43,921 bases of DNA from an uncultured Vampirovibrionales bacterium (GTDB lineage Bacteria; Cyanobacteriota; Vampirovibrionia; Vampirovibrionales; JAJTHC01), in the NCBI GenBank assembly GCA_964506805.1, contig CAZDMD010000002.1, positions 1 to 43,921 on the forward strand, read 5' to 3'. Positions 1-43,921 of the stretch are shown here, piece by piece; the first letter of the stretch is position 1; every line of letters starts with the position of its first letter. Position numbers and translations under genes: made by a program. The notes below the pieces were generated by a model, which did not search any database, had not been told where the DNA came from, and worked only from the letters and a program-made list of their open reading frames with translations.

Positions 1-53
1 AAAATGTCTCGGAAGCCTCGCATTTAGTGCAGGTCGTCGAAAGACACCCATTT

Positions 54-118
54 TATAGCTGTTTCAATGATTTCCTGTACAATACCTATACTTTGTCGCT
101 ACAATGATTTTGGCTATA
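54..118 (+). mobile_element. Short (65 bp) deletion derivative of the TATAG-ended inverted-repeat element family
   Basis: Termini are TATAGC...GGCTATA. Internal CCTATACTTTGTCGCTACAATGATTTT matches the conserved core of the full copies at 6187, 26366, 36450 and 17786 (rc). The left arm resembles the arm at 23011. Confidence 0.6.
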
Positions 119-250
119 TAAAAATAAACCTTCCGATATAAAATATCAAACTTTAGGCTAGCCCTTTCAATCTCTTCACTTGTCATACTTAAATTGCAGT
201 GAAGCCTATCTAACACTTTTTAATCTGAATTAAGAGAGAGACAATTAAAT

Positions 251-712
251 ATGATGACACAAATTTCTTCTAATGCGTCTCAAGTACGCCTTAATATGGA
301 TCGCTTGAAAGCAGTGAGAGAACGCCTCCAGCAAACGCAAGCGACCCCCAGCAACGACTTTCAAAAAAACTTAACACAAAGCGAAATCACCCCCACAAGA
401 ACGGCTGAAGCAGTTGAAGGAATCGTCAAGCCCCCTCGTTTTGAAGCCTCAATCCCAACTGACCCCATGCCCACGATTTTACCGAATCCACTGGTGATGC
501 CCTTTAGCGAGCAAACGCCTTCGCCACCCATTTTAAAAGAATCCACTCCCCCAAATGCCAAGCCTACCCCCATTCCTATAGGACGCTTTGGCTTGCCCGT
601 GAATGATATTCAACAGATTGCCGAACAAGCAGGCTTTATCGGCGTGGATCAATCTGCGATTGAACGAGCCTATGCCACTCGTAAAAGCCTATTTGTCGAT
701 GTCAAAATTTAA
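251..712 (+). CDS. Hypothetical Pro-rich protein, first ORF of the flgN-like/flgK gene string
   Basis: 153-aa ORF with tandem ATG start preceded by an AGAGAGAGA tract, co-oriented and closely spaced with the flagellar genes. No motif recognised. The C-terminus does not look like FlgM. Confidence 0.5.
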   Translation: MMTQISSNASQVRLNMDRLKAVRERLQQTQATPSNDFQKNLTQSEITPTRTAEAVEGIVKPPRFEASIPTDPMPTILPNPLVMPFSEQTPSPPILKESTPPNAKPTPIPIGRFGLPVNDIQQIAEQAGFIGVDQSAIERAYATRKSLFVDVKI

Positions 713-753
713 GACCCACATCTAAGAAGAGAGAAAAAGAGAGAGACTCCCCT

Positions 754-1308
754 ATGATGATGAACCCTAGCACGTCAAACAACGCCCATGCCTCCGTATT
801 AAGTACGCTTTCGCCCTATCAAGCCCTTACTATTATTGACAATCTAAAAGAACAACACGCCATTTACAAGCAAGTGCAAGATGTTCTGCTTCAAAAAAAA
901 GTCAGCATCCTGAAACAAGCCGTAACCGACTTCCCTGAACAGGATAAATCCCTAAAAGCCTACCGCAAACAGCTAGATGCTTTTGAGCAAAAACGCTTGA
1001 ATCTGCTCCATGAGTTTTGGCCGAATGCCCTAGAACCTGTTCACGCCAAAATGATGATTCTGGCGATGCCTGAAGATCAACGACAAATCTTTAATCAAGT
1101 GCGTAGTGAACTGAAATACACCCTTGATCAAGTGGCGAGCTTGCAAGCGGAAACGCAGGCTCTTTTAAATGCGTCGTTGGATTGGGTGAGCCAAAGTATG
1201 GCGTGGGTGAAGCATCACATTCAATCCGAAAAAAAGGAATTGACTTACACCGCCAAAGGCACGACCAAAGGCAGTAAAACCATTAGTACCATGCAAAAGC
1301 AAATATAA
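754..1308 (+). CDS. FlgN-like flagellar export chaperone (tentative)
   Basis: 184-aa helical, Leu/Gln/Lys-rich ORF immediately upstream of flgK, the canonical flgN position. The assignment rests on synteny and composition, not on a strict motif. Confidence 0.4.
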   Translation: MMMNPSTSNNAHASVLSTLSPYQALTIIDNLKEQHAIYKQVQDVLLQKKVSILKQAVTDFPEQDKSLKAYRKQLDAFEQKRLNLLHEFWPNALEPVHAKMMILAMPEDQRQIFNQVRSELKYTLDQVASLQAETQALLNASLDWVSQSMAWVKHHIQSEKKELTYTAKGTTKGSKTISTMQKQI

Positions 1309-1406
1309 GCCTTTCCCTTCTACTAAGCTCCTTCCTAAGGGAGGAGAAATAAGACTAAAAAGACTATAAAAAATTCAAGGACAAGAGAGAGAAAAGAGAA
1401 TTCCCC

Positions 1407-2936
1407 ATGATGATGAGTACCATGCCCACTTTTATCGGATTCAGCGGGGCTCAACGTGCCTTACTGACCGCTCAAACCGCTTTAAATACCGTGAATCACA
1501 ACGTCTCAAATGCCAACGTCGAAGGCTACACCAAGCAACGTGTCGATATGGCAACCGAACGTCCGATTAGTAATCCTTCCTTAGGCAGCAGTAACGGATT
1601 GTTCCCGATTGGGCAAGGGGTGAAGGTAACAGGCATTACCCAACTGCGGAATAGTTTTTTAGATCGCCAAGTGCGTAAAGAAGTCGCCATTTTTGGAGAA
1701 GTGGATACCGCTCATACCGCCTTAAAACAACTGGAAGCTATTGTGGGAGAACCCTCGTTTTCAGGCTTGGCGAATGGCATTAAAGCCATGTTTGATTCCA
1801 TTTCAGCGATGCGTAATAATCCTCAAAGTTTGGCGGCTCGAACGTCGTTCATTCAACAAAGTCGAGACATGGTCAATATCTTTGCCCAACAGGGACGACA
1901 ACTCCTAGACATGCACAAAAACCTGGTGGGAACGAGTACCCCTAGCTCATGGGGAAATAGTCAGCTCGGTATTCGTGTAACGGATGTCAACGAAAAGCTC
2001 GCCACCATTGCGGATTTAAACCGTCAAATTGGCGTAGTAGTCTCTGCTGGAGCCATGCCGAATGACTTGCTGGATAAGCGTAATTTGTTAGTGGAAAAGG
2101 TCAGTGAACTGATTGATGTAACCGTTACCGAAAAGCCCAACCAGCAGATTGATATTAGTATTGGGGGGCAACTCGTCCTTAAAAGCGGTGCGGTAATTGA
2201 TACGCTAAGTCTTGTGGCGAGTACCGCTGCCAACGCCGATCGCATTCCCGCTCGCCTGACCACGACCACAGGATCCGTAGATATTACGGATGCCATTACC
2301 GCTGGCGAGATTAAAGGTGTTTTGGATGTCGCAGGTAATAACACCACCATTAAAAACGTGTACAGTACCTTTAAAGATTTATCGAACTTACTAGAAACGC
2401 TTTCAGATCAGTTTAACGCCTTGCAGTCCACAGGGAGAGATCTAACAGGGACGCTCAATAGCACAGGGGCGTTCAGCAAACTCTACACGACAGATCCGTC
2501 TTACACGACAGGCCCTCGATTGATGTTTATTAAGGTGAATACCGCTTTTGACGGCAATATGAACCGTATTGCCTTGGCAAATGATGATCCCACCGCTCCC
2601 GGTAACTTTGCAGGGGTGGGGGATTCACGCAATGCGGCGGCAATGGTCGCCTTAAAGCAACAAACCTTTGCAGGCTTGAATGGCAATAGTTTTGAGACCT
2701 TTCATCAGAATATGGTGTCGGCGTTGGGGACGGACTCTAAGAGTTATGACGACAGGCAAAAAAGTCAGGAGACTTTGTTGACGCAACTGGAAGGCACTCG
2801 GAAGAGCGTTTCGGGAGTGAATACGGATGAAGAGGCGTTGGACTTGATTAAGTATCAGCGGATGTTTGAAGCCTCGTCTCGGATTGTGCAGACGTATAGC
2901 CAAATCTACGCCAGCATCATCGGGATGTTAGGGTAG
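1407..2936 (+). CDS. flgK: Flagellar hook-associated protein 1 (FlgK)
   Basis: N-terminal SGAQRALLTAQTALNTVNHNVSNANVEGYTKQRV and C-terminal GVNTDEEALDLIKYQRMFEASSRIVQT are the conserved flagellar rod/hook-family terminal segments. 509 aa. Confidence 0.92.
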   Translation: MMMSTMPTFIGFSGAQRALLTAQTALNTVNHNVSNANVEGYTKQRVDMATERPISNPSLGSSNGLFPIGQGVKVTGITQLRNSFLDRQVRKEVAIFGEVDTAHTALKQLEAIVGEPSFSGLANGIKAMFDSISAMRNNPQSLAARTSFIQQSRDMVNIFAQQGRQLLDMHKNLVGTSTPSSWGNSQLGIRVTDVNEKLATIADLNRQIGVVVSAGAMPNDLLDKRNLLVEKVSELIDVTVTEKPNQQIDISIGGQLVLKSGAVIDTLSLVASTAANADRIPARLTTTTGSVDITDAITAGEIKGVLDVAGNNTTIKNVYSTFKDLSNLLETLSDQFNALQSTGRDLTGTLNSTGAFSKLYTTDPSYTTGPRLMFIKVNTAFDGNMNRIALANDDPTAPGNFAGVGDSRNAAAMVALKQQTFAGLNGNSFETFHQNMVSALGTDSKSYDDRQKSQETLLTQLEGTRKSVSGVNTDEEALDLIKYQRMFEASSRIVQTYSQIYASIIGMLG

Positions 2937-2983
2937 GGTTTTATTTCGTTTCCTTATTTGCACGATATGTGATATACTTAACT

Positions 2984-2992
2984 TGTTATAAT
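2984..2992 (+). promoter_or_regulatory. Candidate extended -10 promoter (TGtTATAAT) for the GtrA/GT-C/GT2 genes
   Basis: Exact match to the TGnTATAAT consensus, 55 nt upstream of the ATG at 3047. No convincing -35 element. Confidence 0.5.
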
Positions 2993-3046
2993 GGTGTTCA
3001 GTAACAGTAGACTTTTATTTTGTATCGTACTTCTTCTAAAAAGACA

Positions 3047-3451
3047 ATGTTGTTTAAGTTTGTATGTGTTGGTTTGGTGGCGACTTTAATCGATGCCTGT
3101 TCCTACAATTACTTAACGCATTATGTCAATATGATTCTAGCCAAAGGCATCGCCTTTGAGTTGAGCGTCGTAGTGAACTTTTTAATTTCTGCCTTTTGGA
3201 GCTTTCAATCTTCATTCCCAAACTTACTGAAACAGTTGTGGCGTTTTTCAAAGCTATACACTTTTTCCGCTTTGTTTAACATGCTTTCTAACTTCGGTAT
3301 TTTTCACTTGCTTTTACAAGCGCATGTGCTTCCTAAAAACAAAGTAACGGTTTTATCGTGCTTACTGGCGACGGTATTGACGGCGAGCGTGAACTACTTG
3401 GGACAAACCTTATGGGTGTTTAAATCGAATCCTGTACTAAAAAGTGCCTAA
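3047..3451 (+). CDS. GtrA-family membrane protein (polyprenyl-phosphate-sugar translocation family)
   Basis: Small 4-TM protein starting MLFKFVCVGLVATLIDACSYNYL, typical of the GtrA N-terminus. The ORF track starts at TTG 3020; ATG 3047 is preferred. It overlaps the start of the downstream GT-C gene. Confidence 0.7.
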   Translation: MLFKFVCVGLVATLIDACSYNYLTHYVNMILAKGIAFELSVVVNFLISAFWSFQSSFPNLLKQLWRFSKLYTFSALFNMLSNFGIFHLLLQAHVLPKNKVTVLSCLLATVLTASVNYLGQTLWVFKSNPVLKSA

Positions 3452-5129
3452 TATAATGAAGCATCAAACAATAAGCCTTGTAGACAAAATTTGCCTAACA
3501 CTCAAACAGCCTTTGTATTTTCTTTTCGCATCTGCTATGACCCTTCGTTTTTTGACTTTTGGGATTCCGCCTCTATTTGATACCACAGAATCTCGTTATG
3601 CGAATATGGTGCAACATTTTTTATTGCGGAATGATTGGTTAGTTCCGTATAGTCCTACGTTTCATTTGCCTTTTTTAGGGAAGCCTCCCTTTGTGTTTTG
3701 GTTAGAAGGCATGAGCTTATTGTGTTTTAAAGATGCCGAATGGGCATTACGTTTTCCTAGTTTTGTGGGGATGCTAGTGGCTTTAATATCCACCTATTAC
3801 TTAGGAAGGCATTTATACAATAAATCCGTTGGATTTTTAGCGGTTCTCATACTTCTTTCTTGTGGCTTTTTTAATTTTATGGGAAGCACCGTTGCCTTAG
3901 ATATGTGGGTGGCGGCAAGCGTGTCGCTTTCCTTTTTAGCACTCAGTCATTTGTTGGATATGAGGCAAGAGGCTAAAGCATCTCCGCCTAGCGAATCAGC
4001 TTCTGTGGCGTGGCATTTTGTACTCATGGCAGGACTTGTGATCGGTTTTATGACGAAAGGTTTGCTACCGTTCGTGATGATTTTTGCTCCTGTACTCGTC
4101 TGGCTTTTGTTGACGCAACGATTATTTCTTTTAAAACGGGTGGCATGGCACTGGATTGCCTTAGGTGTCTTATGTGTCGTTTCGCCTTGGTTGATTGCCG
4201 TACAAGCAAGGCATCCTGATTTTCTGCACTATTTTTTTATACAAGAACATTTCCTACGCTATGTGAGTTCTGACTATGGAGATCGGTATGGCGGGCCTCA
4301 TATTCAACCTTATGGGACGAGCCTTTGGTATTTTTTACTTGCTTTTTTACCTGCTTCACTGCTTTTAGTGGTGGAAGCTCCCCAGTGGATTAAACATGCC
4401 TTTGGGAGACTTCAAGAAAAATCTATCTTGTCCAATATTTTTCATCAAATGAGGCAAGATCCTGTCCGCACCTTTCTGTGGACGGCGACTTTATTCCCCC
4501 CTTTATTTTTTGCAGTCGCCAAATCGTTATTAGTTACCTATATTATTACGGCACTTGCCCCTGCTTCTCTTTTGATGGCGGTGTTTTTAAGTCAAAAAAT
4601 GAATGTTTTGAAAGCTCAACGTTTGGGACTCGCTCTTGCCACAATAATTACCCTCTCAATTGCGTTATGGAATTGGACATGGTTGTTTCCCTCTTTCACG
4701 CAAAACCCTCTATTCGGACAAATGCTTTATCCTGATTACAGAAGTGCAAGGACGCTGATGCAACAGATGTACACGCAAAATCCGACTCTCTTAACGCTAC
4801 CTATTTATGCGTGGCAACGACACGCTCCATTTTCATGGATGTTTTACCTACAAGAACCTGAAGTTGAAAAAGCGAAAACGCTTTGGTGGCAGGGTCAATC
4901 TTATACGCCTACCCCAATCAGTCAACAAGAACCTAATATGATACAAACGATTCAGGAATTAAAGCAAATTCAAACGCCTTTTTTATTGTATACTCAGGAA
5001 AAAGATAAGGATAGTTTTGAACACTTATCAAAAGAATGGCCTTCGCACTTAAAAAAACACGACCTTTTTAAGCAAAAAAAAGGAGGCACACTCTCGTTAA
5101 TTACATCTTCAAAATACGAAGCGTTGTGA
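3444..5129 (+). CDS. GT-C fold glycosyltransferase, ArnT/PMT (family 39/83)-like
   Basis: 561-aa polytopic membrane protein. N-terminal ESRYANMVQHFLLRNDWLVPY...GKPPFVFWLEG matches the ArnT/PMT signature (E.RYa...dWlvP...KPPl.yWl). An alternative ATG start lies at 3456. Confidence 0.75.
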   Translation: MPNIMKHQTISLVDKICLTLKQPLYFLFASAMTLRFLTFGIPPLFDTTESRYANMVQHFLLRNDWLVPYSPTFHLPFLGKPPFVFWLEGMSLLCFKDAEWALRFPSFVGMLVALISTYYLGRHLYNKSVGFLAVLILLSCGFFNFMGSTVALDMWVAASVSLSFLALSHLLDMRQEAKASPPSESASVAWHFVLMAGLVIGFMTKGLLPFVMIFAPVLVWLLLTQRLFLLKRVAWHWIALGVLCVVSPWLIAVQARHPDFLHYFFIQEHFLRYVSSDYGDRYGGPHIQPYGTSLWYFLLAFLPASLLLVVEAPQWIKHAFGRLQEKSILSNIFHQMRQDPVRTFLWTATLFPPLFFAVAKSLLVTYIITALAPASLLMAVFLSQKMNVLKAQRLGLALATIITLSIALWNWTWLFPSFTQNPLFGQMLYPDYRSARTLMQQMYTQNPTLLTLPIYAWQRHAPFSWMFYLQEPEVEKAKTLWWQGQSYTPTPISQQEPNMIQTIQELKQIQTPFLLYTQEKDKDSFEHLSKEWPSHLKKHDLFKQKKGGTLSLITSSKYEAL

Positions 5130-5141
5130 TGGAGAATCCTC

Positions 5142-5930
5142 ATGCCCAACTCTTTAAAAGAAAAATCGACTCCTTTTTTAGAGAATGTGCCTCTTACGTT
5201 TGGTGAAGTTAAAATTTTCTTATCTGTCGTGATACCTGCGTATAATGAAGAAAAGCGTTTACCTCCCACCCTTGAACATCTCATTCATTATTTTGATTCA
5301 AAATCCTATCGGGTAGAAATTATCGTTGTCGATGACGGAAGCCAAGATCAAACTCGATCCGTTGTAAAGGATTTTCAAAATAAAGTTCCTTATTTACATC
5401 TTATTGAACACCCTCATAACAGAGGGAAAGGGGCTTGTCTTCAAACAGGATTTCAGTATGCACACGGACGTTATGCGTTGATGTATGATGCCGATATGGC
5501 TGTTCCTATACAAACTTTAGATGAATGGCTTCGTGAACCCGTTACAGTGGAACATATTATCATCGGCTCTCGGAATGCGGTAGAAGAGGGTGTGATTCGT
5601 CGTTTTAATCCTATAAGACGTTTCGTGAGTCTCGTGTTTCAAAAAATTTCTCAATGGCTTGTGCCTCAGATTCAAGACACCCAATGTGGATTCAAGCTTT
5701 TCCCTGAAAAGATATATCATCTTTTGGCGAGCTTGCAAAAAGAACACGGCTTTTCGGTCGACTTAGAATATCTTATGTTGGCACAACGCTATCAGTTTAC
5801 AATCGAAGAACGAGGGGTCTCTTGGGAAAATAGGGCAGGTTCTAAAGTGAATATATTAACAGATTCTTGGAAAATGCTTTATGCTATTTTTAGAATAAAG
5901 TGGCGTAGTATGCGAAGAGTCTATGATTAA
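5142..5930 (+). CDS. GT2 polyprenyl/dolichyl-phosphate hexosyltransferase (GtrB/ArnC/DPG-synthase-like)
   Basis: LSVVIPAYNEE...VDDGSQDQT...YDADM motifs of GT-A family 2. GGAGAA RBS upstream. Confidence 0.85.
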   Translation: MPNSLKEKSTPFLENVPLTFGEVKIFLSVVIPAYNEEKRLPPTLEHLIHYFDSKSYRVEIIVVDDGSQDQTRSVVKDFQNKVPYLHLIEHPHNRGKGACLQTGFQYAHGRYALMYDADMAVPIQTLDEWLREPVTVEHIIIGSRNAVEEGVIRRFNPIRRFVSLVFQKISQWLVPQIQDTQCGFKLFPEKIYHLLASLQKEHGFSVDLEYLMLAQRYQFTIEERGVSWENRAGSKVNILTDSWKMLYAIFRIKWRSMRRVYD

Positions 5931-6140
5931 ACTATCAACGCCTGATCTTAGAATAGGTGAAGGGGTGTTGTCTCTTGACTAGAGCTTGCTATCCCCTCGA
6001 TTCGTCCACAAAAACCGCAAAAGCGACGGACGCAAAAGCTAGCACCGCAGCTCTTGCCAGTGCCACAGCGAAAGCCGCCCTTCCTTCCTCTTTAGCTGAA
6101 TTAAGACGACGTAAGTACGTTTATTCAAATAATGCAAAAA

Positions 6141-6180
6141 GCGACTGCAACAAGTCAAAGTACTTGTTGCAGTTGTGTTT
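6141..6180. terminator. Strong hairpin, possible bidirectional intrinsic terminator
   Basis: A 12-bp perfect stem ACTGCAACAAGT/ACTTGTTGCAGT (6144-6155 / 6162-6173) with a 6-nt loop. It is followed by TGTGTTT on + and by CGCTTTTTG on -. Confidence 0.5.
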
Positions 6181-6186
6181 ATAAAG

Positions 6187-6336
6187 TATAGTCGATTAAA
6201 TATATTCCCGCACAGTGTCTATACTTTGTCGCTACGATGATTTTGTTCAGTCATGTAGGTCTATCTACACTCTTTCACAAAATAATCTAAGCTCCTCGTC
6301 TAATCTACCGTGCAGGAATATATTTAATCGACTATA
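6187..6336 (+). mobile_element. Full-length MITE-like element (150 bp), archetype copy with near-perfect ~29-bp terminal inverted repeats
   Basis: TATAGTCGATTAAATATATTCCCGCACAG ... CGTGCAGGAATATATTTAATCGACTATA, with TA on both flanks. The core is shared with the copies at 17786 (rc), 26366 and 36450. Confidence 0.85.
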
Positions 6337-6338
6337 GT

Positions 6339-6515
6339 TTGGATGTGATTAGCAGTGTCGTGTCTCTTTGCCCCAGCTGTCATAGAATGGTGGATTATGC
6401 CGAAAGTGAAACAAAAAAAGAGGCGTTACACTTTTTGCTGGATGAACGTCAAGCCCTTTTAAAACAACAAGGCTTAGAGGTGGAACTCAACGAGCTAATA
6501 CAATGCTATGCTTGA
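6339..6515 (+). pseudogene. 3' remnant of an HNH-type nuclease gene, truncated at the MITE boundary
   Basis: The frame reads LDVISSVVSLCPSCHRMVDYAESETKKEALHFLLDERQALLKQQGLEVELNELIQCYA*. LCPSCHRMVD resembles the C-terminal LCxxCHxxxD/H element of HNH nucleases. There is no start codon and no N-terminal half, and the sequence upstream is the MITE. Confidence 0.5.
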
Positions 6516-6632
6516 GAGTATCGATTGTGAACGGCATCCGCTTTAATTTTGATCGGGGGCGTTTATCAATCGGTGGGTTTATTGTATACTGATAATAGTT
6601 TTGAAGAAGCTCAATTATAAGGAATCGTTGTA

Positions 6633-7718
6633 GTGTATAAAATACTTTCTCTTTTTACTGGAGCAGGAGGTATGGATATTGGCTTTCATGGTGATTTTTA
6701 TTACCTTGAACAGTTTTATCCTAAACTACCCTTTAAAACTGTTTTTGCGACAGACTATAATCAGGAAGCGATTCAGTCTTTAGAATACAATACCCAATAC
6801 TTTGATTCTAAGACCATTAAAAAACATGCCGATATAACAGAACTATCTATTTTAGATGTTCAACAAAAAGTTGGAGAAGTGGATGTTATTCTAGGCGGTT
6901 TTCCGTGTGTTACTTTTTCGGTGGTAGGTAAACAGGCAGGTATTGAAGACGGTAAAAATGGGCAACTTTACGAAAAATTTGCTCAATATGTTGAGACATT
7001 TAAGCCCAAAGTATTTGTTGCCGAAAATGTGAAGGGGATTCTTTCTGCGAATAAGGGTGAAGCGATTAAAATTATTGAAAAACGTTTTAATCTGGAAGGT
7101 TATAAATTAGAATATCGCCTCGTTAATTTTGCGGATTATGGTGTGCCACAACTCAGAGAACGTGTGGTTTTTGTAGGAACTCGTTTAGATTTAAAGGGAA
7201 ACTTTAATTTCCCTGAACCTTCTCATAAAAATAACCATATCACTGTAGAAGAAGCCTTTAAAAATCTACATCAGACTTTACCCAATAATGAACACTTAAA
7301 ACAACTGAAGAGAACTCAAGAAATTATTGCCGCTATCCCTGAAGGAGGAAATCACTTAGATTTGCCTCCTGAACTCAAAGTAAAAGGTTTGATGTCTAAC
7401 ATCTATAGACGCTTGGACTCTAAAAAGCCTTCTTATACCTTAATTGCATCAGGTGGGGGGGGGACTTGGGGCTACCATTATGCGGAAGCCCGAGCCTTAA
7501 CCAATAGAGAGCGTGCTAGAATACAAGGCTTCCCTGATGATTATGTCTTTCAAGGTAGTACCACAGAAGTACGTCGTCAAATAGGAAATGCAGTACCACC
7601 TGTAGGGATTTATCCGTTTGCCAAATCAGTCAGTCGATTTCTCCAAGAGTCCGAAAGGGAGTCTTGCGAAAGTAGGAACGTCTCAAAAGAGCCTGTTTTA
7701 GCAAAATCAATGGCATAA
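6633..7718 (+). CDS. DNA (cytosine-5)-methyltransferase
   Basis: Motif I LFTGAGGMDIGF, motif IV GGFPCVTFS, motif VI ENV, motif VIII QLRERVVFVG, motif X GNAVPP. GTG start with an AAGGA RBS. The region looks more A+T-rich than its neighbours by eye. Confidence 0.93.
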   Translation: MYKILSLFTGAGGMDIGFHGDFYYLEQFYPKLPFKTVFATDYNQEAIQSLEYNTQYFDSKTIKKHADITELSILDVQQKVGEVDVILGGFPCVTFSVVGKQAGIEDGKNGQLYEKFAQYVETFKPKVFVAENVKGILSANKGEAIKIIEKRFNLEGYKLEYRLVNFADYGVPQLRERVVFVGTRLDLKGNFNFPEPSHKNNHITVEEAFKNLHQTLPNNEHLKQLKRTQEIIAAIPEGGNHLDLPPELKVKGLMSNIYRRLDSKKPSYTLIASGGGGTWGYHYAEARALTNRERARIQGFPDDYVFQGSTTEVRRQIGNAVPPVGIYPFAKSVSRFLQESERESCESRNVSKEPVLAKSMA

Positions 7719-8809
7719 TGGTTTGAATCTAATTTGGTTATTTTAACAGAATCCACCCCTATTGAATCTAAATACGCTCGGGTAATGGGTTGAGGGTTAA
7801 GAGGATTTCTCTTAAAAACCTCATCAAGTAACCATTCCCCTAGTGCTGTATTGGGATCACTCATTAAGGCTTTAGAATTATCTTGACATAATTTACTGGA
7901 TATAAAGCTATTATTGGGTAATTGTAGTTGAAAAGAAGTCTCACGACTTGGAAAAAAGTCTGGTTTTAATTGATGAATCACTTTCGGTACAGGAATGTAA
8001 ACTTCACGATAACTACGTTTACGTCCGCCAGCACACCATTGGTTTAATGCGGATTTTTCTTGTACTTCCCCATATTGTTTAATATGCGTTGAATATAAAG
8101 GAAGGTATAGCTCATCCAACCTTTTAATAGAGGTAGAGGTGAGTATAGCAGAGTATTCAGACTTTTCAAAACATTGTTCTAAAAAAGCGAGTGGACGTTC
8201 AAGGACTTCAACTTCAAGTGTCTCAAGGGCTTCCACAGAATCGAATCGCATTTGTAAAACACTCTTTGAACGATTGAAATTGTACTCTTTTAAACCGTCT
8301 GTAAAAATGAGAGAGCGTTCATCACTTTTTTTGACTTTTAGAGAAGCTGTATGGATGACAGGCATTTCTTGTTCAAAAATTGAAAAAGCCTTAGTCGTCT
8401 TGGTGATGTAATGATAAATAAGACGCTCCAAGCCATACTGTGCTTGCGTAAGGCGAATACGTTCATTACGAGCTTCGGATAAGTATCTCATCAAATCGAG
8501 ATCGTCCAAATCTTTATAAAACTTGCGAGCGGCGTTAAATTCGGCAATTTTTTGATAACACGAGTTTTGATGCAGGAACGTTTTAATGCCCACACCAAGC
8601 CCATTGATGTTGGCATCAGATGTGCTATCATCTCGTGATGTGTTATACGCCTGAAAGGCTTCGCAAAAAACGATTTCAGAGACTCGTGAATCTAAATACA
8701 AATTGCCACTGGTTGTAAAAAGACGACTCAATTTCCCCATAATCGTCAAATAATGTTTATAACGCTTTCGTGTTTCTTCAGGTTGTTTGGTGTAAAACAT
8801 GTCTAGCAC
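7610..8809 (-). CDS. Putative type II restriction endonuclease, partner of the m5C methyltransferase (specificity unknown)
   Basis: About 396-399-aa ORF convergent with the MTase and equally A+T-rich. A possible PD-(D/E)xK-like segment is SDANINGLGVGIKTF. The likely ATG is at 8800, 12 nt after the ileS stop, with a GGGGTGAGGGG purine tract upstream. No family was recognised from memory. Confidence 0.55.
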   Translation of the reverse strand: MLDMFYTKQPEETRKRYKHYLTIMGKLSRLFTTSGNLYLDSRVSEIVFCEAFQAYNTSRDDSTSDANINGLGVGIKTFLHQNSCYQKIAEFNAARKFYKDLDDLDLMRYLSEARNERIRLTQAQYGLERLIYHYITKTTKAFSIFEQEMPVIHTASLKVKKSDERSLIFTDGLKEYNFNRSKSVLQMRFDSVEALETLEVEVLERPLAFLEQCFEKSEYSAILTSTSIKRLDELYLPLYSTHIKQYGEVQEKSALNQWCAGGRKRSYREVYIPVPKVIHQLKPDFFPSRETSFQLQLPNNSFISSKLCQDNSKALMSDPNTALGEWLLDEVFKRNPLNPQPITRAYLDSIGVDSVKITKLDSNHYAIDFAKTGSFETFLLSQDSLSDSWRNRLTDLANG

Positions 8810-8812
8810 CCC

Positions 8813-11734
8813 TCACCCCTGTGTTACGGCGGTGTGGCAGCGGGTGCAAAGGTGGGGGTGATCCGTATAAGCCCCGACGCTTTCCTTATACTGCCAGCAT
8901 CGTTGGCACTTGTCGCCTGTCGCCCTCACAATAAACAACCGATACTCCCCCTCTTCCTCCGACTCCGCCAAAACAGCACGATTCGTGTACATCGCCTCCG
9001 CTTCAGACGCTTGAACCCACTCCACGCCTGACACCAAAAAGAGCATCTCCAGCATGTCTGTATTCAGGGTTTTGAGGAAATCCCAGTTGGCACTCAAGGG
9101 CTGAATCATCACGCCTGCTTCCAGCGAAGAACCAATCTCTTCTTGCGATCGTGCCTCTTCAAGCCCTGCATTGATGCTTTCACGCAACATCAACAAGGCT
9201 TCAAAGGAACGGCTTTCCGCTTCAGGGAGCGTCCATTCCGCAGGCAAATCAGGCCAGCCCGCGAGTAGAATTGAAACAGGTACGCCACCCTCTAAGCCGA
9301 AATCAGGCTTCTGTTCATCAGGCCAATGACTCCAAATATCTTCCGCCATGTGGGGCATCACAGGGATAATCACACGGCTTAAGGTGCTTAAAATGTGATA
9401 CAACACGCTTTGAATCGCCAAACGACGAGGGTCTTTAACGTCGTTGCAATACAGCACATCTTTCACGACATCAAAATAAAGCGACGACAACTCCACCACG
9501 CACAAGTTTTGCAGTAACTGATAAAAACGATGAAACTCATAGCGTTCAAAGGCCTGTTCAAGGGCTTCGGTTACCAGTTTTAAACGATGCAAAACGTAAG
9601 TATCCAAGGGACTCAACTGCTCATACGGCACGAGTTCGCTTTGAGGCTGAAACCCATTGAGATTCCCAATCAAGAAGCGACAGGTATTGCGGATTTTACG
9701 ATAAATATCCCCGAGTTGCTTGAGCGTTCCGCCCCCAATTTTCACATCGTTGGTGTAGTCCACCGATGCCACCCAAAGGCGAAGGACATCCGCCCCATAC
9801 TCACGCATGACGGTGTTGGGGTCAATCACATTGCCTAAGGATTTACTCATTTTGCGTCCGTTTTCATCCAAGACGAAACCATGTGTTAAAACCGCCTTGT
9901 AGGGTGCTTTTTCCCTTAGCATCACACTTGTCAACAAAGACGACTGAAACCAGCCTCGATGCTGATCGCTCCCTTCGAGGTAGAGATCTGCAGGCAAGCC
10001 CCCTAGCTCTTCTTGACGAGCCTCGACCACAGCGGTATGGCTCACCCCTGAATCGAACCACACATCCATGACATCCGCTTCTTTTTTAAAGGTGGTATTG
10101 CCACAGTTGGAACAGCTTAAACGCCCTTGAATGAAATGTTCGGCGTCATATTTTTCCCACGCATCACTGCTTTCTTGACGAAAAACCTCCGCCACCCAAG
10201 CGGTGGTTTCTTGCGTGAGATGCACGGTGCCACATTTTTCACAATAAAAGGCAGGAATCGGTACACCCCACACCCGTTGACGACTAATACACCACTCAGG
10301 GCGGTTGGCAACCATGGTGGTGATGCGAGACTCACCACGAGCAGGAATCCACTGCACGTCTTTAATTTCAGCAAGAGCGGTGTCTCGAAAGGCATCGACT
10401 TGAATGAACCACTGCTCGGTGGCTCTAAAAATCACAGGGGCATGACTCCGCCAACTATGGGGATAACTATGCTTAAACGTCCCGTTCCAAATCAAGCACT
10501 GATGCTCTTTCATTAAGTCTAATAAAATCCAGTTGGCTTTTTCGTAAAAAATACCTACGACTGCTTCAGGGATGCCCACTTCCGCTTTGAATTTCCCTTG
10601 CTCATCCACAGGCGAAATAATGGGAAGGGGAGTCTCTTTTAGCTCATTTCGGTTGTATTGCTTCACCGCAAAGAAGTCATCGGGGCCATGCCCTGGCGCA
10701 ATGTGAACGATGCCTGTTCCAGCATCCGTGCTTACAAAATCTGCCGAAAGGACGACCGAATCCCGCTCCACAAAAGGATGCCGAACGACTAATCCTTTTA
10801 GCACATCCCCTTTAAAAGTGGCGATTGGCGTTAAAAATTGCCCTTCAGCTACCGCAAATTTAGAAGCTAATACCTCTAATAAATCCACCGCCACGACGCA
10901 TTTGCCGTGCGTTAAGGTATTCACCACCGCATAATCGACGTGTTCATGCACGGCTAACGCCACGTTAGAAGGCATCGTCCAAGGGGTGGTCGTCCAAATG
11001 ACTAACGACGCATCGCTTAAAGCCTCCACGAGTTCATCAGGCACAGCTTGCCCGAATCGTTTCTCAAGCGTCAGGAGCTTAAACGCCACATAAATACTAT
11101 GACTTTCATGATCTTCATATTCGATTTCGGCTTCCGCCATTGCGGATTCACTGATCGGACACCAGTAAACAGGTTTTAATCCCTTATAAACGTAGCCTTT
11201 TTCAACCATTTTCGCAAAAAGTTCAATTTGCTTGGCTTCAAACTCCGCGTCAATCGTAATATAGGGCTTGTCCCAATTGCCCATCACACCTAAGCGTTTG
11301 AAGTTGGTTTCCTGCCCCTTTAGGTTTGCTAAGGCAAAGGATCGGCATTTTTCACGCAATTCAAGTGAAGAGACGGCTCGTCTGCCGCCTTTGATTTTCT
11401 TTTCCACGGCGGCTTCAATGGGTAAGCCGTGTCCGTCGTATCCTGGTACATAGGGGGCATAATAGCCTTTTTGGGTCTTATAACGCACGACAATATCTTT
11501 TAAAATTTTATTTAAAGCGGTGCCGATGTGGATTTTATCGCTGGACAAATAGGGGGGACCGTCATGCAAGATGAATCGTTTGTTTTTGTCTTTAGACGCT
11601 AGATTTTGTTCATAAACGGCTTCTTCCTCCCAAAAGGCTTGGATTTCAGGCTCACGAGTCGCTGCCCCTGCACGCATGGGGAAGCTGGTTTGAGGAAGGC
11701 TTAAAGAATCTTTATAGTTTACATCTTGCATCAC
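8813..11734 (-). CDS. ileS: Isoleucine--tRNA ligase
   Basis: HIGH-type motif (PPYLSSDKIHIGTALNK), KMSKS motif (GRKMSKSLGN), C-terminal Cys4 zinc knuckle (CQRCW...CTRC). 973 aa. Confidence 0.97.
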   Translation of the reverse strand: MMQDVNYKDSLSLPQTSFPMRAGAATREPEIQAFWEEEAVYEQNLASKDKNKRFILHDGPPYLSSDKIHIGTALNKILKDIVVRYKTQKGYYAPYVPGYDGHGLPIEAAVEKKIKGGRRAVSSLELREKCRSFALANLKGQETNFKRLGVMGNWDKPYITIDAEFEAKQIELFAKMVEKGYVYKGLKPVYWCPISESAMAEAEIEYEDHESHSIYVAFKLLTLEKRFGQAVPDELVEALSDASLVIWTTTPWTMPSNVALAVHEHVDYAVVNTLTHGKCVVAVDLLEVLASKFAVAEGQFLTPIATFKGDVLKGLVVRHPFVERDSVVLSADFVSTDAGTGIVHIAPGHGPDDFFAVKQYNRNELKETPLPIISPVDEQGKFKAEVGIPEAVVGIFYEKANWILLDLMKEHQCLIWNGTFKHSYPHSWRSHAPVIFRATEQWFIQVDAFRDTALAEIKDVQWIPARGESRITTMVANRPEWCISRQRVWGVPIPAFYCEKCGTVHLTQETTAWVAEVFRQESSDAWEKYDAEHFIQGRLSCSNCGNTTFKKEADVMDVWFDSGVSHTAVVEARQEELGGLPADLYLEGSDQHRGWFQSSLLTSVMLREKAPYKAVLTHGFVLDENGRKMSKSLGNVIDPNTVMREYGADVLRLWVASVDYTNDVKIGGGTLKQLGDIYRKIRNTCRFLIGNLNGFQPQSELVPYEQLSPLDTYVLHRLKLVTEALEQAFERYEFHRFYQLLQNLCVVELSSLYFDVVKDVLYCNDVKDPRRLAIQSVLYHILSTLSRVIIPVMPHMAEDIWSHWPDEQKPDFGLEGGVPVSILLAGWPDLPAEWTLPEAESRSFEALLMLRESINAGLEEARSQEEIGSSLEAGVMIQPLSANWDFLKTLNTDMLEMLFLVSGVEWVQASEAEAMYTNRAVLAESEEEGEYRLFIVRATGDKCQRCWQYKESVGAYTDHPHLCTRCHTAVTQG

Positions 11735-12136
11735 AACAGGGGATTTCCTTACAACTATTTTAGGATACGCACTTCTTCAATTTCTCATAAAAAGGGGGGA
11801 ATGGCAAGAATCGCTCCATGAAAGGCACGACATCTCTTTTTTCAAAAATTGTCAAAATAAACATGACAGGTTTTCAATTTTAGTTTATACTATGTAACAT
11901 AGTGAAACATAAATGAATAAGGTGATGTTAATTAAGTCTTATGCTCTGTATCAATAAATGAGTTTTATAGATATAAAATTAAAATCCAGGCGTATCAAGC
12001 CTCACGTTGTTTAAGTTATCTTTCACCAGTTTTGAATTAGGGTTAAGTTCCATTGTTTAAGGGATGCAGAAATAAGGCGAATGCCTTCATTCTGTTTAGA
12101 AAGGCTCTTAAGCACTTGCGATTAAAAACCATGCAC

Positions 12137-12145
12137 TGTTATGCT
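12137..12145 (+). promoter_or_regulatory. Candidate extended -10 promoter (TGtTATGCT) for the response-regulator gene
   Basis: TGn plus TATGCT, 31 nt upstream of ATG 12176. No clear -35 element. Confidence 0.3.
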
Positions 12146-12175
12146 TTAATTAAATGAGATAGGATTTAGAACATT

Positions 12176-12976
12176 ATGTTGCATTCACTCGATGAATTAG
12201 ACACGCCCGAAGAAACCAGCCGTTCGGAACGTATTTTAATTGTGGATGATGAAGTCAGTATTCGTCGAATCCTAGAAACTCGCTTTAAGATGCTAGGCTT
12301 TGATACCGCTTCCGCAGGGGATGGGGAAGAAGCACTTCATATGTTTGAACGCTTTAATCCTGATATTGTGGTCTTGGATATTATGATGCCCAAAATTGAT
12401 GGGTATGGGGTTACCAAGCACATCCGTAGCCATAGCGATACCCCGATTATCTTGCTCACCGCTTTAGGTGATGTGGGAGAACGCATTCAAGGGCTTGAAC
12501 TCGGGGCGGATGATTACGTCGTCAAACCCTTCAGTCCGAAAGAGTTAGAAGCTCGTGTGAAAACCATTTTAAGACGTGTGAACGCACATCCTATCCCTAA
12601 TGCGTCGTGTGGAACTGAGGTGTTGTCTGAAAATGGGACTGTTTCATCTACTAATGCAAACGGCTTAGGGATTATACAGATTGCGGGTGTCAAAATTGAT
12701 TTTGTGAAGCGTCAAGTGTTTCGCCAAAATGAACGAATTCGTTTAACAGGTATGGAGTTTTGCTTGCTTGAGTTGCTTGCGTCTCATTCAGGACAACCCT
12801 TTAGCCGAGCCGATATTCTTCAGCATGTGTGGAACTATCCTTCCGATCAGCGGATTGATACTCGGGTGGTGGATGTGCATGTGAGTCGTTTGCGTGAAAA
12901 GTTGGAGTTGGATAAAGCGAATCCTGAACTCATTTTAACGGCTCGTGGGATTGGCTATATGTTTCAAAAACTCTAG
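12176..12976 (+). CDS. rpaB: OmpR-family response regulator, RpaB/Ycf27-like
   Basis: Long stretches match cyanobacterial RpaB from memory: ILIVDDEVSIRRILETR, MMPKIDGYGV, ILLTALGDV..RIQGLELGADDYVVKPFSPKELEARV, ERIRLTGMEF.LLELL, DTRVVDVH.SRLR.KLE...NPELILTARG.GY.FQ. The inter-domain linker is unusually long. Confidence 0.85.
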   Translation: MLHSLDELDTPEETSRSERILIVDDEVSIRRILETRFKMLGFDTASAGDGEEALHMFERFNPDIVVLDIMMPKIDGYGVTKHIRSHSDTPIILLTALGDVGERIQGLELGADDYVVKPFSPKELEARVKTILRRVNAHPIPNASCGTEVLSENGTVSSTNANGLGIIQIAGVKIDFVKRQVFRQNERIRLTGMEFCLLELLASHSGQPFSRADILQHVWNYPSDQRIDTRVVDVHVSRLREKLELDKANPELILTARGIGYMFQKL

Positions 12977-13039
12977 TTTGTGCTATACTCCTTTTGTGGT
13001 GTTGAACGCTTTGTTCTATTTATTGTGAAGGAATTGAGT

Positions 13040-13165
13040 ATGAATCGTCAAGGTGCGGACAAAAACTTATTGATTCTGTTTCCCCTTATTTTTATTGCCG
13101 TTATGGTCGTATTTATGCTTTTGGTGTGGGCATTTCAAAAGTATGTAATGCCGTTATTTGCATAG
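13040..13165 (+). CDS. Possible small single-pass membrane protein (41 aa)
   Basis: ATG preceded by an AAGGA RBS. One hydrophobic helix, LLILFPLIFIAVMVVFMLLVWAF. No homology recognised. Confidence 0.3.
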   Translation: MNRQGADKNLLILFPLIFIAVMVVFMLLVWAFQKYVMPLFA

Positions 13166-13233
13166 AAGCGTTTTAGTTTTTCAACGACAATTATCAAACG
13201 TCCCCCTTCCTAAAATAATACTGGAAATGCTTT

Positions 13234-13515
13234 ATGTTTTTACTTAAACTGCTTACCACGCTCTTTAAACCGTTCATGTTGCTTGCTTCTACTTTTTACA
13301 AGCTCATGAATGCAGGTGAAAAACTGCTTTCTATTTTAGGAGGTCTCTGTTTCTTGTTGGCTTTGTGGAAGTCGCCTCGATTATTTTGGCTAGGCTTAGC
13401 GGTCGTTTTCTTGGGGAAATCGCTTAAGCGTCATGCCACGCCTGAAAATTGGCAAACGCATGGTCGTCCTGCCCTTAAAAAAGGGTTGCTTACGGTGATG
13501 GATTCTGTTTTATAA
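13234..13515 (+). CDS. Hypothetical small membrane protein
   Basis: 93-aa ORF with two or three hydrophobic segments. No motif recognised. Confidence 0.4.
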   Translation: MFLLKLLTTLFKPFMLLASTFYKLMNAGEKLLSILGGLCFLLALWKSPRLFWLGLAVVFLGKSLKRHATPENWQTHGRPALKKGLLTVMDSVL

Positions 13516-13522
13516 ATTCTCT

Positions 13523-13671
13523 CGGAATCATCCCTTTAAGTACATATCGTCATTCTGAACGCATGTGAAGAATCTCCTAAGCTGGAAAGCGAATCCAATT
13601 AAGAGGATTGCCACGCCTAACGGCTCGCAATGACGACATAATTCTATTATGTACTTGTGGGGATTATTCCG
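13523..13671. repeat. Composite imperfect palindromic element filling the gap between convergent genes
   Basis: The left arm CGGAATCATCCC..AAGTACAT.TCGTCATT pairs with the right arm AATGACGA..ATGTACTT..GGGATTATTCCG. Internal motifs are TCATTCTGAACGCATGTGAAGAATCTCC and GATTGCCACGCCTAACGGCTCGCAATGACG. One 26-nt motif recurs at 26249. Confidence 0.7.
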
Positions 13672-13677
13672 AATTCT

Positions 13678-16600
13678 CTAATCAAGCGAAAGAATGTCTT
13701 TTAAGTCGTCAAAACTGATTTTCTTACTAATGGAACGATCCGCTGAAATGACGCTATCGACTAAATCTCGCTTCTGTGATTTTAACTGCATGATTCGCTC
13801 TTCTACGGTACTGCGTGCAATCAAACGATACACAAAGACGCTCTTGGTTTGCCCAATACGGTGAACCCGATCGGTGGCTTGATCTTCTGCGGCGGGATTC
13901 CACCACGGATCGTAATGCACCACCATATCCGCCCCTGTTAGGTTTAAGCCTGTGCCTCCTGCTTTTAAGGAGACTAAAAAGACTTTAATCGATTCATCCT
14001 GATTAAAGCGATCCACCCGATCTTGACGATCTTCGGTTTTGGTTTGCCCTGTGAGAATCTCGTAGCGAATCCCTTTTTGTTTGAGCCAGTTTTCCGCAAT
14101 TTTAAGCATCTGCACAAATTGACTAAACAATAGAATGCGATGCCCATTTTCAATGGCATTTTCCAACAATTCTTTTAAGAGTTCAAACTTGCCTGATTCG
14201 TGCAAGCCCCCTGACAATTCATTCCCCACTAATGAGGAATGGTTACACACTTGACGAAGCTTAGTCAACGCCGCAAAAACATGTTGCTGGTTGATTTTAC
14301 CGCCTTTGGCAATGGCTTCTTCCATGAGTTCTTCTCGGGCTTTTTCCAGGACATCCAAGTACAGCTGGCGTTGATTATCCGTTAAATCGCAATACAGCAC
14401 TTGTTCCATTTTAGGCGGTAAATCTTTCAAAACATCTCGCTTCATACGACGCAAAATAAAGGGAGACACCTGCTTCTTGAGTCGATGCCCCATATCCAAA
14501 TTACCACGCTCTTCAATGGGTTGAATGTAGCGACGACGAAAATCGTCAAAATCTTCCAAAAATCCCGGCATTAAAAAGTCAAAGACGCTCCACAGTTCGC
14601 TGAGGCGATTTTCAATCGGGGTGCCAGAAAGAGCAATACGGTGCTGAGACTGCAACATCTTCGCCGCCACTGCGGTTTGAGAGGTCATGTTTTTAATGTT
14701 TTGCGATTCATCTAAAATCGCAAAACGGAAGGCATAATCCTTAATCGCATTGATGTCTCGTCTTAAAATGGCGTAACTGGTAATGACAATATCCGCTTCT
14801 TTGATTTTTTGATAATGGTCGTAACGATCTGTGCCTGTTAAGTCAATGACGTTTAAATCAGGGGTAAAACGCCCGATTTCATTTTGCCAGTTACGCACGA
14901 GTGTCGTAGGGCAAACAATAATAGAAGGGAATTGTCCGTGCTTATTGCGTGCTTGTTGTACGGCAACCAGTGCTTGCAAGGTTTTACCTAAGCCCATGTC
15001 ATCTGCCAAAATGCCGTTCAGCCCGTAAGAATACAGGAACCACAACCACTGAAAGCCTCGTTCTTGATACGGACGCAGAGATGCCTGCACGTTTTCAGGG
15101 ACGTTTAATTCTTCCATGGGTTTGCCTGCGGTCATAATATCCCAAAAGCGTTGGAACTTTTTGGACATATCCAGCTTGACTTTGGCATCCGTCAGCTCCA
15201 TGAGCAAACCTGCTTTATAGGTGGGGATTTTATAAAAATCGGTTTCAAGCGTTTCAGGTTCAAAGGCTTGAATCGTTCGTCCTACCGCCAGTAGCGTATG
15301 CAAGGGAACTTCCACGAAACCTGTTCCCTGTATGTAAAAATACTTCTTGCCCGCCACCATTTGCTTCTGCACTTCCGTCATGGAAATGACCTTATTCCCG
15401 AGGCGTGCTTCCAAACGCAAGGTGAAAAACGTAACCGACTCATCAAACTCAAGACGTGCCACAATTTGCAAGGGATGCCGAGACGCTTGCAAAAGCGACA
15501 TATCCTGCGGATTCAACATGTTGATATTCCAGCCTTCTTTTTCCCAACGGGGCAAATACACGTTGTATAAATCCACCGCTTCATCGCCTTCTGCCATTAA
15601 AGCATCTGCCGGCATGAGTTGAGAAGAGGCTCGATTCACACGCTCATACGCCGATTCTTCAAAATCAAAGTGTCGTTTATGCCACGTCGTCTTATTCTTC
15701 TTTTTATTGGTAGACGCCAAATAAGGGGCTTGTTTTGTTTTTTTAGAATACGCAATGCGTGTTTTGTCATAATTAAAGTGCAGTACCAAGCGAAGACGCA
15801 TGGCAGCTTGATCCAACATCTCAATGTTCAGGGACGGTGTAGGGAGATTCGACATTTTTTTCAGAGCATCCGCCACGTTACTATCGTCAATCGGGAGCAA
15901 CTTCCGCAAGTTCGGCAAGACTTCAAAGAGAAAAGGCCCACAGTCTTGCATCGGGACATCCGTAAACGTGCCACGTTTTAAGGCTTTCGGGAGCTTACCC
16001 AAAACGGGCAGGACGGGATAAATTCGCTGCAAGTGCTTGCCCCAACTCGCTTGTGGATCAAGCAGTTCCAACTCTTCTAGGGGCAGGACTTGCAAGGCAT
16101 TTTTCGTGGTATGACTGACGCTTAAGTCCAGTTCGGAGGCGAATTGACACCAGTGCATCGCAAGGGTGATTTGTCCATTCGTGTTTTGGTTGATTTCCAG
16201 TAACGGCGTAAGGGGCAAGGCTTCAACAGCGAGACGCATCCCACGTTCATCTACGACTTCTTCGCAATGACTCAAGGTTTCAAACAAGTCGGGGAACGCC
16301 TCAAACGGCACCAGCATCCAGCCGTTATTGGTTACTTGGGTAATACGGTGCTTTTCTAAAAACTGCAGTACGGCAATATCACGTCGTCCTTCAGGGACTT
16401 GCGTCCACGGCGTGCCGTCAGGATATTCCGCTGTCATCGCTCGACGCAAGAGCTTGGCAGGATTTGCCGTCCACGCATCTCGTTCACGCTCAATCAAGCG
16501 TACACCAATGCCTTTGGACTTATTGTAGCCCATGTGAAGCTGTATTTTTAAAATCCCCATGGGGTGCTTAATGGGTCGTAAATCTGCTTCTTCTTCAGGC

Positions 16601-17067
16601 AAGTTCCAGTACACTTCCCATAAACGTTGTTCTGAAATACTTAAAGCCACCGCTACCGCATGTTTACACCATTTATCTTCAATGGCACAATTACACTTGG
16701 GTTCAATGCCTGCGGTGTTAAAGTGCATTTCAGTGGTGTAGCTGGATTTAAAATTCCCCTTGACTTTCGCCACAATACCAAAGGGTTCTAAATCCATACC
16801 CAGCACTTTATTGCCAGCCAAATGCGTTTCAACCCCACGTCGCCAATTGCCTGCCTTGCTTTGATTTTTAATCCACGCATAGGAAATATGAGGAATCGGC
16901 TCTTTCGGCAGATTTTGTTTTTTTTGTGAGACTTGGGCTAAATTCACGCCTTGCGATTTAGGCTTTTTATTTTTGGAGGAAGCACTTTGCTTGCCTTGTT
17001 TTTGCGTTTTGGTCGTCGGTGCGGATTGCGTCGCACGTTGTGAATGTGAAGAGGCAGATTTGGGCAT
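13678..17067 (-). CDS. SNF2-family helicase/ATPase with N-terminal SWIM zinc finger
   Basis: SWIM [12 protein letters not shown]. Helicase motif [11 protein letters not shown], motif II [8 protein letters not shown], C-terminal [37 protein letters not shown]. 1129 aa. Confidence 0.9.
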   Translation of the reverse strand: [1129 protein letters not shown]

Positions 17068-17338
17068 AGCGTTTAAGGTGTCGCCTTCTAGTGCAATAAA
17101 AAATAAAACGTGTGTTGAGAAAATTTTGCTGAGAAAGAGCGTCTGAAGGTTACGCCTTCGCCAAAGCCTTACTCAATAAAATCTCAAAATAATACAGATT
17201 ATTAACCTGACAAACAACGCATCTGCATAAACCACAATTTAGCATTGTTAAAGTGAGAATACTAAAATATCTTCAAATAATCCTTAATTTTAATTGTAAC
17301 ACACTCTAAAAAGAAAATGCTAGCTCTTTTTTCAAAAT

Positions 17339-17785
17339 TTAGACCTCAAACGCAAAAATTTCAGTTGGCTGATCGACTCCTTGAAAGGAGAGTGAAACGT
17401 CTTGCCCGAAAATGCCAAACGCATCGCCTGCTTTGAGCGTTTCGCCATTTACTTCGACGACTCCTGTGGCGACGTGAAACCAAAAACGTTGATGAGACTT
17501 CACCTCAAAGTCGATACCTTCGTTTGCCTCTAAACTCGTGCCGTAAATGCGGGCTTCTTGATAAATCTGTAACGACTGTGCTTCACCTGTACGAGACACA
17601 AGCAGCCACCACCGCCCCCTTTTTTCTTCTGCCGTAAAATAGCGTTCATCGTAAGAAGGTGTCAAACCTTGTACGTTTGGAAAAATCCAAATTTGCAGGA
17701 GGTGCAAAGGGTTTGTATCAGACGGGTTCCATTCACTATGACGAATGCTTGTGCCTGCACTCATCACTTGAACACCGCCTGCTTT
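17339..17785 (-). pseudogene. Pirin-family (YhhW/quercetinase-like) gene lacking about the first 90 codons, broken exactly at a MITE end
   Basis: KAGGVQVMSAGTSIRHSEWNPSDTNPLHLLQIWIFPNVQGLTPSYDERYF aligns with E. coli YhhW residues around PAGEFQIMSAGTGIRHSEYNPS...LYQIWIMPE. Homology starts at 17785 and the MITE starts at 17786. The N-terminal metal-binding His cluster is absent. Confidence 0.75.
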
Positions 17786-17946
17786 TATAGTCTATTAAAG
17801 ATGTTTCCGAACAGTAGACTAGACGAGGAGCTTAGATTATTTTGTGAAAAAGTTTAGAAAATGTGTAGATAGACCTACATGACTGAACAAAATCATCGTA
17901 GCGACAACGTATAGACGCTCTACAAGAAATTATGGAGGCGACTATA
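17786..17946 (-). mobile_element. Full-length MITE-like element (161 bp subfamily), inverted orientation
   Basis: TATAGTCT...CGACTATA with TA flanks. The reverse complement carries the conserved core, with 1 mismatch in 54 versus copy 6187, plus the 11-nt insertion shared with copy 36450. Confidence 0.85.
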
Positions 17947-17979
17947 TCCTAAATTTTTGCTAGCCATTCGTTGTTTTTC

Positions 17980-17988
17980 TGTTATGAT
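17980..17988 (+). promoter_or_regulatory. Candidate extended -10 promoter (TGtTATGAT) for the symporter gene
   Basis: TGnTATGAT lies 45 nt upstream of ATG 18033 and 34 nt from the MITE end. Confidence 0.35.
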
Positions 17989-18032
17989 GTTTTTGTTTTA
18001 AAAAGATCCAGCAAAGCAAAAGAGTGCCGTAT

Positions 18033-19460
18033 ATGTCTAATGCCAATTCACACCATAAACCGAACCGTTTTCACTTGAGTTTAACCACACAGATTTTAAT
18101 AGGGCTTGTGATTGGGCTGAGTATCGGGATTTTTATCCCCGATTTAGGGATGAAGCTCAAGCCTTTTTCAGATTTATTCCTGCGTATGATTAAAATGCTG
18201 ATTGCCCCTTTGTTGATTTCTTCTCTAATTGTGGGTATTGCAGGAGCAGGGGATACCAAAAAAGTAGGCACGCTGGGTTTAAAAACCATTATCTATTTTG
18301 AAATTGCCACCACCTTGGCTTTGGTGATTGGTTTGGGGGTAGCGAATTGGCTCAAACCAGGTGCTGGCGTTGTACTTCAAGCCAACTCAAAAAATATGAC
18401 CGATTTGGCGACTATTGCTCAAAATACACATGTCATGGCAGAACATGGGTTTATGGATAGCATACTGCACATGGTACCCACTAGCATTATAGAGGCTATG
18501 GCGACAGGTAACGTCTTGCAGATGGTGGTGTTTAGCGTCTTTTTTGCCTTAGCCATTATGGCAGCAGGCGATAAGGGAAAACCTGTTCTCAACGGCTTGG
18601 CGAGTTTAAGTGAAATTATGTTCAAGTTCGTCGGTTATGTGATGAACTTTGCACCCATGGGAGTTTTAGCCGCGATTTCGTATGCTGTCGCCTCCAACGG
18701 CTTAGGGATTTTAGGCACTTATGCGAAACTCGCAGGGTCTTTATACTTCGCTTTATTGATTTTTGTAGGCTTGGTGTTATTGACCACTTGCCTAATTATC
18801 AAAGTCCCCTTTATGCGTATGCTTTCAGCCATTAAAGAGCCTTTCATTATTGCGTTTTCAACCGCCAATAGTGAATCCGCCTTGCCTAAAGCGATGAGTA
18901 TTATGGAGCGTTTTGGCGTGCCGAAGCATATTGTTTCTTTTGTCATGCCCACAGGGTATAGCTTTAACTTAGACGGTTCCACGCTTTACTTGGCACTCGC
19001 GACTTTGTTTGTGGCTCAAATGGCAAACATTCAGCTCGATATTTGGCAACAGTTGGCGATTATGGGAACGTTGATGTTGACTTCTAAAGGGGTAGCGGCT
19101 GTCCCACGAGCAAGCCTTGTCATTTTAGCCAGTACCCTTACCATGTACGGCCTACCCATTGAAGGGGTGGCGGTTATTTTAGGAATTGATCACTTTTTAG
19201 ATATGGGACGAACCTCTGTCAATTTGGTAGGTAATTGTGTCGCAACCGCCGTGGTGGCTCGTTGGGAAGGGGTATTTGATGACGCTAAAATGTTGAGTTT
19301 TGACCCAGATGATACGCCCGATCACCTGCCTGAAGCAGAGGATAGGCACCCACCTCAAATCAGTATAGGCGATGACTCGGGAAACGTTAAGAGGGAGGAG
19401 CCAAAAGAATTGAACGCTTTTGCTTCTCCCAATCAAGCCCTAAAAGTTCTCCTGCACTAA
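18033..19460 (+). CDS. Dicarboxylate/amino acid:cation symporter (DAACS family, GltP/DctA-like)
   Basis: Polytopic protein with FVMPTGYSFNLDGSTLY and TSKGVAAVP..SLV motifs typical of the SDF/DAACS family. The ORF track starts at GTG 18024; ATG 18033 is preferred. Confidence 0.88.
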   Translation: MSNANSHHKPNRFHLSLTTQILIGLVIGLSIGIFIPDLGMKLKPFSDLFLRMIKMLIAPLLISSLIVGIAGAGDTKKVGTLGLKTIIYFEIATTLALVIGLGVANWLKPGAGVVLQANSKNMTDLATIAQNTHVMAEHGFMDSILHMVPTSIIEAMATGNVLQMVVFSVFFALAIMAAGDKGKPVLNGLASLSEIMFKFVGYVMNFAPMGVLAAISYAVASNGLGILGTYAKLAGSLYFALLIFVGLVLLTTCLIIKVPFMRMLSAIKEPFIIAFSTANSESALPKAMSIMERFGVPKHIVSFVMPTGYSFNLDGSTLYLALATLFVAQMANIQLDIWQQLAIMGTLMLTSKGVAAVPRASLVILASTLTMYGLPIEGVAVILGIDHFLDMGRTSVNLVGNCVATAVVARWEGVFDDAKMLSFDPDDTPDHLPEAEDRHPPQISIGDDSGNVKREEPKELNAFASPNQALKVLLH

Positions 19461-19484
19461 AGAACAATCGGAAAGGGGATTCTC

Positions 19485-20339
19485 ATGGCTTTGCTTTTAG
19501 ACGGTAAACAAGTGGCTCAATCCGTTTTAGCCCGTTTGACTGAAACAATCGATTCCCTACGACTTCAAGACAAGCGAATACCCCAGTTGGTGGTCATTCA
19601 AGTGGGGGAAGATGCCGCCTCTTCGGTGTACGTCCGTAAGAAAAAAGAAACCGCCGAAGCGGTAGGAATGTTTTCTCGTATTATTCACTTGCCTAATGAT
19701 GTTTCTCAAGCCAGCCTATTAACTGAAATTCAACAGCTGAATGATGATGAACGTGTAGACGGTATTTTAGTGCAGTTGCCTTTGCCTAAACATATGGAAG
19801 AGCTACCTGTGCTAGAATCCATTCGCCCTGATAAAGATGTAGACGGCTTTCATCCCTTTAATGTAGGACGCTTGGCTTCAGGCTTAACGCCTTTTGCCTT
19901 ACCTTGTACTCCTTCTGGCGTGATGAGTATACTTCGCTTTTATGATATTCCATTGGCAGGTCAACACGCCGTCATTGTAGGAAGATCTAACATTGTGGGC
20001 AAACCCATGGCACAATTACTTTTACAAGCCCATGCTACCGTTACGATTTGTCATAGTCGAACCCAAGACTTGGCTCATCACCTTAAGCAAGCTGATTTAG
20101 TCGTGCTGGCAGTGGGTAAACCTCAGGGTTTCACAGGCGATTTATTCAAAAAAGGGGCGATCGTCGTGGATGTTGGCATTAACCGCTTGGCGTCTGGTAA
20201 GCTGGTGGGGGATGCTGATTTTGCCAGCGTCCGAGAAATCGCCTCTGCCATTACGCCTGTTCCGGGTGGAGTGGGACCCATGACCATTGCCACCTTGCTT
20301 GAAAATACGCTTTGTTTATATTCGCAACATACTTGCTAA
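19485..20339 (+). CDS. folD: Bifunctional methylenetetrahydrofolate dehydrogenase/cyclohydrolase
   Basis: LLDGK..A, VGEDAASSVYVRKK, DGILVQLPLP, VDGFHP.N.GRL, PCTP.G, VIVGRSNIVGKPMA, ITPVPGGVGPMT. Confidence 0.95.
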   Translation: MALLLDGKQVAQSVLARLTETIDSLRLQDKRIPQLVVIQVGEDAASSVYVRKKKETAEAVGMFSRIIHLPNDVSQASLLTEIQQLNDDERVDGILVQLPLPKHMEELPVLESIRPDKDVDGFHPFNVGRLASGLTPFALPCTPSGVMSILRFYDIPLAGQHAVIVGRSNIVGKPMAQLLLQAHATVTICHSRTQDLAHHLKQADLVVLAVGKPQGFTGDLFKKGAIVVDVGINRLASGKLVGDADFASVREIASAITPVPGGVGPMTIATLLENTLCLYSQHTC

Positions 20340-20445
20340 ATCCTCCCTTCAGTAGAGCATAATGTAACAAGCGTTTAAGTTTTAACCTTTTTATACGATA
20401 CACTGAATGCGTCCTATCCTATATTGAGCAAGGTCATGTGTATCC

Positions 20446-23007
20446 ATGAAGTACTTCATCGCTCCTAAAACAATCTCTGCCTTTTCTTTAGTGGAAGCCT
20501 CTTTTGTAATTTCGATTTTGGCGATTCTTATTTTACCGATTATGATTCAGCAGGTAAAATTAAACGAAAGTAATCAATCACAAAACCTAGGTAGCCAAGC
20601 ACTAACGGAATCGCAAGCCTTGGTCTCTCTTGCGGATGAGACAAAACGAAACAATTATATTGAGGATATAGCCAGTAAATTAGCGGCGCTTTCTGCAAAA
20701 GGCATCGTGGTCAGTCAAAACCTCGGTGGTGAAGCAGAAATATATAATCCTGCGAATGCGTTGAATCTCGATACTTCATTTTTGGATTCCACCACTGGTG
20801 AGTATGAGTTGCATTTAGAGACGGATGCAACAATGACATTCGGTGAAAAAACGTTTTACATGCAGACTTCTGATACGGGGAACTTTATTCCTGTTTTCAA
20901 TTATGCTTGGAAATTACGAGATCGATCCTTTAATGATCTTGCCAATTTAAATGCAAATACTTCAACAAATACTTCAAGAGGATCTTTTTTAGTCAATGCC
21001 GAACTTGTTATATATCCCGTAGATTATACTCAAGTTCAGAACAATAGTAGCAGTACCGTTACGGCGAGTGCTTCGATGCCTCTTTTAAGTTTAAATAGTC
21101 TTTTTAATTTTCGAGCCAATGCCTTAATCCAAAAGGCAAAAGAAGTATCTCTACAAGCGAATCAAGTCTTACTGACGTTTACCTTTGACTTTAGTGGTGG
21201 GGCATGTCATTTCCCCGCCTCTTCTTATTATAATGAACGCCAAGGAAGAAGAGAACGCTGGGGTATGATTAACCTTATTTCTAGTGTGGATACTGATCCG
21301 TCAAGACCTGGGCGTTATTGTAGTCCTTTTTTAATGCCCAATAATACCAACAATAATGGGGCAAGTGGTACGATTACAGGATCAACGACCACCTTAAATA
21401 GTAGCGATTATGATATTTATTATAATGATGGCAGTTATCAACTCTTCTATGGGGATACGACGAATTCAAAAGTCTCTAAATTAAGTAACTTACCACTAGG
21501 TTCTCTTGCAACGGGAAGCCTGTTTTCTGGTTCCGCTCTTTTGAGTAGTACCAATTTGCCTAACACGAGTTTAACGTACTCGTTGTTAAGACCCAAGCTC
21601 GATGCAGGAGGATTATTTCTCCCCCTCACTTATACGCCCCCGACGGTGGATCCTGAGAGTTCGACATCGTATCAATTTACAAGCCCCGATGTGGGAGACG
21701 TAGACTGGCTGTCTTTAAAAGAAGTTCGATGCAATAATCAAAATTATAATGGATGGGATTCCAGTTCGAGCGATGCCTATGGAGGTCCCACAGCGGGTTC
21801 TTCATTAACCAATTATACGAAAGAGACAGGATATACAAGTTTAGATGCAGGATATACAAGTTTAGATTATTTGAATTTTCAAGCTCCTTTTAATACGAAT
21901 ATCTCACCAAGTTGCACCAGTCCAGATGAATCGTATTATCGGTTTTTACAGCGTGGGTTTGAAAGTAACACAGGGACACCCACTATTTTAAGTACCACTA
22001 ACAAAACATGGTGGGTATTAGAAGGGGCTCGTATGCCCTTTATTGCGGATTACAGCTTGGCATCTCTACCTGCTATCGGTGCGAATAGCCTCGGCTATTT
22101 GGCGCACCCCAATGATACGATTCCAGAGCCACAACGCTGGATTTCAGGTATGGAATGGCAACGTTCTTTAGCCTTAATTACGATGTTTGAATTACTTAAG
22201 AAATCTACAGTAAATACGACCAATACCTTGTACCGAGGACTTTCCGTGGATTTAATCTCTAATCAGTCAAGTGGAAACTCACAATCAAGCGTGGATGACA
22301 ATAACACAACAGGAACGATTCTTTTTAATGGGGCGGATTGGACAAAAGCGGAGTTTAATGCTATTACGAGTACAAATTTCAAAACACTGATGAAAAAACT
22401 ATACAGTATCAATCGGCGTATGCCAACAGCATCGGATCGTACGCTTGCCAAAGGGAAGCAGTATCACTTGAAAGATTCTCTTGAAACGTATGCCGAAGGG
22501 CTTCGTGATGCTGCTCAACTCAAGTGTGCAGATGCAGGTAATACGAGTAGCCACTGTAACAATAAGAAAAACTGGGAGCAATATACCTATTCTAAAATGG
22601 TGAATGTGGTCTTTATTCCAGGTGAAATGTCCGCCGAAGTAAAACATGTGTGGCACAACAGTAGTTATATTAATCAATTTATATATAATTCAACTAGCAC
22701 GAATGATGCCTTTGATCAGGACACCATTGTGAATGCCATCGACGATATAGGCAATAAAGCGTTTAGAAAAAAACAGGTGTATTTGTTTGTGATTCATGGC
22801 AAAGCAAAGCCTTTTTTAATCAGTCATTTCAGCAATAGGGTCATTCCCAAGTTTGAAAGAGAAGACTTTATTGCGAAGCTGGTTGTCGTCGATAATTTAC
22901 AGTCTTTTGCAACCGATTATGTGCCGAATGTACTCATTCCTGAACTGACCAGTTATACCACTGGTGAAAAAACAGAGTCTAATTTCTATAATATAGGTAA
23001 TGAGTAA
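20446..23007 (+). CDS. Very large (853 aa) Asn/Ser/Thr-rich protein with a prepilin-like N-terminus
   Basis: A short basic leader MKYFIAPKTISA is followed by FSLVEASFVISILAILILPIMI. This resembles the type IV pilin class III signal (G/A)|F(T/S)L(I/V)E plus a hydrophobic helix. The rest has no recognised domain. The gene looks A+T-rich by eye. Confidence 0.6.
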   Translation: MKYFIAPKTISAFSLVEASFVISILAILILPIMIQQVKLNESNQSQNLGSQALTESQALVSLADETKRNNYIEDIASKLAALSAKGIVVSQNLGGEAEIYNPANALNLDTSFLDSTTGEYELHLETDATMTFGEKTFYMQTSDTGNFIPVFNYAWKLRDRSFNDLANLNANTSTNTSRGSFLVNAELVIYPVDYTQVQNNSSSTVTASASMPLLSLNSLFNFRANALIQKAKEVSLQANQVLLTFTFDFSGGACHFPASSYYNERQGRRERWGMINLISSVDTDPSRPGRYCSPFLMPNNTNNNGASGTITGSTTTLNSSDYDIYYNDGSYQLFYGDTTNSKVSKLSNLPLGSLATGSLFSGSALLSSTNLPNTSLTYSLLRPKLDAGGLFLPLTYTPPTVDPESSTSYQFTSPDVGDVDWLSLKEVRCNNQNYNGWDSSSSDAYGGPTAGSSLTNYTKETGYTSLDAGYTSLDYLNFQAPFNTNISPSCTSPDESYYRFLQRGFESNTGTPTILSTTNKTWWVLEGARMPFIADYSLASLPAIGANSLGYLAHPNDTIPEPQRWISGMEWQRSLALITMFELLKKSTVNTTNTLYRGLSVDLISNQSSGNSQSSVDDNNTTGTILFNGADWTKAEFNAITSTNFKTLMKKLYSINRRMPTASDRTLAKGKQYHLKDSLETYAEGLRDAAQLKCADAGNTSSHCNNKKNWEQYTYSKMVNVVFIPGEMSAEVKHVWHNSSYINQFIYNSTSTNDAFDQDTIVNAIDDIGNKAFRKKQVYLFVIHGKAKPFLISHFSNRVIPKFEREDFIAKLVVVDNLQSFATDYVPNVLIPELTSYTTGEKTESNFYNIGNE

Positions 23008-23010
23008 AAA

Positions 23011-23048
23011 TATAGTCTTTTCAATAATTTCCCGTCCAGTGTCTATAC
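23011..23048 (+). mobile_element. Truncated MITE copy (left arm plus the first 8 nt of the core)
   Basis: TATAGTCTTTTCAATAATTTCCCGTCCAGTGTCTATAC occupies almost the whole 43-nt gap between the stop at 23005-23007 (+) and the trpC stop at 23051-23053 (-). Confidence 0.6.
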
Positions 23049-23050
23049 GT

Positions 23051-23800
23051 TTAAAACGTCTTCATCAAAGCCGTGCCAATGAGTATCGCATGAGCCAAAT
23101 TTTTCATCGCTTTGGCTTCTTCAAAGGAAGCAAATCCACTGGCGGAAATAATCAGCGTGCCGTCAGGGCAAAGCGGAGCCAACTGCGTCGTCGTTTCCAT
23201 TTCAATTTCAAAGGTGGATAAATTACGGTTGTTAATCAGAATAATCGGCGGACGCACGAGTAAGGCTCGTTTGAGTTCGGCTTCGTTTTGCACTTCCACC
23301 ACAGGACTTAAGCCATAACTACGAATCGCTTCAAACAAGCTCACATACTCAAAATCATCGAGGCATTTCATAATGAGTAACGCTGCATCCGCTCCACTGG
23401 TAACGGCTAGTGCTACTTGGTACAAGTCGATGATGAAATCCTTGCACAGAACAGGTTTGTCTGTGAGTGTTTTCACCTGTTCCAGTAAATCAAAGCCACC
23501 GCCAAAGTAGTGAGCATCCGTCAAGACGGAAATCGCAGAACAACTTTCGTTATACGCCCCGATGATTTTCGCCACATCAGGGGTTTCTTGCAAAACCCCT
23601 GCACTCGGCGACTTGGGCTTCAATTCCCCAATGAGGTGGAGCGAATCCGTTGCTTCACGCAAGGCACGCTCAAAACGAAAGGCATCATCGTCAGGCTTGG
23701 TCTTGGCGACATCGAGCCAATAATCAATCGGCGTTTGGCGTTGCCAGTCGGCGATTTCTCTTCGTTTGTGAGCGACAATTTCATCGAGGATTGTGAACAT
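23051..23800 (-). CDS. trpC: Indole-3-glycerol phosphate synthase
   Basis: ILDEIVAHKRREI, ELKPKSPSAG, SVLTD..YFGG, LCKDFIID.YQV, GADA.LLI, VEV.NE.EL, LINNRNL.TFE. Confidence 0.9.
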   Translation of the reverse strand: MFTILDEIVAHKRREIADWQRQTPIDYWLDVAKTKPDDDAFRFERALREATDSLHLIGELKPKSPSAGVLQETPDVAKIIGAYNESCSAISVLTDAHYFGGGFDLLEQVKTLTDKPVLCKDFIIDLYQVALAVTSGADAALLIMKCLDDFEYVSLFEAIRSYGLSPVVEVQNEAELKRALLVRPPIILINNRNLSTFEIEMETTTQLAPLCPDGTLIISASGFASFEEAKAMKNLAHAILIGTALMKTF

Positions 23801-23817
23801 ACTGTTATCTTGTCATT

Positions 23818-24162
23818 TTAACCAAAATGGGAATAATCATGAGGGGATTTTCTTTTTTGTATTAAAGAGTTGACTTTCCCCTCTATCAATTTAAAATAAG
23901 CCGTTGAAACTCCACCCATTTTTGTTTGTAAAGACTTAAGCTGAGCCAAAAGTTGTTTTAAGGCTGGCACAGACATATTACCCAAACCAAGGTTACACAT
24001 AATTTTATGAGTTTCAATATTTAAACCCGTACCAAGGTTGCGTCTACCAGAACGCTGTAGATTTTCAGACAAAGCAGGCTGCGAAGGAGAGAATGACGCA
24101 GGTGATTGTCTTAAGGGAGCTTGGGCTACAGGGAGAGATGTTAGGGGGAGAGAAAGTTTCAT
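23818..24162 (-). CDS. Hypothetical protein (114 aa)
   Basis: ORF lies 17 nt upstream of trpC on the same strand. The N-terminus is Pro/Ser/Gln-rich. No motif recognised. Confidence 0.4.
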   Translation of the reverse strand: MKLSLPLTSLPVAQAPLRQSPASFSPSQPALSENLQRSGRRNLGTGLNIETHKIMCNLGLGNMSVPALKQLLAQLKSLQTKMGGVSTAYFKLIEGKVNSLIQKRKSPHDYSHFG

Positions 24163-24202
24163 GATTTATCATCCTTTATTACATGTATTAACTAACTAAA
24201 CA

Positions 24203-24243
24203 GAAAAATATGAGGGGGGGGATAGACAGAGAGAAATCCCCCC
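24203..24243 (-). terminator. Candidate intrinsic terminator downstream of gap
   Basis: An 8-bp G/C-rich stem GGGGGGAT/ATCCCCCC (24216-24223 / 24236-24243) with a 12-nt loop. On the minus strand it is followed by CCTCATATTTTTCTG. Confidence 0.45.
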
Positions 24244-24256
24244 TAGAACCAAAAAA

Positions 24257-25333
<1,077 letters not shown>

Positions 25334-25391
25334 CTATCACAAGTAAATCCTAGTACAAAGGCACTAAAAAGAAAAGCCTTTTTCGATATTT

Positions 25392-26042
25392 TTAAAAATC
25401 ACCTTGCCAAAGTCCTTTTTGAAGGTCTTTCGCCACGATTTCAATTGCTTTCATTTGGGCTTCATGCTTGTAGTTCGGGGAATAAATCATCACCTTCGCC
25501 AGTCCCTCTTCTAAAAGCAATTCATTCACACTTTTGCCTCCTTGGGGTGTCAAGTACACCCACGCCAACGTGCGACCGTAGCGATCCCTGACCTTTTTAT
25601 CAAATTCTAAATACACCGTTTTCCTATTCGTTGTGTTTTGGGTATAGGCTTTGGCTTCTAAGCCAAAGGGCTGGGGTTCTCCGCTAGGGTTACGAGAGGA
25701 CTTCTTCGTTTCGGGGGTATCCACTTGCAGGAGGCGTATTTTTTCATGCGGACGCTCAATTCGACCGTTTTGGTTCAAATCGCAGGCAATGGTGTCTCCG
25801 TCGATCACGTCTAACACTTGGCAAGGGGTGCGTTGTAAAGCATGATGAGGCGTTGACGGGTTATTGTTTTGATTAGGCGTTTCAAGCACTGGCACTTGAA
25901 ACGACGAGGAAGATTGCTTTGGTGAGTCGTCTTGAAACCATGTTGGCCACTCATCCGACAGAAAGAGTAGAACCGCAAGCAAAAAAATGAATAAAGCAGT
26001 GGAACGATTCAGACGTTTTTTCGCACTAATTTTCACAGCCAT
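25392..26042 (-). CDS. Membrane-anchored thermonuclease (staphylococcal nuclease/SNase-like)
   Basis: An N-terminal TM (ALFIFLLAVLLFL) and a Ser/Pro/Asn linker are followed by VIDGDTI...IRLLQVDTPE...YGRTLAWVY...NELLLEEGLAKV, the SNase-fold signature. Confidence 0.8.
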   Translation of the reverse strand: MAVKISAKKRLNRSTALFIFLLAVLLFLSDEWPTWFQDDSPKQSSSSFQVPVLETPNQNNNPSTPHHALQRTPCQVLDVIDGDTIACDLNQNGRIERPHEKIRLLQVDTPETKKSSRNPSGEPQPFGLEAKAYTQNTTNRKTVYLEFDKKVRDRYGRTLAWVYLTPQGGKSVNELLLEEGLAKVMIYSPNYKHEAQMKAIEIVAKDLQKGLWQGDF

Positions 26043-26093
26043 TGTAATGCAGCCTCTTGTTCAGCCTTTTCTTTAAACGATAGGATTACTCTT

Positions 26094-26121
26094 CTACGTC
26101 GTCTCGTGTACGTCGTCTCGT
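26094..26121. repeat. Perfect tandem duplication, 2 x 14 bp (TACGTCGTCTCGTG)
   Basis: Direct reading of the sequence. It lies 52-79 nt upstream of the thermonuclease start codon, on the opposite strand. Confidence 0.9.
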
Positions 26122-26150
26122 GTGAAGATTTTAGCATATTTTAAGTATTT

Positions 26151-26176
26151 GTCTATAAGGGGTATCTATAAGGGGT
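26151..26176. repeat. Perfect tandem duplication, 2 x 13 bp (TCTATAAGGGGTA)
   Basis: Direct reading of the sequence, 30 nt from the first tandem pair. Confidence 0.9.
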
Positions 26177-26248
26177 ATAAAGTGGAGCCTTCACCTCTAT
26201 TGTATTGAAACCCTCCCCCACCGATGCCACAGCGGAGACTCCTTATCA

Positions 26249-26274
26249 GGAGATTCTTCACCTGCGTTCAGAAT
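26249..26274. repeat. Isolated copy of the 26-nt motif GGAGATTCTTCACCTGCGTTCAGAAT
   Basis: 25 of 26 nt identical to the reverse complement of 13552-13577. Confidence 0.8.
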
Positions 26275-26365
26275 AGAGCTTATACGGTAATTTTACGAAG
26301 GTAGAGTACAGCACATCCTAGATACCAAAGCCTTTCCAATGCTCGATCTTGTTTTCATATCGTAA

Positions 26366-26516
26366 TATAGTCGATTAAATATATTCTCGCACAGTGTCTA
26401 TACTTTGTCGCTACGATAATTTTGTTCAGTCATGTAGGTCTATCTACACTCCGTTCACAAAATAATCTAGGCTCCTCGTCTAGCCATCTCTACAAAAAAC
26501 TCTGAAAACGACTATA
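26366..26516 (+). mobile_element. Full-length MITE-like element (151 bp)
   Basis: The left arm and core are nearly identical to copy 6187 (1 mismatch in the 54-nt core). The right arm is different (CCATCTCTACAAAAAACTCTGAAAACGACTATA). TA flanks. Confidence 0.85.
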
Positions 26517-26758
26517 AAACACTATAGAATCAAAAACCGTAGACAGAAAAAGCCTTTTAAGAGGCTTTTGAAAACCTTTCTGCACGAAATTGGATTTTCT
26601 TAAACGGCTTGTAACAAAGTATTACAGAAAATAAATTCAAACCTTTCTTCATACTTTATTAAATCACATAGGCTTCTAAATGATTTCCATAATCAACCCT
26701 AGACTTTACCACCATTTAGACTTTAGAGAAAAAACAGTAAGGACATAAGAACAATATA

Positions 26759-27421
26759 ATGAATATGATTAACCCACAGTTTTCGGTTCCATCGCAATCT
26801 CAGTTTCAAGGGCCTTTACCTCCTTCTAGTAGTTTGGTAAATGTGTCCGCTAGTTTACAGTTGCCTCAAAGCATCAGCCGAGTCGCTTCTGCCTTATCTC
26901 GTGATTTAGCGGGTCAAATCGCTTTATTTACAGGAAACCCTGGTTTATATGCGACCGAGTATTCTTTAGCTTCCGTTATCGGAGCAGCCGTTACACCTGG
27001 ATTCAGTCTTTCTTCTTGGGGTACTCCTGAGCAAGGTGGACTGGCAAGTAACCCAACGACAGCCAGCTTCCCTGGATTCTTCCAGCCAATTCCTACCTTC
27101 CCTTCCCTTCGTGGCGATGTGGGTACCAATTCGCAAGGTTTCCAAGACCCGCGCTTTATTCCTCAGGGCTGGGTTGGAGCTCCAAGTGGCTTTATGGGAG
27201 ATATTTATGGTGGCGGTTATGTCAACCAAGCCCCACAAGGCTTTGGTCAGCCTCAAGGCTACGGTGTGCCTCAACAACAGTACGGTTATGCCCCGCAGCA
27301 ACAGTATGGCTACCCGCCTCAACAACAGTATGGCTATACTCCACAGCAGGGTTATGCAGATCCTTATGCACAACAGAGCTACGGTGGGTCTTACAACCCA
27401 ATGCCTTACGCACCGTACTAA
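26759..27421 (+). CDS. Low-complexity Gln/Tyr/Gly/Pro-rich protein with PQQQYGY repeats
   Basis: 220-aa ORF followed by an intrinsic terminator. The C-terminal third is QGYGVPQQQYGYAPQQQYGYPPQQQYGYTPQQGY.... The long overlapping ORFs in other frames are attributed to the repeats. Confidence 0.55.
   Translation: MNMINPQFSVPSQSQFQGPLPPSSSLVNVSASLQLPQSISRVASALSRDLAGQIALFTGNPGLYATEYSLASVIGAAVTPGFSLSSWGTPEQGGLASNPTTASFPGFFQPIPTFPSLRGDVGTNSQGFQDPRFIPQGWVGAPSGFMGDIYGGGYVNQAPQGFGQPQGYGVPQQQYGYAPQQQYGYPPQQQYGYTPQQGYADPYAQQSYGGSYNPMPYAPY
27269..27340 (+). repeat. 3 x 24-nt in-frame tandem repeat encoding PQQQYGY(A/P/T)
   Basis: The units at 27269-27292, 27293-27316 and 27317-27340 differ mainly at synonymous positions. 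Confidence 0.85.
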
Positions 27422-27471
27422 ATACAAAGCTCTTCCAATTAAATACACGCTCACTATTACATACAGTAATT

Positions 27472-27501
27472 CCGACGTCAAAATATGGCGTCGGTTTTTT
27501 T
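27472..27501 (+). terminator. Intrinsic terminator after the Q/Y-rich gene
   Basis: Stem CCGACG/CGTCGG (27472-27477 / 27489-27494) followed by a T7 run at 27495-27501. Confidence 0.6.
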
Positions 27502-27510
27502 GTGGTAAGT

Positions 27511-27519
27511 TGTTATTAT
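27511..27519 (+). promoter_or_regulatory. Candidate extended -10 promoter (TGtTATTAT) for mnmA
   Basis: TGnTATTAT lies 33 nt upstream of ATG 27552, directly after the terminator. Confidence 0.35.
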
Positions 27520-27551
27520 CCAATTTTTATTCAACCTAAAAAGAGGCCACA

Positions 27552-28745
27552 ATGATGACGTTTACCCCTTATCCACAAAATCACCTCAACTGGTTGCCCG
27601 AAAAACCAAGTCGTATTGCTGTGGGCATGTCAGGTGGTGTAGACTCTTCAGCGATTGCTTTCATGCTGAAAGAAATGGGGCATGAAGTCGTGGGACTCAC
27701 CGCTTGGACGCTCAATGGGCCAGGTACTTGTTGCAATGATGCCCTTGTCAATGCAGGACGGGTCTGTGAAGAGCTAGGTTGCGAATTCGATACCGTCGAT
27801 TTAAGAGCGGAGTTTCATCATTATGTGATGGACTATTACGAGAAAAGTTATCAAGCAGGGGTTACACCCAACCCCTGTGTGGAGTGTAATCGTTATGTGA
27901 AGTGGGAACGCTTGGTGGATTACGCCAAAGAATCCCTCAATTGCGACTATGTGGCAACAGGACATTATTTAAGCCTATACCGTCCACAAGGAGAAGCAGG
28001 GGCGTTTCACATTCATCGAGCAATGGATGAACGCAAAGATCAAACCTATATGCTCGCCCGAGTCTTTCCGAAAGACTTGCAACATGCTATTTTCCCCTTA
28101 GGACTTTGGCAAAAAGAAGATGTTTTGACGTATGCTCGAGAACACAACATTATCCAAAAAAGCTATAAAGAAAGTGTCGATGTCTGCTTTGTGTTAGACG
28201 GACAAGCGAATTATCTTAAACAGGCGTTGGGGGTTCGATTGGGTAACATTGTGGATGTGGCAACAGGAGCCGTGCTAGGGCAACACGAAGGACATTGGCT
28301 CTATACACGAGGGCAACGCAAGGGTCTTGGTGTGGCGGCAGGTGTGCCGATTTATGTCATCAAGACGGATGCCACGACCAACACCGTGTTTGTCGGGACA
28401 AAAGAATTTTTGGAAACCTCCACTTTTAAAGTGAAACGGATGAATTGGATTCACCGCCCAACGGATGAAACGCTCGAACACGTGGCGATTAAAGTGCGTT
28501 ATGCAGGGCAACCCAGTATGGGGAGGCTTCTTCAAGATCCTGATGGGACGGCGGGTGAAGATTATTTAGTGGAATTGATTACGCCTCAACAGGCGATTAC
28601 ACCTGGGCAAATTGCGGCGATTTATGATGCCGATTTTAAAGAACTCTTTGGGGGGGGCTATATTGATGCGATGCTGGAGCAGTCGCCTTTTGATGCGTTT
28701 TTGGCTCAAGCCTTGCCTGATTTGAATGCGAACTGTCCTATTTAA
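27552..28745 (+). CDS. mnmA: tRNA-specific 2-thiouridylase MnmA
   Basis: PP-loop IAVGMSGGVDSS, catalytic TPNPCVECNRYVKW, ATGHY. Confidence 0.9.
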   Translation: MMTFTPYPQNHLNWLPEKPSRIAVGMSGGVDSSAIAFMLKEMGHEVVGLTAWTLNGPGTCCNDALVNAGRVCEELGCEFDTVDLRAEFHHYVMDYYEKSYQAGVTPNPCVECNRYVKWERLVDYAKESLNCDYVATGHYLSLYRPQGEAGAFHIHRAMDERKDQTYMLARVFPKDLQHAIFPLGLWQKEDVLTYAREHNIIQKSYKESVDVCFVLDGQANYLKQALGVRLGNIVDVATGAVLGQHEGHWLYTRGQRKGLGVAAGVPIYVIKTDATTNTVFVGTKEFLETSTFKVKRMNWIHRPTDETLEHVAIKVRYAGQPSMGRLLQDPDGTAGEDYLVELITPQQAITPGQIAAIYDADFKELFGGGYIDAMLEQSPFDAFLAQALPDLNANCPI

Positions 28746-28785
28746 AAGCCTTTTTCAAAAATATAGCCAAAACTAAAAATACGGA

Positions 28786-28845
28786 TATAGTCGTTTTCAG
28801 AGTTTTTTGTAGAGATGGCTAAACGAGGATCTTAGATTATAGTCG
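28786..28845 (-). mobile_element. Truncated MITE copy (right-arm module, inverted) bounded by two direct TATAGTCG termini
   Basis: 28786-28840 matches the reverse complement of the right arm of copy 26366 plus GACGAGG.GCTTAGATTAT. A second TATAGTCG at 28838-28845 lies 4 nt from the carB stop codon. Confidence 0.6.
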
Positions 28846-28849
28846 TCTC

Positions 28850-31800
28850 CTAAGCAAAAAGAGCTTGCAGGGACTGCACCGAATAGGCTTGCGTCTTGAG
28901 GGCGTGAATGGCTTCGGCAATGGCTAAGGCTCCCGTGAGCGTGGTGGTCATAGGCGTATTGTGAATGACGGCAGATTTACGAATGTAGCTATCATCCAAC
29001 AAGCCTTCATCGCCTGAAGGGGTGTTAATCACCAACTGAATATCCCCCGACTCAATCAAGGTTTGAGCGTTCGGCGTGCCTTCGTGTCGTTTACAAATCG
29101 ACAAGCATGGAATCCCCTGCTCGCTTAAAAACCGAGCCGTCCCTTCGGTGGACACCAAACGAAAGCCCAAATCTTTAAATCGCCGAGCCACTTCCACCGC
29201 ATAGGGCTTATCGTGATTGTTCACGCTCAAGAAAACTTGTCCGCTTAAGGACAGTTGAATACCCGCCCCCTGCATGGCTTTGGCATACGCCAAGGCAAAA
29301 CTCTGATCAATCCCCATGACTTCGCCAGTCGAACGCATTTCGGGCCCAAGCATGGGATCACTTTCCCGAAACTTAATAAAGGGAAAGACAGGGGCTTTGA
29401 CTGCAATGTGATGAGGAAGTTGAGCAGGCAAGGAATCGGCACACACATGAGCCAGCGATTCCCCGAGCATGACTCTCACCGCCATTTGAATCAACGGAAC
29501 GCCTGTACACTTGCACACAAACGGCACGGTTCGACTCGCACGAGGGTTGACTTCAATAATATAGAGTTGATTATGCTGTACCGCAAATTGAATGTTCAAA
29601 AGCCCTTTGACATTCAAGGCTTTAGCTAAATTCGTGGTGGCGATTTTAATGCCTTCTGCCATGGCAGGGCTAATATGTTGAGCAGGCCAAACGCAGGCAC
29701 TATCTCCACTATGAATGCCCGCCTGTTCGATGTGTTCCAAAATCGCAGCGACGTAACAATCCGCACCGTCTGAAAGGGCATCCACATCCAGCTCCCGAGC
29801 GTTTTCCAAAAAGCGATCAATCAAAATCGGGGAATCAGGCTCGACACTTAAAATTTCATCCAAGTAATGAAGCAGTCGCTCTTCCGTGTAGACAATTCGC
29901 ATGGCACGTCCCCCCAAGACGTAGCTAGGGCGAACCATCAGCGGATACCCCATAGATCGAGCCACTTGCACGGCTTCTTCTACGGTTCGAGCAATACCGC
30001 TTTCAGGGGCTTTCAGATTTAAGTCCTTTAAAATGGCTCTAAACTTTTCCCGATCTTCCGCATCATCAATGGACTGCACACTCGTACCGAGCGGTTTAAA
30101 ATACGCATCATCTTTCAACGCACGAGCCAACTTCAAAGGCGTTTGCCCACCGAGTTGAGCAATCACGCCAAGGGGCTGTTCTTGACGCAAAACGTTATGC
30201 ACGTCTTCAGGCGTAAGAGGTTCAAAATACAAGCGATCGGACATGTCATAATCGGTTGAGACCGTTTCAGGGTTTGAATTGACCATAATCGGTTTATAGC
30301 CTGCTTGACGCAACGCCATTGCTGCATGAACGCAACAGTAGTCAAACTCAATGCCCTGCCCGATGCGATTCGGGCCTCCGCCGAGAATGACCACTCGCTT
30401 GTTATTTGCTTCACTTGCCACATTACTTAAAACGCCTTGAGGGGCTTCGTTTTCGCCAGCGTCATAGGTGGAATAGTAGTAAGGCGTTTGGGCTTCAAAT
30501 TCACCCGCACAGGTATCTACCGATTTATACACAGGCAAGATGCCTTTGCTTTCTCGATGAAAGCGGATTTGAGCTTCATCCACCTGAAAGGCTTGAGCGA
30601 GTTCTAAATCACTCATCCCGCCTTGCTTGAGGCTCCGTAAAACAGAAGCAGGCACGGCTTCTATGGACTCATAAAGCGACAAAGTAGAAGCATCCGCTAA
30701 AATCTCTTCGATATTGCTTAAAAACCAAGGATCAATTTTCGTCCAAGCGTGAATGTTCTCCATTGGCACACCCTGACGAAAGGCTTGCAAGAGCCAGTAA
30801 ACCCGATCGGCGGTGGCGGTTTTGAGCTGTTTTTCCAGTTCATCTTTGGAAATAAATCCCTTTTTTAAATCAAACTCCAACGGTTTAATTTCAAGGGAAC
30901 GCAAGGCTTTTTTAAAGGATTCTTTAAAGGTGAGTCCCATTGCCATCACTTCGCCGACGCTTTTCATTTGAGGCGACAACTGATTCCCCCCTTCGGGGAA
31001 CTTGTCAAAACTGAATCGGGGGATTTTGGTTACGACGTAATCAATCGCAGGTTCAAAACTCGCTGGGGTGGACTGCGTAATATCGTTGCGGATTTCATCC
31101 AGCGTATAGCCCACCGCCAATCGAGCCGAGATTTTCGCAATAGGAACACCAGTTGCCTTAGAGACCAACGCCGAACTACGAGACACACGCGGATTCATTT
31201 CAATAATCACAATGCGTCCCGTCGTGGGGTGAATGGCGAATTGAATGTTGCATCCGCCTGCTTCCACGCCCACCGCACGAATAATTTTTATCGACGCATT
31301 ACGCAAGGCTTGATATTCCTTGTCTGTTAAAGTCTGAGCAGGGGCAACGGTGATACTATCGCCTGTATGCACGCCCATGGGATCGACATTCTCAACGGAA
31401 CAAACAATCACGACGTTATCCGCTTGATCTCGCATGACTTCAAACTCGTATTCCTTCCAGCCCAATGCCGATTCTTCCAGTAGTACCTGGTTAATCGGGG
31501 AAAGGTGCAAGCCATATTCGACTTTGGCTTGAAACTCTTCAGCATTATAAACGACGCTTCCACCACTGCCCCCGAGCGTAAAAGCGGGTCGCACAATGAG
31601 GGGGAATCCCAAGTCTTTGGCGACGCTGTGGGCTTCAGCGATCGACGTAACCGTTTGGCTTTTAAAGGAGTTTAAACCAATTTCGTTCATCAACTGCTTA
31701 AAGCGTTCCCGATCTTCTGCCACATCAATGGCGTTAAAATTCGCACCAATCAGTTCCACCTGATATTTTTCAAGCACCCCGTTGTGATGCAAATCATAGG

Positions 31801-32113
31801 CGAGATTCAGTGCGGTTTGTCCGCCCATGGTAGGCAATAAGGCATCGGGGCGTTCGGCTTCGATAATCGTTTCCAAGAAGTGGGGGGTCAAGGGTTCGAC
31901 ATAGGTTTTCGTCGCAAGGTTAGGGTCGGTCATAATGGTGGCGGGGTTGGAATTGACGAGAATCACCTCGTAGCCTTCTTCCATTAAGGCACGACAGGCT
32001 TGCGTGCCTGAATAGTCGAATTCGCAGGCCTGCCCAATGACAATAGGGCCTGCTCCGATGATGAGAATGCGGCGAATATCGTGGCGTTTGGGCATGAGGG
32101 GGTGTCCTTGCAT
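28850..32113 (-). CDS. carB: Carbamoyl-phosphate synthase large subunit
   Basis: 1087 aa with two ATP-grasp halves. [24 protein letters not shown] and [24 protein letters not shown] are characteristic. Confidence 0.97.
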
Positions 32114-32214
32114 GGGGGAAAATAGTATTCATTGAAGCAATGTTCAAATTGTCTTATTGTAGTATACTGAAAACTTATACACAAGCCAGTGAACTAAAAT
32201 TGTTACCTTGAAGC

Positions 32215-32248
32215 ATAGTCTTTTCAGAAGTTTTCTGAAAAGACTATA
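32215..32248. mobile_element. Miniature palindrome made of two MITE termini back to back
   Basis: ATAGTCTTTTCAGAA-gtt-TTCTGAAAAGACTAT forms perfect 15-bp arms. The arms match the right arm of copy 36450 and the left arm at 23011. Confidence 0.6.
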
Positions 32249-32335
32249 AGGACGCACTTTTTAAAATTGAGGCTGTTTTAAGCGTGTGTCTCCCTAATTT
32301 TGTTTCCCTTGTTAATTCCTTAGGAGTTTCACAGC

Positions 32336-33049
32336 ATGAAAGCCTTTTCTGCTTTGCTTATTTCTCAGACCCCTTTTCAAGCCCCCAAGCCTTCCCTTGC
32401 CCCTCCCTCCCAACGCAACGGAGCAATCATCCGAGCTTTAACAAAAAAGGAGGGTGCTATTGTGGAAATAGGAGAAGATCCATTTGCCCATAATGATATA
32501 AGCGTGCTTGAAAGTTTAATTCAGCAGCTAGAAGTACATATGAGTTCAAATGATTTGTTGAGAAATTCAAAAAGCCATGAATATCTTTTAGCCTTATTAA
32601 CAAAAGTAGAACTACCTTTTCAGAAAACATTTTTAAATTTGAGCCTCACCCATAATCCTAAATTACTAGGTGCAATCCAAACAAATCCTGATAAATTTCA
32701 CATTGAATACCTTGCATCTTTAAAAGGAGGGGGAGGGGATTTGTTAGCTTATGTATTAAGAGAATTACAAACAATTTCCAGTTGGAAACTCTCTAGTAGT
32801 GGAGACAATCCCGAGTTATATTTTTTAAGAGATGGAAAAAAACATTCGCTTCGAACCGACAGTTTTTATTCTGATTTTGGATTCCAACCAGAAAAAGAAA
32901 AGGTTCGTGTTATCAGAGAAGAAGATTTAACTCCTTATGCTCAACAAAAAATGGATAATCTACAAATTATAAAACAAGGTAAGTCATTCCCTCTTTCCCA
33001 AGATTTAGGACTAGAAGACGGCAATGGTATTGATTATCGCCAATTCTAA
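32336..33049 (+). CDS. Hypothetical protein (237 aa)
   Basis: A+T-rich ORF with a GGAG RBS and no recognised motif. It ends 3 nt from the surE stop (convergent). Confidence 0.4.
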   Translation: MKAFSALLISQTPFQAPKPSLAPPSQRNGAIIRALTKKEGAIVEIGEDPFAHNDISVLESLIQQLEVHMSSNDLLRNSKSHEYLLALLTKVELPFQKTFLNLSLTHNPKLLGAIQTNPDKFHIEYLASLKGGGGDLLAYVLRELQTISSWKLSSSGDNPELYFLRDGKKHSLRTDSFYSDFGFQPEKEKVRVIREEDLTPYAQQKMDNLQIIKQGKSFPLSQDLGLEDGNGIDYRQF

Positions 33050-33052
33050 AAC

Positions 33053-33832
33053 TTATAACCGTCCTTCGAGCTTGGTATAGAGCGTTTTGTTGGTTAAATC
33101 CGCATGAATCGGCGTTACGGTAACATAGTTGTTACGAATGGCTTCGACATCATCATCCGCCTCGCATCCGCCTGCTACCAGTTCGCCTGCTAGCCAATAA
33201 TAGGTAATGTTTCGGGGATCTTGACGTTTTTCGTAAAAATCTTTATACATGCGTCGCCCTAGTTTACAGAGCTTAAGCCCTGCATAATCTTGACTAGGCA
33301 CGGCAGGCACATTCACGTTCAAGACTCGGGCATGCCCTGCCTCAAAAAGACTGGTTAGCTTTTCCAAATGCCTAGCGAGATATTGACACGCATCGTCATA
33401 ATCACACAAGGGATTGTACCCGTCAAAGGCGGAAGTGGCAATGGCTGAAACGTCATTCATCGCGGCTTCCAGTGCAGCGGATACCGTGCCTGAATAAACG
33501 ACGTCTCCGCCCAAGTTGGGGCCATGATTCATCCCTGAAATGACCACATCCACAGGCGTTTCTTTGAGCAAGGTGGTAATGGCGAGTTTGACGCAATCGC
33601 TAGGCGTACCTGAAACGGCATAGGCACGGACGACGTTGGCGCCTTCTTTGTGAAAAAGGGCTGTCATCTCATCAACTCGTAGTGGGTGGTGCAGGGTCAG
33701 TGCGTGTCCCTGTGCCGATTGTTCTTGGGCAGGCGCTACCACGTAGACTTCATGCTTGGCACTTAAGGCTTTGGCAAGGGCATGAATCCCTTTGGCTCGA
33801 ATGCCGTCATCGTTAGAAATTAAAATTCGCAT
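33053..33832 (-). CDS. surE: 5'/3'-nucleotidase SurE
   Basis: MRILISNDDGI...GI.AL, SGMNHGPNLG.DV.YSGTV.AA.E. Confidence 0.95.
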   Translation of the reverse strand: MRILISNDDGIRAKGIHALAKALSAKHEVYVVAPAQEQSAQGHALTLHHPLRVDEMTALFHKEGANVVRAYAVSGTPSDCVKLAITTLLKETPVDVVISGMNHGPNLGGDVVYSGTVSAALEAAMNDVSAIATSAFDGYNPLCDYDDACQYLARHLEKLTSLFEAGHARVLNVNVPAVPSQDYAGLKLCKLGRRMYKDFYEKRQDPRNITYYWLAGELVAGGCEADDDVEAIRNNYVTVTPIHADLTNKTLYTKLEGRL

Positions 33833-33874
33833 GGGGGTACTCTTTCTTATTTACTACGATTAGAACTTCTAGCC

Positions 33875-33907
33875 CCCTCTCCCTTAGGGAGAGGGCTGGG
33901 GTGAGGG
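33875..33907 (+). repeat. 33-bp hairpin repeat CCCTCTCCCTTAGGGAGAGGGCTGGGGTGAGGG
   Basis: A 9-bp perfect stem with a 3-nt loop. A second, near-identical direct copy lies at 34400-34432. Confidence 0.85.
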
Positions 33908-34069
33908 ATGCAAGAAGCCTTAATAAAACTGGTGCTTCCCTCATCTTAACAAGACAAGATCTAATCTTTAAAATTATTTTACTTTTAGTTTAACGTATTG
34001 TAGTGTAAAATCAAAAATAAATTATAAAATTAAAAATAAATCATTCAAATCATTTGAAAGGCAAGCCTC

Positions 34070-34390
34070 ATGAACATTGATTCAGAAACCGTCGTCAAAG
34101 TCGCACAGCTTTCGAGCATTGCCCTTTCTCCCGAAGAAGTGGAGCAGTACAAGGGAGAACTCTCCAAAGTGCTAAACTTTGTGGAGCAGTTGGATAATCT
34201 ACCGTTGGATTCCATCTCAAACGCCTCTGAAGCCGAACAAGTGGCAAGTCCTGTAACGGCAACTATCTCGGCTGGGGATACGTCTCCTTTTCGTGAGGAT
34301 GTGGCGGTGATGCCGCTTTCTCGTGAAGCGTTGATGAGCAATGCCCCTGAAACGGAAGAGGGGGCTTACGTCGTCCCCAACATTTTATAG
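34070..34390 (+). CDS. gatC: Glutamyl/aspartyl-tRNA amidotransferase subunit C
   Basis: 106 aa. V.KVA.LS.I.L..EEVE.Y...L..VL.FVEQL is the typical GatC N-terminus. Confidence 0.85.
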   Translation: MNIDSETVVKVAQLSSIALSPEEVEQYKGELSKVLNFVEQLDNLPLDSISNASEAEQVASPVTATISAGDTSPFREDVAVMPLSREALMSNAPETEEGAYVVPNIL

Positions 34391-34399
34391 AAAACGCAA

Positions 34400-34432
34400 C
34401 CCTCTCCCTTAGGGAGAGGGCTAGGGTGAGGG
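34400..34432 (+). repeat. Second copy of the 33-bp hairpin repeat (CCCTCTCCCTTAGGGAGAGGGCTAGGGTGAGGG)
   Basis: One mismatch versus 33875-33907. It starts 10 nt after the gatC stop and could act as a terminator-like hairpin, but no T-run follows. Confidence 0.85.
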
Positions 34433-34476
34433 AGTCTAATTCACATTCACTTTATTGCTTTTCTAAGGAATTCAAG

Positions 34477-34947
34477 ATGAAAGACCTATTCAACTTGCTA
34501 AAACAAATGCAACATAAAGCCCTAATGAAATCCATTACCGAAACCTTCACCTTAGAAGAGGCAGTGGAATCTTTGGCGTGGGTGAAGTCTCACTTAGAAC
34601 AGGCACACCAAGAACTTGAAGAATTGCACGACAATCTCATGCTCACCAAACGTTTGTATAGCCTGCAATATGCGGAACGACTCCCCCAAGAAGAAGACTT
34701 TGAAAAGCTAGTCGCCTTAAAGGTGAAAGCCCTTGAAACCGCCCTAGAAAAATGGACGAAACGCTTTGCCGAACGAGGTTTTTATCTGCGAGATTTTGAA
34801 GACGGCATTGTCGAGTTTCGCTATAAAACCGCCAATGACGATAGTCTCTTTCTCTGCTGGCAAGACGGCGAAGACGGGATTCTCTATTTCAGAGAACCTG
34901 ATGAGCCTTACGTCTTTCGTAAACCCATTACCTTTCTGCCTGATTAA
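34477..34947 (+). CDS. DUF2203-like conserved hypothetical protein
   Basis: A coiled-coil N-terminus is followed by GIVEFRYKT...LFLCWQDGEDGILYF.E, which resembles the DUF2203 pattern as I recall it. ATG 34477 with an AAGGAA RBS is preferred over the track start at 34426, which lies in the repeat. Confidence 0.5.
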   Translation: MKDLFNLLKQMQHKALMKSITETFTLEEAVESLAWVKSHLEQAHQELEELHDNLMLTKRLYSLQYAERLPQEEDFEKLVALKVKALETALEKWTKRFAERGFYLRDFEDGIVEFRYKTANDDSLFLCWQDGEDGILYFREPDEPYVFRKPITFLPD

Positions 34948-34970
34948 GTTTACCTGATTAAGGAGTCCCC

Positions 34971-35624
34971 ATGCTCACGGATGCTTTTCAATGCCTTACG
35001 CCTGTGGCATCTAACGCCCCTTCAGAAACTTTGGTGCTGGAGCTTTATGTGCAAGAGGCTTTAGAGCATCACGCCGTGGTGAAGGATTTACAGCATCACT
35101 ATACGCAATGGAGTCAAACGCTTTTGGGGTGGATAAATCAACACGACTTGTGGCAGGCTCATGGTTTGCAAGTACCGCCTGAAAGCGAAGCATGGAACAT
35201 TGACTATTACTTGGTGGACAATGCCACGATTCAAGCCTTGAACGAAACGCATCGCCAAAAAAATACGCCCACGGATGTCTTGAGTTTTCCCGTTTTTGAA
35301 AATGCCGAAAGGGATGATCACGTCGATGAGGAGGAAACGGAAGCCTCCCCAGCGGTTGTCTCTCCCTTGCCTGATGCCTTGAACGCCTTACTTCGCTCGC
35401 AAGGCGGATCGCTTGGATCTGTGGTGGTGTCTCTGGATTATGCTGAAACGCATTCCAAAACGAATGAAAGTGAAACAGCGTGTTTCGACTATGTCCTAGA
35501 GCGTTTGATTCACGGGTCGCTTCATGTCTTGGGGGTTCATCACGCCACGACAGAAGATTATGAGCGTGTCATTGCCTTACAAGCCGATTTTATAAAAAGG
35601 ATGTGTCTATCTGATGAAAACTAA
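34971..35624 (+). CDS. ybeY: Endoribonuclease YbeY (rRNA maturation factor) with an acidic insertion
   Basis: TDVLSFP and HGSLHVLGVHH (the H..LH..G.DH zinc motif). 217 aa versus roughly 150 typical. Confidence 0.8.
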   Translation: MLTDAFQCLTPVASNAPSETLVLELYVQEALEHHAVVKDLQHHYTQWSQTLLGWINQHDLWQAHGLQVPPESEAWNIDYYLVDNATIQALNETHRQKNTPTDVLSFPVFENAERDDHVDEEETEASPAVVSPLPDALNALLRSQGGSLGSVVVSLDYAETHSKTNESETACFDYVLERLIHGSLHVLGVHHATTEDYERVIALQADFIKRMCLSDEN

Positions 35625-36345
35625 AAACGAACTGCAAGAGAAAGTCATTCTCATTACCGGTTCTAGTCGTGGGATTGGGAAAGCCGTTGCCCTTGCCTTG
35701 GATGCCTTTTCCCCTCGATTTGTCTTGGTGGCACGTCATGCCGAAGATTTAACGGCATTGTCTCACGCCCTTAAAAGTGAAAGTCATATCATTGTGGCGG
35801 ATTTGCTGAAAAGCGAAAGCACTGAAACACTGATACAGAAGGTGGTGGCACAATACGGTCGTTTGGATGTCCTCATCAACAACGCAGGGATTGGCGGTAA
35901 GGTAGGATTGCTCCCCGAACTGCCCGATGCTCAAATTCATCGCATGGTGGATTTAAATCTCAAAGTGCCGATTTTACTGTCTAAATACGCCGTGGCTCAA
36001 TTTACGGCACAAAATGCGGGTGGCACGATTTTAAATATCAATTCCATTGCAGGCAAGTGGGCATTTCCGTATTGGGCGGTGTATGATGCGACTAAGGCAG
36101 GCTTAAAAGCCTTTGCCGAAGCCCTGAGTGAAGAGCAACGCCACAATCAAACCCGCATTCTGAACATCTTTCCTGGAGCGTGTGCGACCGATATTTGGGA
36201 CAGCGTCGATTTAGCCCAAGCCCCCAACCCCGAAGGCATGTTGACCCCTGAACAAGTGGCGGAAGCGGTGCTTTTTGCCTTGCAACAACCGCCACATGTC
36301 TTGGTGTCTGATATTACGCTAATGCCGACTCAAGCCTTATTGTAG
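35614..36345 (+). CDS. Short-chain dehydrogenase/reductase (SDR)
   Basis: TGSSRGIGKAVA cofactor motif, NNAG, catalytic YDATK. Overlaps the ybeY end by 11 nt. Confidence 0.9.
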   Translation: MKTKNELQEKVILITGSSRGIGKAVALALDAFSPRFVLVARHAEDLTALSHALKSESHIIVADLLKSESTETLIQKVVAQYGRLDVLINNAGIGGKVGLLPELPDAQIHRMVDLNLKVPILLSKYAVAQFTAQNAGGTILNINSIAGKWAFPYWAVYDATKAGLKAFAEALSEEQRHNQTRILNIFPGACATDIWDSVDLAQAPNPEGMLTPEQVAEAVLFALQQPPHVLVSDITLMPTQALL

Positions 36346-36449
36346 TTTTGGATGAATGCATCGGCTTCAGGCAAAAGGCACGCTTGTTCTCCGAGCTTTA
36401 GCCACTGCGTATGATGTGCCGTTTCCGTCAAGAGATAATCCTGCCCATG

Positions 36450-36610
36450 TATAGTCGATTAAATATATTCCCGTACAGTGCCTATACTTTGTCGCTACAC
36501 TGATTTTATTCAGTCATGTAGGTCTATCTACACATTTTCTAAACTTTTTCATAAAATCATTTAAGCTCCTCGTCTAGCCTATTGTTCAGAAAACTCTTGA
36601 AAAGACTATA
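36450..36610 (+). mobile_element. Full-length MITE-like element (161 bp subfamily)
   Basis: TATAGTCGATTAAATATATTCCCGTACAG...AAAAGACTATA with TA flanks and 4 mismatches in the 54-nt core versus copy 6187. It ends 2 nt from the stop codon of the minus-strand ORF 36613-36966. Confidence 0.85.
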
Positions 36611-36612
36611 AT

Positions 36613-36966
36613 TTAGATTCCTTCGTAAAATTGGCGGCCTGTGTTTGGGTTGATCAAACCCTCAAAGATACTATTCGTTTGATTCGGGTTCGCATTGAAC
36701 ATACGTACTTCAGGAGCTAAATTTTCTATACCTCGTATTAGATCTTCTGGGTTTTTAGGACTGATTGAAGGTTCTCCCACTAAGTCTAAAGCAGTCGCCA
36801 ACATCCTTGCTCCTCTTTGTCCGTCGCTTAAATACCCAACTGTGCCTGTAAATACCCTCAGTGTAGCCGCTGTTAATGCTTTTTCAAACATGCTGACAGT
36901 TCCCCCAAAATTGCTTGTGTGATGATGTGATTGATTCGGATGATGCCCCATCAATATAAAAACCAT
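36613..36966 (-). CDS. Hypothetical protein (117 aa)
   Basis: ORF only. His-rich N-terminus and no recognised motif. Confidence 0.35.
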   Translation of the reverse strand: MVFILMGHHPNQSHHHTSNFGGTVSMFEKALTAATLRVFTGTVGYLSDGQRGARMLATALDLVGEPSISPKNPEDLIRGIENLAPEVRMFNANPNQTNSIFEGLINPNTGRQFYEGI

Positions 36967-37000
36967 TTTCGACTTATTTTGTGCTATTTCACCACACTTT

Positions 37001-37009
37001 TGATATACT
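37001..37009 (+). promoter_or_regulatory. Candidate extended -10 promoter (TGaTATACT) for the GHL10-like gene
   Basis: TGnTATACT lies 34 nt upstream of ATG 37043. Confidence 0.35.
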
Positions 37010-37042
37010 TAAAACGTATTAGATTAGAGATGTAGAGAATCT

Positions 37043-39559
37043 ATGACGCTACTTTCAAAACACTTTCATTTTTGGCTTTTTCTTGCTTTTTCTTGCTGGA
37101 TGCTTTGCTTGTCTCATACACCGACTTGGGCGTCTCCTGTGCATCGTTTTATTGTCTATGATTTAGCTAATACCAATACGGAAGACTTGAAGCTCGAAGT
37201 CGTCAAACCCCACCCGCAAAAGACGCTAGATTATGCCTTAACGCAAAGTGGCATAGGGCAAGGGACGTATGTGTATCCTAAAAGTAGTTCACAGCTGAAC
37301 TATATTTTAAATGATGTCGAAGCCTCTCGTCTTGCCAAATCCCCGATTCTCCTGCTCTACGGGCTAAACACCCCCAGCACGGATACCCTCAATTTTATTG
37401 ATACGCTTATTCAGCGTCAATGGAAAGTGGTGTTAGTGCCGCATCCGCTTATGTCTAGCTATACCAAGTCCGCATGGCAGGCGGATTTCCAAGTCCTCAC
37501 CAATCGCTATAAAAACGCCATGAACGAACAAGTCGGCTTTCAAGAATCCGATGTCATGGACACCGCCCTTTCTGGCTCACTGACGACTTTAAATCCCTTT
37601 CCGATTCGTCGTTTGGCAAAGGGGTGTGATTTGTATCTACTACCGAACACCTTTATGATTTGTGAATCAGCCGTTAAACCTTTGAATTTTGTCTTGCTCC
37701 CTCCTAAGCCTCCTGTCGTGAAAGCGCCTACCCCCGCCCCCGTCAAAGATAAGCGCACTCCCTCTACGAAGGCATCATCTAGCCCCTCCTCCAGTCCCTC
37801 AACATCTTCGTTTCCTGTTTCGCAATACAAGCCGAGTTATGATGTCTTAAAAGTCTTTTACGACTTGGCTCAACAATGGCAAAGTCCAACGATTCAAGGG
37901 TGGATTGAGAATCGATACACGCCCTTTGAGGAAGAAGCACAAAATATCGAACAGGAGTTTATTAGCTTACGCACCGATATTTGGCAACGGATGCAGGCTT
38001 TTGAATTACTTGGTAAATCCATTGACAAAGCCAAGTTTTCGAGTCAAATGCAGGACGTTCAAACCCGAATGGATGCTTTAAGTCCCCTTCGGCAAAGCTA
38101 TGAATTTCGCCAGTATCGGGAAAAAAGCAAAGTGTTAATAGAAAATGCCATGGCGTTGAAGCAAAATCTGCTTTTTCCCAATTTGCCGAATCAGATTCAT
38201 GGCGTGTGGTTCGATCGAGGGAGCATCGTGAGGCTTGGTTCTGCGGAACGATTGAAGGAACGCTTGGTGGCACTCAAGCAATCGGGTATGACGGATATTT
38301 TCCTTGAAACGATTAACGCAGGGTATCCGATTTATCCCAATAGTGCCGTGCAAGCGACGCAAAATCCTTTGATTCGTGGGTGGGATCCCCTTGAAGTAGC
38401 AGTCAAGGAGGGGCATCGACTAGGTTTACGCATCCATGCGTGGGTGTGGTGTTTTGCCGTAGGAAATAAGCGTCATAACACCTTACTTGGTGTTTCAGAA
38501 GAGACGGTCGGTCCTGTCTTGAGTCTGCCCTTTCTTCAGCAAAGCACGCTGTTGATGAACGACGGCAGTCTCGTTCCCAATGGGCAACATGAATTTTGGC
38601 TTTCTCCTGCCAGTGATGAGGCACAGGACTTTTTGATTCAGTGGTACACGGAAATCGTCAACCGCTATCAGGTGGACGGCTTGCAACTGGACTACATTCG
38701 CTACCCCTTTCAATCCAAAACACAACGAGCCGGCTATGATTCAGCAAGTCTTTACAATTTCAATCAAGCCACAGGTTTGAATGTGAATCAAGTCAGTGCG
38801 ACTCGCTACGATCAGTGGAAGACGGATAACATTAGTCGATTCGTCTTAAAGGTCAATAAAGCCTTAAAAACACAAAATCCGAAGCTGGTGATTTCCGCCG
38901 CCGTCTTCTCGCTTCCAAGACCAGATCGTCTTGCGGCAATTCAACAAGACTGGGAAACATGGGCGGAACGTGGCTGGATTGATTGGCTCATTCCTATGGC
39001 GTATACGGAAAACACCACCGCTTTTAATCAGCAGATTGATCGCATGAAGGCGAGTCTAAATCACACGAAAGTAGTGTTAATCAGTGGTATCGGGCTACAT
39101 AAGCTCGATGGCGTGGAGCGGATTGAACGCAGTGAACAGCTCCATAAAAATGGGGTGCTTGGGTGGACGTGGTTTGCCAACGCTCATTTGGATGCGTCCA
39201 CGCTCAACCAGCTCAAGCTCACGACGCAAAAAGATCCGATTGGCGGATTGTATCAGGTGAGTTTAGGGCAGGCAATGACGCTTTATTCGGGATTACTCAA
39301 GCAGATTTTGAGTCCTCCCTTAACGCAAGAAGCCGACTTGTTGAGTCGTTGGAATGAATTGGCGACTTATATCGAAGCACGTAACGGGAAAGGATACTCT
39401 CGGACGTTTATGCAGGAAAATTGGCGACCGCTCATGGCAGAAACGCAACAGGTGCTACAACAACGATTCACCCATGTACCCGCCTTGAAGCTCTGGCTCA
39501 ATGGGGAGCTAGAGCGTCTCGATACACAATGGCGTTCTCAAATGTGGCTCAACAGCTAG
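37043..39559 (+). CDS. Secreted glycoside-hydrolase-like family 10 (GHL10/YngK-like) protein with a long N-terminal extension
   Basis: A signal peptide (FWLFLAFSCWMLCLSHTPTWA) is followed by a Pro/Ser linker. GVWFDRGS, IFLETINAGYPIYPNS, LGLRIHAWVWCFAVGN and GLQLDYIRYPF resemble the TIM-barrel GHL10 signature. Confidence 0.7.
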   Translation: MTLLSKHFHFWLFLAFSCWMLCLSHTPTWASPVHRFIVYDLANTNTEDLKLEVVKPHPQKTLDYALTQSGIGQGTYVYPKSSSQLNYILNDVEASRLAKSPILLLYGLNTPSTDTLNFIDTLIQRQWKVVLVPHPLMSSYTKSAWQADFQVLTNRYKNAMNEQVGFQESDVMDTALSGSLTTLNPFPIRRLAKGCDLYLLPNTFMICESAVKPLNFVLLPPKPPVVKAPTPAPVKDKRTPSTKASSSPSSSPSTSSFPVSQYKPSYDVLKVFYDLAQQWQSPTIQGWIENRYTPFEEEAQNIEQEFISLRTDIWQRMQAFELLGKSIDKAKFSSQMQDVQTRMDALSPLRQSYEFRQYREKSKVLIENAMALKQNLLFPNLPNQIHGVWFDRGSIVRLGSAERLKERLVALKQSGMTDIFLETINAGYPIYPNSAVQATQNPLIRGWDPLEVAVKEGHRLGLRIHAWVWCFAVGNKRHNTLLGVSEETVGPVLSLPFLQQSTLLMNDGSLVPNGQHEFWLSPASDEAQDFLIQWYTEIVNRYQVDGLQLDYIRYPFQSKTQRAGYDSASLYNFNQATGLNVNQVSATRYDQWKTDNISRFVLKVNKALKTQNPKLVISAAVFSLPRPDRLAAIQQDWETWAERGWIDWLIPMAYTENTTAFNQQIDRMKASLNHTKVVLISGIGLHKLDGVERIERSEQLHKNGVLGWTWFANAHLDASTLNQLKLTTQKDPIGGLYQVSLGQAMTLYSGLLKQILSPPLTQEADLLSRWNELATYIEARNGKGYSRTFMQENWRPLMAETQQVLQQRFTHVPALKLWLNGELERLDTQWRSQMWLNS

Positions 39560-39607
39560 CAGGAGGAGGGTAAAGCTCATCCCCTTTTAGTCGATACCCC
39601 TCCTATT

Positions 39608-40942
39608 ATGATGAGTCTTTTCACCATTCCCACCCCACCTCTTAGCTATTACGACTGGCGATTACGTCGAGTCGTTACCATTGGCACGACGAATGCCCCA
39701 CAGTCTCAAATCACCGCCGATACCACCTACACGATTCAACGCCCCAACATCAACCCAAGCGACGTGGTGAACTACGACCTTTGGCCGATTACCGTCAATG
39801 CCCCCACCGATGCCGATGATGTCGATGACGTGGGCTTTTTGTGGTGGAATCCTAAAACGCAAAAGTTTAGCCGAACCGACAATGTGGCGGATTATGAATC
39901 CACCTTTAGCCCGACTGCCCTTCAGCAAACCTATCGATTGAATACGGCAGGCTTTACCGCTTATGGTGATCCCTTTTCGCAACGGCTTGTCGCTTATACG
40001 CCTCCCACAGGGGATTTCATCCCCTACTACACGCAAGGACGCTATGCTCAAGCGGTTTCAAGCCTTGTGATGAGTCGGGAGGAGTGGCAGGCCCTGTTTG
40101 ATTCGGGCAGTGAGGTGATTATTCCAAATCTCAATATGAAGGTATTTCAGTATGGCGACGGCGTGAAAGTGATTGAAAATCCCGACGGCACGCTTGGTAT
40201 CGTCTCTGATGCTGCGGGGGGGCTGACGGCGATCCGTATGCACATTGGGCAGAATCAGTGGTTTTGGTTGACGAGTTTTCCACAGCTCGATGATGTGGCG
40301 ATTTTTGAAGCCAGTCAACGCCTTCCGACGATTATTTCCTTGATAGGCGACACCAACGACGAGAACACCACAAACACGCCCAAGTCGCTCCCGATTGCCC
40401 CGCCTTTAGCGGAACAGGTGCAAGCCCCGAATGAAGAGAATACTGCGGAAGCGAATCCGCTTTTGGGCTTGGGTGATAACACGGGCAATTTGAACCCGAT
40501 TCTCTTCGCTACGCTTGGCAATACAGGAGAGGATTCAGCGTCTTCGGTGAGTGGCACGCCTCAAAACCCGACGAAAAACATCGGTTTGGAGACTGGCGTA
40601 AGCAGTGGCATCAACTCGACGCAAGGACTTACGCTAGATGAGGAGACGCTTTCGCTCGTGCAGGATTTAGAACGCCTCGTGCGGGAGGCGGTTCGCTTGG
40701 CGAATGAACGGATTGATGCCCGATTTGTGCCTGCTCCGCTACAACGAGAGGTGCTTTCCATTACCGATGACCCCACGTCCATGAGTGAAGACCGCCAACG
40801 AGAGATTAAGCAAGGGGGCAAACGCAAGCAGGGCGATGAAGACAAGCCTGAAAACGATATGATGCGAGAAAACGCCGAACGCAACACGCCCGAAACCCGC
40901 CGTGCCAGAGCCATGCAGCTCCGCTACTACTTGGGAGTTTAG
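39608..40942 (+). CDS. Hypothetical protein (444 aa)
   Basis: Long ORF with a tandem ATG start. The C-terminal third is acidic, disordered and charged. No motif recognised. Confidence 0.5.
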   Translation: MMSLFTIPTPPLSYYDWRLRRVVTIGTTNAPQSQITADTTYTIQRPNINPSDVVNYDLWPITVNAPTDADDVDDVGFLWWNPKTQKFSRTDNVADYESTFSPTALQQTYRLNTAGFTAYGDPFSQRLVAYTPPTGDFIPYYTQGRYAQAVSSLVMSREEWQALFDSGSEVIIPNLNMKVFQYGDGVKVIENPDGTLGIVSDAAGGLTAIRMHIGQNQWFWLTSFPQLDDVAIFEASQRLPTIISLIGDTNDENTTNTPKSLPIAPPLAEQVQAPNEENTAEANPLLGLGDNTGNLNPILFATLGNTGEDSASSVSGTPQNPTKNIGLETGVSSGINSTQGLTLDEETLSLVQDLERLVREAVRLANERIDARFVPAPLQREVLSITDDPTSMSEDRQREIKQGGKRKQGDEDKPENDMMRENAERNTPETRRARAMQLRYYLGV

Positions 40943-41838
40943 GGAGTTCCTACTGTAAAATTAGGCACTAAGAAGCCAGGCAATTTTTTCCAGTTTCCAT
41001 TATACTGAAATTGCTTGGGAATACCGCCCACAGGGATTCTAAAATCAGCAACACCGTCAAGATCCTCTAGCTTCATACCTCTAGGCAACTGAAAGGCACC
41101 TGATTTAATCCATTCTAATGCTAAGCTACGTGGAATTTTATCATGATTTTGATGAGGGATTAAATACTGAACGCCACTGGTTACATCAGAAACCACATGC
41201 ACTTTTTCACGCCCAAGTCCCATTACACGAGTTGAAAAGTGTAGGTTTGAATACTCTGTAGCGTCTGAAAAAAGTTTCGGGTCAAAGGCTTTTCTATTGA
41301 CAAAAGATGCATTGACCTCCGCTAAAACATCGCGAACTTTTTCGTTCAATGCTTCGCCTAAATAGGTGTAAACGTCTTTCTTTTCATTGTATTCAAAAAT
41401 GCTATCATCAATCCCTCTTAAGTGAAAAGCTGGGTCTAGTCCTACTTTTGGAGGAGCGGCTTTCCAATCTTTCTTCCATTTACGAACATTCTTCATCATC
41501 TCTTCAGGAATATCGTCAATGCCTTCGCCTCTTACAGGCTTGGGCTTGGTGGACGACTTAAACTCATCTACCACAGGTGAAGAAGCGGATGCCAATTCTT
41601 GTTTAAGTTTATTATTTTCTTCTAACAAATGTAAAAAAGTTTTACCGCCCCACGCCAACCCGACGATGCCTCCTAAAGCGACGATGCCCCCGAGTAAGAT
41701 TTTCCCCCAGTTGTTACTATTACTGGCTTTAGCTTGCGTGGTGTTTTGAGCAGGGCTTGCCTTGACGGAAGACGAATTAGACGAATTAGGCGTGTAAGGC
41801 ACTGCTCCTGTCGGTGTTGAAGAAGAAATAGAGACCAT
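40939..41838 (-). CDS. Hypothetical single-pass membrane protein (299 aa)
   Basis: A Ser/Asn/Thr-rich N-terminus is followed by the TM helix ILLGGIVALGGIVGLAWGG and a roughly 230-aa C-terminal domain. Its stop overlaps the stop of the convergent gene. Confidence 0.5.
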   Translation of the reverse strand: MVSISSSTPTGAVPYTPNSSNSSSVKASPAQNTTQAKASNSNNWGKILLGGIVALGGIVGLAWGGKTFLHLLEENNKLKQELASASSPVVDEFKSSTKPKPVRGEGIDDIPEEMMKNVRKWKKDWKAAPPKVGLDPAFHLRGIDDSIFEYNEKKDVYTYLGEALNEKVRDVLAEVNASFVNRKAFDPKLFSDATEYSNLHFSTRVMGLGREKVHVVSDVTSGVQYLIPHQNHDKIPRSLALEWIKSGAFQLPRGMKLEDLDGVADFRIPVGGIPKQFQYNGNWKKLPGFLVPNFTVGTP

Positions 41839-41922
41839 GACATCCTTACTTTCTGATTGATAAAGTCTTTACTTATAAGCATAAAAACCATTTTGCATTT
41901 TATTGTGCTATTGACTTTGCAT

Positions 41923-41958
41923 GATAAAAGCCCCTTTACCTTTCAGTAAAGGGGCTTT
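41923..41958 (-). terminator. Intrinsic terminator after the 448-aa gene
   Basis: A 10-13-bp stem (AAA)GCCCCTTTAC/GTAAAGGGGC(TTT) with a 6-nt loop. On the minus strand it is followed by TTTTATCAT. Confidence 0.7.
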
Positions 41959-41970
41959 CTCATCAACCGA

Positions 41971-43317
41971 CTAGATTAAACCCACCGAAACGATAGGACC
42001 TTCAACATTCGTGTTGACACGAATTTTGGGCAAGGTTGTGGTAGGTGTTCCACCTGGAGTAGTAGAAGGAGTCGTTTTTCCATTTGATATAACCGTAAAC
42101 TGCGGTTTCTCTCCACCAGGTCTCTTACTTTTTCGAATAAGATCTTTAACCTCTGTTTCGCTCAGCGTATTTCCAGAGATACTTTCAAATTGATATTTGC
42201 TCAATAGAGAAGTATCATCTGGATGGAAATTAGGGATATTGATAGTCTCTATCAGAGTCCCATCAGGTTTTTTCACCTGGAGAGCGTGAAGACCTTGCTT
42301 CGCTGTCCCAGTACCATCAAGGATCAAAGTATGACCCATTTGAGCGGCTACATCCGTAGCTAATTTTCTATCAAAGGCAGCTTTTTTAGGGTCTGATTGC
42401 GTAAGCAGGTGTGTAAACGCATGTTCTAGATCTGAAACTTTTGGATTTTCTACGATATGATGAATGGGGAAACCTTCTCCATCAAATTCTTTGACTAAAA
42501 CACGACCATTTTTGTAGAGACGTTCAGACGCTTCATCAGAATAAGCCTTAGATTTTAAGGCTTGTATCTCTTGTGCGACATCAAAATCTAGTTCATGTTC
42601 TTTTCCTGGAGCAACCTCAACAAAGGCTCTATAGTATTTACTTCTATCTTTAGGGTCAACAACAGGTGTGAGTTTGATTTTATCCAAAGTAGTTGTCTCT
42701 AAGGCTGTAGCAAGTTGCTCACCAGTATAGCCTTTACCATTGGCATGAGCATGCAGGGCACGCTTTATACTGTCAGTATGTGGTTCAAGGCTTCTAAACT
42801 TTTGAGCTAACTGTACCGCAGCAACTTTAGGGTCTGTTCGATCGATACCGTCAAGAATACTTGAACCAGTAACAGTCTTCGCCGTAGACTCAACAACATT
42901 TTCAACCGCTTCAGGGGTTTGTTTTACTGCATTTTTGACGGCATCAGCGGTATTGTCAAGCACTTCAGGGGTTTTTGCTAAGGTTTCTTCCGCTGCCTTC
43001 TTAGCACCGCCTAAGTTACCAGTCGCTGCCAAAGTCAGCAAAGTTAAACCAACTCCCCCAATTACTGCTAACGTCGGAGCTAACCAACCGTTTTTCTTTT
43101 CTTCGGGGGCTAGGGCTTCAGCAGGAGCTGGGGCTTGCGTCGAAAAGCTGGCGGTATCTTGTGAAGGTGCTAGCGATACAGAAGCAGGAGCAACAGAAGG
43201 ATCTAGGACTTCTTGACCGTTAGGATCCACATAGCGTGGGCTACTGTAATTGCTGTATCCAGCATAGTAATTGGGAACGGAACTCATCATATCATTATCT
43301 TCCTTATCATTGTGCAT
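41971..43317 (-). CDS. Hypothetical single-pass membrane protein (448 aa)
   Basis: Same architecture as the neighbouring 299-aa protein: a disordered Pro/Ser/Ala N-terminus, the TM helix WLAPTLAVIGGVGLTLLTLAATG, and a large C-terminal domain. No motif recognised. Confidence 0.5.
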   Translation of the reverse strand: MHNDKEDNDMMSSVPNYYAGYSNYSSPRYVDPNGQEVLDPSVAPASVSLAPSQDTASFSTQAPAPAEALAPEEKKNGWLAPTLAVIGGVGLTLLTLAATGNLGGAKKAAEETLAKTPEVLDNTADAVKNAVKQTPEAVENVVESTAKTVTGSSILDGIDRTDPKVAAVQLAQKFRSLEPHTDSIKRALHAHANGKGYTGEQLATALETTTLDKIKLTPVVDPKDRSKYYRAFVEVAPGKEHELDFDVAQEIQALKSKAYSDEASERLYKNGRVLVKEFDGEGFPIHHIVENPKVSDLEHAFTHLLTQSDPKKAAFDRKLATDVAAQMGHTLILDGTGTAKQGLHALQVKKPDGTLIETINIPNFHPDDTSLLSKYQFESISGNTLSETEVKDLIRKSKRPGGEKPQFTVISNGKTTPSTTPGGTPTTTLPKIRVNTNVEGPIVSVGLI

Positions 43318-43644
43318 AAATGCGATGTAAAACTAAAAACCAAGTCTATTGAGATTAAACCGAGAAATAAAATTATTGTGCTAGTTCTTTTGATTTAGAG
43401 TGTGCCAAAGTTTAAAAACCAGTATCTCCTTATAAAAGAGTCAGCCTTTTTCCCTTTTCAGGGCTTACATTTTTAACCGATAGTCATCTCCTTATCCTAA
43501 TTATGATGAACGATATTACATCAAACAAAACATTATGTCAGCATAAAACCCTGCGAAAGATTCTTTTATGCTAGTTTCTGTTACATTTAAACAAAAATAA
43601 AGCCCTGTTGCAAGTTAAAAATCAATGGTTTACTTCTGTGTTTT

Positions 43645-43653
43645 TGCTACAAT
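43645..43653 (+). promoter_or_regulatory. Candidate extended -10 promoter (TGcTACAAT)
   Basis: TGnTACAAT lies 90 nt upstream of the nucleotidyltransferase ATG. Confidence 0.3.
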
Positions 43654-43742
43654 GGCTTCGTTCAATTATTTAGCGTGAAGGGCGTTTATGCCAAATCCCG
43701 AATCTTTGCTTAAACTCAACAAATTCAGACAAGGAAAACACG

Positions 43743-43921
43743 ATGTCTACGCCTAAAGTGCCAAACTTGAGTCAAATTACCCAAGAATTAAGAGAAATCA
43801 AGCCTCAACTTTACCAACAGTGGGGCGTAACAGAACTTGCGGTTTTTGGTTCAGTTTCCCGAGGGGAGGCGACGGCTGAAAGTGATGTGGATATTATGTT
43901 TAATTACGACAAACCGCTCGG
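43743..43921 (+). CDS. Nucleotidyltransferase-domain protein (MNT/MntA-like), 5' partial at the window edge
   Basis: MSTPKVPNLSQITQELREIKPQLYQQWGVTELAVFGSVSRGEATAESDVDIMFNYDKPL contains the GS.SRGEA....SDVD minimal nucleotidyltransferase motif. The ORF runs off the window. Confidence 0.8.
   Translation, partial: MSTPKVPNLSQITQELREIKPQLYQQWGVTELAVFGSVSRGEATAESDVDIMFNYDKPL

Follow-up and report, generated by a model that had tools for sequence, protein, structure and literature searches.

Short repeats with matching ends are scattered through this part of a Vampirovibrionales genome, which raises the question of what kind of repeat they are and what could have placed them there. The window, by which we mean the whole 43,921-nt stretch of DNA analyzed here, carries ordinary chromosomal genes (those for FlgN/FlgK, IleRS, CarB, MnmA, TrpC, GAPDH, an SNF2 helicase, a restriction-modification pair and others). 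A first-pass annotation had proposed that the repeats are non-autonomous inverted-repeat elements of the IS630/Tc1-mariner type. Our analysis supports this proposal through the duplication of a TA dinucleotide on insertion and through element ends that resemble those of ISY100. We consider it very probable that the family consists of non-coding MITEs of ~146-157 bp, reading TAGT...ACTA, that are mobilized in trans by an IS630/Tc1-mariner-type transposase.

Full copies and derivatives in the window

A repeat finder recovered the four full copies and the four derivatives listed by the first-pass annotation (Table 1). We also searched the window with an nhmmer profile that combined 39 full copies from other genomes with the four from the window (43 in all). 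In this search the full copies scored with E-values of 5e-43 to 4e-40, and three of the derivatives were significant. The fourth derivative, a palindrome made of repeat tips only, is too short to score and fell below nhmmer significance. A 25-nt part of it can pair with the end of the 36450 copy at 92% complementarity, and it represents a minimal derivative or else a remnant.

Table 1 Elements of the repeat family in the window. Each is given with its position, strand, length in nt, matched positions of the profile and nhmmer E-value.
Element	Position	Strand	Length	Profile positions	E-value	Remark
Full copy	6187..6336	+	150	1-150	5.4e-43	Length includes the flanking TA dinucleotides
Full copy	26366..26516	+	151		1e-42	
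Full copy, 161-nt subfamily	36450..36610	+	161		4.3e-40	
Full copy, 161-nt subfamily, inverted	17786..17946	-	161		2.1e-41	
Left-half derivative	54..118	+		1-59	2e-9	nhmmer match at 54-112
Left terminal-repeat fragment	23011..23051	+		1-41	4.7e-6	
Right-arm fragment	28786..28845	-		96-150	3.5e-7	nhmmer match at 28786-28840
Palindrome	32215..32248	not assigned	34			Two terminal repeat tips, head to head: ATAGTCTTTTCAGAAGTTTTCTGAAAAGACTATA

When aligned, the four full copies show 84% mean column identity, and the centre TTCAGTCATGTAGGTCTATCTACA is invariant in all four. The alignment also bears out the two length subfamilies noted earlier, with an 11-nt indel dividing the 150/151-nt copies from the 161-nt copies (in the 36450 copy the internal insertion reads ATTTTCTAAAC). 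The 17786 copy is 85% complementary to 36450-36611 over 162 nt. Paired terminal inverted repeats of ~30 nt, TATAGTCGATTAAATATATTCCCGCACAGTG and its complement, bound the 6187 copy, and a repeat finder paired its arms 6183-6216 and 6307-6340 over 34 nt with 91% complementarity. The 26366 copy has mosaic ends, that is, two different sequence types, and its right arm (26462-26516) is 95% complementary over 55 nt to the fragment at 28786-28840. TATAGTC...GACTATA ends had been ascribed to all copies. The fragment 54-118 departs from this: it has TATAGCT/GGCTATA ends and is closed by the short end GGCTATATA. Its identity with the left arms of the full copies is 78-81%.

The end of the 36450 copy and the stop codon of the convergent ORF 36613-36966 lie 2 nt apart, and the fragment at 23011 occupies the gap between the convergent ORFs 20446-23007 and 23051-23800. 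In the right-arm fragment, a second TATAGTC is found at 28838, right before the carB stop codon. The family adds up to ~0.8-0.9 kb of the 43.9-kb window, or roughly 2%, a density comparable to that of the Correia elements in Neisseria. The heptamer TATAGTC occurs 15 times in the window, compared with 2.74 +/- 1.64 times in shuffled sequences, and 12 of these 15 occurrences fall within family elements. The repeats are not an assembly artefact, because an independent ENA assembly (L080) carries the 26366 copy within a 4.65-kb stretch that is 99.96% identical. With a length of only 150-161 nt, the elements fall within the small size of MITEs (under ~300 bp), have no coding capacity and leave no room for a transposase; in the 17786 copy, reverse-strand frame 1 contains stops within its translated part (17786-17848).

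Several other features were observed in the window. Directly 3' of the 26366 copy, positions 26517-26530 read AAACACTATAG, the tip of an end type seen frequently in other genomes; this is probably the stump of a neighbouring, older insertion. The flgN-flgK spacer contains at 1351-1368 a remnant that resembles the tip of a terminal inverted repeat (GACTAAAAAGACTATA, with TATAGTC on the minus strand). On its own this remnant is not significant; the same spacer holds a full copy in another species (L061). Positions 1-30, just upstream of the fragment 54-118, match six other loci and represent another dispersed repeat. A palindromic 34-nt direct repeat (33875-33908 and 34400-34433, 97% identical, CCCTCTCCCTTAGGGAGAGGG...) is a separate short repeat family, and comparable GGGAGG/CCCTCC hairpins flank elements in other loci. 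The ORF 26759-27421, which has no Pfam match, includes a 24-nt tandem repeat of ~4 units (27268-27363, units 73-75% alike) whose peptide, as read from the DNA, is rich in Q, Y, G and P. Finally, a gene for a C-5 cytosine DNA methylase (6633-7718) and a minus-strand ORF (7610-8809) overlap tail to tail; the ORF carries an NgoFVII-type restriction-enzyme C-terminal domain. The region 6633-8809, which begins ~300 bp downstream of the 6187 copy, is likely a type II restriction-modification pair.

Dispersal across Vampirovibrionales genomes

Whether the element might be confined to this locus had been a concern of the first-pass annotation, and it proved to be dispersed and present in many copies. 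In a scan that covered one genome per species, the exact 20-nt core was present in at least 74 stretches from at least 6 MAG species of Vampirovibrionales, a group of Melainabacteria whose members are related to cyanobacteria and do not photosynthesize. There were 81 core matches among the matches listed, and the majority were elements of 150 nt with TATAG...CTATA ends. The usual form in other genomes is 150 nt long and reads TATAGTATTTTAAATAATTTCCCCTACAGTG...CTACTGTACGGAAAACTCTTTAAAACACTATA, and terminal inverted repeats of ~30 nt are present in the consensus of every genome. Also among the matches listed, two core-bearing contigs came from a MAG labelled Gammaproteobacteria and one further contig from a gut MAG. 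In MAG JBEISK01, which bears the Gammaproteobacteria label, both L022 and L067 carry the MITE. The mnmA region of L022 is 76% identical to the window; therefore this MAG, or at least these two contigs, is probably of the Vampirovibrionales lineage. Several contigs stop inside the MITE repeats.

The window is not itself one of the related loci; at the DNA level, its genes are 66-82% identical to theirs, which suggests that it comes from a Vampirovibrionales-like member of the Melainabacteria. Within other genomes, the copies are 92-98% identical, which points to recent bursts there, whereas the four copies of the window are only 81% identical to each other. Because of this low likeness, together with mismatched ends and the presence of four fragments, the window copies appear to be older relics.

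Insertion duplicates a TA dinucleotide

The flanking TA had been read in the first-pass annotation as a target-site duplication, to be confirmed by comparing orthologous intergenic regions. Each copy by itself is compatible with the TA being a duplication or a part of the element, and only an empty site can decide between the two. The comparison gave no empty site across species, either in the flgN-flgK spacer (window versus L061) or downstream of mnmA (window versus L022), where the intergenic DNA is too diverged (species at 66-76% identity). Exact-protein look-ups likewise revealed no empty sites for the window copies in same-species contigs, which had the same insertions or ended in the repeat. 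As the orthologous spacers were too diverged and the same-species contigs already filled, we used nested insertions in the loci of relatives as a source of empty sites.

In L054, a copy splits another repeat (TTCTGT-TA-(TAGT..ACTA)-TA-TGTAGG), and six unsplit copies of this host repeat read TTCTGTTATGTAGG, with a single TA (TTCTGT-TA-TGTAGG). A third repeat is split in L040 (GGTG-TA-(..)-TA-TTTTTCGA), and its unsplit counterpart in L010 reads GGTGTATTTTTCGA, also with a single TA (GGTG-TA-TTTTTCGA). In both cases the filled site differs from the empty one by TAGT...ACTA and a second TA. Consequently, the element proper is TAGT...ACTA, and these two pairs of filled and empty sites show that the family duplicates TA on insertion, as first proposed. 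L045 was considered as a third nested insertion and was left uncounted because its host sequence is itself mosaic. TA is present on both sides of every intact copy among the matches listed. Outside this TA, the flanks of 37 copies revealed no matching bases and no wider target motif.

This result bears on a different class of mobile repeat. The elements are found in clusters and nested arrangements with other repeats, and their centre holds a short GTAG-headed hairpin, as might be expected of a REP/BIME palindrome moved by a RAYT (Y1) transposase or of a palindrome-associated element derived from IS200/IS605. In neither class, however, are there long terminal inverted repeats or a duplicated target (PMC2817692). 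The family described here has terminal inverted repeats of ~30 nt and duplicates TA, as shown above, and in its sister families GTAG is changed to GTAC. We therefore regard an origin of the REP/RAYT or IS200/IS605 kind as extremely improbable.

Element ends resemble those of ISY100

Strict TA duplication combined with inverted repeats of ~30 bp is the signature of IS630/Tc1-mariner transposases (PMC2170065, PMC2817692). A biochemically characterized member of this group is ISY100 (ISTcSa) from Synechocystis PCC 6803, which inserts at TA and requires just ~24-30 bp of its ends in cis (PMC2170065). For the comparison we took the right end of ISY100, taTAGTAGTTTCAAATAAAG, as ta-TAGTAGTTTCAAATAAAGCTGAGA from an oligonucleotide in PMC2170065, and its left end, taTAGTCATTTCAATTAACG, as ta-TAGTCATTTCAATTAACGATGAGA from the pSYSA copy.

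The MITE ends are identical to both ISY100 ends at 12-13 of the 16 outer nucleotides, for example in TAGTAGTTTCAATAAT (L058) and TAGTCTTTTCAATAAT (window, 23011). By our own count, the two ends of ISY100 match each other at the same level (13/16). In the fragment at 23011, the first 13 nt after TA, TAGTCTTTTCAAT, agree with the ISY100 left end at 12 positions. The family thus shares with ISY100 the TA duplication and termini of the form TA-TAGT(A/C)(G/A)TTTCAA... over the outer ~12-16 nt. When the shared TAGT is set aside, this likeness is only modestly significant by a rough binomial estimate, and no similarity was seen inward of the outer ~16-18 nt. In contrast to ISY100, a 947-bp autonomous element with a 282-aa transposase, the window elements encode nothing. 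As ISY100 needs only its 24-30-bp ends in cis, a 150-bp element with such ends would be a competent passenger.

The first-pass annotation had stated that the window has no transposase ORF, and this was confirmed: no transposase domain was detected in its 27 larger ORFs, nor in the six genes with precomputed Pfam hits. The same annotation had suggested searching the genome for a transposase flanked by the same termini; the window, ~530 kb of related loci and one metagenome pattern scan yielded no transposase. A tblastn search with the ISY100 transposase gave no match in the window or in the related loci. ORF clustering over these ~530 kb returned no multi-copy ORF, and no solitary MITE end running into an ORF was seen in the related loci. 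A long-range pair of ends in L041, considered as a possible autonomous element, was rejected, as it consists of a SIMPL-like gene between two MITEs. The metagenome scan, in which JGI data were searched for the ends without the MITE interior (IUPAC 'not-MITE' positions), returned only an 85-nt deletion derivative. No autonomous element was present in viral contigs, and plasmid and phage look-ups gave no matches. We infer that the gene for the cognate transposase lies, or once lay, in another part of these genomes; judging from the target site and the terminal nucleotides, this enzyme would probably belong to the IS630/Tc1-mariner family.

Our model suggests that an IS630/Tc1-mariner-type DDE transposase acts in trans, with the enzyme of Synechocystis ISY100 as its closest counterpart. 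This transposase would bind the inverted repeats and cut at the ends of the element, which would then integrate at a TA dinucleotide. Gap repair would double this TA, giving rise to the arrangement TA-TAGT...ACTA-TA.

Since no transposase was found, and the assignment comes from the TA duplication and the outer 16 nt alone, we also considered a MITE moved by another DDE family that makes 2-bp duplications, for example one of the IS5/IS427 group or an IS30-like one. Against this, TA is what was duplicated in both clean comparisons with empty sites, TA lies on both sides of every intact copy among the matches listed, and the ends match ISY100, an IS630-family member, about as well as the two ends of ISY100 match mutually. 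In addition, reviews treat TA-flanked, TATA-ended bacterial MITEs as derived from IS630 (PMC2817692, PMC4853749). Another DDE family is thus quite unlikely, and an IS630/Tc1-mariner-type enzyme is the mobilizer that we favour.

A new family of a known kind of MITE

The repeat had not been recognized as a described family. At the family level this still stands: the literature that could be searched describes no MITE from Vampirovibrionales, Vampirovibrio or Melainabacteria. It does not stand for the kind of element, as TA-flanked, TATAG-ended, IS630-derived MITEs are an established class (PMC2817692, PMC2229807, PMC4853749). Both Correia and RUP elements have already been classed as IS630-derived MITEs (PMC2817692, PMC2229807).

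The Correia elements (CREE/NEMIS) of Neisseria resemble the window family in many respects. They are non-coding, ~105-155 bp long, present in hundreds of copies and mostly intergenic, and their transcripts form long hairpins. They also share the TA target, the TATAGT tips and inverted repeats of ~26-30 nt that occur in mosaic variants (PMC2649163, PMC5039591). The enzyme that mobilizes them has never been identified (PMC2649163). At the sequence level, the right end of the 6187 copy matches the Correia repeat at 23 of 29 nt, which makes it similar and not the same repeat, and the common form of our family matches it only at 12 of the 14 outer nucleotides. When the interior was compared with that of a real gonococcal CREE, the local alignment score was 12-14, as against 12.8 +/- 2.3 for shuffled sequences. 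The unrelated interiors led us to reject membership of the Correia family. The hosts also belong to different phyla. The real Correia elements came from two PLSDB entries, NZ_CP119140.1 and NZ_CP119142.1, which are complete 2.17-Mb Neisseria gonorrhoeae chromosomes filed as plasmids.

By their descriptions, two other families are also similar. RUP of Streptococcus pneumoniae is a ~107-bp MITE with a TA target and IS630-like ends, and it is often inserted into other repeats or insertion sequences (PMC2229807). Unlike the window family, for which no parent was found, RUP has a candidate parent, IS630-Spn1, in the same genome; in sequence, RUP and the window family are probably unrelated. The MITEs of Candidatus Thiomargarita nelsonii, a different host, have TATAG at both ends, form large hairpins, are Correia-like and are probably derived from IS630 (PMC4853749). 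We conclude that the repeats of the window are a new family of the known IS630/Tc1-mariner-derived MITE kind, comparable to Correia and RUP.

A conserved interior shared with sister repeat families

Across genomes, the terminal hexamer of the element is conserved at ~100%, the interior at 91-97%, and positions 7-30 and 121-144 at 62-87%. The subterminal positions, where such transposases bind, are thus the least conserved part (62-76% identity against 91-93% for the interior), which is the reverse of what MITEs usually show. The copies of the window also combine ends of different types. In the related loci, at least four repeat families share the central core TTATGTAS-GTCTNT-STACAC and differ in their inner arms (members occur in L016, L017, L024, L031, L037, L039, L041, L051, L054, L055, L057, L063 and others). 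A paired switch from G..C to C..G preserves a small stem in this core. These families share the inner modules TTGTCGCTACGATT / TCTAGGCTCC, and their ends are of several kinds (TATAGT.., TATAGCC.., ATACCAATTAAACG...TGGTAT and TAGGTAGTGTCGACA..). Left/right chimeras of these families join at the core. No obvious TA duplication was seen for the sister repeats of the ATACCA...TGGTAT type.

Two further hairpins were observed in related sequences. In a MAG labelled Alphaproteobacteria from roe deer caecum (L044, 4700-4800), a ~90-nt hairpin with TAGTA-type tips has an identical 30-nt centre, TCAGTCATGTAGGTCTATCTACACTCCTTC, flanked by stems that bear no relation to those of the window family. In L034 (~6300-6350), the left half of a copy recurs on the right as a perfect reverse complement (..TTGTTCAGTCATGTAGGTCTATCTACATGACTGAACAA..), in place of the normal right half. 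This symmetrized copy indicates that copying from arm to arm can produce seemingly compensatory arms without selection.

One way to view these observations is that the family is one branch of a modular Vampirovibrionales repeat superfamily, with a shared core and modules, varied inner arms and at least three kinds of terminus, in which the core has a role of its own. If true, the core would be a functional or recombinogenic site for a host factor, a second enzyme or the transposition machinery. Such a role would explain why the interior (91-97%) is better kept than the genes (66-82%) or the transposase-binding ends (62-87%). This reading applies only if the pattern is more than common descent and ordinary recombination, and we put it forward as a tentative and rather doubtful idea. 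Instead, we propose, as our preferred reading, that the interior reflects a conserved active source lineage, possibly exchanged between co-occurring lineages, which recombines with sister families.

Selfish DNA or a functional module

Correia elements provide promoters, IHF-binding sites and sites of RNase III processing. Similarly, the conserved interior of our family could be a functional module, such as a structured RNA, a hairpin or a protein-binding site, that has been co-opted. Several observations point in this direction. Positions 31-120 are 91-93% identical between the window and genomes whose genes are only 66-82% identical to it. The core recurs in at least four families with different arms and undergoes a stem-preserving switch, and the 30-nt centre lies between unrelated stems in L044. 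The whole element folds as one long hairpin with z-scores of -6.7 to -11.5 (for the 6187 copy, -9.4 on the plus and -11.5 on the minus strand), although a strong hairpin is expected of any long inverted repeat. Finally, the common form has one outward-facing promoter-like site with 10 of 12 matches.

Single copies, in contrast, show no visible constraint. The orthologous copies in L018 and L032 differ at 5 of 150 positions (3.3%), all 5 in the interior, and their flanks are 94-95% identical (5-6% diverged). This divergence is close to the flank rate and suggests that single copies drift roughly neutrally. Among the matches listed, the orientation of copies relative to neighbouring genes shows no bias (11 versus 17). 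The window copies have no promoter-like or terminator-like site in common. Rfam gave no matches at the gathering threshold, and the best sub-threshold hit, a plant miRNA hairpin with 24.5 bits against a threshold of 100, is noise. As described above for L034, symmetrical arms can arise by copying, with no need for selection.

Two specific candidates were also rejected. An NtcA/CRP-type operator (TGTA-N8-TACA) at the centre does not agree with the asymmetric decay seen in the diverged family, where conservation of the left half-site falls to 0.62-0.71 and that of the spacer is 0.92-1.0; moreover, only 3 sites of this type occur outside the repeats, compared with ~11 expected. Selection at the RNA level had been considered from the strand asymmetry in folding energy (-58.7 versus -38.8 kcal/mol). 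This asymmetry is not significant, because only 4 independent columns drive the difference, and the one-strand excess of G-U-compatible mismatches likewise comes from only 4 columns. On balance, a co-opted functional interior is unlikely, and we favour the view that the family behaves as selfish DNA.

In agreement with the first-pass annotation, which had placed all copies between genes, none of the 81 copies among the matches listed lies within an ORF. This statement carries one caveat for the window: the inverted copy at 17786 sits exactly at the break of a 5'-truncated gene. The pirin-family ORF 17339-17785 (minus strand) is truncated precisely at the edge of this copy. Its frame (..IKAGGVQVMSAGTSIRHSEWN..) is open right up to the repeat, and only positions 81-108 of the 108 of the Pirin domain are left. 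The far end of the copy lies 77 nt from the next gene. The truncation looks like an insertion-associated deletion, and the presence of a copy at the break indicates that the family has affected genes locally.

Implications

MITE repeats of this kind break short-read assemblies, which limits the quality of MAGs in the Vampirovibrionales lineage. Near-identical copies in the MAGs of the Lake Mendota time series would permit direct tests of ongoing transposition. Beyond this lineage, the family provides a second, independent system with Correia-like ends and a TA target. If a complete genome or a long-read assembly reveals an IS630-type partner, this enzyme could inform the question of what mobilizes the Correia elements.
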